Source: Escherichia coli (GTDB lineage: Bacteria; Pseudomonadota; Gammaproteobacteria; Enterobacterales; Enterobacteriaceae). Taken from it: a stretch of DNA of 64,000 bases. How positions within the stretch are numbered: position 1 is the stretch's first letter; each line of letters opens with the position of its first letter. Where the stretch lies: NCBI RefSeq assembly GCF_024700885.2, contig NZ_CP117016.1; one strand, given 5' to 3'. The translations under genes and the position numbers were made by a program. The notes beneath the pieces were generated by a model. It was not told the origin of the DNA and did no database searches. It saw nothing but the letters and a program-made list of their open reading frames with translations. Shown here one piece after another: positions 1 through 64,000 of the stretch.

Positions 1-61
1 CTCCTGCACATTCACCCTTTCTGATTTCCAGCGACGCGGACGCTCGCTCTCACTGCCATTA

Positions 62-403
62 TCAATGGTTGCCACCGTTAGCATTCAGTAACGGTAGTGC
101 CAGCACAATATCCACCAGGGAACGATCAGAAACCGTCGATAAATCACAGACCGGAGGCAGATTATCCGCGCGTTCCGTATCAATAAGCGTTCCGTCCGGG
201 AAACGAACAATCAGACGGGTGGCATTCAACCGTGAAAGCGGTAACAGAGAGTCATCAAACTCTGCAGCCACCACGCCCCATGGATGCGCCAGCCCCATTC
301 TGGCAACGCTGTCTGCCAGATGAACATCCCAGGCAGCCTGCTGCTGAAACTGCTGGGGCATCAGAAAAGCCCCGTCTTCCCATAGTGGGCGATAAATCTT
401 CAT
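62..403 (-). pseudogene. tssK: T6SS baseplate subunit TssK, 5' portion; frame breaks after codon 113 (TGA TAA) while another frame stays open to the window edge
   Basis: N-terminus MKIYRPLWEDGAFLMPQQFQQQ fits the TssK family start; lies 16 nt downstream of tssC on the same strand; the 113-codon length is far short of TssK as I recall it (~445 aa). Confidence 0.5.
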
Positions 404-418
404 TTCCCGACACCTGCC

Positions 419-1963
419 TTACGCTTTTGCCTTCGGCATCTGCGAAACCAGTGACAGGCTGACGTCCATACCTTCTACCTGGAAATGCGGTACGGCGTAG
501 AGTTTCACGCGGAAGAATCCCGGATTGTCTTCGATATCTTCCACCACCACTTTTCCGTCACGCAGCGGATGCGAGGCCTGCAGTTCATCACCCGGATCGG
601 TCATCTCCGTCACCAGTCCCCGGATCCAGTTATTCAGCTCCAGCTCAAGCAGACGGCGATCTTTGGTGGTACCGATATTTTCCCGCTGAATGATCTTCAG
701 GTAATGCGCAATACGGGACAGCAGGAAGATATAGGGAAGACGGGCATTAATACGACTGTTCGCCGTTGCATCCGGCGTATCGTACAGCGCCGGTTTCTGG
801 GCGGAGTTAGCAGAGAAGAAGCAGGCATAATCCCGGTTCTTGTAGTAAGAGAGCGGAATAAAGCCCAGATTCGCGAATTCAAACTCCCGCGTTTCCGGGA
901 TCATCACCTCTGACGGAATTTTGACCTGATTACCGGTTCCCAGATCATACAAATGGATTGGCAAATCCTGCACCGCACCACCGGCCTGAGGCCCACGGAT
1001 CTGAACACACCAGCCGTTGGTGACAAAACTGCGCACCATGTTGGCTGCAAAGGCAAAAGACGCGTTCGTCCAGAGATATTTATGGTGGTCCGGTCCTTTC
1101 ACCTCTTCAACATAGTTAAAGCTGCGGACAGGTACGGTATCCGGGCCATACGGCAGGCGTCCCAGTACACGGGGCATCACCAGGCCAATATAGCGGGCAT
1201 CGTCCGTCTCACGGAAAGCATTCCACTTGATGTACTCGGCACGCTCAAAGTGGTTGCCAATATCCTTGATGGCAGCCACCTCTTCCATGGTTTCTTTCTG
1301 GAAGAACGCCGGGCCAACTGAACCAATAAACGGCATATGTGCAGATGCCGCCACCCGGGAAATATTTTTCAGCAACGCCACGTCCTGTGCAGATGCATCA
1401 AACTCCCAGGCTGAAACCAGGGCGGCAATGGGCTCACCACCCGGCGTGTCATACTCAGCCACATAGGTCTGCAGATAAAGGCCGCTCTGAATAATTTCCG
1501 GCGCATCCTCAAAATCCTGACGCAGATCGTCTTTGGACAGATCCAGCAGCTCAATTTTCACATTACGGCGGAAGTCCGTTTTATCCACCAGGGACTTCAC
1601 GCCCCGCCACAGCGACTCCACTTTCTGAAATTCCGGATGATGAAGCACAGCATCCAGTTGACGGCTGATCTGATAATCAAGCTCTGCAATATGATGGTCA
1701 ATCAGCGCTTTATCGAGTTTTTCCACCTGCGTGCCGGCTTTTGCCAGACACTCCATAAACACCTGCATCCCTGCCGTCAGACGTTCATCTGCAGATGCTT
1801 CTGACATGGCCTGTGGATCCTGCCAGATATCCAGTGCACTCAGGGCAGATACCGGACTCAGGTTAATTTTTTCAAACAGGGAAGCATATACGCTGTCGCC
1901 GGCATGCGCTTCAGATACCACGCTCTCTGCAACGTTCTTTTCTTTCTGTACAGACATCAGCAT
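419..1963 (-). CDS. tssC: T6SS contractile sheath large subunit TssC (VipB)
   Basis: 514-aa ORF directly downstream of tssB, of the size expected for TssC; GAGAG Shine-Dalgarno before the ATG. Confidence 0.8.
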   Translation of the reverse strand: MLMSVQKEKNVAESVVSEAHAGDSVYASLFEKINLSPVSALSALDIWQDPQAMSEASADERLTAGMQVFMECLAKAGTQVEKLDKALIDHHIAELDYQISRQLDAVLHHPEFQKVESLWRGVKSLVDKTDFRRNVKIELLDLSKDDLRQDFEDAPEIIQSGLYLQTYVAEYDTPGGEPIAALVSAWEFDASAQDVALLKNISRVAASAHMPFIGSVGPAFFQKETMEEVAAIKDIGNHFERAEYIKWNAFRETDDARYIGLVMPRVLGRLPYGPDTVPVRSFNYVEEVKGPDHHKYLWTNASFAFAANMVRSFVTNGWCVQIRGPQAGGAVQDLPIHLYDLGTGNQVKIPSEVMIPETREFEFANLGFIPLSYYKNRDYACFFSANSAQKPALYDTPDATANSRINARLPYIFLLSRIAHYLKIIQRENIGTTKDRRLLELELNNWIRGLVTEMTDPGDELQASHPLRDGKVVVEDIEDNPGFFRVKLYAVPHFQVEGMDVSLSLVSQMPKAKA

Positions 1964-1984
1964 TTTCTCTCGTAATCCGTTAAA

Positions 1985-2482
1985 TCACGCCTTTTCCGGC
2001 ACCAGTGCACGCAGTTCATCACGCAGCGTCTGACTCAGTGCCGGGTCACGCAGAATTTTTTCCAGCTCTTTACGGAAAGTCACGTTATCCAGCAGATTGG
2101 CTTTCAGGTCCCGCAGAAGGCTACGCATGGCCAGCATGGCTTTAAGACGGGGAATCTGTCGGGCGACCTGCTCTGGCGTGAAATCGTTCATATTGCGGAA
2201 AGTCAGGCTGATGCTCTCTTCAGAGCCATCACCGGCAAGCGTGTTCTCCACATTCAGATGTACAGACGGGGAGATATCTGCCAGAACATCATTAAAATTG
2301 TTTTTATTAATATCCGTTTTTACACGCTCTGACAGTGGACGCTCTTCCTGTCCGTTACTGAAATCACCGGCAACCAGAAGTTTGAGCGGAAGCTCCACTT
2401 TCTTCTGCCCACCACCCGTATGTAGGTCTAATTTCAGATTTACCCTTGCTTTCGGGATTTCATTCTGAAACGAACTGCTCAT
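1985..2482 (-). CDS. tssB: T6SS contractile sheath small subunit TssB (VipA)
   Basis: Segment KARVNLKLDLHTGGGQKKVELPLKLLVAGDFS is TssB-like; start placed at internal Met (MSSSFQNE) preceded by AGGAGA; ORF track extends to 2506. Confidence 0.8.
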   Translation of the reverse strand: MSSSFQNEIPKARVNLKLDLHTGGGQKKVELPLKLLVAGDFSNGQEERPLSERVKTDINKNNFNDVLADISPSVHLNVENTLAGDGSEESISLTFRNMNDFTPEQVARQIPRLKAMLAMRSLLRDLKANLLDNVTFRKELEKILRDPALSQTLRDELRALVPEKA

Positions 2483-2558
2483 GGCTCTCTCCTGTGAAAC
2501 CTGCATCTAAGGGGTTCCATCACCGCAGATGCCTCCCCTTGTGCACTGATTTAATTTT

Positions 2559-2611
2559 GATCATTATAGGACGAAGATCTGAAAAATCTCAATATGACAG
2601 ATACATCGATC
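2559..2611 (-). promoter_or_regulatory. AT-rich tssB upstream region with three GATC sites and a Fur-box-like half site (GATCATTAT)
   Basis: GATC at 2559, 2576 and 2608, about 80-130 bp upstream of the tssB start; a Fur/Dam switch is reported for the EAEC sci1 T6SS promoter. Confidence 0.3.
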
Positions 2612-2988
2612 GATATAACGCAAATAATCAGGACTTTATTCTATGGAATGTCGCAAAATAATGAATATTCAAAGCTTATAACCATTGTTAATGTAAAAAT
2701 ACAGAAAATTATTCCACAAAACACTTTTGATACAGCCAGTTAACATAAACACTGTATTTTCTTGATTTCAGTCATTGAAAATCACAATGAGTAAAGTTTC
2801 AGCAGCATTGACGTGATTTCTGGAAAGCGGGAAAGATATGGAGGAAGGGCCCAACAAAATGCAATGAAAGAAGGAGTGAGGGGATTTCTAGTAAAAACAG
2901 AAGATTAACAAAACACATCAGGAGGCAGAGACTCCTGATTCAGTGCTACCACATGAAAATTTAGTTAACTGTTACCGTTCTGAAATCT

Positions 2989-3180
2989 ATGTCAGAAGAT
3001 ATTCCATTACCGAAAATCAATCAGCGATACAGAGACGATCATGGTGCGCTTGTCACCGTGACCAGTGTTGAGGAAACCCGGGTGGTGTTTATGCGGGACG
3101 GCTATCCGCATCCCTGCATGCGACCGATGTACAACTTCCTGGGAAAATTCAAACCCGAACCCCGGGAAGAAACAGAATAA
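2989..3180 (+). CDS. small hypothetical protein (63 aa)
   Basis: ORF only; no clear Shine-Dalgarno. Confidence 0.25.
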   Translation: MSEDIPLPKINQRYRDDHGALVTVTSVEETRVVFMRDGYPHPCMRPMYNFLGKFKPEPREETE

Positions 3181-3232
3181 AACGAAATCCCTGCCGGCAA
3201 TCACATTGCCTGATGGCAGCATAATCCACTTA

Positions 3233-3541
3233 TTAATTCTCATCCCCGGAGACAAGCCCTGAAAACCACTCCGGGTGTTCACTGTATGCTGTGTTCAGCG
3301 CATCCCAGGAAACGTTGATATAAAAGCTGTCCTGCAATTTCCGGGTAACCACCTCTGCCAGGCGGTTCCGGTTACCCACCAGTCCGGCATAACCTCTCTC
3401 TGCCAGCCACTCATTCAGTTCATGTTCCAGAGACAGATTGATAATATCGTAATCGGACCTTGCCATTCCCGTTTCCTTAGCACATGTTTTCAGGCACGGG
3501 GATAAAGTATAAAGAATGTCGTACTGCTGCTGCCAGAGCAA
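3233..3541 (-). CDS. hypothetical protein (102 aa; possible internal start at MARSDYD)
   Basis: Last ORF of a co-directional minus-strand gene string 6023 to 3233. Confidence 0.35.
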   Translation of the reverse strand: MLWQQQYDILYTLSPCLKTCAKETGMARSDYDIINLSLEHELNEWLAERGYAGLVGNRNRLAEVVTRKLQDSFYINVSWDALNTAYSEHPEWFSGLVSGDEN

Positions 3542-3561
3542 TATTCCCCCTGATGGTTGTA

Positions 3562-4221
3562 TCAGAGATGGTATGCCGGTACTTTGCGGGTTGTTCCTGT
3601 CAGGTTATCGTGCACCTCCACGGTCGTGGTCACCACCGGCATTCCGGCCTTTCTCAGCCTCAGAACATCAGCCGCAATACGCTGACTGCCAAACCAGAAC
3701 AGGCCGTCCAGTGCAGTCACCAGTAAACCCGCCTCCAGTGCATACTTCAGCCGTTCACGGGGCGCTTTCACTTCCCGGGCAACCTGCTGATATGGCAATG
3801 ATGTGTTTTCATTCCCAACCACGCGACGAATACGATGAGACAGATGATACCGGAATGTATCCGGCACACCAGAAAGGCTGGCCTTCAGGCTGTACACGCA
3901 GCCAAACCGTTTATCGTTAAACACCACATTTTTCTGGCTGATTCCCCATTCTTCACGCAGCGCAGCAATCAGTTGTGGTGTACGGGTAAGCAACAAGCGA
4001 AAAGGCAGTTCAAAACTGGTGACGTAATCCACATTCAGCAGTGCAATACGCAGCCGTTCTTCTGGCCCGGCCTCTGTCTGCCGGCACTCCTCCAGAACAT
4101 CCTGCCACTGCTGGCGAAGACGGGGCGATTCGTTCCGTTCTGTAAAACAGTATTTATCCGCCAGATAGTCAATTTGTGTACGCATACTGAAGAGCATTCC
4201 GTATAAAGATTCAGCTGACAA
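3562..4221 (-). CDS. hypothetical island protein (219 aa)
   Basis: Uninterrupted ORF in the same minus-strand string; no motif recognised. Confidence 0.45.
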   Translation of the reverse strand: MSAESLYGMLFSMRTQIDYLADKYCFTERNESPRLRQQWQDVLEECRQTEAGPEERLRIALLNVDYVTSFELPFRLLLTRTPQLIAALREEWGISQKNVVFNDKRFGCVYSLKASLSGVPDTFRYHLSHRIRRVVGNENTSLPYQQVAREVKAPRERLKYALEAGLLVTALDGLFWFGSQRIAADVLRLRKAGMPVVTTTVEVHDNLTGTTRKVPAYHL

Positions 4222-4493
4222 AACTTTATCAGTCCATAAGAATCAACGGAAGCACCGATGGTTCACCTGGTCATCACCAAGTTTTGCCATAACCGGTAGC
4301 AATGATCATTCTGTGTAACTATTTGCCCGCAGATGATGATGTTTATCGATGTCTCCCCTGTCTGAATGTCGCATAAAGAGGATCATCAGCAGACACAGCC
4401 AGTGAGCCACCGTCCGCGGAACAAAGCGCCGGACCACATCCGGATCCGGCAGGGGCATGACTGGCATGATCAAGTAATTATGTCGCATCTCCC

Positions 4494-4967
4494 TCACTCC
4501 TGGTCCCGGAGCAAATCTGGCTGGTATCTGTAAACATACTTCGTACATGCCGCTCTGCAATAAATCCCCGTGCCACAGGCTTCACAGAACTTTTTCCCGG
4601 AAAAATGCTGCCCGCACATCACACAATGCCACTCCAGCACGACAGGTAATGGCGATAAAAACATCGCCATATCATCAATGTAAGGATGGGATTTTTCCGG
4701 ATTCAGCACCACGCAGGCCGCCTTCTGTTGCGCGCTCAGGGCATGTAAATCGTGCTCAAACCACGCCCCCTGAGCATCTGTCTGCAAAATCAACCGGCCA
4801 CGACAGGAAAGACAGAAACAATGCCGGATATTTCTGCTGAGCGCAGAATCGGCACTGATAATGTGCTCACCCGGCGTGATCCCAGCCCCGTTTTTATACC
4901 GTTCATTCTGCAACCACCTCCTCACTGAAGCGCCCTGTATGACAGTGTGTGCAGTACTGCTCCCCAT
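4494..4967 (-). CDS. Cys-rich (multiple CxxC) putative zinc-binding protein, 157 aa; may be the 3' half of a frameshifted gene
   Basis: CFCLSC and CVMCGQ...CEACGTGIYCRAAC motifs; overlaps the upstream Cys-rich ORF by 65 nt in another frame. Confidence 0.4.
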   Translation of the reverse strand: MGSSTAHTVIQGASVRRWLQNERYKNGAGITPGEHIISADSALSRNIRHCFCLSCRGRLILQTDAQGAWFEHDLHALSAQQKAACVVLNPEKSHPYIDDMAMFLSPLPVVLEWHCVMCGQHFSGKKFCEACGTGIYCRAACTKYVYRYQPDLLRDQE

Positions 4968-5292
4968 AATAATCGTGGTGACATTGTCTGCAGTGCCAGC
5001 TGGCTTTACGCACTACGGGTAAGGCGTTCGGTACGAATTGCCGTAAGCGTTTAATCAACAGTATTTCTCTGCGCTCCGGTCTGACATAAGGGCACTCATG
5101 ACCATGCTCAGTCAGCCCGTCGTCAGTGTGTTCAAACCAGGGACGTTCAGTGTCGTATTGCGGGTGGTATCTGAGAGCACTGCCACAGAGGTGGCAGGTG
5201 TAACGATCGTATGGCGCTGTCTGTGCGGTACGGGCGCCGGTCAGACGTCCGTTGCCATCAAGTGCGAGAAAGGATTTTGCGTACATCGTCAT
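4903..5292 (-). CDS. Cys-rich (multiple CxxC) putative zinc-binding protein, 129 aa; may be the 5' half of a frameshifted gene
   Basis: CHLC, CRQCHHDYYGEQYCTHCH motifs. Confidence 0.4.
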   Translation of the reverse strand: MTMYAKSFLALDGNGRLTGARTAQTAPYDRYTCHLCGSALRYHPQYDTERPWFEHTDDGLTEHGHECPYVRPERREILLIKRLRQFVPNALPVVRKASWHCRQCHHDYYGEQYCTHCHTGRFSEEVVAE

Positions 5293-5453
5293 ATTCCTCA
5301 GCCGCCAGACGACACGCAGGCAACAGCCGTCCCGGTACGGGCAGCGTGGTCAGGGTGTGAATGGCGGTTTTCAGTTCAGTCTCAGAAGGGAAAATCAGTG
5401 TGGTCGCTGTGAACACGTCATCACACTAAGGTCAGATAAGTCGTCTGTCGGGC

Positions 5454-6023
5454 TCAGCCACGACTGCAGCCAAAGTTGCGCTCACCGGTGCCGTAAGCTT
5501 TGGTACTCTCCTTCGCCAGATAGTCAGCACGCTCCAGCACCTGCTGAAAGCCGGTGTCATCATCGCGTTCCAGCCACACCGCCGGCCTGACCGGAAAATG
5601 CGCCAGCGTGGTATGATCTCCGGTATCCACTCCCAGGGCACTGCACCACGCCTGTTTAATCATCCCGGCCAGTGATCCCGGAGCGCGGTAATCGCCGGCA
5701 CGACACCAGGTATCCCGGTTGACCAGCAGCATCAGGTGATAGTGTTTTTTACCTTTGCACTCCCCAAACTCCCGGGCCCAGACGTAATGCAGGGTTGTGG
5801 GATGCACGCGTTTGCCTTCACGGCGCTTACGCTTCTGATAAGCATCGATTCGGGCTTTCAGGGCATTGATGAAGCGGGATATCACTGCTGCGTCAGTTGC
5901 TGCCGGTACATCCGGGAGACGCAGGTCAATCCGCAATGCCGTCAGACGGGGATGAACATCCAGTGCGCGCAGCACCGTCTCACGGATACGTTGTTGCCAG
6001 AAGGGGTTGTATTTGTAGGTCAT
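5454..6023 (-). CDS. YagK/YfjJ-family (inovirus Gp2-like) island protein
   Basis: Resembles K-12 prophage YfjJ/YagK proteins as recalled; start at MTYKYNPFWQQ has GGAG 8 nt upstream; ORF track extends to 6098. Confidence 0.6.
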   Translation of the reverse strand: MTYKYNPFWQQRIRETVLRALDVHPRLTALRIDLRLPDVPAATDAAVISRFINALKARIDAYQKRKRREGKRVHPTTLHYVWAREFGECKGKKHYHLMLLVNRDTWCRAGDYRAPGSLAGMIKQAWCSALGVDTGDHTTLAHFPVRPAVWLERDDDTGFQQVLERADYLAKESTKAYGTGERNFGCSRG

Positions 6024-6221
6024 GGTTAAATCTCCGTATGGTTCATACGGAATAGCCACGTCGTAAAAAATGCGCAGAGTCCCTGAAGTGACCTCCAACC
6101 GGGCAATATCTCAGGCACTCTGTGATAACCCGATTGTCGTCTCCGGACTGACGGTTGAATTTTCAGCGTTGTTTTTTTAATGTAAAAAACCGGTTACGGG
6201 TAAGGCTGTGAGGAGGGAGTG

Positions 6222-6422
6222 ATGGTGATACGCAAAAAGAAGTGCAGGGACTGTGGAAACGCGATTACTCATAATACTGTGTATTGCCCGTATTGTGGTT
6301 CTGTCGACCCCTTCGGCTATTACCGGAATACAGACCGTATCGTTACCATACTGCTGGCACTGATTATTGTGGTCCTGCTGACTACTGTCAGCGTCAGTGT
6401 GTATATACTGTGTAGCTGGTGA
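6222..6422 (+). CDS. small zinc-ribbon membrane protein (CxxC...CxxC then hydrophobic helix)
   Basis: AGGAGGG Shine-Dalgarno 4 nt before ATG; CRDCGN...CPYCGS then ILLALIIVVLLTTVSVSVYIL. Confidence 0.4.
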   Translation: MVIRKKKCRDCGNAITHNTVYCPYCGSVDPFGYYRNTDRIVTILLALIIVVLLTTVSVSVYILCSW

Positions 6423-7648
6423 GATAACGGTTCATGTATCCCCTGAGCTGACAGTGTACCGGTTATATTAAGCGTAACCGACAGGTTCTCCTTCATACCA
6501 TATTAAATTTTTCCAGGTATTGCCGCTGCCTTATTTCGTCCCATACAGGAAAACTCGTCTGGGTTTCTGACAAATACGTGAAACTCACAGCCCCTCAATA
6601 TCAACCACACGCTGTAAGCCGGTAATACCTGAAAATCAGCCTATTACCGCCCACGCCTCCGGCACTATTCCCTTTTGATTTCGAATTCTTTGTTGTCGCT
6701 ATACCGTGTAACATCACCGATACCACACACCGGCACAGATAACACCGGACTTATCGTAGCGCTGCTTCAATATTCAGGTGACATATTTCCAGACGGAAGC
6801 CGGCACGCGATCGTAAAATTTGCGGTCAGTTCTGCCAGCCGGTTGTCAACGGCAGAGTTAAAGGCTTCCAGCTCCGCAAGGGTAAGTTTATAACGCGTGT
6901 GGGAATTCACTTTTCCCGCGTCTCCTGACGTATTACGGGCTGCCACTTACCTGGTGTCCCGCAATACAGCCTTAGTGTTCCGTTATCGGGGATCCGGACG
7001 CACCGCAACAACCGGGGAAGTATTTCTGGTTAGAGCTGTGTCAAGAGGGATTTCTCAGCCCCTCACTCACCGGCTCAGTTTCAGGGCAGGAGCATTAATA
7101 CGCTCAGTTCATGTCTTATACAGGAATGGGCATAGGGGGAGCTGGCGTGTCACTGCTGATTTTACGCATCAGCGTTCATGTATTTGCACTCTGATACAGA
7201 ATGCTTCACAGCGCTCTGTTACCGGAGAGATTTACTCTCTTAGGTTATTCTGGCAAATCCTTTACGTTACTCTCTGATAACTTCTTATATTTATAATACC
7301 AATCAGACAGCCTTATCCCACCAGTGATACCTGTCCCGGCCCACAAGGCACGGGCTGCCCCACCGTAACTGCCCCGTAAATAACTCTGCAATTATCAGAA
7401 CGCCAGTTTTCCCCTCTTCCTCACGAAAATCATCCCTTCTTTATCGCGCGCGCGTGCGGAAGCATCGTTTCGTAACAACCACCCGGCATACCGGTACGGC
7501 TCAGCCACCGTAACCTCCCCGTTTATCTCCTGGCGGTCACATTCCCGATTATTTTTTACGTTTCTCCCCGGTTGTTATGCCGGTGAAGGTGGTGCGTTGT
7601 TTTCATGACCACACCGGCTGGTTTAACAACATCCGGAGGAACATTCTC

Positions 7649-7855
7649 ATGATCACCCCAGTTTCACTGATGGATGACCAGATGGTCGACATGGCATTTA
7701 TCACTCAACTGACCGGCCTGACCGATAAGTGGTTTTACAAACTCATCAAGGATGGTGACTTTCCTGCGCCCATCAAAATGGGCCGCAGCTCCCGATGGCT
7801 GAAAAGCGAAGTGGAAGCCTGGCTGCAGGCGCGTATTGCACAGTCCCGTCCGTAA
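7649..7855 (+). CDS. alpA: AlpA-family prophage transcriptional regulator
   Basis: LTGLTDKWFYKLIKDGDFPAPIKMGRSSRWLKSEVEAWL is the AlpA HTH signature; GGAGGA Shine-Dalgarno before ATG 7649. Confidence 0.8.
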   Translation: MITPVSLMDDQMVDMAFITQLTGLTDKWFYKLIKDGDFPAPIKMGRSSRWLKSEVEAWLQARIAQSRP

Positions 7856-7935
7856 TTCTTAACCGTTCATCTGCAACAGACGCAGTCTCCGGCCTGCCGG
7901 CGGCGTTCTGCTGCCTGTTATCCCCCGTGAGGAAT

Positions 7936-8544
7936 ATGAAAATGAAACCACAGTATCAGACCCGTTACGAGCTGCTCCACGAAAGCTACCAGAAATGGCT
8001 GACCGGCTTCACCCGGCACGCCGTATCCTGGGGCGTGTGTCATCCGAATATCTACTACTTCCATAATCTGACGCCCGGGTGGGTGTCATTCAATGGTGAA
8101 AAACCGGAGATTGCCATCGTACCCCAGAGTCTGCACCGGCTGATTTATGGTCCGGACAAACGGACCACGCCGCCCCTGGATGATGATCTGATAGTGAATT
8201 TATGCACCAGTGAACATCTGCTGGTTCATCATCCGATGCTGGAAGGCATTCTCCTGTCTGAATGTGAACGTCTGAGGCAGCGTTCGCTGGCAAATAAACT
8301 GATCAGCCTCTTCCGTCAGTTTGGTGGCACGGAGTTGCGCCTCAAACTGGTCTGGCTTTGCTGGCTTGATTTAATGACCGGAAACTGCCTTGACGACTGG
8401 ACGGAGAATCTGAAACGGAAATCAGAAAAAGAGCTGGAGGAATGGATCATCAACCGTCAGAAGCAGAGCGCAGCACTGACGGATCTGATGGATCAGTACG
8501 TGCTCCTGGCATACCGCACAACGGTTGACGATAAGCGCACCTGA
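7936..8544 (+). CDS. hypothetical protein (202 aa) downstream of alpA
   Basis: ORF with GTGAGGAA Shine-Dalgarno before ATG 7936 (start MKMKPQYQ). Confidence 0.5.
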   Translation: MKMKPQYQTRYELLHESYQKWLTGFTRHAVSWGVCHPNIYYFHNLTPGWVSFNGEKPEIAIVPQSLHRLIYGPDKRTTPPLDDDLIVNLCTSEHLLVHHPMLEGILLSECERLRQRSLANKLISLFRQFGGTELRLKLVWLCWLDLMTGNCLDDWTENLKRKSEKELEEWIINRQKQSAALTDLMDQYVLLAYRTTVDDKRT

Positions 8545-8766
8545 TGCCAGTTGTTTCAGGGAAGCTGGTATCCGGGCAGGGTGCCAGGGCTGACTGAACG
8601 GCCTGTCTGTCTGCCGTTTCGCTCTCCGTGCGTTCTGTCACACGCTGCACCTGAACGCCGGACTGCGGGCACGCAGACAGGAAAGTCGCAGGCTGGAACT
8701 TCTGACCGGCGGGTATCAGTTATATGCCTGTTGATTCATCACCACCACGCAGCTCCTGAGCTTTAG

Positions 8767-8806
8767 TTCATCACCGATATTCATACATCTGAATATCGGT
8801 GATGAA
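8767..8806. repeat. perfect 17-bp inverted repeat (TTCATCACCGATATTCA / 6-nt spacer / TGAATATCGGTGATGAA)
   Basis: Read directly; lies between convergent genes ending at 8544 and 8866. Confidence 0.6.
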
Positions 8807-8865
8807 ATCCCCATAATAATCAATCATCTAAGTCTGAAGCATAATGGAGAAAAACTGCTCACCGG

Positions 8866-10350
8866 TTACTTCGCTCTCAGCTTATTGTAGTGATAACCCG
8901 AGGTAAAAATACCAGAGACATCAGACAACTTTAAACTGGCTATCTGGGGAAGCAGAACATACATGGTTTTTCCTTCCGGCACGACAGAAAGCCTGAACTG
9001 AGATTCAAGAATGTTCAGCAATGCGTTCAGTTTTTTCCTGTTTCTGAACCGACCCGGGCCACACTGGAGAATATAATTTTTCCTGACACGGGGTGGGCAT
9101 TCTCCGCGGCACTCCTCAATGAGCCAGTCGAACAGCTCCTCGGCGTCCTTCTGCTGCAGTTCAGATTCATCAGGTAACGCAAATAATTTTTTATATTCAT
9201 CTGTGTACCACGAACTTATTACGACAGCAGACGTCATGATATCGGCAGAGATTTTCCCTTCACCATAGTTGAAATACTGAAATAACGCTGCAATTCTTGC
9301 AATGTTTTCTGTTTTTTTTGAAACATGTCCCCGAAACGGGCTTAAGGGTCCGGAAGGGGATAAATCCTGCTCCAGAACATTATAGTGCTCAATAAATATT
9401 TTTTGCGCTTCAGGCGAAAAATGCAGACAATACCGTTCATCCTCACTGGATTTTTCAATACTGCCTCTGGCCAGTTCCATTAATCGTTCATGAAATGCCG
9501 TTAATGATCCTCCCGGAATCACAGCTCCGTTAATAAAGCGTTTCCCCTGCGTGGTTGCAGGTTTACTGATAAGACAACGGGCAAGAAAACCACTGTCCCT
9601 GGCAACAGAACCTTTTCGCTCCATATATCGGTCAAAAAGACCGGGTTGCACCATGAGGGATAACGTCATTCTGGCATTTTCAATCATCTGTTCGGGTTCA
9701 TTCTTTCTGTCCACAGACAATACAGAGCCATCCCACATTTTGTTAATAAAAGGCAACTCAGACAGGGTATATCCATCAAATATAATACCGGCTTCATCTG
9801 ACATAATACCCACTGAACGCCATTTACCATAAAGCTGATTCTTAATTGCCGCAGTCGTGGCATCATTAAAAATGAATTTATACCTCACAGGTTCTTCCGC
9901 ACTGTTTTTCTGAAGTACTTCCAGTTGTCTGAGGGTTTCTGACTCATCCGCGCCTTTGCGGAGTTCTTTATTCAGTTTTGACAACAATGCTTTTTTCTGA
10001 GCCTTTAAAAGCTCTTCCTTGTTTTTCCAGACAGCCAGTTCACTTTTGTATCTGGAATATAACTGCATCTCCTGCTGGTACAGGGGCTTCATTAATAATT
10101 TGTCCACTGCGGTTTTTCGTTCTCCGGACTCGGCAAGCGTCAGGAAAAAAAGAGAGACCGGCCCCCGCAGTGTATTCAGTCTGCAGACATCAATCAGATT
10201 CTGGCAGACAAGTGAAACAGCGCCCAGGGCAGACGCTGCCACAAGCCCAAGGGGAGCCTGCGTAATTTGCTGAGCTTCAATAACGGCATCACGAATGAGT
10301 GGAGGCAGCGAACTCAGGGGAAACTCATCACAAGGCTGACCGAATGACAT
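8866..10350 (-). CDS. DUF3987-like (YfjI-like, primase C-terminal-like) island protein
   Basis: Approx. 490 aa with an SDEAG segment, next to alpA as in CP4-type islands; start at MSFGQP with GTGAGG upstream; ORF track extends to 10419. Confidence 0.45.
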   Translation of the reverse strand: MSFGQPCDEFPLSSLPPLIRDAVIEAQQITQAPLGLVAASALGAVSLVCQNLIDVCRLNTLRGPVSLFFLTLAESGERKTAVDKLLMKPLYQQEMQLYSRYKSELAVWKNKEELLKAQKKALLSKLNKELRKGADESETLRQLEVLQKNSAEEPVRYKFIFNDATTAAIKNQLYGKWRSVGIMSDEAGIIFDGYTLSELPFINKMWDGSVLSVDRKNEPEQMIENARMTLSLMVQPGLFDRYMERKGSVARDSGFLARCLISKPATTQGKRFINGAVIPGGSLTAFHERLMELARGSIEKSSEDERYCLHFSPEAQKIFIEHYNVLEQDLSPSGPLSPFRGHVSKKTENIARIAALFQYFNYGEGKISADIMTSAVVISSWYTDEYKKLFALPDESELQQKDAEELFDWLIEECRGECPPRVRKNYILQCGPGRFRNRKKLNALLNILESQFRLSVVPEGKTMYVLLPQIASLKLSDVSGIFTSGYHYNKLRAK

Positions 10351-11580
10351 AGTAACCTCACTACACACAGATATAAAAGCACTGCAATTCTGGCTATTAA
10401 TAGCAAAAATAGCAGTCAAATCAATATGAGGTAAAAATTTTTGTTGATTTAATGGTTAAATAATAACCACAGTGTGTTTTGCTGCTGAAGAAAGACAAAA
10501 TGAATCTGTGTGTCCCCTCCTTCCCTTCAGAGCACATCCACTATTCAAATTTTACACAACCACGTACGAACAAAAAGCATCATCCCGGGTATTGCAGATA
10601 CCGGTTTCCTGCCGGGATGAATCATAAACAGAACACCGGGAATAACGCCTTCAGGAATCCCCCCCCTCCTGAAGAAGAATAAAATAAAGAAGACTACATT
10701 TCCTGCACTGTATGCTGAGTACAATATTCTATGGACAGGATGACATATTTATAAATAACAAAAACCATTTAATACTGATACATCAATAAAATACTTCCTC
10801 CCTGCTGACGCAGATAAAATGCACCATTTTTTCTTCAAATACTTCTGTATAATCGCCAGCCAATGATGAGAATGGATTAAAATAACACTTCTTCGACAAA
10901 CACAAAAACAGCCTTCATTTTACATCATCATCCAGTTTCAGTTAACCCCGGACGAGCAACAGCGTTTCAGTACAGGAATTAAAAGCCAGCTTTTGCTCAG
11001 TAAAAACACACTCAACTAATAATATCTCAGCAGATATTATCCTGACCAGGACACCTCACATTACTGAATTCTCTTCCGACAGTATCACTGCACAAATAAA
11101 AAAGAACGGGATAAATATTCAGACCGGAAGAATGGTGTCACAAAAGCATTTAATCATTACGCATGACCAGGAAGGGAAACACTTAACCACATGGTATCAA
11201 CAGATATCATTACGTGTGCACTCTTATAAAAAACACACAGAAGAAGTAAGATAATTATAAATGTAAATTTAATATCTCCCACTGACATCTCCCCCACAAT
11301 ACACTGAAAAATACTCACAGCAGTAAACACAGACACACCTGATAATCATGCAGCCGATAAATATTTTCCCCTTTACGGAGAAATCAGCCTGCTGTTTAAC
11401 AATAACGGCGTATTTTCATGGAAGGAGATCACCCAGTAACGGATAAGTCCTGATCTCCTTCATGTTAATACGCAACAATCCCATCGATTAAAAACAATTT
11501 CAGACAGATATTATCTCCGTGAATCCCCCGCCACCTTTCCGGTGCGCGGGATTTTGTCTTTTTTCACCGGGAATACATGT

Positions 11581-12453
11581 ATGAATCCGTCTGATGCCAT
11601 TGAGGCAATTGAAAAACCGCTCTCCTCCCTGCCTTACTCGCTTTCCCGTCACATCCTGGAACATCTGCGCAAACTCACCCGTCACGAACCCGTGATTGGC
11701 ATTATGGGTAAAAGCGGGGCCGGTAAATCCTCACTCTGTAATGCACTGTTTCAGGGGGAGGTCACCCCGGTCAGTGATGTTCACGCCGGCACCCGGGAAG
11801 TACGGCGCTTCCGTCTGAGTGGCCACGGTCACAGCATGGTTATCACTGACCTGCCCGGGGTGGGCGAGAGCCGGGACAGGGATGCAGAGTATGAGGCCCT
11901 GTACCGTGACATTCTGCCTGAACTTGACCTGGTACTGTGGCTGATTAAAGCCGATGACCGTGCCCTGTCTGTGGATGAGTATTTCTGGCGACACATCCTG
12001 CACCGGGGACATCAGCGGGTACTGTTTGTGGTGACGCAGGCCGACAAAACGGAGCCCTGCCATGAATGGGATATGGCCGGTATTCAGCCTTCTCCTGCAC
12101 AGGCACAGAATATTCGCGAAAAAACGGAGGCGGTATTCCGTCTGTTCCGGCCCGTACATCCGGTTGTGGCCGTATCGGCCCGCACCGGCTGGGAACTGGA
12201 TACGCTGGTCAGTGCGCTCATGACAGCGCTTCCCGACCATGCCGCCAGTCCCCTGATGACCCGACTGCAGGACGAGCTGCGCACGGAATCTGTCCGGTCT
12301 CAGGCCCGTGAACAGTTTACCGGTGCGGTGGACCGGATATTTGACACGGCGGAGAGCGTCTGTATTGCCTCTGTTGCACGCACGGTTCTGCGTGCCGTCC
12401 GTGACTCGGTGGTCTCTGTTGCCCGCGCTGTATGGAACTGGATTTTCTTCTGA
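11581..12453 (+). CDS. yeeP: YeeP/YkfA/YfjP-family GTPase
   Basis: P-loop GIMGKSGAGKSSLCNAL, then DLPGVG and TQADK motifs; positioned upstream of flu as in CP4-44. Confidence 0.7.
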   Translation: MNPSDAIEAIEKPLSSLPYSLSRHILEHLRKLTRHEPVIGIMGKSGAGKSSLCNALFQGEVTPVSDVHAGTREVRRFRLSGHGHSMVITDLPGVGESRDRDAEYEALYRDILPELDLVLWLIKADDRALSVDEYFWRHILHRGHQRVLFVVTQADKTEPCHEWDMAGIQPSPAQAQNIREKTEAVFRLFRPVHPVVAVSARTGWELDTLVSALMTALPDHAASPLMTRLQDELRTESVRSQAREQFTGAVDRIFDTAESVCIASVARTVLRAVRDSVVSVARAVWNWIFF

Positions 12454-12572
12454 ACACTCTGCCAGGGGAAATGCCTGATTATATTGCATTAACAAACTGA
12501 AAACATGACACAAACCCCTCATACTCCTCCTGTTTCTCTTGCGTGACCGCCTTGTCGTTAATAGAATAAAAC

Positions 12573-12608
12573 GATCGATAAAACAGGTATCGATCGCTAC
12601 TATCGATC
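12573..12608 (+). promoter_or_regulatory. agn43 phase-variation switch: three GATC Dam sites within the OxyR-binding region
   Basis: GATC at 12573, 12592 and 12605 in AACGATCGATAAAACAGGTATCGATCGCTACTATCGATCGTTTATAG, about 220 bp upstream of the flu ATG. Confidence 0.7.
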
Positions 12609-12825
12609 GTTTATAGTGGTTAATGGCCTGCGAAAAGGCAGCTGAATCTCTTCATCATGCAGAACGGAATTGCACACAACGGACTGATACTTCTCTGGCG
12701 GATGAGAGAGGGGAAGCATTTATGTCCGGGAAAAACCACTTTATCTGACCATGCTGTTTTGTACCTGCCGGTATCCACATTTGTGGGTACCGGCTTTTTT
12801 ATTCACCCTCTGTAAGGAAAAGCTG

Positions 12826-15672
12826 ATGAAACGACATCTGAACACCAGCTACAGGCTGGTATGGAATCACATTACGGGTACCCTGGTGGTGGCCTCCGAA
12901 CTGGCCCGCTCACGGGGAAAACGCGCCGGTGTGGCGATTGCGCTGTCTCTTGCTGCTGTCACATCAGTCCCGGCACTGGCTGCTGACACGGTTGTACAGG
13001 CGGGAGAAACCGTGAGCGGCGGAACACTGACAAATCATGACAACCAGATTGTTCTCGGTACGGCCAACGGAATGACCATCAGTACCGGTCTGGAGTATGG
13101 GCCGGATAACGAGGCCAATACCGGCGGGCAATGGGTACAGGATGGCGGCACAGCCAGTAATACCGCCATCAGCAGCGGCGGTCTCCAGTTTGTAGGTGCC
13201 GGGGGAAAGGCTACAGACACAATAATCAATGAAGGAGGCGGACAAAGTCTGAAGGGACTGGCACTGAACACCACGCTGAATGGTGGCGAGCAGTGGATGC
13301 ATGAGGGTGCGATAGCCACAGGAACCGTCATTAATGATAAGGGCTGGCAGGTCGTCAAATCCGGCGCAATGGCAACCGACACGGTTGTGAATACCGGCGC
13401 GGAAGGGGGACCGGATGCAGAAAATGGTGATACCGGGCAGTTTGTTCGCGGAAATGCCGTACGTACCACCATCAATAAAAATGGTCGTCAGATTGTGGCT
13501 GCTGAAGGAACAGCAAATACCACTATGGTTTATGCCGGCGGAGACCAGACTGTACATGGCTACGCGCTGGATACCACACTGAACGGCGGTAACCAGTATG
13601 TGCACAACGGCGGTACAGCGTCTGACACTGTTGTTAACAGTGACGGCTGGCAGGTGGTGAAGGATGGTGCAGTGGCTGAGAATACCACCGTTAATCACAA
13701 GGGCAAACTGCAGGTGAATGCCGGTGGTGTCGCTGTTGATGTTACTCAGAATCAGGGAGGGGCACTGGTTACCAGTACTGCTGCAACGGTTCTTGGCAGC
13801 AACCGTCTGGGCAATTTCGCGGTGGAAAACGGTAAGGCTGACGGCGTGGTTCTGGAATCCGGTGGTCGCCTGGATGTACTGGAGAGCCATTCAGCACAGA
13901 ATACCCTGGTGGATGACGGCGGTACCCTGGCAGTGTCTGCCGGTGGTAAGGCAACAGGTGTCACCATGACATCCGGTGGTGCCCTGATAGCAGACAGTGG
14001 TGCCACTGTTGAGGGTACCAATGCCAGCGGCAAGTTCAGTATTGATGGCATATCCGGTCAGGCCAGCGGCCTGCTGCTGGAAAATGGCGGCAGCTTTACG
14101 GTCAATGCCGGGGGACAAGCCAGCAACACCACGATCGGACATCGTGGAACACTGACGCTGGCTGCCGGGGGAAGTCTGAGTGGCAGAACACAACTCAGTA
14201 AAGGCGCCAGTATGGTACTGAATGGTGATGTGGTCAGTACCGGCGATATTGTTAACGCAGGGGAGATTCGCTTTGATAATCAGACGACACAGGATGCCGT
14301 GCTGAGCCGTGCTGTTGCAAAAGGCGACGCCCCGGTAACGTTCCATAAACTGACCACCAATAACCTCACCGGCCAGGGCGGCACCATCAATATGCGTGTT
14401 CGCCTTGATGGCAGCAATGCCTCTGACCAGCTGGTGATTAATGGTGGTCAGGCAACCGGCAAAACCTGGCTTGCGTTTACAAATGTCGGAAACAGTAACC
14501 TCGGGGTGGCAACCACCGGACAGGGTATCCGGGTTGTGGATGCACAGAATGGTGCCACCACAGAAGAAGGTGCATTTGCCCTGAGCCGCCCGCTTCAGGC
14601 CGGCGCCTTTAACTACACCCTGAACCGTGACAGCGATGAAGACTGGTACCTGCGCAGTGAAAATGCTTATCGTGCTGAAGTCCCCCTGTATGCCTCCATG
14701 CTGACACAGGCAATGGACTATGACCGGATTCTGGCAGGCTCCCGCAGCCATCAGACCGGTGTAAACGGTGAAAATAACAGCGTCCGTCTCAGCATTCAGG
14801 GCGGTCATCTCGGTCACGATAACAACGGCGGTATTGCCCGTGGAGCCACGCCGGAAAGCAGCGGCAGCTATGGCTTCGTCCGTCTGGAGGGTGACCTGCT
14901 CAGAACAGAGGTCGCCGGTATGTCTGTGACCGCGGGGGTATATGGTGCTGCTGGCCATTCTTCCGTTGATGTTAAGGATGATGACGGTTCCCGCGCCGGC
15001 ACGGTCCGGGATGATGCCGGCAGCCTGGGCGGATACCTGAATCTGGTACACACGTCCTCCGGCCTGTGGGCTGACATTGTGGCACAGGGAACCCGCCACA
15101 GCATGAAAGCGTCATCGGACAATAACAACTTCCGCGCCCGGGGCCGGGGCTGGCTGGGCTCACTGGAAACCGGTCTGCCCTTCAGTATCACTGACAACCT
15201 GATGCTGGAGCCACAACTGCAGTACACCTGGCAGGGGCTCTCCCTGGATGACGGCCAGGATAACGCCGGTTATGTGAAGTTCGGGCATGGCAGTACACAA
15301 CATGTGCGTGCCGGCTTCCGTCTGGGCAGCCACAACGATATGACCTTTGGCGAAGGCACCTCATCCCGTGACACCCTGCGCGACAGTACAAAACACCGTG
15401 TGAGTGAACTGCCGGTGAACTGGTGGGTACAGCCTTCTGTTATCCGCACTTTCAGCTCCCGGGGTGACATGAGCATGGGTACAGCCGCCGCCAGCAGTAA
15501 CATGACGTTCTCACCGTCCCGGAATGGCACGTCACTGGACCTGCAGGCCGGACTGGAAGCCCGTGTCCGGGAAAATATCACCCTGGGCGTTCAGGCCGGT
15601 TATGCCCACAGCGTCAGCGGCAGCAGCGCTGAAGGCTATAACGGTCAGGCCACGCTGAGTGTGACCTTCTGA
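12826..15672 (+). CDS. flu: antigen 43 self-associating autotransporter adhesin
   Basis: MKRHLNTSYRLVWNHITGTLVVASELARSRGKRAGVAIALSLAAVTSVPALAADTVV signal region and near-identical C-terminal translocator; AAGGAAAAG before ATG. Confidence 0.9.
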   Translation: MKRHLNTSYRLVWNHITGTLVVASELARSRGKRAGVAIALSLAAVTSVPALAADTVVQAGETVSGGTLTNHDNQIVLGTANGMTISTGLEYGPDNEANTGGQWVQDGGTASNTAISSGGLQFVGAGGKATDTIINEGGGQSLKGLALNTTLNGGEQWMHEGAIATGTVINDKGWQVVKSGAMATDTVVNTGAEGGPDAENGDTGQFVRGNAVRTTINKNGRQIVAAEGTANTTMVYAGGDQTVHGYALDTTLNGGNQYVHNGGTASDTVVNSDGWQVVKDGAVAENTTVNHKGKLQVNAGGVAVDVTQNQGGALVTSTAATVLGSNRLGNFAVENGKADGVVLESGGRLDVLESHSAQNTLVDDGGTLAVSAGGKATGVTMTSGGALIADSGATVEGTNASGKFSIDGISGQASGLLLENGGSFTVNAGGQASNTTIGHRGTLTLAAGGSLSGRTQLSKGASMVLNGDVVSTGDIVNAGEIRFDNQTTQDAVLSRAVAKGDAPVTFHKLTTNNLTGQGGTINMRVRLDGSNASDQLVINGGQATGKTWLAFTNVGNSNLGVATTGQGIRVVDAQNGATTEEGAFALSRPLQAGAFNYTLNRDSDEDWYLRSENAYRAEVPLYASMLTQAMDYDRILAGSRSHQTGVNGENNSVRLSIQGGHLGHDNNGGIARGATPESSGSYGFVRLEGDLLRTEVAGMSVTAGVYGAAGHSSVDVKDDDGSRAGTVRDDAGSLGGYLNLVHTSSGLWADIVAQGTRHSMKASSDNNNFRARGRGWLGSLETGLPFSITDNLMLEPQLQYTWQGLSLDDGQDNAGYVKFGHGSTQHVRAGFRLGSHNDMTFGEGTSSRDTLRDSTKHRVSELPVNWWVQPSVIRTFSSRGDMSMGTAAASSNMTFSPSRNGTSLDLQAGLEARVRENITLGVQAGYAHSVSGSSAEGYNGQATLSVTF

Positions 15673-15792
15673 CAGAACCATCGCCTCTCTGTGGTCCCGG
15701 TCATCATGATCGGGACCCGGACCGGCGCAACGGATATTCAACGCCACATTCGCTGGCATTAACAATAACATGATATTCATCACGGAGTGACT

Positions 15793-18309
15793 ATGTTACA
15801 GATAGTCGGCGCGCTGATCCTGCTGATCGCAGGATTTGCCATTCTTCGCCTTTTGTTCAGAGCATTAATCAGCACGGCTTCTGCGCTGGCAGGGCTCATA
15901 TTGCTGTGTCTGTTCGGCCCGGCCTTACTGGCTGGCTATATCACCGAACGCATAACCCGGTTGTTCCATATTCGCTGGCTGGCAGGCGTATTTCTGACGA
16001 TTGCCGGAATGATCATCAGCTTCATGTGGGGACTTGATGGTAAACATATCGCGCTGGAGGCTCACACCTTTGACTCTGTGAAATTTATTCTGACCACCGC
16101 TCTCGCCGGTGGTCTGCTGGCTGTTCCCCTGCAGATCAAAAACATTCAGCAGAACGGGATCACACCAGAAGATATCAGCAAGGAAATTAACGGGTATTAC
16201 TGCTGTTTTTATACTGCCTTTTTCCTTATGGCGTGTTCTGCATGCGCACCATTGATCGCGTTACAGTACGATATTTCACCGTCACTGATGTGGTGGGGCG
16301 GGTTGTTGTACTGGCTGGCTGCATTAGTGACGCTGCTATGGGCGGCCAGCCAAATCCAGGCGCTGAAAAAACTGACCTGTGCCATCAGCCAGACACTGGA
16401 AGAACAACCGGTGCTCAACAGTAAATCGTGGCTGACCAGTTTGCAAAACGATTACAGCCTTCCTGACTCACTGACGGAGCGCATCTGGCTGACGCTCATT
16501 TCTCAACGGATTTCCCGGGGAGAGCTGAGGGAATTTGAACTGGCAGACGGAAACTGGTTACTGAACAATGCCTGGTATGAAAGAAACATGGCAGGGTTTA
16601 ACGAACAGTTGAAAGAGAACCTGTCATTCACACCTGATGAACTGAAAACGCTCTTCCGGAACCGCCTGAATTTATCACCGGAAGCGAATGACGATTTTCT
16701 CGATCGTTGCCTGGACGGCGGTGACTGGTATCCCTTTTCAGAAGGTCGCCGTTTTGTATCATTCCATCACGTGGATGAGCTTCGTATCTGTGCCTCCTGC
16801 GGGCTGACAGAAGTACATCATGCCCCGGAAAATCATAAGCCGGATCCGGAATGGTACTGCTCCTCTCTTTGTCGCGAAACAGAAACACTGTGTCAGGAAA
16901 TTTATGAACGCCCTTACAACAGCTTTATTTCCGATGCAACGGCGAATGGTCTGATTCTCATGAAACTGCCGGAAACCTGGAGTACAAATGAGAAAATGTT
17001 TGCTTCCGGAGGGCAGGGACATGGGTTTGCCGCTGAACGGGGAAACCATATTGTCGACAGAGTCCGTCTGAAAAACGCACGGATCCTCGGTGATAATAAT
17101 GCCAGAAATGGAGCAGACAGACTGGTCAGCGGAACAGAAATCCAGACGAAATATTGTTCAACTGCAGCCCGTAGCGTCGGTGCGGCATTCGACGGACAAA
17201 ACGGACAGTATCGTTACATGGGAAATAATGGCCCCATGCAACTGGAAGTCCCCCGTGATCAGTATGCCGGCGCTGTTGAAACCATGAGGAATAAGATCCG
17301 CGAAGGTAAAGTACCCGGTGTAACCGATCCCGCAGAAGCATCCCGGCTGATTCGTCGGGGACATCTGACTTATACTCAGGCCCGTAATATCACCCGGTTC
17401 GGGACCATCGAATCGGTCACTTATGATATTGCCGAGGGTTCGGTTGTCAGTCTGGCGGCCGGAGGGATCAGTTTTGCCCTGACGGCATCGGTCTTCTGGC
17501 TCAGCACCGGCGATCGCGATGCTGCCCTGCAGACAGCTGCTGTCCAGGCAGGAAAAACCTTCACCCGCACACTGGCTGTCTACGTCACAACCCAGCAACT
17601 CCACCGGCTCAGTGTTGTTCAGGGTATGCTGAAGCACATTGATTTTTCGACTGCCAGCCCGGCTGTTCGACTGGCTCTTCAGAAGGGGACCGGTGCAGGA
17701 AATATCAGTGCCCTGAACAAAGTGATGAAGGGTACGCTGGTGACATCTCTGGCACTGGTAGCTGTCACAACCGGCCCTGACATGATCAAAATGTTGCGGG
17801 GACGGATCTCCGGTACGCAGTTCATCAGGAATCTTGCCGTGGCATCTTCCGGTGTGGCAGGTGGTGCTGTCGGGTCAGTGGCGGGCGGAATACTGTTCAG
17901 TCCACTGGGACCATTTGGTGCACTGACAGGGCGTGTGGTTGGCGGTGTTCTGGGGGGAATGATTGCCTCCGCTGTATCAGGAAAAATTGCCGGAGCGCTG
18001 GTTGAAGAAGATCGCGTCAAAATTCTGGCAATGATTCAGGAGCAGGTGACATGGCTTGCCGGCAGTTTCCTGCTGACCGGACATGAGATTGAAAATCTGA
18101 ACGAGAATCTGGCCCGTGTTATCGATCAGAATGCTCTGGAGATCATTTTCGCCGCCGGTATACAACAACGGGCCGCGACCAATATGTTAATCAAACCACT
18201 GGTGGTCAGTATCATCAGGCAACGCCCCGTCATGGAATATGATGCATCCCATCTCGGCAATATGGTTAACCGACTGGAAGAAGCATTACCCCCGGAGTTA
18301 CCGGCATAA
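15793..18309 (+). CDS. yeeR: YeeR-like inner membrane protein (838 aa) with C-terminal glycine-zipper segment
   Basis: Position immediately after flu; N-terminal TM helices; GGAVGSVAGGILFSPLGPFGALTGRVVGGVLGGMIASAVSG near C-terminus. Confidence 0.55.
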   Translation: MLQIVGALILLIAGFAILRLLFRALISTASALAGLILLCLFGPALLAGYITERITRLFHIRWLAGVFLTIAGMIISFMWGLDGKHIALEAHTFDSVKFILTTALAGGLLAVPLQIKNIQQNGITPEDISKEINGYYCCFYTAFFLMACSACAPLIALQYDISPSLMWWGGLLYWLAALVTLLWAASQIQALKKLTCAISQTLEEQPVLNSKSWLTSLQNDYSLPDSLTERIWLTLISQRISRGELREFELADGNWLLNNAWYERNMAGFNEQLKENLSFTPDELKTLFRNRLNLSPEANDDFLDRCLDGGDWYPFSEGRRFVSFHHVDELRICASCGLTEVHHAPENHKPDPEWYCSSLCRETETLCQEIYERPYNSFISDATANGLILMKLPETWSTNEKMFASGGQGHGFAAERGNHIVDRVRLKNARILGDNNARNGADRLVSGTEIQTKYCSTAARSVGAAFDGQNGQYRYMGNNGPMQLEVPRDQYAGAVETMRNKIREGKVPGVTDPAEASRLIRRGHLTYTQARNITRFGTIESVTYDIAEGSVVSLAAGGISFALTASVFWLSTGDRDAALQTAAVQAGKTFTRTLAVYVTTQQLHRLSVVQGMLKHIDFSTASPAVRLALQKGTGAGNISALNKVMKGTLVTSLALVAVTTGPDMIKMLRGRISGTQFIRNLAVASSGVAGGAVGSVAGGILFSPLGPFGALTGRVVGGVLGGMIASAVSGKIAGALVEEDRVKILAMIQEQVTWLAGSFLLTGHEIENLNENLARVIDQNALEIIFAAGIQQRAATNMLIKPLVVSIIRQRPVMEYDASHLGNMVNRLEEALPPELPA

Positions 18310-18384
18310 CGGCTATTCTGCGCCTTTTACGCTTTATCACCTGATTTGTCAGTGTCATCGTCATGACTCAGAGAGGTAAATACC

Positions 18385-18840
18385 ATGATTCACCTGTTCA
18401 AAACCTGCATGATTACCGCCTTCATTCTGGGGTTAACGTGGTCTGCCCCACTCCGGGCACAGGATCAACGTTACATCAGTATACGCAATACAGATACGAT
18501 ATGGCTCCCGGGAAATATTTGTGCTTACCAGTTCCGGCTGGATAATGGCGGAAACGATGAAGGATTTGGCCCCCTCACCATCACTCTGCAACTCAAAGAC
18601 AAATATGGTCAGACGCTGGTGACCAGAAAAATGGAAACGGAAGCTTTTGGTGACAGTAATGCCACGCGAACCACAGACGCATTTCTGGAAACGGAGTGCG
18701 TGGAAAATGTCGCCACAACCGAAATCATCAAAGCAACTGAAGAAAGTAACGGCCATCGTGTCAGTCTGCCGTTATCGGTTTTCAATCCCCAGGACTACCA
18801 TCCACTGCTGATTACCGTTTCCGGAAAAAACGTTAACTGA
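18385..18840 (+). CDS. hypothetical secreted protein (151 aa, N-terminal signal peptide)
   Basis: GAGAGG Shine-Dalgarno; hydrophobic N-terminus ending APLRAQD. Confidence 0.5.
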   Translation: MIHLFKTCMITAFILGLTWSAPLRAQDQRYISIRNTDTIWLPGNICAYQFRLDNGGNDEGFGPLTITLQLKDKYGQTLVTRKMETEAFGDSNATRTTDAFLETECVENVATTEIIKATEESNGHRVSLPLSVFNPQDYHPLLITVSGKNVN

Positions 18841-18865
18841 TCCCTGAAGTCAGTTTCATGCTTCA

Positions 18866-18897
18866 GCCTCTGTCACAACGCGTGGCAGAGGCTTTTT
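18866..18897 (+). terminator. Rho-independent terminator (GCCTCTG stem, 13-nt loop, T5)
   Basis: GCCTCTGtcacaacgcgtggCAGAGGCTTTTT immediately after the 151-aa gene. Confidence 0.6.
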
Positions 18898-18959
18898 ATT
18901 TATCAGGAGAAAACAGATATGCGTAAGCGTGCAGCAAGAACCGTATTGACGGGGATGTG

Positions 18960-64000: not shown

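Follow-up and report, generated by a model that had tools for sequence, protein, structure and literature searches.

Introduction

The Sci-1 T6SS of EAEC is the best-characterised T6SS of E. coli and that species' principal model for T6SS structure. Its TssK protein, which we take to be the product of EC042_4526 under the old locus tags of strain 042, is represented by the protein records WP_000708638.1 and WP_000708637.1 and by the PDB entries 5M30, 5MWN, 5M2Y, 6GIY, 6GJ3, and 6N38. TssK is one of six proteins needed for Hcp-tube assembly in EAEC, where it recruits TssFG after it has docked on the TssJLM membrane complex; the TssF baseplate foci turn diffuse in EAEC tssK cells (PMC4604203). 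Residues 1-315 of TssK make up the shoulder and the neck, and residues 316-445 form the head; baseplate binding is a function of the shoulder, and TssL/TssM binding of the head (PMC6300606). The same neck/head boundary at residue 315/316 is found in the PDB constructs. The N-terminal region (residues 1-18; W8, L14, F19) binds the feet of TssG, and the single substitutions W8A, L14A, or F19A each abolish killing (PMC8406304).

The window analysed here is a stretch of 64,000 nucleotides from E. coli (contig NZ_CP117016.1), with a Sci-1-like gene cluster at its left edge. We compared its tssK with the intact genes of EAEC 55989 and 042 and with the closest complete genome, that of strain MLI114 (NZ_CP117013.1).

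The tssK reading frame

The 5' fragment of tssK occupies positions 62..403 on the minus strand, from the ATG at 401-403 to a TGA at 62-64. Its 113 sense codons comprise 112 native TssK residues and a His, and the translation is MKIYRPLWEDGAFLMPQQF...LPLLNANGGNH. The TGA is followed by TAA (59-61), giving tandem premature stops in frame 0 at 59..64 (-), which are created by an inserted base. In the +1 frame, the same strand is open from the stop at 85-87 down to base 1 of the window, with the translation MLTVATIDNGSESERPRRWKSERVNVQE. The first-pass annotation had described both features, a TssK-like frame closed by TGA TAA after 113 codons and a shifted frame open to position 1, and both are present as it described them.

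The two frames each carry a part of TssK. The 113-aa fragment is identical to residues 1-112 of the TssK of EAEC 55989 and 042, and matches the Pfam model PF05936 (T6SS_VasE/TssK) at model positions 1-95 of 429 with 70.5 bits (E 1.6e-19), the curated threshold being 23.4 bits. The +1-frame ORF with the remainder of TssK spans 1..84 (-), begins at the ATG at 82-84, shares 23 nt with the 5' fragment, and continues past the window edge. An open stretch of about 28 codons in this frame is by itself not significant. The significant point is its sequence DNGSESERPRRWKSERVNVQE, which in E. coli 55989 and 042 stands after LNANGGNL in the intact TssK of 445 aa. Extending the locus leftwards, as the annotation had proposed, gave all remaining TssK residues up to the native stop in the +1 translation of the MLI114 gene. 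In full-length loci, the +1 ORF is 339 aa long and ends where native tssK does, at a stop codon that overlaps the start of tssL (ATGA), and it is called as a PF05936 gene in two such loci, L007 and L008. An uninterrupted shoulder-neck-head polypeptide of about 445 aa is not found, the frame being broken after codon 112.

The cause of the break is one inserted base. MAFFT alignment with the tssK genes of 55989 and 042 places it at window position 66 (66..66, -), an A on the coding strand and a T on the plus strand, which is nt 338 of tssK in the context AACC[A]TTG. The site reads AACCATTG with the insertion and AACCTTG without it, and is not a homopolymer. A frameshift had been suspected at positions 60-70, and the DNA alignment with EAEC sci1 tssK bears this out as a 1-bp insertion. 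It is the only indel in the 1339 nt of tssK; besides it, there is one nucleotide difference to the 042 gene and two to the 55989 gene. The intact tssK of both EAEC strains is 1338 nt long and encodes 445 aa, and the MLI114 gene has 1339 nt. The remainder of the gene is colinear and conserved, as a frameshift pseudogene with a single indel should be, and fusing the two ORFs minus one base gives the 445-aa reference protein except for known allelic substitutions. The homologues run to 445 aa rather than ending at this position, and the shifted frame is identical to the reference TssK. Judged by sequence and synteny, the locus is a TssK family member, but it is a tssK pseudogene for want of an uninterrupted polypeptide.

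The Sci-1 cluster and its surroundings

By the match of its genes and their order, the cluster around tssK is identified as the Sci-1 T6SS of EAEC. The intact TssK matches the EAEC TssK solved by crystallography and cryo-EM (PDB 5M30/6GJ3) over residues 1-445 with an E value of 1.5e-299. Directly upstream of tssK in the direction of transcription are the genes of the large and small sheath subunits. The first, tssC (419..1963, -), is intact with 514 aa and matches Pfam VipB and VipB_2; its protein WP_000930191.1 is shared by MLI114, 55989, and 042. The second, tssB (1985..2482, -), is intact with 165 aa from the PGAP start (the mechanical ORF reaches to 2506) and matches T6SS_VipA; WP_000098939.1 is the protein in the same three strains. 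Both window proteins are identical to these reference proteins, and window positions 1-3500 are 100% identical to MLI114, in agreement with the earlier view that tssBC is intact.

The order tssB-tssC-tssK-tssL, followed by an OmpA-family gene, hcp, and tssH, is the same in MLI114, 55989, and 042, so tssK has the expected T6SS location beside tssBC and tssL. In the MLI114 annotation, the other Sci-1 genes are intact, namely tssB, tssC, tssL, the OmpA-family (TagL-like) gene, hcp, tssH, vgrG, tle1-EAEC, tli1-EAEC, a PAAR gene, an ImcF-related (TssM-like) gene, tssA, tssF, tssG, tssJ, and tssE. The sole damaged Sci-1 gene in that annotation is tssK.

Beyond Sci-1 in MLI114, to the left of the window edge (L004, 30398-31765), a second T6SS is present as fragments only: a partial gene with an ImpA-N domain, a partial gene with a VasL domain, and a ShlB/FhaC fragment. 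Near that position, EAEC 042 presumably has its Sci-2/aai cluster. If so, the lineage would be without Sci-2 as well as without a working Sci-1.

Other pseudogenes are called by PGAP in the MLI114 equivalent of the window. They are a frameshifted 'putative zinc ribbon protein' gene (~4494-4906), a YeeU-family antitoxin gene and a neighbouring antitoxin gene with internal stops beside an intact CbtA toxin gene (~23846-24908), and a frameshifted istA of ISEc10 (~26671-28166).

The window is 100% identical to MLI114 over positions 1-54051 but for one base in an intergenic poly-C tract at 10658-10665, which has a GTPase-family gene on one side and a yfjI-like gene on the other. The window has C8 where MLI114 has C7 (at ~10658-10665); slipped-strand variation or an error in sequencing the homopolymer could account for the difference. 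At ~54051, the window also has a 5-kb gsp deletion. This deletion and the poly-C tract rule out that the window is a plain reverse complement of MLI114 798504-862503.

The deletion concerns the region 53306-54260, where ~5.0 kb of the T2SS-beta (gsp) operon is missing relative to MLI114. At the junction (~54038-54051), AAAAATGCCGTGCG is followed by AATCCTCCGACGG, a fusion of the 3' portion of gspE with the initial ~23 codons of pppA. The genes gspS2, gspC, and gspD (secretin) and the 5' part of gspE are removed, leaving a gspE remnant ORF at 53306..54109 (-); sslE is retained intact beside it at 54246..58829 (-). On either side of the deleted stretch lies an imperfect microhomology, AAAAA(C)TGCCG. 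The junction is not covered by any complete E. coli genome in our collection, and the remnant protein, with either the 266- or the 267-aa start choice, has no entry in the gene index. A genuine deletion would mean that this T2SS could no longer secrete SslE.

Predicted consequence for Sci-1

Taking the lesion and its context together, we consider it highly probable that tssK is a lineage-borne frameshift pseudogene and that Sci-1 and the delivery of Tle1 are presumably lost with it. The extra A at nt 338 shifts the frame after codon 112 into TGA TAA, and translation would end in a 113-residue peptide. This peptide spans roughly the initial quarter of the TssK family model and lacks both the neck helices and the C-terminal head, the part of TssK that docks on TssL/TssM. 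Such a product is predicted to keep the TssG-binding tip (W8, L14, and F19) and to miss the rest of the shoulder-neck and the head, and thus it should be unable to link the wedge to the membrane complex. The +1 frame retains the other 333 native codons intact, and their product would arise, if at all, only by inefficient termination-reinitiation. With no full-length trimeric TssK, the TssFG wedges would not be recruited to the TssJLM membrane complex, and neither the Hcp tube nor the TssBC sheath would polymerise. The Sci-1 machine and Tle1 effector delivery would then be lost with the other cluster genes intact.

Since TssK is required for the Sci-1 baseplate and the Hcp tube in EAEC, loss of the T6SS is a likely consequence. 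Judging from the EAEC experiments on the same system, carriers of the allele likely have a non-functional Sci-1. Early termination may additionally lower tssL translation; polarity on this translationally coupled gene is possible because the native tssK stop overlaps the tssL start.

Possible rescue and recoding

A split tssK could still be functional if the 113-aa and 339-aa pieces were made by termination-reinitiation and reassembled, or if ribosomes underwent a +1 frameshift at CAT-TGA that restored a low level of full-length protein. We regard this as very improbable. The ATG of the +1 ORF precedes the premature stop by 20 nt, so that reinitiation is geometrically feasible and might occur at a low level, but a search for a Shine-Dalgarno (SD)-like motif upstream of the ATG of the 339-aa ORF found none, and the only weak SD candidate for the downstream ORF is AAGGG ahead of a GTG at nt 395. 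The position of the break also speaks against two cooperating pieces. The frame is lost at about model position 95 of 429, which is no domain junction, and the neck/head boundary (residue 315) comes only much later.

For ribosomal frameshifting, the site reads GGTGG-CAAC-CAT-TGA. The weakly SD-like GGTGG stands 4 nt upstream of the CAT that precedes the UGA, which gives a loosely prfB-like layout. However, codon-anticodon rules predict that tRNA-His on CAU could not re-pair on AUU after a +1 shift, with mismatches at two of the three positions, so that re-pairing would be unfavourable. A conserved frameshift site was not found either. Among the 38 complete genomes with a match to a 61-nt probe that has the site at its centre, the insertion is present in one (MLI114); in the remaining 37, the extra base is absent and the gene is uninterrupted. 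The site is a derived insertion and not a conserved recoding signal. In view of the lack of conservation, the probably unfavourable P-site codon, and the missing SD ahead of the downstream ORF, programmed recoding and reinitiation were both judged unlikely.

The good condition of the rest of the gene and of the cluster might be taken in favour of a functional split gene. There is no secondary lesion in tssK and the other cluster genes are undamaged, which fits a very recent inactivation; the absence of further damage would equally fit continued selection, if some TssK activity is kept. Little further decay is expected of a recent clonal mutation, as the loci that carry it are 100% identical.

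A related idea is that the 113-aa peptide acts as a decoy that sequesters TssFG wedges, or that it forms a low-activity two-piece TssK with a reinitiated 339-aa piece. We find this very doubtful. If it were true, the successful ST-349 clone could silence or throttle Sci-1 and keep the cluster, including the immunity gene tli1.

Distribution of the allele

A frameshift pseudogene carried by a lineage, which we favour, should recur in other assemblies. If instead the extra base had arisen as an error in sequencing or assembly, such as an indel left over from Nanopore reads, the gene would be intact in the living strain. In support of an error, the insertion is present in only 1 of 5426 complete E. 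coli genomes, and the window and MLI114 also differ at the poly-C tract, a classic site of long-read errors. The MLI114 genome was assembled with Trycycler from R9.4.1 Nanopore reads, but it was also polished with Medaka and Illumina/Polypolish (PMC10198576), and the lesion site, as noted, is not a homopolymer.

The rarity among complete genomes has an explanation as well. Megablast of window positions 1-1000 against the collection of 5426 complete E. coli genomes gave one 100% match over 1000 bases, MLI114, and the next matches, including 55989 and 042, span 999. On a 20-kb query, the next-best complete genome after MLI114 is 97.9% identical over 92%. The insertion is rare in that collection because MLI114 is the only close relative there.

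Outside the complete genomes, the truncated product recurs in samples and pipelines of varied kinds. Across NCBI, Logan raw-read assemblies, and an ENA metagenome, 178 contigs in 294 index blocks encode exactly the 113-aa product. The contigs in most of these blocks are <50 kb, a length typical of draft assemblies; STP43097.1, on a 5.22-Mb NCBI contig, is the exact product. The 339-aa partner ORF was found on 153 contigs. The metagenome scaffold L007, which comes from a different BioSample, is 100% identical to MLI114 over 6.3 kb, and the Logan contig L008 (SRR35176224) over 5.2 kb, the identical insertion included in each case; both are also 100% identical to the window where they overlap it.

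One poly-C difference and the 5-kb deletion make the window distinct from the MLI114 record, yet the insertion is common to both, and the window is probably independent of the other assemblies. The lesion is thus reproducible across the 178 contigs, L007 and L008, and two distinct carriers. A sequencing artefact at tssK is very unlikely, and the insertion is a genuine, clonally inherited circulating allele, lineage-wide rather than a one-off. Intact TssK alleles are found on at least 1000 contigs and on 762 contigs, so that the frameshifted tssK, with 178, is a minority allele beside them.

That TssK of this subtype naturally ends near residue 113, with the downstream ORF as a separate gene, has next to no probability: gene callers do annotate the 113-aa and 339-aa ORFs separately in draft and metagenome assemblies (STP43097.1/STP43100.1), but both match PF05936, the joined ORFs minus one base reproduce the 445-aa reference TssK, and the two intact alleles are far commoner.

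Significance and comparison with known systems

The finding itself is already known. In the closest genome, RefSeq labels tssK a pseudogene (PGAP, NL414_RS04590 in NZ_CP117013.1, with the note 'frameshifted'; intact in 55989 and 042), and both ORF products are in public databases. It is not unusual for one T6SS core gene to be inactivated by a frameshift, and the finding is of limited significance and opens no new mechanistic question. What is added to existing knowledge is only that the allele is lineage-wide and not a one-off.

MLI114 and its near-clone MLI121 are ST-349. This lineage, which includes ESBL-producing isolates from Mali, would be scored as having a complete Sci-1 by gene-presence screens, and its Sci-1 is probably non-functional from one base. 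Studies that score T6SS 'presence' by gene matches should therefore be read with caution. The allele could be used to mark the clone and to provide a naturally tssK-null background for Sci-1.

Three known systems are close enough for comparison. In the +1 frameshift of prfB, the UGA stands right after the shift codon and an SD-like stretch lies just upstream. The present site shares with this type a UGA right after a frame-0 codon and a G-rich stretch a few nucleotides upstream; it differs in that its P-site codon is probably not shift-prone, in that the site is unconserved, and in that it arose by insertion in one lineage. The tssK pseudogene of MLI114 has the same insertion as the window. 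With EAEC Sci-1, the likeness extends from a near-identical tssK gene in the same operon order to the position of tle1/tli1-EAEC downstream of tssH, as in the 042 and 55989 clusters. The difference lies in the reading frame: the EAEC TssK is encoded in a single frame of 445 codons, whereas the allele in the window is divided into a 113-aa and a 339-aa ORF.

Follow-up and report, generated by a model that had tools for sequence, protein, structure and literature searches.

An Escherichia coli T6SS-1 promoter region matching the published Fur/Dam switch Psci1, with similar sequences upstream of class IV cdi loci

The closest described system is the Fur/Dam switch at Psci1, the promoter of the sci1 T6SS gene cluster of EAEC. 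In EAEC 17-2, Fe-Fur binds two boxes, F1 and F2, as seen by FURTA and by EMSA, where two shifted species appeared, and lowers the binding of RNA polymerase (Brunet et al. 2011, PLoS Genet, PMC3145626). The proximal box, which overlaps the -10 hexamer, matches the Fur consensus at 13/19 positions and the distal box at 11/19, while the -35 and -10 hexamers themselves are BProm predictions and were called 'putative' (PMC3145626). Fur shields GATC-I from Dam in vitro and in vivo and leaves GATC-II and GATC-III unshielded, GATC-I gets methylated in a fur mutant or in the presence of dipyridyl, and methylation of F1 lowers its affinity for Fur; in these methylation assays the promoter was carried on a plasmid (PMC3145626). 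More recently, chromosomal point mutants of F1, F2 and G1 to G3 (GATC-I to GATC-III) were found to shift the ON and OFF populations (Taillefer et al. 2026, PLoS Biol, PMC13262931). Under iron limitation, EAEC displays about 60% ON and 40% OFF, a state which is heritable and reversible, whereas F-box mutants, notably those of F2, are uniformly ON even with iron, and the G3 and G1-2-3 mutants are uniformly OFF (PMC13262931). Of the mutants of EAEC 17-2, those in fur are locked ON and those in dam are locked OFF. No mapped transcription start for Psci1 was found in the 2011 and 2026 papers.

Three other switches offer points of comparison. P4532, an internal sci1 promoter in the same gene cluster, also relies on Fur/Dam competition at the -10, where a Fur box and a GATC overlap this element (Brunet et al. 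2020, J Bacteriol, as described in PMC13262931 and PMC11963381). It is, however, a separate promoter deeper in the cluster, outside the region studied here, which ends within tssK. The agn43 (flu) switch shares with Psci1 three clustered GATC in a repressor operator where repressor binding and Dam methylation are mutually exclusive, but its repressor is OxyR and not Fur, it has no iron input, and it shows classic stochastic phase variation. In the Lrp/Dam switch of pap, a heritable ON/OFF state likewise arises from a DNA-binding protein set against Dam at GATC sites, although there are two GATC about 100 bp apart, the proteins are Lrp/PapI, and the outcome is activation rather than simple repression.

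The DNA analysed here is a stretch of 64,000 nucleotides from E. coli (the window), whose features are listed in Table 1. The tssB gene lies on the minus strand, so its upstream side is that of the higher coordinates. Its product of 165 aa has the same sequence as TssB of EAEC 042, and residues 1-341 of TssC are also the same as in that strain. The RefSeq start of tssB (ATG at 2482) was used, which has an AGGAGAG ribosome-binding site 6 nt ahead of it. A second in-frame ATG is present upstream, at 2506, and it is for this reason that the region described in an earlier note on this DNA began at 2507. Between tssB and the divergent DUF4222 gene is an AT-rich spacer of 506 bp (2483-2988), with a GC content of 0.37 against 0.49 for the whole window.

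The earlier note had proposed a candidate Fur/Dam switch in this spacer, and the elements that it named are all in place. The three GATC sites that it put within about 50 bp of an AT-rich stretch just upstream of tssB are found at 2559, 2576 and 2608, with 53 nt from the first to the last base (17 nt between G1 and G2 and 32 nt between G2 and G3). Its AT-rich stretch has a GC content of 0.34 across 2507-2700, compared with the same 0.49. The GATC that it described as overlapping a Fur-box-like half site is the one at 2559, located in TGATCATTATA, which falls inside a 19-mer (2550-2568) with 13/19 matches to the Fur consensus used for scoring, GATAATGATAATCATTATC. As to its statement that the arrangement was like that of sci1, it erred on the side of caution: primers, restriction map and overall identity all point to the sci1 promoter itself, as detailed below.

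Table 1. Features discussed in the text (window coordinates, except for the last two lines)
Feature	Position	Strand	Remarks
tssK, 5' part, third sci1 gene	1..403	-	Frameshifted (extra T at 66; RefSeq flag)
tssC, sheath large subunit	419..1963	-	514-aa ORF; WP_000930191.1 in identical records
tssB / sciH, T6SS sheath small subunit, first sci1 gene	1985..2482	-	Pfam T6SS_VipA, 4.2e-52
Counterpart of the Psci1 fragment (596 bp) that Brunet et al. 2011 cloned and used in their assays	2465..3060	-	Primers, restriction map
Predicted 5' untranslated leader of tssB	2483..2556	-	About 74 nt; start inferred from the -10
Proximal Fur box F1 (fur1)	2550..2568	-	TATAATGATCAAAATTAAA; 13/19 to Fur consensus
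GATC-I / G1	2559..2562		In BclI site TGATCA (2558-2563), 3' of the -10, inside F1
Predicted -10 hexamer TATAAT	2563..2568	-	Promoter scan
GATC-II / G2	2576..2579		In AGATCT (BglII), overlapped by Hpy188I TCTGA; in the -35/-10 spacer
Predicted -35 hexamer TTGAGA	2587..2592	-	Promoter scan
GATC-III / G3	2608..2611		In ATCGATCGAT, cut by PvuI and BspDI; upstream of the -35
Distal Fur box F2 (fur2)	2614..2632	-	CCTGATTATTTGCGTTATA; 10/19; upstream of the -35
DUF4222 protein, 63 aa, divergent neighbour, first gene of the adjacent island	2989..3180	+	Pfam DUF4222, 5e-23; annotation
Distal GATC ('GATC-dis')	3037..3040		Within the DUF4222 gene, 429 nt from G3
IS102/IsrC match	12571-12807	+	Rfam, 72.5 bits as IS102 RNA
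Ag43/Cah gene	~12825-15671	+	
JUMPstart element	46243-46281	-	Rfam, 58.5 bits; kps capsule region
C0719 sRNA	61056-61277	+	Rfam, 299 bits; sslE/gsp end of the window by coordinate mapping
cdi-linked region, strain JNE141411	extract 75-2620		
cdi-linked region, strain 158274-3	extract 15490-27749, cassette at about 16000-16360		

The primers with which Psci1 was cloned from EAEC 17-2 (Brunet et al. 2011, Table S1, PMC3145626) match the window perfectly, Prom sci1-5 at 25/25 positions (3024-3048) and Prom sci1-3 at 27/27 (2465-2491). Figure S1 of the same paper places GATC at 22, 451, 483 and 500 of the 596-bp fragment and assigns PvuI/BspDI, BglII/Hpy188I and BclI to the three proximal sites (PMC3145626). 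The window reproduces this map, with spacings of 429, 32 and 17 nt, the enzyme sites and two distal Hpy188I sites. The Fur-box oligonucleotides of Table S1 (PMC3145626) were compared with window positions 2546-2571 (proximal) and 2611-2635 (distal): F1 is identical to the cloned box and F2 matches the published oligonucleotide at 24/25 positions. The oligonucleotide names in that table are reversed with respect to the text of the paper, 'Bfur2' being the proximal GATC-I box and 'Bfur1' the distal one; the numbering used here follows the text, in which fur1 (F1) is proximal.

An alignment with the sci1 promoter, which the earlier note had put forward as a check, gave the same picture. Among 5,426 complete E. 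coli genomes, a 561-bp query for the intergenic region was 99.5% identical to EAEC 042, 99.6% to EAEC 55989 and 99.5% to O104:H4, and the longer segment 940-4500 (3,561 bp) was 99.89% identical to EAEC 042. Locus, tssB/sciH, -35, -10, F1, G1 to G3 and distal GATC are the same as at EAEC Psci1, with identical spacing. The differences are three SNPs in the 561 bp relative to EAEC 042 and two relative to 55989; moreover, unlike in EAEC 042, tssK is frameshifted and the island adjoins a kps/gsp region. Two strains are noted here as close matches: E. coli MLI114, from human stool in Mali (NZ_CP117013.1, ~798504-862503, reverse strand), is 100% identical over the two compared stretches, window 2440-3000 and 24000-48000, and strain BEC1-S17 shows 99.94% identity across window 1-3462. 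In BEC1-S17, the cluster reads tssB-tssC-tssK-tssL-OmpA family protein-hcp-tssH-...-vgrG-tle1-tli1-PAAR-ImcF-related protein, which, judged by the predicted products, is the sci1 organisation, with Tle1-EAEC and Tli1-EAEC.

From this correspondence, window positions 2546-2635 almost certainly represent the sigma-70 promoter Psci1 of the T6SS-1 (sci1) cluster of E. coli, together with its published Fur/Dam switch. That switch is already known and is not a new candidate. A published regulatory element was thus correctly recognised from raw sequence, and the finding adds nothing to what is known of T6SS regulation itself. Only three points go beyond the literature: a SNP in F2 that is specific to the strain, the frameshift of tssK and the copies linked to cdi loci.

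The promoter scan called TTGAGA-18-TATAAT at 2592..2563, with 11/12 matches to consensus, as predicted sigma-70 elements. F1 overlaps the perfect -10 hexamer, and on the tssB strand TATAAT comes first, followed by GATC. The mechanism described in EAEC would presumably be the same in this strain, whose F2 has one consensus match fewer and whose tssK is frameshifted. In the presence of iron, Fe-Fur would occupy F2, upstream of the -35, as well as F1, over the -10; the bound Fur would keep RNA polymerase out and screen GATC-I from Dam, resulting in the OFF state. Under iron limitation, Fur would depart, tssB-tssC-tssK and the downstream genes would be transcribed, and GATC-I would be methylated by Dam. 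This methylation would reduce the affinity of Fur for F1, and the ON state would last until replication yields hemimethylated DNA. F2 and GATC-III together would determine the ON/OFF ratio of the population.

AT-rich, horizontally acquired islands can be targets of nucleoid-protein silencing. With a GC content of 0.30-0.37 against 0.49 for the window, and in an island context, the region could be dominated by another factor, for instance such silencing, with Fur and Dam playing a secondary part. We consider this very unlikely, as the F-box mutants of EAEC are constitutively ON even with iron. Moreover, complete derepression in fur mutants, whatever the state of the nucleoid proteins, has for the most part been described already. 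The Fur/Dam switch is therefore the reading retained for this promoter.

A few further observations concern the surroundings of the switch. The 77-nt leader folds with a predicted energy of -22.4 kcal/mol. On the tssB strand, a terminator-like hairpin is found at 2917-2939 (minus strand), some 325 bp before the -35 of sci1, with an 8-bp stem, ATCAGGAG...CTCCTGAT, followed by GTGTTTTGTT. Its segment TCCTGATGTG is unchanged across alleles. This hairpin might shield Psci1 from read-through. An Rfam scan of the whole window gave no match within 2400-3100. A tRNA scan of the window found no tRNA genes, and therefore the insertion site of the island lies outside the window.

Could the three GATC and the weak Fur-like 19-mer simply have met by chance in an AT-rich spacer, with no regulatory role? 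Such motifs are frequent in the window. It holds six GATC triples within 53 nt, whereas dinucleotide shuffles give 3.0 +/- 1.8 and attain six in 6.5% of cases, and a triple is present in 3.2% of the shuffles of the 506-bp intergenic region. It also holds 34 distinct Fur-like sites with at least 13/19 matches, six of them with a GATC inside. The best Fur match of all (GATACTGATAATCATTGCC, 16/19, 51727-51745) is intragenic: it falls in an ORF belonging to the type II secretion (gsp) region, probably by chance, and illustrates the poor specificity of consensus scanning. The above-chance status of the GATC/Fur pattern is thus weakly supported by statistics. GATC clustering, being marginal, was set aside as evidence, and so was the Fur consensus scan, which does not discriminate. 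The significance of the pattern comes instead from its identity with an experimentally characterised promoter. Fur binding, protection from methylation and point-mutant phenotypes have all been demonstrated on this promoter sequence in EAEC, and the core is unchanged across diverged alleles. Chance co-occurrence is in practice refuted by what EMSA, FURTA and mutants have already shown for the identical sequence, and we regard it as exceedingly improbable.

Other clusters of three or four GATC within 53 nt are located at 8445-8494, inside a 249-aa ORF (7795-8544), and at 30755-30790 and 56634-56675. Three GATC are also present at 12573-12608 (cgttaatagaataaaacGATCgataaaacaggtatcGATCgctactatcGATCg), roughly 220-250 bp ahead of the start codon of the Ag43 gene and 10 kb from Psci1. 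We take this trio to be the classic agn43 OxyR/Dam operator, which would make it a second Dam-dependent switch in the window.

Nine E. coli alleles, 78-100% identical to the window, were aligned. Within the promoter, no invariant stretch is longer than the 19-nt CTATAATGATCAAAATTAA (2569-2551), which comprises the -10, F1 and G1; it ties for the longest in the whole alignment with a second 19-nt run at 2960-2978, beside the DUF4222 gene. G3 is invariant in the nine alleles and G2 is missing only from one degenerate allele. The -10/F1/G1 core stays unchanged, with G2 and G3 in register, even in alleles whose overall identity is only about 78-89%. F2, by comparison, is well matched only in the EAEC-type allele, and scores 7-8/19 in the T6SS-1 alleles of MEW, ETEC O6:H16 and APEC20/16 (about 88% identical). 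In these MEW, ETEC and APEC alleles, a fourth GATC (AGATCT), at -66 relative to the -10, replaces the 5' half of F2, and it is also found in the cdi-linked alleles of JNE141411 and 158274-3. A promoter with this fourth GATC may have a different ON/OFF behaviour.

To look for the switch in other genera, 100,044 species genomes were searched for exact copies of the 18-nt F1/-10 core, and 53 matches were returned. All but one come from organisms that are unrelated and mostly uncultured, and have the look of AT-rich 18-mers matching by chance. The remaining match, at a contig end of E. albertii, belongs to a degenerate allele of the 95_0274 type without G2 and G3. The scan of the 100,044 genomes thus gave no evidence of the switch in other genera, although an exact-match search would miss diverged versions.

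In about 1,165 further E. coli records, the region running from the DUF4222 gene to F1 is present, with an identity of about 78%, whereas tssB is absent. In the copies linked to cdi loci, homology with the window breaks off shortly after F1, close to the predicted transcription start. The cassette of strains JNE141411 and 158274-3 is followed by an uninterrupted ORF for a 579-aa ShlB/POTRA transporter, an HlyC-family acyltransferase, a 2,978-aa hemagglutinin-repeat protein and a small ORF. By the nature of their predicted products, these genes match the cdiB-cdiC-cdiA-cdiI organisation of class IV CDI (PMC8510554). At least 80% of the cassette-cdi junction is present in 1,097 genomes, and an Ag43-type island is found on the other flank of the cdi-linked cassette too. 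In the cdi-linked copies, F1, the -10 and G1 are identical to those of the window, and G2 and G3 are in register. A literature search for Fur or Dam control of cdiB or class IV cdi loci found no report; one 2026 transcriptome paper merely remarks on conserved genes upstream of cdiB.

These copies bear on another explanation, namely that the cassette is a module at the edge of DUF4222/Ag43-type islands, which also heads class IV cdi operons and of which T6SS-1 is one of two cargoes. The number of tssB-less records, the class IV gene order after F1, the widespread junction and the shared F1, -10, G1 and GATC register all speak for such a module. On the other hand, the -35 of the cdi-linked copies is poorer (TTGCTG, 3/6, not called by the promoter scan) and their F2 is weak (8-9/19). 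Furthermore, most of these copies precede a cdiB that is truncated or that an IS element cuts off from the cassette. We consider the module quite possible, though somewhat short of probable. It is compatible with function of the window's own copy as Psci1. The sequence comparison suggests a lead rather than a result as far as the cdi-linked cassette is concerned.

The three SNPs that distinguish the window from EAEC 042 also deserve attention. At 2619, the window has a G where EAEC 17-2 (from the oligonucleotides), 042, 55989 and O104:H4 have an A. This G lies in the CATTAT core of F2, which drops from 11/19 to 10/19, and it adjoins the triplet changed from TTA to GGG in the engineered F2 knock-out (PMC13262931). 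At 2596, just upstream of the -35, there is a C instead of the T of 042 and 17-2, and at 2509, in the leader, a T instead of a G. With respect to tssK, a +1 insertion (an extra T) at window 66 relative to BEC1-S17 ends the frame after about 113 of 445 codons, and RefSeq marks the tssK of MLI114 as a frameshifted pseudogene. Owing to this frameshift, the sci1 operon (T6SS-1) of the present strain may be non-functional, and the switch may control a broken operon.

It follows that the switch might be a relic or might be retuned, that is, its operon would be disabled through tssK and/or its set-point shifted by the G at 2619 and the C at 2596. The truncation of TssK at about 113 aa and the RefSeq pseudogene call agree with this idea. 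So does the weaker F2, inactivation of which makes EAEC constitutively ON (PMC13262931), as does the finding that only three of 41 records at least 99% identical to the window, among the 5,426 complete genomes, match it exactly. Yet the frameshift could be an assembly error, although it is outside any homopolymer, a single A-to-G change may leave the affinity of Fur measurably unaltered, and a G at the position of 2619 is common among other T6SS-1 alleles. A relic or retuned switch is therefore rather unlikely, and Psci1 with its published Fur/Dam switch is still the preferred identification of the region.

In a broader reading, which we advance tentatively as one possibility suggested by the sequence comparisons, a portable, island-borne Fur/Dam cassette would be shared by T6SS-1 and class IV cdi loci or their remnants (about 1,100 genomes), variants of F2 would tune the fraction of ON cells, and the switch of the window may outlive its tssK-inactivated operon. 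The variants meant are the G or A at 2619, or the fourth GATC that replaces F2 in ETEC, APEC and some cdi-linked alleles. That natural promoter variants could tune the ON/OFF ratio was proposed by the authors of the 2026 study (PMC13262931). Because that study showed that F2 and G3 set this ratio, the natural variants at F2 and around G3 are ready-made alleles for testing selection on promoter architecture. If the portable cassette is confirmed, two contact-dependent antibacterial weapons of E. coli would be under a single iron- and methylation-gated ON/OFF switch.

Follow-up and report, generated by a model that had tools for sequence, protein, structure and literature searches.

The closest described counterparts of the locus analysed here are the CP4-6 and CP4-57 elements of Escherichia coli K-12. 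Their genes yagK (CP4-6) and yfjJ (CP4-57) share the YagK_YfjJ_C domain with a gene of our locus, and they have the same backbone as its surroundings, comprising alpA, yfjI, the yfjP GTPase gene, yfjQ/DUF932, an antirestriction gene, a RadC-like gene and a type IV TA system. In CP4-57 the genes adjoining yfjJ are variable and defence cargo, whereas the adjoining cargo in our locus is a T6SS. Both K-12 regions, as inspected, lack DUF7828/zinc-ribbon genes, ECs1377 and the 77-aa gene described below; besides yagK and yfjJ, no homologue of any gene of the string was found in CP4-6 or CP4-57, and yagL, yagM and yagN, with which an earlier note on this DNA had suggested a comparison, are not homologous to any of them.

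A related organization has been put forward for the tmRNA-integrated islands I23, I44 and I55 of Pseudomonas, whose proposed core consists of an integrase, AlpA, an inovirus-Gp2-like protein, RadC and an HTH protein (bioRxiv 10.1101/2024.08.29.610337). Between these core genes lie defence systems and further cargo, and the islands are transferred by jumbo-phage transduction. They belong to another genus and occupy another integration site than the island described here, and the passages of the preprint that were consulted outline their core without naming zinc-ribbon (DUF7828) or ECs1377 genes. A further parallel is offered by HUH endonucleases and RCR initiators (filamentous-phage gpII, REP_ORF2-G2P, Rep_1), whose HUH motif (HYH plus hydrophobic residues) and YxxK motif also occur in the YagK-like family. 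The families YagK/YfjJ, DUF7828 and ECs1377 are all very common in E. coli, and our literature search found no functional studies of ECs1377, DUF7828, Zn_ribbon_11 or YagK/YfjJ; ECs1377 was met in CGH work only, and YagK and YfjJ merely as y-ome genes.

The window, that is, the whole stretch of 64,000 nucleotides that was analysed, matches E. coli MLI114 at 100% identity and EAEC 042 at ∼97%. The earlier note had described a string of uncharacterised island genes, five minus-strand ORFs lying between a T6SS promoter and alpA, and this description stands: the ORFs are found at 3233–3541, 3562–4221, 4494–4967, 4903–5292 and 5454–6098 (102, 219, 157, 129 and 214 aa as first read, the last running over 5454–6023 if counted from its ATG), and the two Cys-rich ones overlap by 65 nt (4903–4967). 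Homologue alignments and RefSeq annotation indicate that the likely true genes are shorter, namely 77 aa (3233–3466), 207 aa (3562–4185), 127 aa (4903–5286) and 189 aa (5454–6023), while the 157-aa ORF is the frameshifted form of a 137-aa gene starting at the ATG at 4906. Two extra small ORFs were called by PGAP. The features of the locus are as follows:

2547–2988, minus strand: AT-rich region with the Sci-1 T6SS promoter, containing a −35/−10-like site at 2592–2563 flanked by GATC (scan score 11/12)
2989–3180, plus strand: DUF4222 gene, convergent with the string (PF13973, 5.4e-23)
3233–3466, minus strand: 77-aa gene with the start called by PGAP, of which the 102-aa ORF is an upstream extension from a TTG (dN/dS 0.13)
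3562–4185, minus strand: ECs1377-family protein, 207 aa (NCBIfam NF052300, 327.7 bits against a curated cutoff of 190)
4306–4488, minus strand: 60-aa ORF, ‘hypothetical’ in PGAP, of doubtful coding status (dN/dS 0.74; no match in family searches)
4494–4906, minus strand: ZnB, paralogous DUF7828 + Zn_ribbon_11 gene, a pseudogene here (PF25165 1e-20, PF11682 1.8e-16)
4903–5286, minus strand: ZnA, intact, 127 aa, two predicted zinc sites, DUF7828 + Zn_ribbon_11 (PF25165 1.2e-30, PF11682 1.2e-8)
5258–5416, minus strand: 52-aa ORF, ‘hypothetical’ in PGAP, of doubtful coding status (unannotated in one related strain inspected)
5454–6023, minus strand: YagK/YfjJ-like protein (‘inovirus Gp2 family’), 189 aa, putative HUH-type nicking/replication-initiator protein (PF11726, 8.9e-48)
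7649–7855, plus strand: alpA, AlpA-family regulator, divergent from the string (PF05930, 1.8e-8)

On the T6SS side, tssB/tssC lie to the left of the string, and Sci-1 with Tle1/Tli1-EAEC is followed by the aai cluster; on the other side come alpA, YfjI, a GTPase, Ag43, DUF932, an antirestriction gene, a JAB/RadC-like gene and CbtA/YeeU. The absence of an integrase, also claimed earlier, holds for the window, in which no tRNA was found either, and does not carry beyond it, since the locus sits within a very large EAEC island that runs on through both the Sci-1 and the aai T6SS clusters. An Rfam scan of 2400–8000 gave no match at E up to 0.1, and repeat and promoter/terminator scans found nothing beyond shuffled expectation save the Psci1-like site and two terminator-like hairpins on the minus strand (3166–3154 and 2939–2917). 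With one strain as reference, at ∼5–10% nucleotide divergence in the genes concerned, dN/dS was 0.13–0.20 for ZnA, ZnB, the ECs1377 gene and the 77-aa gene (0.17 for ZnA, and 0.17–0.20 for ZnA and ZnB), a signature of purifying selection which indicates that these four ORFs are real genes.

The assignment of the first gene to the YagK/YfjJ type proved correct. Its product scores 162.9 bits with PF11726, far above the gathering cutoff of 25.8, and is 39% identical to K-12 YagK and 36% identical to YfjJ. In an alignment of six sequences sharing 36–47% identity, the residues H119-Y-H121 and Y193xxK196 (H94/H96/Y168 in the numbering of the 189-aa protein) as well as an RNFGCS motif are invariant, so that the protein combines the metal-binding HUH motif and the catalytic Tyr motif of the HUH/RCR Rep superfamily. 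The family matches the RCR initiator profiles weakly but consistently: REP_ORF2-G2P was matched by all six members tested (best 1e-7) and Rep_1 by one (3.8e-4), although the window protein itself, at 25.8 bits, remains below the REP_ORF2-G2P cutoff of 27.8. Neither single-sequence nor profile searches against PDB sequences gave a match. Compared with HUH/RCR initiators, the YagK-like protein, whose nicking activity is putative, is far smaller (∼190 aa) and comes from a chromosomal island devoid of phage genes. Its allele is swapped between strains (34% amino acid identity) while the neighbouring genes stay 88–96% identical.

The two Cys-rich ORFs had been read as possibly a single zinc-finger gene, frameshifted and some 285 aa long. 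A frameshift does exist, within the 5′ part of the second gene, yet the single split gene does not, since each ORF contains a full DUF7828 and a full Zn_ribbon_11 domain. Scores for PF25165 and PF11682 are 105.4 and 34.8 bits in ZnA and 73.6 and 59.9 bits in ZnB, all above the gathering cutoffs (25.7 and 24 bits), and the two paralogues share 24–28% identity. ZnA shows the conserved motifs CxxC..WFEH..C and WxCxxC..CxxCxTG, and its AF2 model has a pLDDT of 87.7. For the zinc-ribbon proteins, two Zn per monomer are predicted, at C33/C36/H55/C67 and C101/C104/C114/C117. In a search of 1.84 billion representatives the family turned out to be small (170 representatives) and stand-alone, its members being nearly all 120–160 aa long. 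Moreover, other strains have annotated intact tandem genes (127 + 137 aa) that overlap by ATGA, and of 5426 E. coli genomes 1410 contain the ZnA–ZnB pair. The start codon of ZnB (ATG, 4906–4904) overlaps the stop of ZnA in the window too. Alignment with homologue DNA places the lesion at 4881–4883, where a 1-nt deletion turns GGGG into GGG (CTGGGATC in the window against CTGGGGATC in the intact allele) and the frame is lost after codon 9; intact 137-aa homologues start MNGIKTGLGITPGEH. It is because of this deletion that the two ORFs overlap by 65 nt, and PGAP annotates ZnB as ‘frameshifted’ in both MLI114 and 042. A first guess from the sequence, which had placed the frameshift at an A5 run (ATAAAAAC), was discarded in favour of the G-run. 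Rescue of ZnB from other starts appears unlikely, as the in-frame TTG at 4913 lies only 2–3 nt past a Shine–Dalgarno-like AGGAGGT and the ATG at 4967 has no Shine–Dalgarno-like sequence.

Distant zinc-ribbon homologues (∼30% identity) lie in a co-directional trio, YagK_YfjJ_C–AlpA–zinc-ribbon, which is followed by variable cargo; the trio was seen on contigs with enough upstream flank, and one of the loci is a rearranged, duplicated variant. The cargo comprises OLD-TOPRIM + UvrD (Gabija-like), DUF3375 (Wadjet-like/JetA-like), an ars operon, SMEK/CTD10/MC6/DUF2326 together with an integrase and, on a Klebsiella plasmid, RND efflux genes. In contrast to these relatives, alpA is not placed between the YagK-like and zinc-ribbon genes in E. 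coli. To judge from these comparisons of sequence, the zinc-ribbon genes are conserved backbone and not variable cargo.

In the left part of the string, the ECs1377 protein, which exceeds the curated cutoff of its family by a wide margin, yielded a confident structure model with a C-terminal winged helix; unlike in winged-helix transcription factors of the ArsR/MarR type or Stf76, this is preceded by a 125-aa N-terminal domain that found neither a structural nor a sequence match, and the whole protein retrieved nothing from PDB sequences by single-sequence or profile search. We consider that ECs1377 is most likely a transcription factor. Outside Escherichia the family retains 58–72% identity in over 20 genera, and each of the 79 full-length matches at species level covers nearly the whole protein. 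No conserved neighbour emerged over 78 loci, the largest cluster being a LysR-type one at 20 loci, and where an ECs1377 gene borders a tRNA, no att-like repeat of the 3′ end of that tRNA, of at least 14 nt, was detected nearby. Homologues in other genera are mostly solitary and adjoin core genes, an arrangement that better matches an autonomous regulator than an island function. In E. coli and E. albertii, the 77-aa gene travels with ECs1377 and DUF4222, and this block is conserved with or without the T6SS and also occurs without YagK or zinc-ribbon genes. At the edge of the block, homology with T6SS-less strains stops near 2546, and the alignment to strains with other cargo breaks just past the −10 of the Psci1-like site, which belongs to a region (2547–2988) falling inside the Psci1 fragment of PMC3145626.

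The gene string is unremarkable backbone, catalogued before, of a pathogenicity island of E. coli. The reading we favour, with a probability of roughly 0.55, is that it represents the backbone conserved in integrative islands of the CP4-57/CP4-44 type and is made of two modules that are also found separately, for which a part in island replication or mobilisation and in regulation can be proposed. The island is here of the EAEC type, with its Sci-1 and aai T6SS clusters. Module 1 (4494–6023) encodes a small, putatively HUH-type protein followed by one or two zinc-ribbon proteins. The former might nick the island DNA after AlpA-driven excision, leading to rolling-circle-type replication or transfer, and the latter could be zinc-binding accessory factors without enzymatic activity that attach to nucleic acid or to protein. 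Their genes sit at the border where variable cargo inserts, and the second of them is knocked out in this lineage by the 1-nt deletion. Module 2 (2547–4185) consists of the winged-helix protein of the ECs1377 family, presumably DNA-binding, the 77-aa protein and DUF4222, and ends at the promoter under Fur/Dam control from which the T6SS is driven here.

Three other explanations deserve consideration. The earlier note had pointed out that such island modules are frequent locations for phage-defence genes, which is true of related islands: these hold defence genes beside the zinc-ribbon gene (Gabija-like OLD-TOPRIM + UvrD, DUF3375/JetA-like, SMEK/CTD10/MC6), and in K-12 CP4-57 AbpAB and RnlAB adjoin yfjJ. 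Since nuclease-like and zinc-finger proteins are also frequent among defence components, the string, wholly or in part, might be an undescribed anti-phage defence or anti-defence system. Nevertheless, PADLOC-DB v2 gave no match below E = 0.01 among 10 proteins (best 11 bits, E = 0.03), and across the related islands the YagK–AlpA–zinc-ribbon set is invariant, while the defence genes next to it vary. Between a quarter and two-thirds of E. coli genomes contain the block, often as several copies, for which a backbone is a better fit than a patchy defence gene, and ZnB is dispensable in this lineage; we therefore regard a defence function as quite improbable. The search for prophage genes was likewise negative, with no tblastn match of ZnA in 50,697 phage records and PHROG matches limited to families of unknown function (for the YagK-like and ECs1377 proteins). 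The possibility that the module is simply decaying has more to recommend it, as ZnB and tssK are frameshifted, only a remnant of Hha is left, no integrase lies nearby, and IS elements and pseudogenes are scattered throughout the island; these signs suggest that the module may be non-functional in this strain. That all the genes are remnants of a cryptic element without current function in this strain seems rather unlikely to us, however, given that purifying selection acts on ZnA, ECs1377 and the 77-aa gene, all three of them intact (dN/dS 0.13–0.17), that the ECs1377 family is so well kept across genera, and that the YagK-like gene has preserved its HUH and Tyr motifs.

The remaining alternative concerns the left half of the string, which would belong to the T6SS locus if ECs1377, alone or together with the 77-aa protein and DUF4222, were a dedicated regulator of the adjacent Sci-1-type system. 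In Citrobacter werkmanii, Kosakonia radicincitans, Kosakonia sacchari and Serratia oryzae, just as in the window, tssB-tssC-tssK-tssL do have an ECs1377 orthologue immediately upstream and in the same direction, and both the predicted winged-helix DNA-binding domain and the termination of the E. coli block in the Psci1 promoter would suit such a role. This adjacency is not conserved across taxa, though: T6SS genes occur within 10 kb at only 5 of 80 species-level loci, and the block is joined to tssB in just 191 of the 2340 E. coli genomes that bear it, preceding two-partner-secretion genes or IS in other strains. In addition, the promoter sequence is not kept in other genera, and control of Psci1 has been ascribed to Fur and Dam, without the ECs1377 protein (PMC3145626, PMC13262931). 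A dedicated T6SS regulator is accordingly an unlikely reading. A bolder extension of the reading that we prefer, rather improbable, is that excision, nicking and replication or transfer in an unrecognised, widespread family of enterobacterial integrative islands are driven by an engine composed of the YagK-like HUH protein, AlpA and the zinc-ribbon protein, and that ECs1377, the 77-aa gene and DUF4222 with the Fur/Dam promoter constitute a portable regulated expression cassette placed ahead of cargo. Such islands would deliver defence systems, resistance operons and T6SS clusters at a fixed cargo slot, and the zinc-ribbon protein would be the sequence-specificity subunit of the engine.

For the window itself, the outcome is mainly a clean-up: the Cys-rich region contains two genes, the second of which is a pseudogene, and no recognisable defence system is present. 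The wider value is modest but real, in that the YagK-like/AlpA/DUF7828 trio flags where a cargo slot begins in the islands of enterobacteria and could hence serve as an anchor to mine cargo and defence genes.

The gene string between the Sci-1 T6SS promoter and alpA is a composite of modules that also occur apart: the YagK/YfjJ-like gene with the zinc-ribbon genes ZnA and ZnB (Module 1, 4494-6023), and an ECs1377-family gene with a 77-aa gene and DUF4222 (Module 2, 2547-4185). An ORF listing recovered the five minus-strand ORFs reported in an earlier note on this DNA, together with the 65-nt overlap of its two Cys-rich ORFs, and the shorter, annotated starts of the ECs1377-family and YagK-like genes were backed by homologue alignments.

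ORFs of the gene string
3233-3541, minus strand: 102-aa ORF; RefSeq start shorter (77 aa, 3233-3466)
3562-4221, minus strand: 219-aa ORF (ECs1377 family); RefSeq start shorter (207 aa, 3562-4185)
4494-4967, minus strand: Cys-rich 157-aa ORF (ZnB); RefSeq 4494-4906, flagged frameshifted, 'putative zinc ribbon protein'
4903-5292, minus strand: Cys-rich 129-aa ORF (ZnA); RefSeq start shorter (127 aa, 4903-5286)
5454-6098, minus strand: YagK/YfjJ-like ORF, 214 aa; 189 aa counted from the ATG at 6023
4306-4488 and 5258-5416: two extra small ORFs in the RefSeq annotation

RefSeq already contains the window sequence, with the published genome of EAEC 042 among its records; region 2500-8000 is 100% identical to strain MLI114 and ~97% to EAEC 042 and O104:H4 strains. 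All genes belong to catalogued families (Pfam PF11726, PF25165, PF11682 and PF13973; NCBIfam NF052300), the island is of a familiar type, and nothing in the string departs from the known kind. No PADLOC model was matched by any protein searched, which leaves the suggestion of a phage-defence function without direct support.

Both Cys-rich ORFs carry complete DUF7828 (PF25165) and Zn_ribbon_11 (PF11682) domains, far over the Pfam cutoffs, and among 170 relatives found by exhaustive HMMER search of 1.84 billion representatives the near-full-length matches are nearly all 120-160 aa long. Since ZnA and ZnB share only 24-28% protein identity, we regard them, judging by sequence, as old tandem paralogues and not as the halves of one gene; the description of the string in the earlier note stands, but its idea of a single frameshifted zinc-finger gene of ~285 aa does not. 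The motifs conserved in the family (N-terminal domain, CxxC...WFEH...C; C-terminal ribbon, WxCxxC...CxxCxTG) point to two candidate metal sites per protein, and dN/dS was 0.17 for ZnA and 0.20 for ZnB, as measured against one strain with ~5-10% nucleotide divergence in the compared genes. The tandem pair is found at ≥80% query coverage in 1410 of 5426 complete E. coli genomes, while only ~55 records hold an allele ≥95% identical to that of the window. Homologues of ZnA were absent from 50,697 phage records and present in only 33 of 72,556 plasmid records, and a structure search with its predicted model (pLDDT 87.7) returned no significant neighbour.

Intact ZnB homologues are 137 aa long, with the N-terminus MNGIKTGLGITPGEH. 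The ZnB start, an ATG at 4906 that overlaps the ZnA stop (ATGA), encodes MNGIKTGLG before the frame is lost, and DNA alignment (CTGGGATC in the window and 042 versus CTGGGGATC in the intact allele) locates the break in a 1-nt deletion within the G-run 4881-4883. The 157-aa ORF, and with it the 65-nt overlap, arises solely because, by chance, the shifted frame has no stop codon upstream as far as an ATG at 4967, which lacks a ribosome-binding site.

The contigs of six distant ZnA relatives (~30% identity) place these genes in a recurrent setting. A co-directional trio, YagK_YfjJ_C, AlpA and Zn-ribbon, appeared in all four loci with enough upstream flank for canonical order; a fifth shows the trio in rearranged and duplicated form, and the upstream flank is missing from the sixth. 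Unrelated cargo follows the trio, differing by locus: an OLD-TOPRIM ATPase with a UvrD helicase (Gabija-like); HTH_26 with DUF3375 (Wadjet JetA-like); an SMC-like ATPase; an ars operon; SMEK_N/CTD10-MC6-DUF2326 and then an integrase adjoining the core gene prlC; and, after Gp2-AlpA-Zn-Zn-Gp2 on a Klebsiella IncF/IncHI1B plasmid, an RND efflux operon. On the opposite side lie GTPase, DUF932 and antirestriction genes, the same set that flanks the module in the window. Constant trio and varying cargo together identify the zinc-ribbon genes as invariant island backbone bordering a cargo slot, not as cargo. The E. coli alpA does not lie between the YagK and Zn genes, being divergent at 7649-7855.

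On Klebsiella pneumoniae plasmid pRWS291.s3 (locus L103, IncFIB/IncHI1B; NZ_CP110517.1 73958-84113), Gp2-AlpA-Zn-Zn-Gp2-DUF2913 stands directly upstream of the RND operon, predicted adeF-like by RGI, so that the island backbone can carry resistance genes to plasmids.

The YagK/YfjJ-like protein scores 163 bits against PF11726 and is 39% identical to K-12 YagK and 36% to YfjJ, confirming the earlier assignment. The proposed comparison with the K-12 CP4-6 yagK-yagN run proved pertinent to yagK only: no CP4-6/CP4-57 homologues of the remaining genes were found, and yagL/M/N are thus irrelevant. A six-member family alignment (36-47% identity) retains as invariant HYH with hydrophobic residues after it, Y193xxK196 and RNFGCS; Pfam REP_ORF2-G2P is matched by all six members (best 1e-7), with the window protein 2 bits under the cutoff, and Rep_1 by one. 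On these motifs and matches, the protein is read as a putative HUH-type nicking or Rep-like protein. Compared with the E. coli island L094, the YagK-like alleles (5454-6023 versus 7166-7765) share only 34% protein identity, whereas ZnA, ZnB and ECs1377 are 88-96% identical, a difference that indicates a recombination breakpoint separating the YagK-like gene from ZnA.

Module 2 likewise has a life of its own. A STEC-like strain has ECs1377-77aa-DUF4222 but neither YagK nor Zn genes. Among 2340 E. coli genomes matching a tssB-ECs1377 query, most contain block 2547-4185, with tssB attached to it in just 191. By its NCBIfam match the 207-aa protein belongs, at equivalog level, to the 'ECs1377 family', whose orthologues lie directly upstream of tssB in Citrobacter and Kosakonia; we therefore tested whether it might be a T6SS regulator. 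This remains a minor alternative, since in a survey of one genome per species (80 loci, >20 genera) T6SS genes fell within 10 kb of ECs1377 in only 5 of the 80 loci, and no conserved neighbour emerged across them, the flanks being mostly core genes. Several copies directly adjoin tRNA-Arg(CCT) at its 3' end and some are close to tRNA-Phe or tRNA-SeC, all classic island integration sites; no att-like repeats of ≥14 nt were found near the tRNA-adjoining genes.

In five Citrobacter and Lelliottia loci (L012, L016, L022, L027, L051), 25-90 nt separate the ECs1377-homologue stop from the tRNA-Arg(CCT) (argW) 3' end, with alaC/ypdAB-side core genes on one flank and yfdC/mlaA/fadL-side genes on the other; Kluyvera L059 is similar, ~800 nt apart. 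Some Citrobacter genomes hold a T6SS cluster or remnant between ECs1377 and yfdC/mlaA/fadL, at the place of argW in related strains. Two ECs1377-family matches in assemblies with non-enterobacterial species labels look like contamination or mislabelling: Macrococcus carouselicus L072 (94% identical, 422-bp low-coverage contig) and Chryseobacterium sp. 18061 L088 (AlpA/YagK/Zn surroundings of enterobacterial type, almost the same as in L084).

The Sci-1 promoter core (TTGAGA-18-TATAAT at 2592-2563, with clustered GATC sites; 2547-2760, minus strand) lies within the Fur/Dam switch fragment (PMC3145626). It is ~85-90% conserved in E. coli strains L094 (3945-4225) and L104 (8890-9170), homology ending ~15 nt past the −10, and in T6SS-less strains two-partner-secretion genes or an IS follow it. 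With the core kept beside non-T6SS cargo, this epigenetic-switch promoter seems to belong to a portable island block rather than to the T6SS cluster. Past the window's left end (L102, NZ_CP117013.1 886747-895274), GIY-YIG nuclease and 3'-5' exonuclease genes, a ShlB/FhaC remnant and PAPS-reductase, IbrB-like and PerC-family genes lie downstream of Sci-1; in T6SS-less L104, what comes after the ECs1377 block likewise includes POTRA/TPS, PAPS-reductase, IbrB-like and PerC genes, which suggests a cargo region that was already in place and either gained the T6SS by insertion or lost it by deletion. The tssK ORF (62-403, minus strand) stops after 113 aa versus 445 aa in 042 and is frameshifted in MLI114 according to PGAP, so this strain may lack a functional Sci-1 T6SS. 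The interval from the YagK-like gene to alpA contains an Hha/YmoA-family remnant (~6774-6913, minus strand), frameshifted and truncated at its N-terminus, in the position of an intact hha paralogue in EAEC 042 and beside a 67-aa zinc-ribbon protein (6219-6422, plus strand) whose sequence reads as having a hydrophobic C-terminal tail.

From domain content, motifs, synteny and selection we infer, with moderate confidence, the activities of both modules. Module 1 would serve a CP4-57-type integrative island in nicking and in replication or mobilisation, its HUH protein and zinc-ribbon accessory factors acting together with AlpA-controlled excision, and Module 2 a winged-helix regulator cassette ending in a promoter that would drive the adjoining cargo. 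The flanking GTPase, DUF932, antirestriction and RadC-like genes presumably resemble plasmid leading regions, a likeness that suggests ssDNA transfer by the island as one possibility. For Pseudomonas islands, one study proposes the same core as here, comprising integrase, AlpA, an inovirus-Gp2-like protein and RadC (bioRxiv 10.1101/2024.08.29.610337), an analogy that supports reading these genes as a general 'island core'.

Follow-up and report, generated by a model that had tools for sequence, protein, structure and literature searches.

In an accessory island of Escherichia coli, two genes that point toward each other are separated by a long perfect inverted repeat. This locus raises the question of what such an element does: whether it ends transcription, is read as DNA by a protein, or is a by-product of sequence turnover. 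The stretch of DNA analyzed here, called the window throughout, is 64,000 nucleotides long.

Inverted repeat between convergent island genes

Positions 7500-10500 of the window were 100% identical to E. coli strain MLI114, and the RefSeq annotation of the MLI114 record was used for gene calls. The genes and the parts of the repeat are listed below.

7649-7855, + strand: AlpA-family helix-turn-helix gene, excisionase/regulator-like (RefSeq; Pfam Phage_AlpA, PHROG)
7942-8544, + strand: hyp, a 200-aa hypothetical protein, the second gene, after the AlpA-like gene (RefSeq)
8767-8783: left arm of the inverted repeat, TTCATCACCGATATTCA
8784-8789: spacer (loop) of 6 nt, TACATC on the + strand and GATGTA on the - strand
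8790-8806: right arm of the inverted repeat, TGAATATCGGTGATGAA
8866-10350, - strand: yfjI, a YfjI-family/DUF3987 gene (mobile-element helicase family; RefSeq, Pfam, PHROG)

The AlpA-like gene is the upstream partner of hyp, and this unit converges on the hairpin from the left. A first-pass annotation, made from the sequence, had described the repeat as lying between convergent island genes, and the RefSeq calls (hyp on the + strand, yfjI on the - strand) bear this out. The repeat begins 222 nt past the hyp stop and finishes 59 nt from the yfjI stop. YfjI matched Pfam DUF3987 (E = 1e-95) and PHROG 2373, “DNA helicase”; a DUF3987 protein has been demonstrated to be a 5'-3' helicase of a mobile element (PMC11724360). 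No match to hyp was found in Pfam, PHROG, NCBIfam or PDB. A 71-aa ORF (8551-8766) that ends just 5' of the hairpin was rejected as spurious: it has a TTG start, its frame differs from that of the hyp remnant described below, and it had no family match in Pfam or PHROG.

The module lies in a pathogenicity-island-type region of the E. coli chromosome, together with a GTPase gene, Ag43/Cah, IrmA, antirestriction and CbtA/YeeU genes, IS66 and IS21 elements, a kps capsule cluster and a type VI secretion cluster. IS insertions found in this region in other strains did not strike the hairpin. Upstream of yfjI, a non-coding gap of ~1.2 kb (10351-11579) separates its start from that of the divergent GTPase gene; the gap is 85-95% conserved between island alleles and yielded no RNA family. 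A 12-bp inverted repeat with three GATC sites, AAACGATCGATA...TATCGATCGCTACTATCGATCGTTT, occupies 12569-12612, upstream of the Ag43/Cah gene; it resembles the known Dam/OxyR phase-variation switch of agn43/flu. The Rfam IS102 RNA (RF00124) was placed at 12571-12807.

The two arms are complementary at 17 of 17 positions (100%) around the spacer TACATC, exactly the perfect 17-bp repeat with a 6-nt spacer that had been claimed. Within the 64-kb window the 17-mer was present at these two places only, even when 3 mismatches were allowed, and the hairpin was the longest perfect inverted repeat of the window with loops of 3-20 nt allowed. In 100 first-order Markov randomizations of the window, the longest inverted repeat measured 8-13 bp and never reached 14 bp, in agreement with the first-pass judgment that a 17/17 palindrome is unlikely by chance. 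The second-longest perfect inverted repeat of the window (41151-41186) has arms of 13 bp, TATGACACAACAT and ATGTTGTGTCATA, a 10-nt AT-rich spacer and no U-tract.

Folded alone as RNA, the hairpin had predicted energies of -25.4 (+ strand) and -26.2 kcal/mol (- strand), and 101-nt contexts compared with shuffles gave folding z-scores of -6.1 (+) and -3.75 (-). G-C pairs account for 7 of the 17 pairs of the stem. The sequences 3' of the hairpin, ATCCCCATAATA on the + strand and CTAAAGCTCAGG on the - strand, contain a U-tract on neither strand, as had been noted before.

Occurrence in E. coli and mobile elements

The hairpin was present in 1178-1180 of 5426 complete E. coli genomes; a 50-nt query centered on it matched 1180 of them, always on a chromosome. 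The median of two places per genome obtained with this query reflects a palindrome that matches both strands; with an asymmetric query of 85 nt, the median was one place per genome and the maximum three. The entire 322-bp spacer between hyp and yfjI was at least 99% identical in ~1155 genomes. Matches in plasmid records were confined to three records of 1.4-4.9 Mb, all at the same locus, and these are apparently chromosomal sequences filed as plasmids. The hairpin had no match in the phage collection, and a scan of viral contigs revealed one identical locus.

The hairpin is thus single-copy per island and is located at the yfjI 3' flank only. The first-pass annotation had named a lack of genome-wide recurrence as part of what would speak against its proposal, and our check indeed found no recurrence. 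These data bear on one class of known elements, the REPs, which are reported to stabilize mRNAs and to be partial Rho-dependent terminators, also between convergent genes (bioRxiv 10.64898/2026.03.23.713779). Like REP/BIME elements, the window hairpin is an extragenic palindrome in a 3' UTR. However, REPs occur in hundreds of copies per genome and share a common consensus, whereas the window hairpin has one copy per island and an unrelated sequence. With one copy per island, no phage match and no other plasmid context, a dispersed repeat of the REP/BIME or MITE-like kind was rejected.

Rfam searches gave nothing credible at the hairpin, either in evalue mode over 7400-10600 or in gathering mode over the whole window. 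Elsewhere in the window, two Rfam families scored above the gathering threshold: a JUMPstart element (RF01707; 46243-46281, - strand) in the kps capsule part, and the C0719 sRNA (RF00117; 61056-61277, + strand). The searchable literature contained nothing relevant on the hairpin sequence or the yfjI locus.

Allelic versions of the hairpin

Paralogous islands keep a constant gene order and diverge sharply from the start of hyp to approximately codon 467 of yfjI. We surveyed this variation by a metagenome scan anchored in conserved yfjI sequence, which yielded ~95 loci. Their yfjI 3' flanks fell into four types, A-D, whose arms and spacers are given below in the yfjI sense.

Type A (this window): left arm TTCATCACCGATATTCA, spacer gatgta, right arm TGAATATCGGTGATGAA
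Type B (L003): left arm CCGTCACCC, spacer ccgcttctgcatga, right arm GGGTGACGG
Type C (L002): left arm CGTCACCACCA, spacer gcttttgta, right arm TGATGGTGACG
Type D (L004): left arm CCGTCATCCTC, spacer tgcttctgcat, right arm GAGGGTGACGG

Types B-D have, at the same position, a shorter related hairpin with the core TCACC/GGTGA. Their arms are 9-12 bp with mismatches and their spacers 9-14 nt, as against the perfect 17 bp and 6 nt of type A; all four allelic hairpins folded with -16.5 to -26.3 kcal/mol on both strands. The basal 9-10 nt of the left arm in the window, TTCATCACCG, are homologous to a hairpin arm of the other island alleles, and the motif TCATACA, across the arm/loop junction, is common to the window hairpin and allele C. 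Compared with allele C, the type A arm has an extra GATAT before the shared TCATACA, and its right arm copies the left one exactly. On these alignments, the perfect 17-bp form looks like a lengthened derivative of an ancestral stem of 9-13 bp. It was possibly perfected by intramolecular template switching, since the extra GATAT and the exact arm copy would be the expected product of that process.

The spacer around the hairpin also has a composite history. Types B and C have a convergent spacer of ~115-120 bp in total, in which ~40 nt separate the hairpin from one stop and ~45-50 nt from the second. The longer spacer of the window contains the following element.

8638-8742, + strand: non-coding remnant of a B/C-type hyp 3' end, 73-77% identical to the 3' end of the hyp coding sequence in types C and B (L002/L003)

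The old stop codon of this remnant (TGA, 8733-8735) is located 31 nt before the hairpin, a distance that preserves the ancestral short convergent spacer. Because 8638-8742 is the remnant of an alternative hyp allele, the 322-bp spacer is a recombination mosaic. Allele D combines an A-like AlpA/hyp region with a B-like hairpin, and the last ~30 codons of yfjI diverge along with the hairpin type.

Several other features of this segment were observed. The stretch from the start of hyp to approximately codon 467 of yfjI corresponds to 7914-8941 in the window and is a cassette that has been swapped and is highly divergent: at the protein level, the hyp alleles A/D share only ~36% identity with B/C, as against ~90% for YfjI outside this segment. 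The C-terminal ~30 residues of YfjI are allele-specific and reach beyond the point at which the K-12 protein ends. The spacer of the window also contains an imperfect second inverted repeat (8602-8615/8668-8681; CCTGTCTGTCTGCC/GGCACGCAGACAGG), with arms of 14 nt that match at 86% and lie 52 nt apart, and allele D has a related repeat, GGCAGACAG/CTGTCTGCC (L004, 2991-3018).

Conservation of base pairing

The flanks of the hairpin, taken on one side up to the yfjI stop and on the other up to the next conserved anchor, were only 45-50% identical between type A and types B-D, a level close to that of a global alignment of unrelated sequence. Between the same types, 13-15 of 20 nucleotides of the basal stem were identical. 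The differences within the stem were mostly double changes, with both sides changed at 6 of 13 stem pairs. For example, at L10/R8 type A has G-C, types B and D have C-G, and type C has A-T; at L4/R14 the A-T of type A contrasts with G-C in the other three; and at L2/R16 type A has T-A, types B and D have C-G, and type C has T.G. At least four stem positions have different Watson-Crick pairs across alleles. Within type A, one pair forms a series: the window and ~1159 genomes have C-G, ETEC H10407 and ~9 others C.A, UMNF18 T-A, and a single metagenome contig (L057) A.A.

Covariation was scored on an alignment of the stems of nine variants, made by hand with loops removed and with the structure in mind. 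Standard pairs made up 91.5% of stem cells, compared with 26-62% when the partner was slid by 1-3 columns, and the covariation score was reached by no shuffle, in a sample of four deep lineages and a few variants. Polymorphism within type A was no lower in the hairpin than in its flanks. The hairpin is real and non-random, and its pairing is conserved across alleles; judged from these substitutions, structure rather than sequence appears to be conserved.

Complementary changes of this kind do not by themselves require selection, since template switching within a quasi-palindrome can yield them. The hairpin might accordingly be read as a function-less quasi-palindrome in a fast-diverging, recombining spacer, kept and lengthened by intramolecular template switching. 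Several observations agree with this: the repeat falls in the part of the module that varies most, hyp through the YfjI tail; the arms of the 17-bp form match perfectly, and the other alleles have mismatched arms of 9-12 bp around spacers of 9-14 nt; variants with A.A (L057) or C.A (H10407 and about nine other genomes) mismatches circulate; allele A shows no excess conservation of the hairpin; and distant yfjI and hyp loci are devoid of it. However, the stem persists even though the allele flanks are near random-level identity, at least four positions have exchanged one Watson-Crick pair for another, one mismatch intermediate has been re-paired in another strain, and all alleles keep a strong hairpin centered between the two stops. 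We therefore regard an element without function as unlikely, if still deserving of some weight.

The polarity of the variants was of little help with regard to the acting molecule. Non-Watson-Crick variants were split evenly, with about three that would be G.U on one strand and about three G.U on the other, and the asymmetry between G.U and A.C was discarded as an uninformative pointer to the folding strand. RNA and DNA, as well as the two strands, are not separable in this way because the G.U and A.C variants are strand-symmetric; a hairpin formed at the DNA level fits the split equally well.

Relationship to transcription termination

The first-pass annotation had proposed either an atypical bidirectional terminator or a protein site. 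For a genuine Rho-independent terminator acting in both directions despite the absent U-tract, the attraction is a very stable hairpin with a short loop between convergent genes, and a stem of 17 bp with a 6-nt loop and -25 to -26 kcal/mol is what a terminator description would call a stable stem-loop with a short loop. Hairpin-driven release by E. coli RNA polymerase, however, requires a U-tract. In all four alleles, the 12 nt that follow the stem 3' are free of a U-run on both strands, and no A-run or A-tract precedes the stem. The sole T-rich run of types B-D, ACTTTTCCT, precedes the stem on the + strand and is misplaced for transcription in either direction. A promoter/terminator consensus scan found no site at the hairpin, and only 7 of 17 pairs are G-C. 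The hairpin of a typical bidirectional intrinsic terminator is placed between an A-tract and a U-tract; the window hairpin has neither. With four alleles lacking both the 3' U-tract and the 5' A-tract, a canonical bidirectional intrinsic terminator is excluded by the sequence, and an unorthodox Rho-independent terminator that would work without these tracts is extremely unlikely.

A different class of elements offers a closer parallel. Stem-loops without a U-tract have been described at the 3' ends of E. coli Rho-dependent transcripts; they have no upstream A-tract and are followed by a mild excess of C over G (PMC6061677). Such stem-loops shield the RNA from PNPase and RNase II after diffuse downstream termination (Dar & Sorek 2018, PMC6061677). 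The window hairpin is likewise a stable stem-loop located past a stop codon, with neither U-tract nor A-tract, and on the + strand it is followed by the stretch given below.

8807-8886, + strand (hyp-sense): C-over-G stretch, C/G 1.8, compatible with a Rho-utilization region

In the 80 nt past the stem, C/G was 1.3-1.8 in the hyp sense and 0.6-0.9 in the yfjI sense across the four alleles, values that are also shaped by the yfjI coding sequence. The published description of a stable stem-loop without a U-tract downstream of a gene (PMC6061677) thus applies to this hairpin. Two differences were observed: the - strand has no excess of C over G, and the 17-bp stem is longer than usual. The accessory island is absent from K-12, so the hairpin is not in the published maps and is known here from sequence. 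A second parallel is provided by hairpins between convergent genes that position polymerase collisions without terminating transcription alone (bioRxiv 10.1101/2022.10.23.513370). Like these, the window element is one palindromic hairpin, centered in a short convergent spacer and foldable in both transcripts.

These likenesses suggest that the repeat is a 3'-UTR stem-loop without a U-tract that fixes or protects the 3' ends of both convergent transcripts, an interpretation to which we give about an even chance of being correct. The element would be a stable RNA stem-loop in the shared 3' untranslated region of the alpA-like and hyp transcript on the + strand and the yfjI transcript on the - strand. 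By itself it most likely does not release RNA polymerase. Transcription that continues beyond either stop would enter untranslated, antisense territory, where Rho, head-on polymerase collision or both would end it past the stops. The hairpin might then cause pausing and hold back 3'-to-5' exonucleases, leaving a precise and protected 3' end. From the hairpin, its position, its single copy and its pairing, all of which are observed, we infer action at the RNA level, an ending by Rho or collision, and protection of the 3' end by the stem.

The location of the hairpin between the two stop codons and its strength in all alleles favor this 3'-end function, and the absence of a C-over-G region past the hairpin on the yfjI-sense strand counts against it. 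A factor-dependent 3'-end stem-loop is the best supported interpretation because the double substitutions preserve pairing. Of the two possibilities in the first-pass annotation, the terminator is therefore retained in altered form, as such a factor-dependent stem-loop with its pairing kept; its canonical form and the protein site were not upheld.

Possible function as a DNA site

The palindrome could also act as DNA, for example as an origin or helicase-loading site for YfjI, as an operator of the AlpA-like or hyp protein, or as a recombinase core site. Satellites and islands often put their origin beside the replication gene, with iterons or palindromes to which the helicase or initiator of the element binds. 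The repeat shares with such origins its symmetry and its place right after the gene of a mobile-element helicase; in addition, its type tracks the variable C-terminal tail of YfjI, its G.U/A.C variants are strand-symmetric, and its 17-6-17 geometry resembles recombinase core sites. There is also a further copy of part of the arm nearby.

8735-8743, + strand: a third copy of TTCATCACC in direct orientation, 32 bp before the left arm and considered incidental

The third copy might suggest a set of binding sites. It does not co-vary with the arms, however: in H10407 it reads TTCGTCACC, and the arms do not change with it. This copy derives partly from the old hyp 3' end. The window contained three copies of the 9-mer, all at the hairpin locus, and the best other match to the 12-mer (6711-6722, one mismatch) was within chance (~0.3 expected in the window, an estimate).

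Other aspects of the locus also argue against a DNA site. No further half-sites, clusters or iterons were found in the window or the island, and unlike satellite and island origins the hairpin has neither an iteron array nor a notable AT-rich unwinding region. A half-site of 17 bp is far longer than typical protein half-sites. The spacer of 6 nt, compared with 9-14 nt in the other alleles, is unlike the fixed geometry of a dimer or a recombinase, and no recombinase gene is annotated within ~8 kb. The link between hairpin type and the YfjI tail is explained by their distance, since they are <100 bp apart, and allele D breaks the co-variation of the hairpin type with the AlpA-like and hyp genes. 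Besides, such a hairpin is missing from K-12 and 20 other Enterobacterales loci that carry YfjI homologues at 52% identity; it is not conserved with the helicase family. Taken with the points in its favor, a role as DNA is distinctly unlikely.

Two special cases were rejected. A tyrosine-recombinase core site was discarded on the variable spacer, the lack of a recombinase within ~8 kb and the fact that the hairpin is not at a segment boundary; a recombination-boundary or attC-like site was discarded similarly, with the hairpin inside the variable segment and not at its edge. A further candidate is a hairpin or cruciform loading site, serving a cryptic replicon of the island as its origin or for single-strand initiation. 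The adjacent DUF3987 helicase YfjI would recognize it through its variable C-terminal tail, and hairpin and tail would co-evolve as a specificity pair; this is very unlikely. We also noted what we take to be a resemblance of the hairpin to the P4 alpha iteron TGTTCACC. This likeness was not used as evidence, as DUF3987 has been reported as a different helicase class (PMC11724360). If the hairpin were a DNA site for the DUF3987 helicase, the finding would matter more.

Distant relatives of the locus

Of two scans of genome contigs, the first, with the YfjI alignment, found nothing, and the second recovered only YfjI homologues of 34-60% identity, most of them ~50%; no equivalent hairpin was found at these loci. 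CP4-57 yfjI of K-12 (52% identical) has no hairpin downstream. Instead, K-12 yfjI and 20 related Enterobacterales loci are followed by an AT-rich intergenic region that leads to a gene in the same direction. In a group of these loci (L103-L115), the first ~150 nt past the stop of the yfjI homologue contained a conserved AT-rich block, …ACTAATTACAGAGTAACTTTTAATCAGTCATCGCAGGCTGTGGCTA…GTGTCGGATAGTTATTATATTG…, before the next gene on the same strand; the block, which follows K-12-type yfjI in many genera, could be a promoter or another regulatory region.

One locus, from Kosakonia pseudosacchari (L117), had a 17-bp perfect hairpin with a 6-nt loop ~41-80 nt past the stop of its yfjI homologue, followed by TTTCATTTTTT. 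This hairpin, with its T-tract, is a textbook intrinsic terminator of the same geometry, in contrast to the window hairpin with its missing U-tract.

The partner genes on the other side of the hairpin are also widespread. The AlpA-like gene and a gene for a hypothetical protein of ~200 aa form a conserved pair across Enterobacterales, including Yersinia, Klebsiella, Hafnia and Pantoea (L129-L136), where the pairs adjoin GTPase and G2P/YfjJ-like genes and are located directly upstream of Dnd, BREX or type I restriction-modification systems. Neither yfjI nor the TCACC hairpin was present at the AlpA-hyp loci of these four genera.

Implications

The role of the hairpin is most probably an ordinary one. 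If it does define 3' ends, it would be one more unannotated 3'-UTR stem-loop of the kind described for Rho-dependent transcripts of E. coli. The locus also advises caution against annotating such palindromes as intrinsic terminators or operators by sequence alone. The island that carries it is present in about a fifth of sequenced E. coli, and under the same 3'-end interpretation the hairpin marks where the alpA-hyp and yfjI transcripts probably end, which is of modest practical value. It would then also be a clean natural example of compensatory evolution in a hairpin that lacks a U-tract and lies between convergent genes.

Follow-up and report, generated by a model that had tools for sequence, protein, structure and literature searches.

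A gene-free gap in an Escherichia coli genomic island probably joins a weakly constrained spacer to a conserved, terminator-bearing leader of a GTPase operon

A gap of more than 1 kb without genes is unusual for E. coli, and the locus described here raises the question of what such a gap contains when it separates two divergent genes of a genomic island. The window analysed is a 64,000-nt stretch of E. coli contig NZ_CP117016.1. Within it the gap extends over 1,230 nt, from the start codon of a YfjI-family gene to the ATG of a GTPase gene at position 11581, in a CP4-type island that is common in E. coli. Its limits, taken from the open reading frame list and the RefSeq annotation of the identical locus L001, and its neighbours are as follows.

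8866-10350, minus strand: left neighbour, YfjI-family gene, helicase-like, transcribed divergently
10351-11580, no strand assigned: whole intergenic region
11581-12453, plus strand: right neighbour, GTPase gene of the YeeP/YfjP type

RefSeq places no feature within the gap in any genome sampled among the E. coli matches listed, and the longest open reading frame inside it (10479-10682, TTG start) has only 67 codons. At the composition of the gap, stop codons are expected at about 6-7% per codon, as computed from base frequencies, so that the absence of long open reading frames is the random expectation. An earlier, sequence-only reading of this DNA had described the stretch as non-coding and AT-rich, and both descriptions hold. 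The base composition is A 0.36, C 0.23, G 0.15 and T 0.26, giving a G+C content of 0.38 against 0.49 for the whole window, the kps part of which is lower in G+C even than the gap. The plus strand of the gap is strongly G-poor and A-rich, with a GC skew of about -0.21 and an AT skew of about +0.19, which lie at approximately the 98th-99th percentile among the 1.1-kb windows of the window. This strand asymmetry had escaped the earlier reading.

On balance, we consider it probable that the gap consists of two parts with different histories: a body under weak constraint, an intergenic spacer specific to E. coli and mostly filler, and a short right end that is a cis-regulatory leader of the GTPase operon.

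10351-11482, no strand assigned: spacer body, 1,132 nt, E. coli-specific, AT-rich, G-poor on the plus strand, fast-evolving and rich in indels
11483-11580, plus strand: conserved leader module, which travels with the GTPase gene and not with the spacer

The two parts differ markedly in distribution. The leader is present in 4,170 of 5,426 complete E. coli genomes, commonly in several copies each, and in islands with a different upstream gene the homology begins exactly at 11483. The body is found at 80% coverage or more in 1,867 of the 5,426, in three allele classes, and its complete copies are always flanked by the YfjI and GTPase genes. Among its carriers, BEC1-S17-ESBL-09 has the window allele, and Nissle 1917 and ATCC 25922 have the 85% allele. 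Outside E. coli, the leader module was found in 28 loci from about 16 other genera with the order of motif, hairpin, T-run, Shine-Dalgarno (SD) sequence and ATG preserved, and the layout stands upstream of GTPase or DUF932 genes in Enterobacterales, in Acinetobacter, where it precedes a DUF932 gene, and on large plasmids. Conservation of the motif among the non-E. coli loci is partly by construction, because the search pattern that retrieved most of them itself specifies much of the motif; a search not baited with the motif also recovered the leader, in front of plasmid GTPases that are 58.6% and 51% identical. For the body, no homologues were detected outside E. coli in other genera, plasmids or viral contigs. 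A blastn comparison with the 28 loci from other genera gave no match, and the plasmid collection returned only mislabelled chromosomes and a 66-nt element described below. Apart from a single nearly identical copy from E. coli, a search of viral contigs with an 18-nt conserved pattern gave only chance matches, eight in number.

The leader contains two elements within less than 100 nt of the GTPase start codon.

11488-11514, plus strand: sigma-70 promoter, -35 TTAAAA at 11488-11493 and -10 TATTAT at 11509-11514, identified by alignment with the upstream regions of K-12 yfjP and ykfA
11527-11564, plus strand: intrinsic-terminator-like element from a terminator scan, with hairpin CCCGCCACC-TTTCC-GGTGCGCGGG at 11527-11550 and T-tract TTTTGTCTTTTTT at 11552-11564

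The hexamers match the sigma-70 consensus TTGACA and TATAAT at 4/6 and 5/6 positions, respectively, and are 15 nt apart, within the 15-19 nt taken as the permitted range. The spacer between them holds the conserved TTCAGACAGA, and the start site is predicted near 11521-11522. A consensus scan misses this promoter, as it covers spacers of 16-18 nt only. A spacer of 15 nt is itself suboptimal for a sigma-70 promoter. The earlier suggestion of a promoter region for a GTPase-flu block is borne out for the last 100 nt or so, where the hexamers fall inside the stretch then singled out and serve the GTPase gene; it does not extend to flu, which has its own upstream region including an IS102/IsrC Rfam match at 12571-12807, nor to the remaining 1.1 kb or so of the gap, in which the consensus scan finds five promoter-like sites against 3.9 expected.

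The K-12 counterparts of the leader provide a link to biochemical data. The ykfA and yfjPQ spacers of K-12 carry genomic-SELEX peaks of RpoD holoenzyme, reflecting RNA polymerase bound in vitro, and a promoter TTGAAA-15-TATCAT, classed as 'constitutive', was proposed within them, the peaks being of limited resolution and the hexamers the prediction of those authors (Shimada et al. 2014, PMC3946193). These promoters are orthologues or paralogues of the leader promoter, with the same -35 and -10 positions, the 15-nt spacing, a TTCAGAYAKA spacer and a downstream gene of the same GTPase family. They differ in their hexamers, which are TTAAAA and TATTAT in the leader, and in the sequence of the hairpin, which is unrelated; the SELEX promoter list gives the hexamers alone, without a downstream terminator (PMC3946193). 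In the literature on yfjI, yeeP, yfjP and ykfA, useful mentions were found only in this list and in a ChIP study of the RNA polymerase omega subunit.

The hairpin is GC-rich, has 9 bp with a dG of -15.2 kcal/mol and begins 13 nt past the -10 hexamer, and the T-tract ends 16 nt before the GTPase ATG. Across leaders this last distance is 13-21 nt. Of 25 homologous leaders, 23 have a hairpin of -10 kcal/mol or better with a T-tail behind it, compared with 13 of 500 shuffled sequences (2.6%). The hairpin sequence varies between lineages and its pairing is kept: paired cells make up 85.9% of the hairpin alignment against 67.2% when shuffled, and seven of the nine pairs change on both sides. The covariation score is 0.399, against 0.114 for shuffled alignments (reached in none of 500 shuffles) and 0.02-0.09 with the partners slid; these values come from a covariance-model alignment, which was itself adjusted to the structure and in which three of the matches are weak. 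In a plain MAFFT alignment of the leaders the hairpins do not fall into register, and RNAalifold for that reason derives a poor consensus from it. Anatomy, conservation and covariation of the leader, and the binding of RNA polymerase in vitro at the two paralogous K-12 spacers, are direct observations; the start site, termination itself and any regulation are inferences.

The arrangement suggests a simple model. The TTAAAA-15-TATTAT promoter would start transcription, and about 6 nt beyond the predicted start the polymerase would meet the GC-rich hairpin and U-tract, so that most transcripts should be only about 45 nt long. Expression of the GTPase gene and of those that follow it would depend entirely on read-through, and the leader would act as a promoter-proximal attenuator, either as a fixed throttle or relieved by an antitermination factor. 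The hairpin probably throttles the downstream GTPase operon. The leader resembles classical attenuators and promoter-proximal terminators in placing a GC-rich hairpin and U-tract between promoter and start codon and in its compensatory changes. It differs from classical leader attenuators in its length of about 60 nt, and a leader peptide, an alternative antiterminator hairpin or a riboswitch-like aptamer were not found.

It is unlikely, despite several observations that would suit such a role, that the hairpin has no attenuating role in the GTPase operon and is only the terminator of whatever precedes it, in the ancestral layout the gene of about 300 aa, or a 5' stabilising hairpin, with the GTPase gene transcribed from elsewhere. 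At many loci the hairpin lies about 70 nt after a co-oriented gene, whose transcript it would end; however, the layout persists where no co-oriented gene lies upstream, as in the window, at K-12 ykfA and on the plasmid locus L049, and a promoter-like motif always stands upstream of the hairpin. The 13-21 nt between T-tail and ATG leave no room for another promoter. In 11 of 23 leaders pairing is possible between the SD region and the segment just past the -10 hexamer, which suits read-through transcripts from upstream better than those starting at this promoter. No 3' end is reported at the K-12 leaders, the entries listed in a K-12 Term-seq supplement including none at yfjP or ykfA, both of which are too poorly expressed for this to be informative. 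A stabilising hairpin, on the other hand, would not need the conserved T-tract.

If the hairpin is indeed an attenuator, a more elaborate possibility is that promoter, hyper-conserved spacer and terminator form a factor-dependent antitermination switch gating the GTPase operon and relieved by a protein that the element encodes, the E. coli spacer being a leftover where an upstream regulator gene was lost or displaced. This we regard as quite unlikely. Such a switch would gate a 'GTPase - DUF932 - WYL/antirestriction - RadC - toxin/antitoxin' operon in CP4-type islands and in IncHI/IncF plasmid modules, over a range comprising Enterobacterales and Acinetobacter, and the relieving protein would be either an AlpA-family protein or a protein of about 300 aa encoded just upstream in the ancestral layout. 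In the AlpA system of P. aeruginosa, a terminator is reported 26 bp beyond PPA0807, and the element that binds the factor lies between -35 and -10 (PMC7969949). The leader is reminiscent of AlpA antitermination (PalpB, PPA0807) and of lambdoid Q at PR' in having an intrinsic terminator a few tens of bases past the promoter and before the first gene. Its -35/-10 spacer is unusually conserved, with TTCAGAYAKA retained in the paralogues identified through their gene context. An AlpA-family protein is also encoded in the island (PF05930, 7649-7855), and 9-10 of the loci compared have homologues of it. In contrast, the leader spacer has no similarity to the P. aeruginosa ABE motif GGGACGN5GGTA. In the PDB the island protein matches 8c3t, an entry labelled 'AlpA family', and TorI, which is excisionase-like, with no match to P. 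aeruginosa AlpA chains at E <= 1, and the plasmid leader contexts have no AlpA gene within 2.5 kb. The comparison with AlpA and Q is drawn as a resemblance of layout only.

The body of the gap evolves quite differently. Pairwise identity between its alleles is 78-88% with 48-181 gap columns, and third codon positions in the genes on either side reach 87-93%, so that its divergence equals or exceeds theirs, with mosaic recombination among copies of the island blurring the comparison. When three alleles are aligned, no more than 62% of columns agree in all of them, and indels of 30-70 nt are tolerated. The following features were recognised within it.

10381-10416, no strand assigned: palindromic block containing GCTATTAATAGC (inverted repeat I2), 30-65 nt upstream of the yfjI start
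10551-10630, no strand assigned: most conserved internal block, 85-93% three-way identity by sliding identity
10649-10656 and 10667-10674, plus strand: stem-loop CTTCAGGA-N10-TCCTGAAG cited in the sequence-only reading, about 3 nt from the position given there
11019-11040, no strand assigned: palindrome ATAATATCT-CAGC-AGATATTAT (repeats I19, D13 and D7; pattern scan)
11183-11210, plus strand: weak promoter-like site TTAACC-16-TATCAT, 9/12 in the consensus scan
11408-11473, no strand assigned: 66-nt element, an almost perfect palindrome; dispersed repeat of low copy number, carried as an insertion by most alleles

At the left edge of the body, TAATAGCAAAAATAGCAG of the palindromic block is invariant in four alleles, and the sequence around it (10371-10490) is more stably folded than its shuffles, whichever strand is taken. 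The block is a candidate yfjI promoter/operator, which the left edge of the body would carry. The conserved block at 10551-10630 includes a hairpin, TCATCCCGG/CCGGGATGA, that is not kept in allele L003. A candidate minus-strand terminator at 10570-10620 was rejected, having a z of -0.1 and being broken in L003. The palindrome at 11019-11040 includes a second copy of the CAGATATTAT core of the leader promoter. The exact copy is found in the window allele only, where it borders a deletion of about 30 nt relative to the other alleles, and apart from this allele-specific near-copy at 11028 no further copies of the promoter core, as might indicate a regulon, were found elsewhere in the islands.

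The strongly structured pieces in the gap are limited to the leader terminator hairpin and the 66-nt element, which folds with a dG of -30 kcal/mol (z -6.2), has no match in Rfam and is precisely absent from allele L002. Its other copies lie on E. coli chromosomes and on plasmids, at a median of two places per genome, one of them directly downstream of cdtC on an IncF plasmid. The element is similar to REP/BIME and ERIC-type repeats in being a near-perfect hairpin, present or absent between alleles, with dispersed intergenic copies. It differs in its low copy number and shows no resemblance to REP or ERIC by eye. The body has acquired this repeat and also several indels.

Could the body be the remains of a gene? 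In other genera and in some E. coli islands, the gene directly upstream of the leader is uncharacterised and encodes about 290-390 aa, with no match to Pfam or PHROGs for the family of about 300 aa, and its decay is the version of this idea that we assessed. At 10 or more loci an open reading frame of 290-390 aa overlaps the promoter motif by 11 nt or stops no more than 40 nt from it. This gene is missing from the YfjI-type arrangement, its length in L005 (1,152 nt) matches that of the body, and the strand asymmetry would suggest that one strand was once special. Nevertheless, tblastn of 14 upstream proteins against four alleles gave a best E of 0.08, with 0.06 in a reversed-sequence control, and the L005 protein (383 aa, same position) gave an E of 3.8. 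A six-frame Pfam search returned one chance match at E 0.07, every frame of the body holds 15-32 stops, and the composition of the candidate genes is unlike the G-poor plus strand. Decay of this gene is very unlikely, and the absence of any gene remnant noted in the sequence-only reading stands as far as it can be tested. Nor does a small-protein gene emerge: among 18 open reading frames of at least 20 aa in the body, none is intact in all three other alleles.

That the body holds a small regulatory RNA gene is very unlikely on the present evidence. Two versions were considered: a plus-strand transcript from the 11183-11210 site ending at the leader terminator, and a minus-strand RNA including the stem-loop at 10649-10674. 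The first would join a promoter-like site to the strong plus-strand terminator at 11527-11564 through conserved blocks at 11191-11346, and several 80-nt windows fold better than shuffles. The -35 hexamer of that site is not kept in allele L002, however, and the site is likely a chance match; promoter-like sites are not enriched here. For the second, the stem-loop is present (8 bp, 10-nt loop, dG -10.8 kcal/mol) but folds at chance level (z = -1.6; 12 of 200 shuffles fold equally well), and in the other alleles its arms are lost, only TTCAG/CTGAA being retained, without compensatory change; the minus-strand terminator is likewise at chance level and broken in L003. The tolerance of 30-70-nt indels argues against both. 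A covariance-model scan with Rfam version 15 over 8000-17000 (both strands, E <= 1) leaves the gap empty, its sole match being IS102 at 12571-12807. The proposal of a small RNA is not supported.

Origins of satellites and plasmids often lie beside an initiator or helicase gene, and YfjI has matches to DUF3987 (E 1e-95) and to a PHROG whose annotation is DNA helicase; beside its gene the spacer is long, AT-rich and palindromic; a cis-acting origin of replication (or transfer) served by this protein is nonetheless highly improbable, as k-mer families and repeat counts are within the shuffle range with no iterons or k-mer excess in the body (best 9-mer three times, p ~0.055), tandem repeats and an IHF consensus are absent, only one DnaA-like box is present, sequence conservation is low and indels are frequent.

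The composition of the body is compatible with silencing. With 38% G+C inside a genome of about 50% and an island location, the gap resembles AT-rich, H-NS-silenced island DNA, and two GATAAATATT motifs, at 11110 and 11356, resemble the high-affinity H-NS site TCGATAAATT. As AT-rich foreign DNA the body is a plausible target of H-NS-type silencing. In the SELEX promoter list the K-12 ykfA and yfjP sites are not flagged as overlapping H-NS sites (PMC3946193). The label of mostly filler may miss a function, given the conserved blocks at 10551-10630 and 11191-11280 and the strong strand asymmetry.

In the two-part account that we favour, the body itself is of little importance, a lineage-specific and poorly constrained gap as in many horizontally acquired islands. 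The leader is the more useful part, as a concrete point of control, open to experiment, over a set of genes that occurs extremely often in E. coli and related bacteria and is poorly understood: YeeP/YfjP/YkfA GTPases, DUF932, antirestriction and RadC-like proteins, and CbtA/CbeA-type toxin-antitoxins. Annotations of this GTPase family could record promoter and terminator together, as a regulatory feature in front of its genes. Should the terminator prove to be a regulated gate, this would account for the usual silence of these 'cryptic prophage' genes even though RNA polymerase by itself binds in vitro at the K-12 counterparts of the promoter region, and would point to a signal or factor that switches them on.

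The E. coli DNA of the window carries a CP4-type genomic island, and strain BEC1-S17-ESBL-09 has an identical copy. In the RefSeq annotation of this strain an AlpA-like HTH gene is followed by a 200-aa hypothetical gene, an opposite-strand YfjI-family gene and an unannotated gap, then by a 'GTPase family protein', Ag43 and the usual DUF932 / antirestriction / JAB/RadC / YeeU-CbtA block, which runs up to the kps capsule genes. Pfam assignments are PF05930 (AlpA), DUF3987 (YfjI) and MMR_HSR1 (GTPase), and the YfjI family is labelled 'DNA helicase' in PHROGs. The gap comprises a body (10351-11482) and a leader (11483-11580), with the following features and flanks:

8866-10350, minus strand: YfjI-family gene (ORF list and RefSeq annotation)
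10351-11580: gap between the YfjI and GTPase genes, 1,230 nt, as follows from the flanking gene ends
11408-11473: near-perfect palindrome of 66 nt (dG -30 kcal/mol, z -6.2)
11488-11493, plus strand: predicted leader promoter -35, TTAAAA, equivalent of the K-12 hexamer
11509-11514, plus strand: predicted leader promoter -10, TATTAT, equivalent of the K-12 hexamer
11581-12453, plus strand: GTPase gene (ORF list and RefSeq annotation)

About 1,860 of 5,426 complete E. coli genomes carry the whole gap with a coverage of at least 80%, and no annotation lies under any full-length match among the matches listed. Its last ~100 nt are matched in 4,170 E. coli genomes, far more than have the body. One island has a 383-aa hypothetical gene before its GTPase gene; there, homology with the window begins exactly at 11483, at the stop codon of that hypothetical gene. 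On these sequence comparisons the right end of the gap is a different object from the body.

The GTPases encoded by the K-12 paralogues yfjP and ykfA share about 50% identity with that of the window. Alignment of the three upstream regions gives a common block, ATTnAAAAnAnnTTCAGAyAkATATyAT. Downstream of the block come a GC-rich hairpin, unrelated in sequence, then a T-run, the SD and finally the ATG. Shimada et al. (PMC3946193) place RpoD-holoenzyme SELEX peaks in exactly the yfjP and ykfA spacers and propose the promoter 'TTGAAA-15-TATCAT' for both. The equivalent hexamers in the window put the predicted start near 11521. The 9-12 nt directly after the -10 (11515-11523, CTCCGTGAA) can pair with SD-proximal 11565-11575 (TTCACCGGG; CTGAGG or AGGAG in other lineages), which would enclose the terminator in a longer helix and mask the SD. 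In 11 of 23 leaders this pairing is better than in shuffled sequence (mean z -1.3). What makes it puzzling is that its 5' arm contains the predicted start site.

In 23 of 25 leaders one hairpin with a dG of -10 kcal/mol or lower precedes a T-rich tail, compared with 13 of 500 shuffled leaders. The tail ends 13-21 nt before the ATG (52 nt in Acinetobacter), and the position of the stem is filled by at least five sequences unrelated to one another. In an alignment of 23 matches made with a covariance model built on the enterobacterial hairpin type, standard pairs fill 85.9% of cells against 67.2% with partners shuffled (0 of 500), seven of nine hairpin pairs have changes on both sides, and covariation scores 0.399, compared with 0.114 for shuffled partners; these numbers lean in favour of the structure as the alignment was fitted to it and includes three weak matches. 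Sliding the partners by 1-3 columns lowers the score to 0.02-0.09, which still argues that the covariation signal is genuine.

A scan with a degenerate form of the block over one genome per species returned 28 loci, most of them in Enterobacterales (Klebsiella, Citrobacter, Enterobacter, Kluyvera, Serratia, Yersinia, Hafnia, Photorhabdus, Mixta and others); in nearly all of the loci the block precedes a YeeP/YfjP-type GTPase gene by 90-105 nt. In two Acinetobacter loci (L013, L018) the motif and terminator hairpin lie directly before a DUF932 gene, which in E. coli follows the GTPase gene, and the GTPase gene is absent; the cis element thus belongs to the operon, not to the GTPase. Because the scan fixes part of the motif, a search independent of it was made by tblastn with the GTPase: plasmid homologues at 58.6% and 51% protein identity have the same block, hairpin and T-run, and those at 44% or below do not. 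The CP4-type GTPase / DUF932 / WYL / DUF905 / antirestriction block is also found on the large plasmids L048 (IncFIB), L049 (IncHI1B/IncP) and L051 (untyped, non-mobilizable), two of the three being typed as conjugative, and L048 and L049 keep the same promoter-terminator leader.

The sequence-only reading had described the interval as AT-rich, non-coding and free of obvious gene remnants, and this description holds. The longest ORF within the gap is 67 codons, every one of the six frames has 15-32 stops, no Pfam domain is found in any frame of the body, similarity tests stay at background, and G+C is 0.38 compared with 0.49 window-wide. G is markedly scarce on the plus strand (A 0.36, C 0.23, G 0.15, T 0.26), with a strand asymmetry at about the 98th-99th percentile of 1.1-kb stretches of the window. 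The asymmetry across 10351-11480 (A > T, C > G, G only 15% on the plus strand) is common to all three alleles; its direction is the one that would follow from leftward transcription towards yfjI with the minus strand as long-standing non-template strand, or from former coding on the minus strand.

Three allele classes were found: the window type, one at ~85-88% identity (L003, L004) and one at ~77-82% (L002, L055). Compared in pairs, the alleles are 78-88% identical across the gap and leave 48-181 columns gapped; in the same island copies yfjI and the GTPase gene are 87-93% identical at third codon positions, a comparison blurred by recombination between copies. Across three alleles, identical columns make up only 62%, with local conservation peaks at 10551-10630, 11191-11280, 11307-11346 and 11484-11580. 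The window allele has a ~30-nt deletion at 11038, and an IS66 insertion interrupts the gap in one genome. Such divergence and indels appear to be the behaviour of weakly constrained DNA. L004 has a 70-nt palindromic insertion (L004 3839-3905; window position ~11158) holding GATCACGGTTTGGCCAAACCGTGATC, one more small hairpin inserted into this spacer.

The 66-nt palindrome is the sole strongly structured piece of the body. It is precisely absent from L002, so its presence varies between alleles, and further copies occur on E. coli chromosomes and plasmids at a median of two places per genome; one copy, on an IncF plasmid, directly follows cdtC. The element behaves like a small low-copy dispersed repeat, assigned to no named repeat family. 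Copies also lie at L007 2501-2567 and L053 2301-2364, and the plasmids with copies include IncF/pVir-type ones and one from Yokenella.

Other readings of the body fared poorly. No ORF of 20 aa or more is intact across all alleles, as a small-protein gene would be. An origin-like array is contradicted by the lack of tandem repeats, k-mer families that do not exceed dinucleotide shuffles (best a 9-mer in three copies, p about 0.055), a single DnaA-like box and no IHF consensus. A minus-strand terminator at the most conserved block has z = -0.1 and is broken in L003. No homologue of the body was found outside E. coli among plasmids, viral contigs and the 28 related loci of other genera. The stem-loop pointed out in the sequence-only reading exists (10649-10656 pairs with 10667-10674) but is ordinary (dG -10.8 kcal/mol, z -1.6, equalled by 12 of 200 shuffles), and its arms are lost in other alleles with no compensatory change. 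An Rfam scan of 8000-17000 on both strands (E ≤ 1) matched only IS102/IsrC at 12571-12807 (+) in the GTPase-flu interval (72.5 bits, E 6e-11) and nothing in the gap; that match has a 3' terminator hairpin and overlaps the annotated Ag43 start region. A small RNA in the gap is not supported. The suggested promoter for the GTPase-flu block is partly right: the right edge holds the leader promoter, but promoter-like sites form no cluster in the body (5 against 3.9 expected).

The usual arrangement in other genera has hyp200 and alpA on one strand, while the opposite strand carries an uncharacterised ~290-390-aa gene, followed by the leader and then by the GTPase gene. This upstream gene (L005 2864-4015; also L012, L014, L019, L023, L028, L029, L034 and L036) ends at the leader motif, and its protein family has no Pfam or PHROG match. 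The window type differs in having a reversed alpA-hyp200 pair and a YfjI gene, and in lacking the ~300-aa gene. Throughout the E. coli YfjI-type islands the pair is inverted relative to the GTPase operon (7649-10350 compared with L014, L019, L023 and L034), which suggests that the long spacer was created by an inversion or replacement. It is tempting to regard the body as a decayed copy of the upstream gene given their close lengths (1,132 nt and 1,152 nt in L005), yet every similarity test between them is at background level. The gap is a lineage-specific, poorly constrained and mostly ordinary intergenic spacer. Where the upstream gene is present, its stop codon abuts or overlaps the leader -35 region; its protein has a conserved, basic C-terminus that looks DNA-binding and is thus a possible regulator of the leader promoter.

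With a promoter, a terminator close to its start and no room for a second promoter before the ATG, the leader is read as a promoter-proximal attenuator. RNA polymerase alone would bind the promoter, as it does in vitro at the K-12 paralogues, most transcripts would stop at about +45 at the intrinsic terminator, which follows only a few bases after the predicted start, and the operon behind would be expressed by read-through. Observation covers the anatomy of the leader, its conservation, its compensatory changes and the in vitro polymerase binding at the paralogues, whereas start site, termination and any regulation are inferred. The layout resembles that of Pseudomonas aeruginosa AlpA-controlled promoters, which have a binding element between -35 and -10 and a terminator 26 bp downstream (PMC7969949), and an AlpA-family protein is encoded by the island and by 9-10 related loci. 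However, the leader is not classed as AlpA-type because its spacer is unlike the Pseudomonas AlpA-binding element, the E. coli protein is nearer to excisionase-type members (8c3t, TorI) than to the Pseudomonas antiterminator, and plasmid copies have no AlpA gene nearby. The promoter-attenuator at the right edge is the only clearly functional part of the gap, and the leader would represent a previously unannotated control element of the GTPase operon, exerting a known type of control.

Follow-up and report, generated by a model that had tools for sequence, protein, structure and literature searches.

Introduction

The autotransporter Antigen 43 (Ag43) is encoded in Escherichia coli by agn43 (flu), and the mechanism by which Dam and OxyR switch this gene has been described (PMC3764049, PMC13337833). 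Expression of flu has also been reported to be under the control of antitermination by IsrC, a statement made in PMC5389530 with citation of Wallecha 2014. In the Ag43 family, the members of subfamily SF-II (classes C2, C4, C5 and C6), which make up ~56% of Ag43 sequences, have a standard length of 948/949 aa (PMC10058404), and the C4 representatives that we compared from Table S1 of that study are all 948 aa long. The C4 prototype aggregates (PMC6668479), as did a short allele of EAEC 042, which aggregated like long alleles (PMC2808357). Aggregation differences between the classes have been ascribed to residues in the interface of the SL subdomain (PMC8993888, PMC6668479).

Here we describe an agn43 locus in a 64-kb stretch of E. 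coli DNA (hereafter, the window). We consider that positions 12539–15672 represent, with a probability of roughly 90%, an intact, island-borne agn43 locus of class C4 (SL1b-EJ2-BL2), SF-II, with a promoter, three-GATC box, leader with terminator, Shine-Dalgarno sequence and an autotransporter gene for which switching is expected. The anatomy of the locus, its class membership, intactness, conservation and prevalence are matters of observation. Its features are already known, as it belongs to a well-described short class of Ag43 and is neither a new nor a damaged variant.

Locus Organization and Reading Frame

The features of the locus are listed in Table 1. The open reading frame (12826–15672) is uninterrupted and its translation gives 948 aa plus a stop, with the ATG at 12826. 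The same start codon is used in the RefSeq entry WP_151298310.1 in strain MLI114. An in-frame ATG at 12751, which would give a protein of 973 aa, was considered and rejected: it lies 5′ of the terminator hairpin, has no Shine-Dalgarno sequence and is missing in K-12, and RefSeq begins at 12826. Neighbors of agn43 in the island have decayed: a YeeU-type antitoxin gene has an internal stop, tssK is frameshifted, and IS elements have inserted.

Table 1. Features of the agn43 locus, with positions in the window.
Feature	Position	Strand	Details
Putative sigma-70 promoter	12539..12567	+	-35 TTGCGT 12539-12544, spacer 17 nt, -10 TAGAAT 12562-12567
Dam/OxyR switch box (OxyR part putative)	12571..12608	+	GATC-I 12573-12576, GATC-II 12592-12595, GATC-III 12605-12608
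agn43 leader RNA, IsrC / IS102 family	12571..12807	+	Rfam RF00124, 72.5 bits, gathering score 46
Intrinsic-terminator hairpin	12767..12803	+	Hairpin 12767-12794, 12 pairs (8 G-C), then TTTTTTATT
Shine-Dalgarno AAGGA	12814..12818	+	7 nt 5′ of ATG; conserved in all alleles
agn43 (flu) coding sequence	12826..15672	+	948 aa, class C4 / subfamily SF-II; NF033177 match
Extended signal peptide (ESPR), aa 1-52	12826..12981	+	Pfam PF13018; boundary as given in Table S1 of PMC10058404
SL subdomain (SL1b), aa 53-307, adhesive stem of the L-shaped beta-helix	12982..13746	+	Identity to C4 SL1b
EJ2 (aa 308-392) and BL2 (aa 393-482)	13747..14271	+	Identity to C4 EJ2 / BL2
Segment without K-12 DNA homology	14112..14358	+	247 nt replace 520 nt of K-12, giving the 91-codon difference (blastn, BLASTP gaps)
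Translocation unit, aa 483-948	14272..15669	+	AC_1 aa 488-599 (Pfam PF18883), beta-barrel aa 674-924 (PF03797)

Promoter, Switch Box and Leader RNA

The putative promoter assignment is by homology to the agn43 promoter of K-12 only. A generic promoter scan called no sigma-70 site at agn43 because the -35 element is weak. The -10 hexamer and the AAAACGATC directly after it were invariant in an alignment of five diverged alleles (C4, O157 cah, another short allele, a long allele and K-12). Transcription probably starts at about 12573, where the annotation of K-12 isrC begins, so that the GATC box would start together with the transcript. The interval that had been highlighted in the first-pass annotation, 12560–12826, runs from the -10 hexamer to the A of the ATG.

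The three GATC sites sit just 3′ of the -10 hexamer TAGAAT, and in the five-allele alignment they are in register and lie 19 and 13 bp apart, exactly as in K-12. The box is the only instance of the pattern GATC-N15-GATC-N9-GATC in the window (0.00 expected from 100 shuffles). The flanks within the box, ACGATC and TATCGATCG (present twice), are also invariant across the alleles. When read in the K-12 register, the box matched the OxyR consensus at 10/20 positions, compared to 14/20 in K-12 (scan and hand count). The distal half-site B has 8/10 matches in both sequences, whereas hand counting of the promoter-proximal half-site A against the ATAGnTnnnAnCTAT consensus gave 2/10 in the window and 6/10 in K-12. 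Other registers score 12/20 at the box, and scores of at least 12 were rare, being found at 64 of the 63,964 positions of the 64 kb. Several OxyR registers are tied because ATCGAT recurs, so that the scan alone neither proves nor disproves binding. The earlier claim that the three-GATC OxyR site is conserved is thus borne out in part: it holds for the GATC sites, their spacing and their flanks, but half-site A matches less well than in K-12. The poorer match of that half-site suggests that OxyR affinity and the switching rate may differ here from those of K-12. The oxyR and dam genes lie outside the window.

The leader matched the RF00124 covariance model over positions 1–206 of 206, and posterior probabilities were high across the terminator stem. 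In the K-12 annotation, isrC occupies the corresponding place. Its predicted fold has a z score of -2.8 relative to shuffled sequences. The terminator forms the stem at the 3′ side of this model, was also found by a search independent of Rfam, lies ~25 nt 5′ of the ATG and is nearly identical in K-12 and in every allele compared. Between these conserved ends, blastn detected no similarity of 12609–12761 to the K-12 leader. Overall, the leader (~235 nt in total) is ~40 nt longer than that of K-12.

From experiments in K-12 and homology, we infer OxyR binding, methylation states, switching, terminator read-through and aggregation at this locus. Expression of agn43 would be expected to be heritably ON or OFF. 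In the OFF state, reduced OxyR on the unmethylated GATC box would block transcription and shield the sites from Dam; in the ON state, Dam would have reached the three sites first after replication, so that OxyR is excluded. Read-through of the leader terminator would add a second level of control. The protein would then be exported via its ESPR signal peptide and beta-barrel, and the SL stem of its L-shaped beta-helix would pair head-to-tail with Ag43 on neighboring cells, giving rise to clumping and biofilm.

Prevalence and Expected Switching of the Majority-Type Region

A 311-nt regulatory region of the same type was present in 3444 of 5426 complete E. coli genomes, where it is located 5′ of long and short alleles alike. 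The regulatory region in the window is therefore the majority type of E. coli, and the K-12 leader is the unusual one. The DNA segment specific to SL1b showed a bimodal distribution, with at least 95% identity in 238 of the 5426 genomes and 80–90% identity in 2157. This particular allele is rare, as only 4 of the 4518 records that matched in the 5426 genomes were at least 99% identical over the 3.4-kb locus.

Because half-site A is poorer and the central leader is longer and unrelated, the majority-type region might switch with a different ON/OFF bias than K-12 or lean more heavily on antitermination. In addition, the divergent last rungs of the SL stem (aa 273–316) might change the set of other Ag43 classes with which the allele can pair. 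We regard this reading as unlikely. If switching did prove to differ, the textbook parameters from K-12 would miss most natural agn43 loci. Our literature searches for direct phase variation or unmethylated GATC sites at non-K-12 agn43 promoters returned citations on K-12 only; they found no paper directly showing that the majority-type region depends on OxyR and Dam, nor documentation of its quantitative switching.

A related reading, in which the GATC sites are kept and the switch is nonetheless unlike that of K-12 (with another ON/OFF bias, locked ON, or with control mainly via the leader terminator), appears improbable. The half-site A counts and the leader differences described above speak for such a switch. 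However, the GATC sites do not vary between the alleles, and neither do their spacing and palindromic flanks, although the sequence around them has diverged; this points to selection for the same mechanism. In addition, the form in the window is that of the E. coli majority, reviews treat both allelic groups as phase-variable under Dam and OxyR, and the OxyR consensus is loose, with several registers reaching 12/20 here. A canonical Dam/OxyR switch is the reading that we prefer for this locus.

Protein Architecture and Length

Residues 1–948 of the protein aligned with positions 1–948 of the NCBIfam Ag43/Cah profile NF033177 (1946.9 bits, cut-off 1200), a model that is itself 948 positions long. 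The type Va architecture is complete, comprising the ESPR signal peptide (PF13018, aa 6–49), a beta-helix of AIDA repeats (PF16168, five stretches), a type 1 autochaperone (PF18883, aa 488–599) and the C-terminal beta-barrel (PF03797, aa 674–924). The subdomain lengths are those of the C4 rows in Table S1 of PMC10058404, with a passenger of ~430 aa and a total of 948 aa. The SL subdomain is 90.2–92.5% identical to three C4 SL1b subdomains, compared to 83.5–84.3% to those of SL1a type (83.5% for K-12) and 67–72% to SL2. EJ is 90.6% identical to C4 EJ2 versus 68% to K-12 EJ1, and BL is 96.7% identical to C4 BL2 versus 44% to K-12 BL1; the translocation unit is 86% identical to that of K-12. By subdomain identity, the protein is a member of class C4 (SF-II), with class C5 (SL1c, 0.3% of sequences) being excluded only via the shared C4 signature. 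UTI89 and P0002 served as the SL1a/EJ2-BL2 (C6-like) comparators. P0001 (1039 aa) had been considered as a long allele carrying the stem found in the window and was not used, as it is a 948-type protein in which an internal stretch of 91 aa is duplicated in tandem, which may be an artifact of assembly.

The first-pass annotation had noted a protein of 948 aa that was shorter than K-12 Ag43 (~1039 aa), had placed the difference in the passenger domain, and had proposed an allelic variant with possibly different aggregation properties, to be checked by alignment to K-12 and UPEC alleles. The lengths are correct (K-12 Flu has 1039 aa), and the alignments gave a 91-aa deficit relative to K-12 and no gap relative to residues 53–613 of UTI89 Ag43. 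The deficit maps by BLASTP between K-12 residues ~361 and 600; together with the DNA comparison in Table 1, this places it in the last part of the alpha-passenger and the first part of the beta/autochaperone region. The placement therefore stands insofar as the difference is in the secreted beta-helix region and spares the barrel, and requires amendment in that 22 of the 91 aa fall beyond the alpha-domain according to the domain boundaries published in PMC10058404. On these alignments, the deficit is a swapped EJ2-BL2-AC module lying across the alpha/beta cleavage site of K-12, and not a deletion. The swap is located at the foot of the beta-helix and where the autochaperone begins, and leaves the adhesive SL stem untouched. 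The gene is indeed an intact allelic variant whose product has 91 aa fewer than that of K-12, although its shortening is not unusual, 948/949 aa being standard for SF-II.

That the short length instead reflects a K-12-like gene that has decayed or lost an internal part, leaving a damaged or non-functional adhesin, might be suggested by the 91 missing residues, the gathering of the gaps in one region and the decayed island neighbors, but this is already refuted by the alignments and has next to no likelihood: the frame is unbroken, all 948 positions of the family model are matched, the alignment with a crystallized, functional homologue of the 948-aa class is gapless, the differing segment is another module (EJ2-BL2-AC) that is 91–97% identical to other SF-II proteins, and both processing and aggregation are documented for short alleles (PMC2808357; PMC6668479).

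The window allele keeps each of the nine residues to which self-association was mapped in UTI89 Ag43 (G13, G30, T32, N60, D79, T80, T98, N100 and N137). Based on homology and these conserved interface residues, the allele would be expected to autoaggregate. The suggestion that its length might change aggregation found no backing, as published work draws no link to length (PMC2808357, PMC8993888, PMC6668479). The locus is correctly labeled as a class C4 (SF-II) Ag43 with a canonical three-GATC switch and an IsrC-type leader, rather than as a truncated or unusual adhesin. Beyond correct annotation, this matters little.

Comparison with Described Relatives

The C4 prototype, Ag43 of ETEC H10407 (WP_014640065.1; Ageorges 2019 and 2023), is also 948 aa long and has the same layout as the window protein (signal peptide 52, SL 255, EJ 85, BL 90 and translocation unit 466 residues). 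The two are 90.2% (SL), 90.6% (EJ) and 96.7% (BL) identical and have in common the SL1b signature ASNT[TA]ISSGGLQFVGAGGKATDTIINEGGGQSLKGLALNTTLNGGEQWMHEGAIATGTVINDKGWQVVK. They differ at ~10% of SL residues, clustered in aa 273–316 (WQVVKDGAVAENTTVNHKGKLQVNAGGVAVDVTQNQ), a stretch that diverged from every reference compared (14–17 identities per 22 residues).

Ag43 of UPEC UTI89 (PDB 7KO9; Vo 2022, PMC8993888) is of the same length class, and its crystallized region (53–613) is 89.8% identical to the window protein without gaps. Its SL resembles SL1a, with identity to the window protein falling to 27–31 per 40 residues within mature residues 41–120, and residues adjoining the interface differ between UTI89 and the window (e.g., S59 versus N59, and K76-A77-T78 versus S76-V77-S78). 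Cah of EHEC O157:H7 (class C2; PDB 7KOH) shares the SF-II module EJ2-BL2-AC with the window protein, and its regulatory region is of the same type (89.5% identical over 311 nt). Cah differs in having 949 aa and an SL2a stem that is ~72% identical to that in the window.

K-12 flu/agn43 (b2000; class C1, SF-I) belongs to the same family and has the same neighborhood, with a yeeP-like GTPase gene upstream and yeeR downstream. K-12 and the window have the same, or almost the same, -10 hexamer, three GATC sites with their spacing, terminator, Shine-Dalgarno sequence and start codon. In contrast, the K-12 protein has 1039 aa with EJ1-BL1-AC, compared to 948 aa with EJ2-BL2-AC in the window (BL 44% identical), the central leader of K-12 is unrelated and ~40 nt shorter, and its OxyR half-site A is nearer to the consensus. 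Because the 948/949-aa forms and this leader type are the E. coli majority, these differences are not anomalies of the window locus, and K-12 flu is the atypical reference.

Class and Length of the Antigen 43 Protein

Translation of the agn43 (flu) open reading frame gave a protein of 948 aa with the N-terminus MKRHLNTSYRLVWNH, against 1039 aa for K-12 MG1655 flu (b2000; comparison record L001), bearing out the lengths reported in the first-pass annotation. Its Pfam domains are an ESPR signal peptide, AIDA repeats, an AC_1 autochaperone and an autotransporter barrel. The NCBIfam model NF033177 (auto_Ag43) matched residues 1-948 on profile positions 1-948 of 948 (1947 bits), whereas its match to K-12 flu was split into two stretches, and it is therefore K-12 that is the deviating form.

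Ageorges et al. (2019, PMC6668479; 2023, PMC10058404) divide the Ag43 passenger into stem (SL), elbow (EJ) and base (BL) subdomains and the proteins into classes C1-C6, with C1 and C3 in SF-I (EJ1-BL1, passenger ~500 aa, 44.1% of sequences) and C2, C4, C5 and C6 in SF-II (EJ2-BL2, ~430 aa, 55.9%). In their Table S1, K-12 (C1) has SP 52, SL 271, EJ 85, BL 143 and translocation unit (TU) 488, total 1039, and ETEC H10407, the C4 prototype, has SP 52, SL 255, EJ 85, BL 90 and TU 466, total 948. All C4 representatives that we compared were 948 aa long and carried the signature ASNT[TA]ISSGGLQFVGAGGKATDTIINEGGGQSLKGLALNTTLNGGEQWMHEGAIATGTVINDKGWQVVK, which is also present in the window protein. The window SL was 90.2-92.5% identical to C4 SL1b, 83.5% to K-12 SL1a and 67-72% to SL2 types; its EJ was 90.6% identical to EJ2 and 68% to EJ1, and its BL 96.7% to BL2 and 44% to BL1. 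Because these identities favour SL1b, EJ2 and BL2, the protein is assigned by its sequence to the Ag43/Cah family, SF-II, class C4 (SL1b-EJ2-BL2). An allelic variant had been proposed, and in outline that was right, but the shortness is the norm in a family where SF-II is the majority and the profile has 948 positions, and is no anomaly.

The 2023 survey (PMC10058404) put C4 at 4.8% of Ag43 sequences. Our counts are consistent with this: 238 of 5426 complete genomes had the SL1b-specific DNA segment at ≥95% identity, and a clean gap separated them from the other types at 80-90%. The exact allele is uncommon, being found at ≥99% identity over 3.4 kb in 4 of 4518 matching records from the 5426 genomes. 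Residues 273-316 are locally divergent, which fits the domain shuffling known from earlier work on this family.

Location of the 91-aa Difference

Overall identity to K-12 flu was 71% (BLASTP), with clean alignment over residues 1-360 and the final ~440 residues and all 91 gap positions within K-12 residues ~361-600. With the published boundaries, SL accounts for 16 aa of the deficit, BL for 53 and the N-terminal end of the TU for 22. The 16 aa of SL reflect a shifted boundary, since the gapless alignment of the two proteins extends to about residue 364. The deficit had been placed in the passenger, which by those boundaries holds for all but the 22 aa in the TU. In the DNA alignment, agn43 was 81% identical to K-12 in its 5' part, as far as 14111, and 95% identity resumed beyond a dissimilar 247-nt segment through the 3' part of the gene and yeeR. 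The length difference is thus a replaced module at the helix base and autochaperone start, spanning the K-12 alpha/beta cleavage site. Exactly such a replacement was described for the two allelic groups by Chaudhuri et al. 2010 (PMC2808357).

The adhesive stem keeps its length. Residues 52-613 aligned without gaps to UPEC UTI89 Ag43 (7KO9) and EDL933 Cah (7KOH), entries identified via PMC8993888, with 89.8% identity to UTI89 residues 53-613. All nine residues of the UTI89 self-association interface (G13, G30, T32, N60, D79, T80, T98, N100 and N137; PMC8993888) are kept. Published work does not support the suggestion that the shorter passenger might alter aggregation, length not being the known determinant: the short allele Ec042-4803 has a smaller passenger, yet its aggregation and biofilm formation are like those of long alleles (PMC2808357).

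Switch Region and Leader RNA

The sequence of 12560-12826 reads AATAGAATAAAACGATCGATAAAACAGGTATCGATCGCTACTATCGATCGTTTATAG and then runs on to the agn43 ATG at 12826. Its GATC triplet, with N15 and N9 spacing, occurred once in the 64-kb window and in none of 100 dinucleotide-preserving shuffles. In an alignment of the regulatory regions of five alleles (the window, O157 cah, another short allele, the long agn43 of strain PAR, and K-12), the three-GATC arrangement was kept throughout, and the -10 TAGAAT, AAAACGATC and two TATCGATCG motifs were invariant or nearly so. The terminator hairpin and Shine-Dalgarno/ATG region were identical except for one hairpin-loop base and, just 5' of the Shine-Dalgarno, a 2-nt indel and one substitution. 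The sequence around these elements has diverged, most of all in K-12. The window switch region is the common form, since 3444 of 5426 genomes carry its 311-nt region at ≥80% coverage (the genes downstream of it being variously annotated agn43, Ag43/Cah or cah), whereas K-12-type genomes match it over the last ~70 nt only.

In K-12, OxyR bound to an unmethylated GATC box shuts off transcription and keeps Dam away, OxyR cannot bind once the three sites are methylated, and replication restarts the competition (PMC3764049; PMC13337833; PMC2909390). That mechanism is established, and conservation suggests that it would apply at the window locus. Scored against ATAGnTnnnAnCTAT-N7-ATAGnTnnnAnCTAT in the K-12 register over 20 positions, partly by hand count, K-12 matched the OxyR consensus at 14/20 and the window at 10/20. 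The promoter-proximal half-site matched at 6 positions in K-12 and 2 in the window, and the distal half-site at 8 in both; the GATC-II to GATC-III differences hit non-consensus positions only. The first-pass claim of a conserved OxyR site is therefore only partly borne out, by the GATCs and flanking motifs but less so by the proximal half-site, and switching may differ quantitatively from K-12. Our literature search, whose reach did not extend to the primary footprinting papers, found no paper directly testing the majority-type regulatory region.

The RF00124 match begins at GATC-I and finishes with the terminator stem, and the K-12 record (L001) has isrC annotated in the homologous place. Antitermination of IsrC is reported to control flu (PMC5389530, in a passage citing Wallecha 2014). 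A leader mini-ORF and an in-frame ATG 5' of the terminator hairpin have no obvious Shine-Dalgarno, are both absent from K-12 and are probably incidental.

Features of the agn43 locus and its surroundings
Feature	Position (strand)	Basis or detail
IsrC/IS102 family (RF00124) leader	12571-12807	Rfam 72.5 bits, gathering score 46
GATC sites	12573, 12592, 12605	read from window sequence
Leader mini-ORF, 8 codons	12722-12748	ATG TCC GGG AAA AAC CAC TTT ATC TGA
ATG in frame with agn43	12751	
Intrinsic terminator hairpin, then T-run	12767-12794	independent terminator search
agn43	12826-15672	
Segment without K-12 similarity	14112-14358	corresponds to 520 nt in K-12
YeeR, full length	15787-18309 (+)	838-840 aa
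IS66 element (tnpABC)	18960-21274	
ISEc10 (IS21 family)	~26671-28918	interrupts DUF4942 gene
Decayed neighbours	~23846-24908; start to ~404	MLI114 record (L002) 31447-32509; 6667-8005
JUMPstart element	46243-46281 (-)	Rfam 58.5 bits
C0719 sRNA	61056-61277 (+)	Rfam 299 bits

Genomic Setting

The locus is 100% identical to that of E. coli MLI114 (human stool, Mali), in which the gene is annotated as 'Ag43/Cah family autotransporter adhesin' (WP_151298310.1). The surrounding genes (YfjI, YeeP-like GTPase, agn43, yeeR, irmA, IS66, DUF905, DUF932, antirestriction, RadC, YeeT, a YeeU pseudogene and CbtA) are a typical genomic-island module, flanked on one side by a type VI secretion cluster and on the other by a group 2 capsule (kps) cluster, gsp type II secretion genes and sslE. 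No tRNA genes were found in the 64-kb window. The IS66 element separates irmA from the DUF905/DUF932/antirestriction block, the JUMPstart element is inside the kps cluster, and C0719 is between kps and the gsp genes. In the MLI114 annotation, tssK, which encodes a type VI baseplate component, is frameshifted, and two antitoxin genes (one YeeU-type) located 5' of a cbtA-family toxin gene have internal stops; the toxin gene itself is intact.

The agn43 query matched four places in the MLI114 chromosome. Further paralogues of the Ag43 family are probable in this strain, a situation reported for many E. coli (PMC10058404). A 1039-aa database protein, P0001, was set aside: it is an Ag43 of the 948 type that contains an exact internal tandem duplication of 91 aa, its K-12 length is coincidental, and, coming from a single 15.6-kb contig, it may be an assembly artefact.

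Comparison with the K-12 Locus

Identity to K-12 CP4-44 across 11901-17313, where DNA homology ends, was strongly mosaic. The yeeP-like GTPase was 98.6% identical and YeeR 100% at the protein level, whereas between them most of the leader was unalignable and agn43 was just 81% identical in its 5' part. This pattern suggests recombination or diversifying exchange limited to agn43 and its leader. K-12 YeeR (510 aa) appears to be C-terminally truncated, because it is 100% identical to window YeeR across 507 residues and then stops; a Pfam search of window YeeR gave no domain above threshold. Overall, the window agn43 combines an IsrC-type leader with the standard three-GATC switch, and is nothing new in kind.
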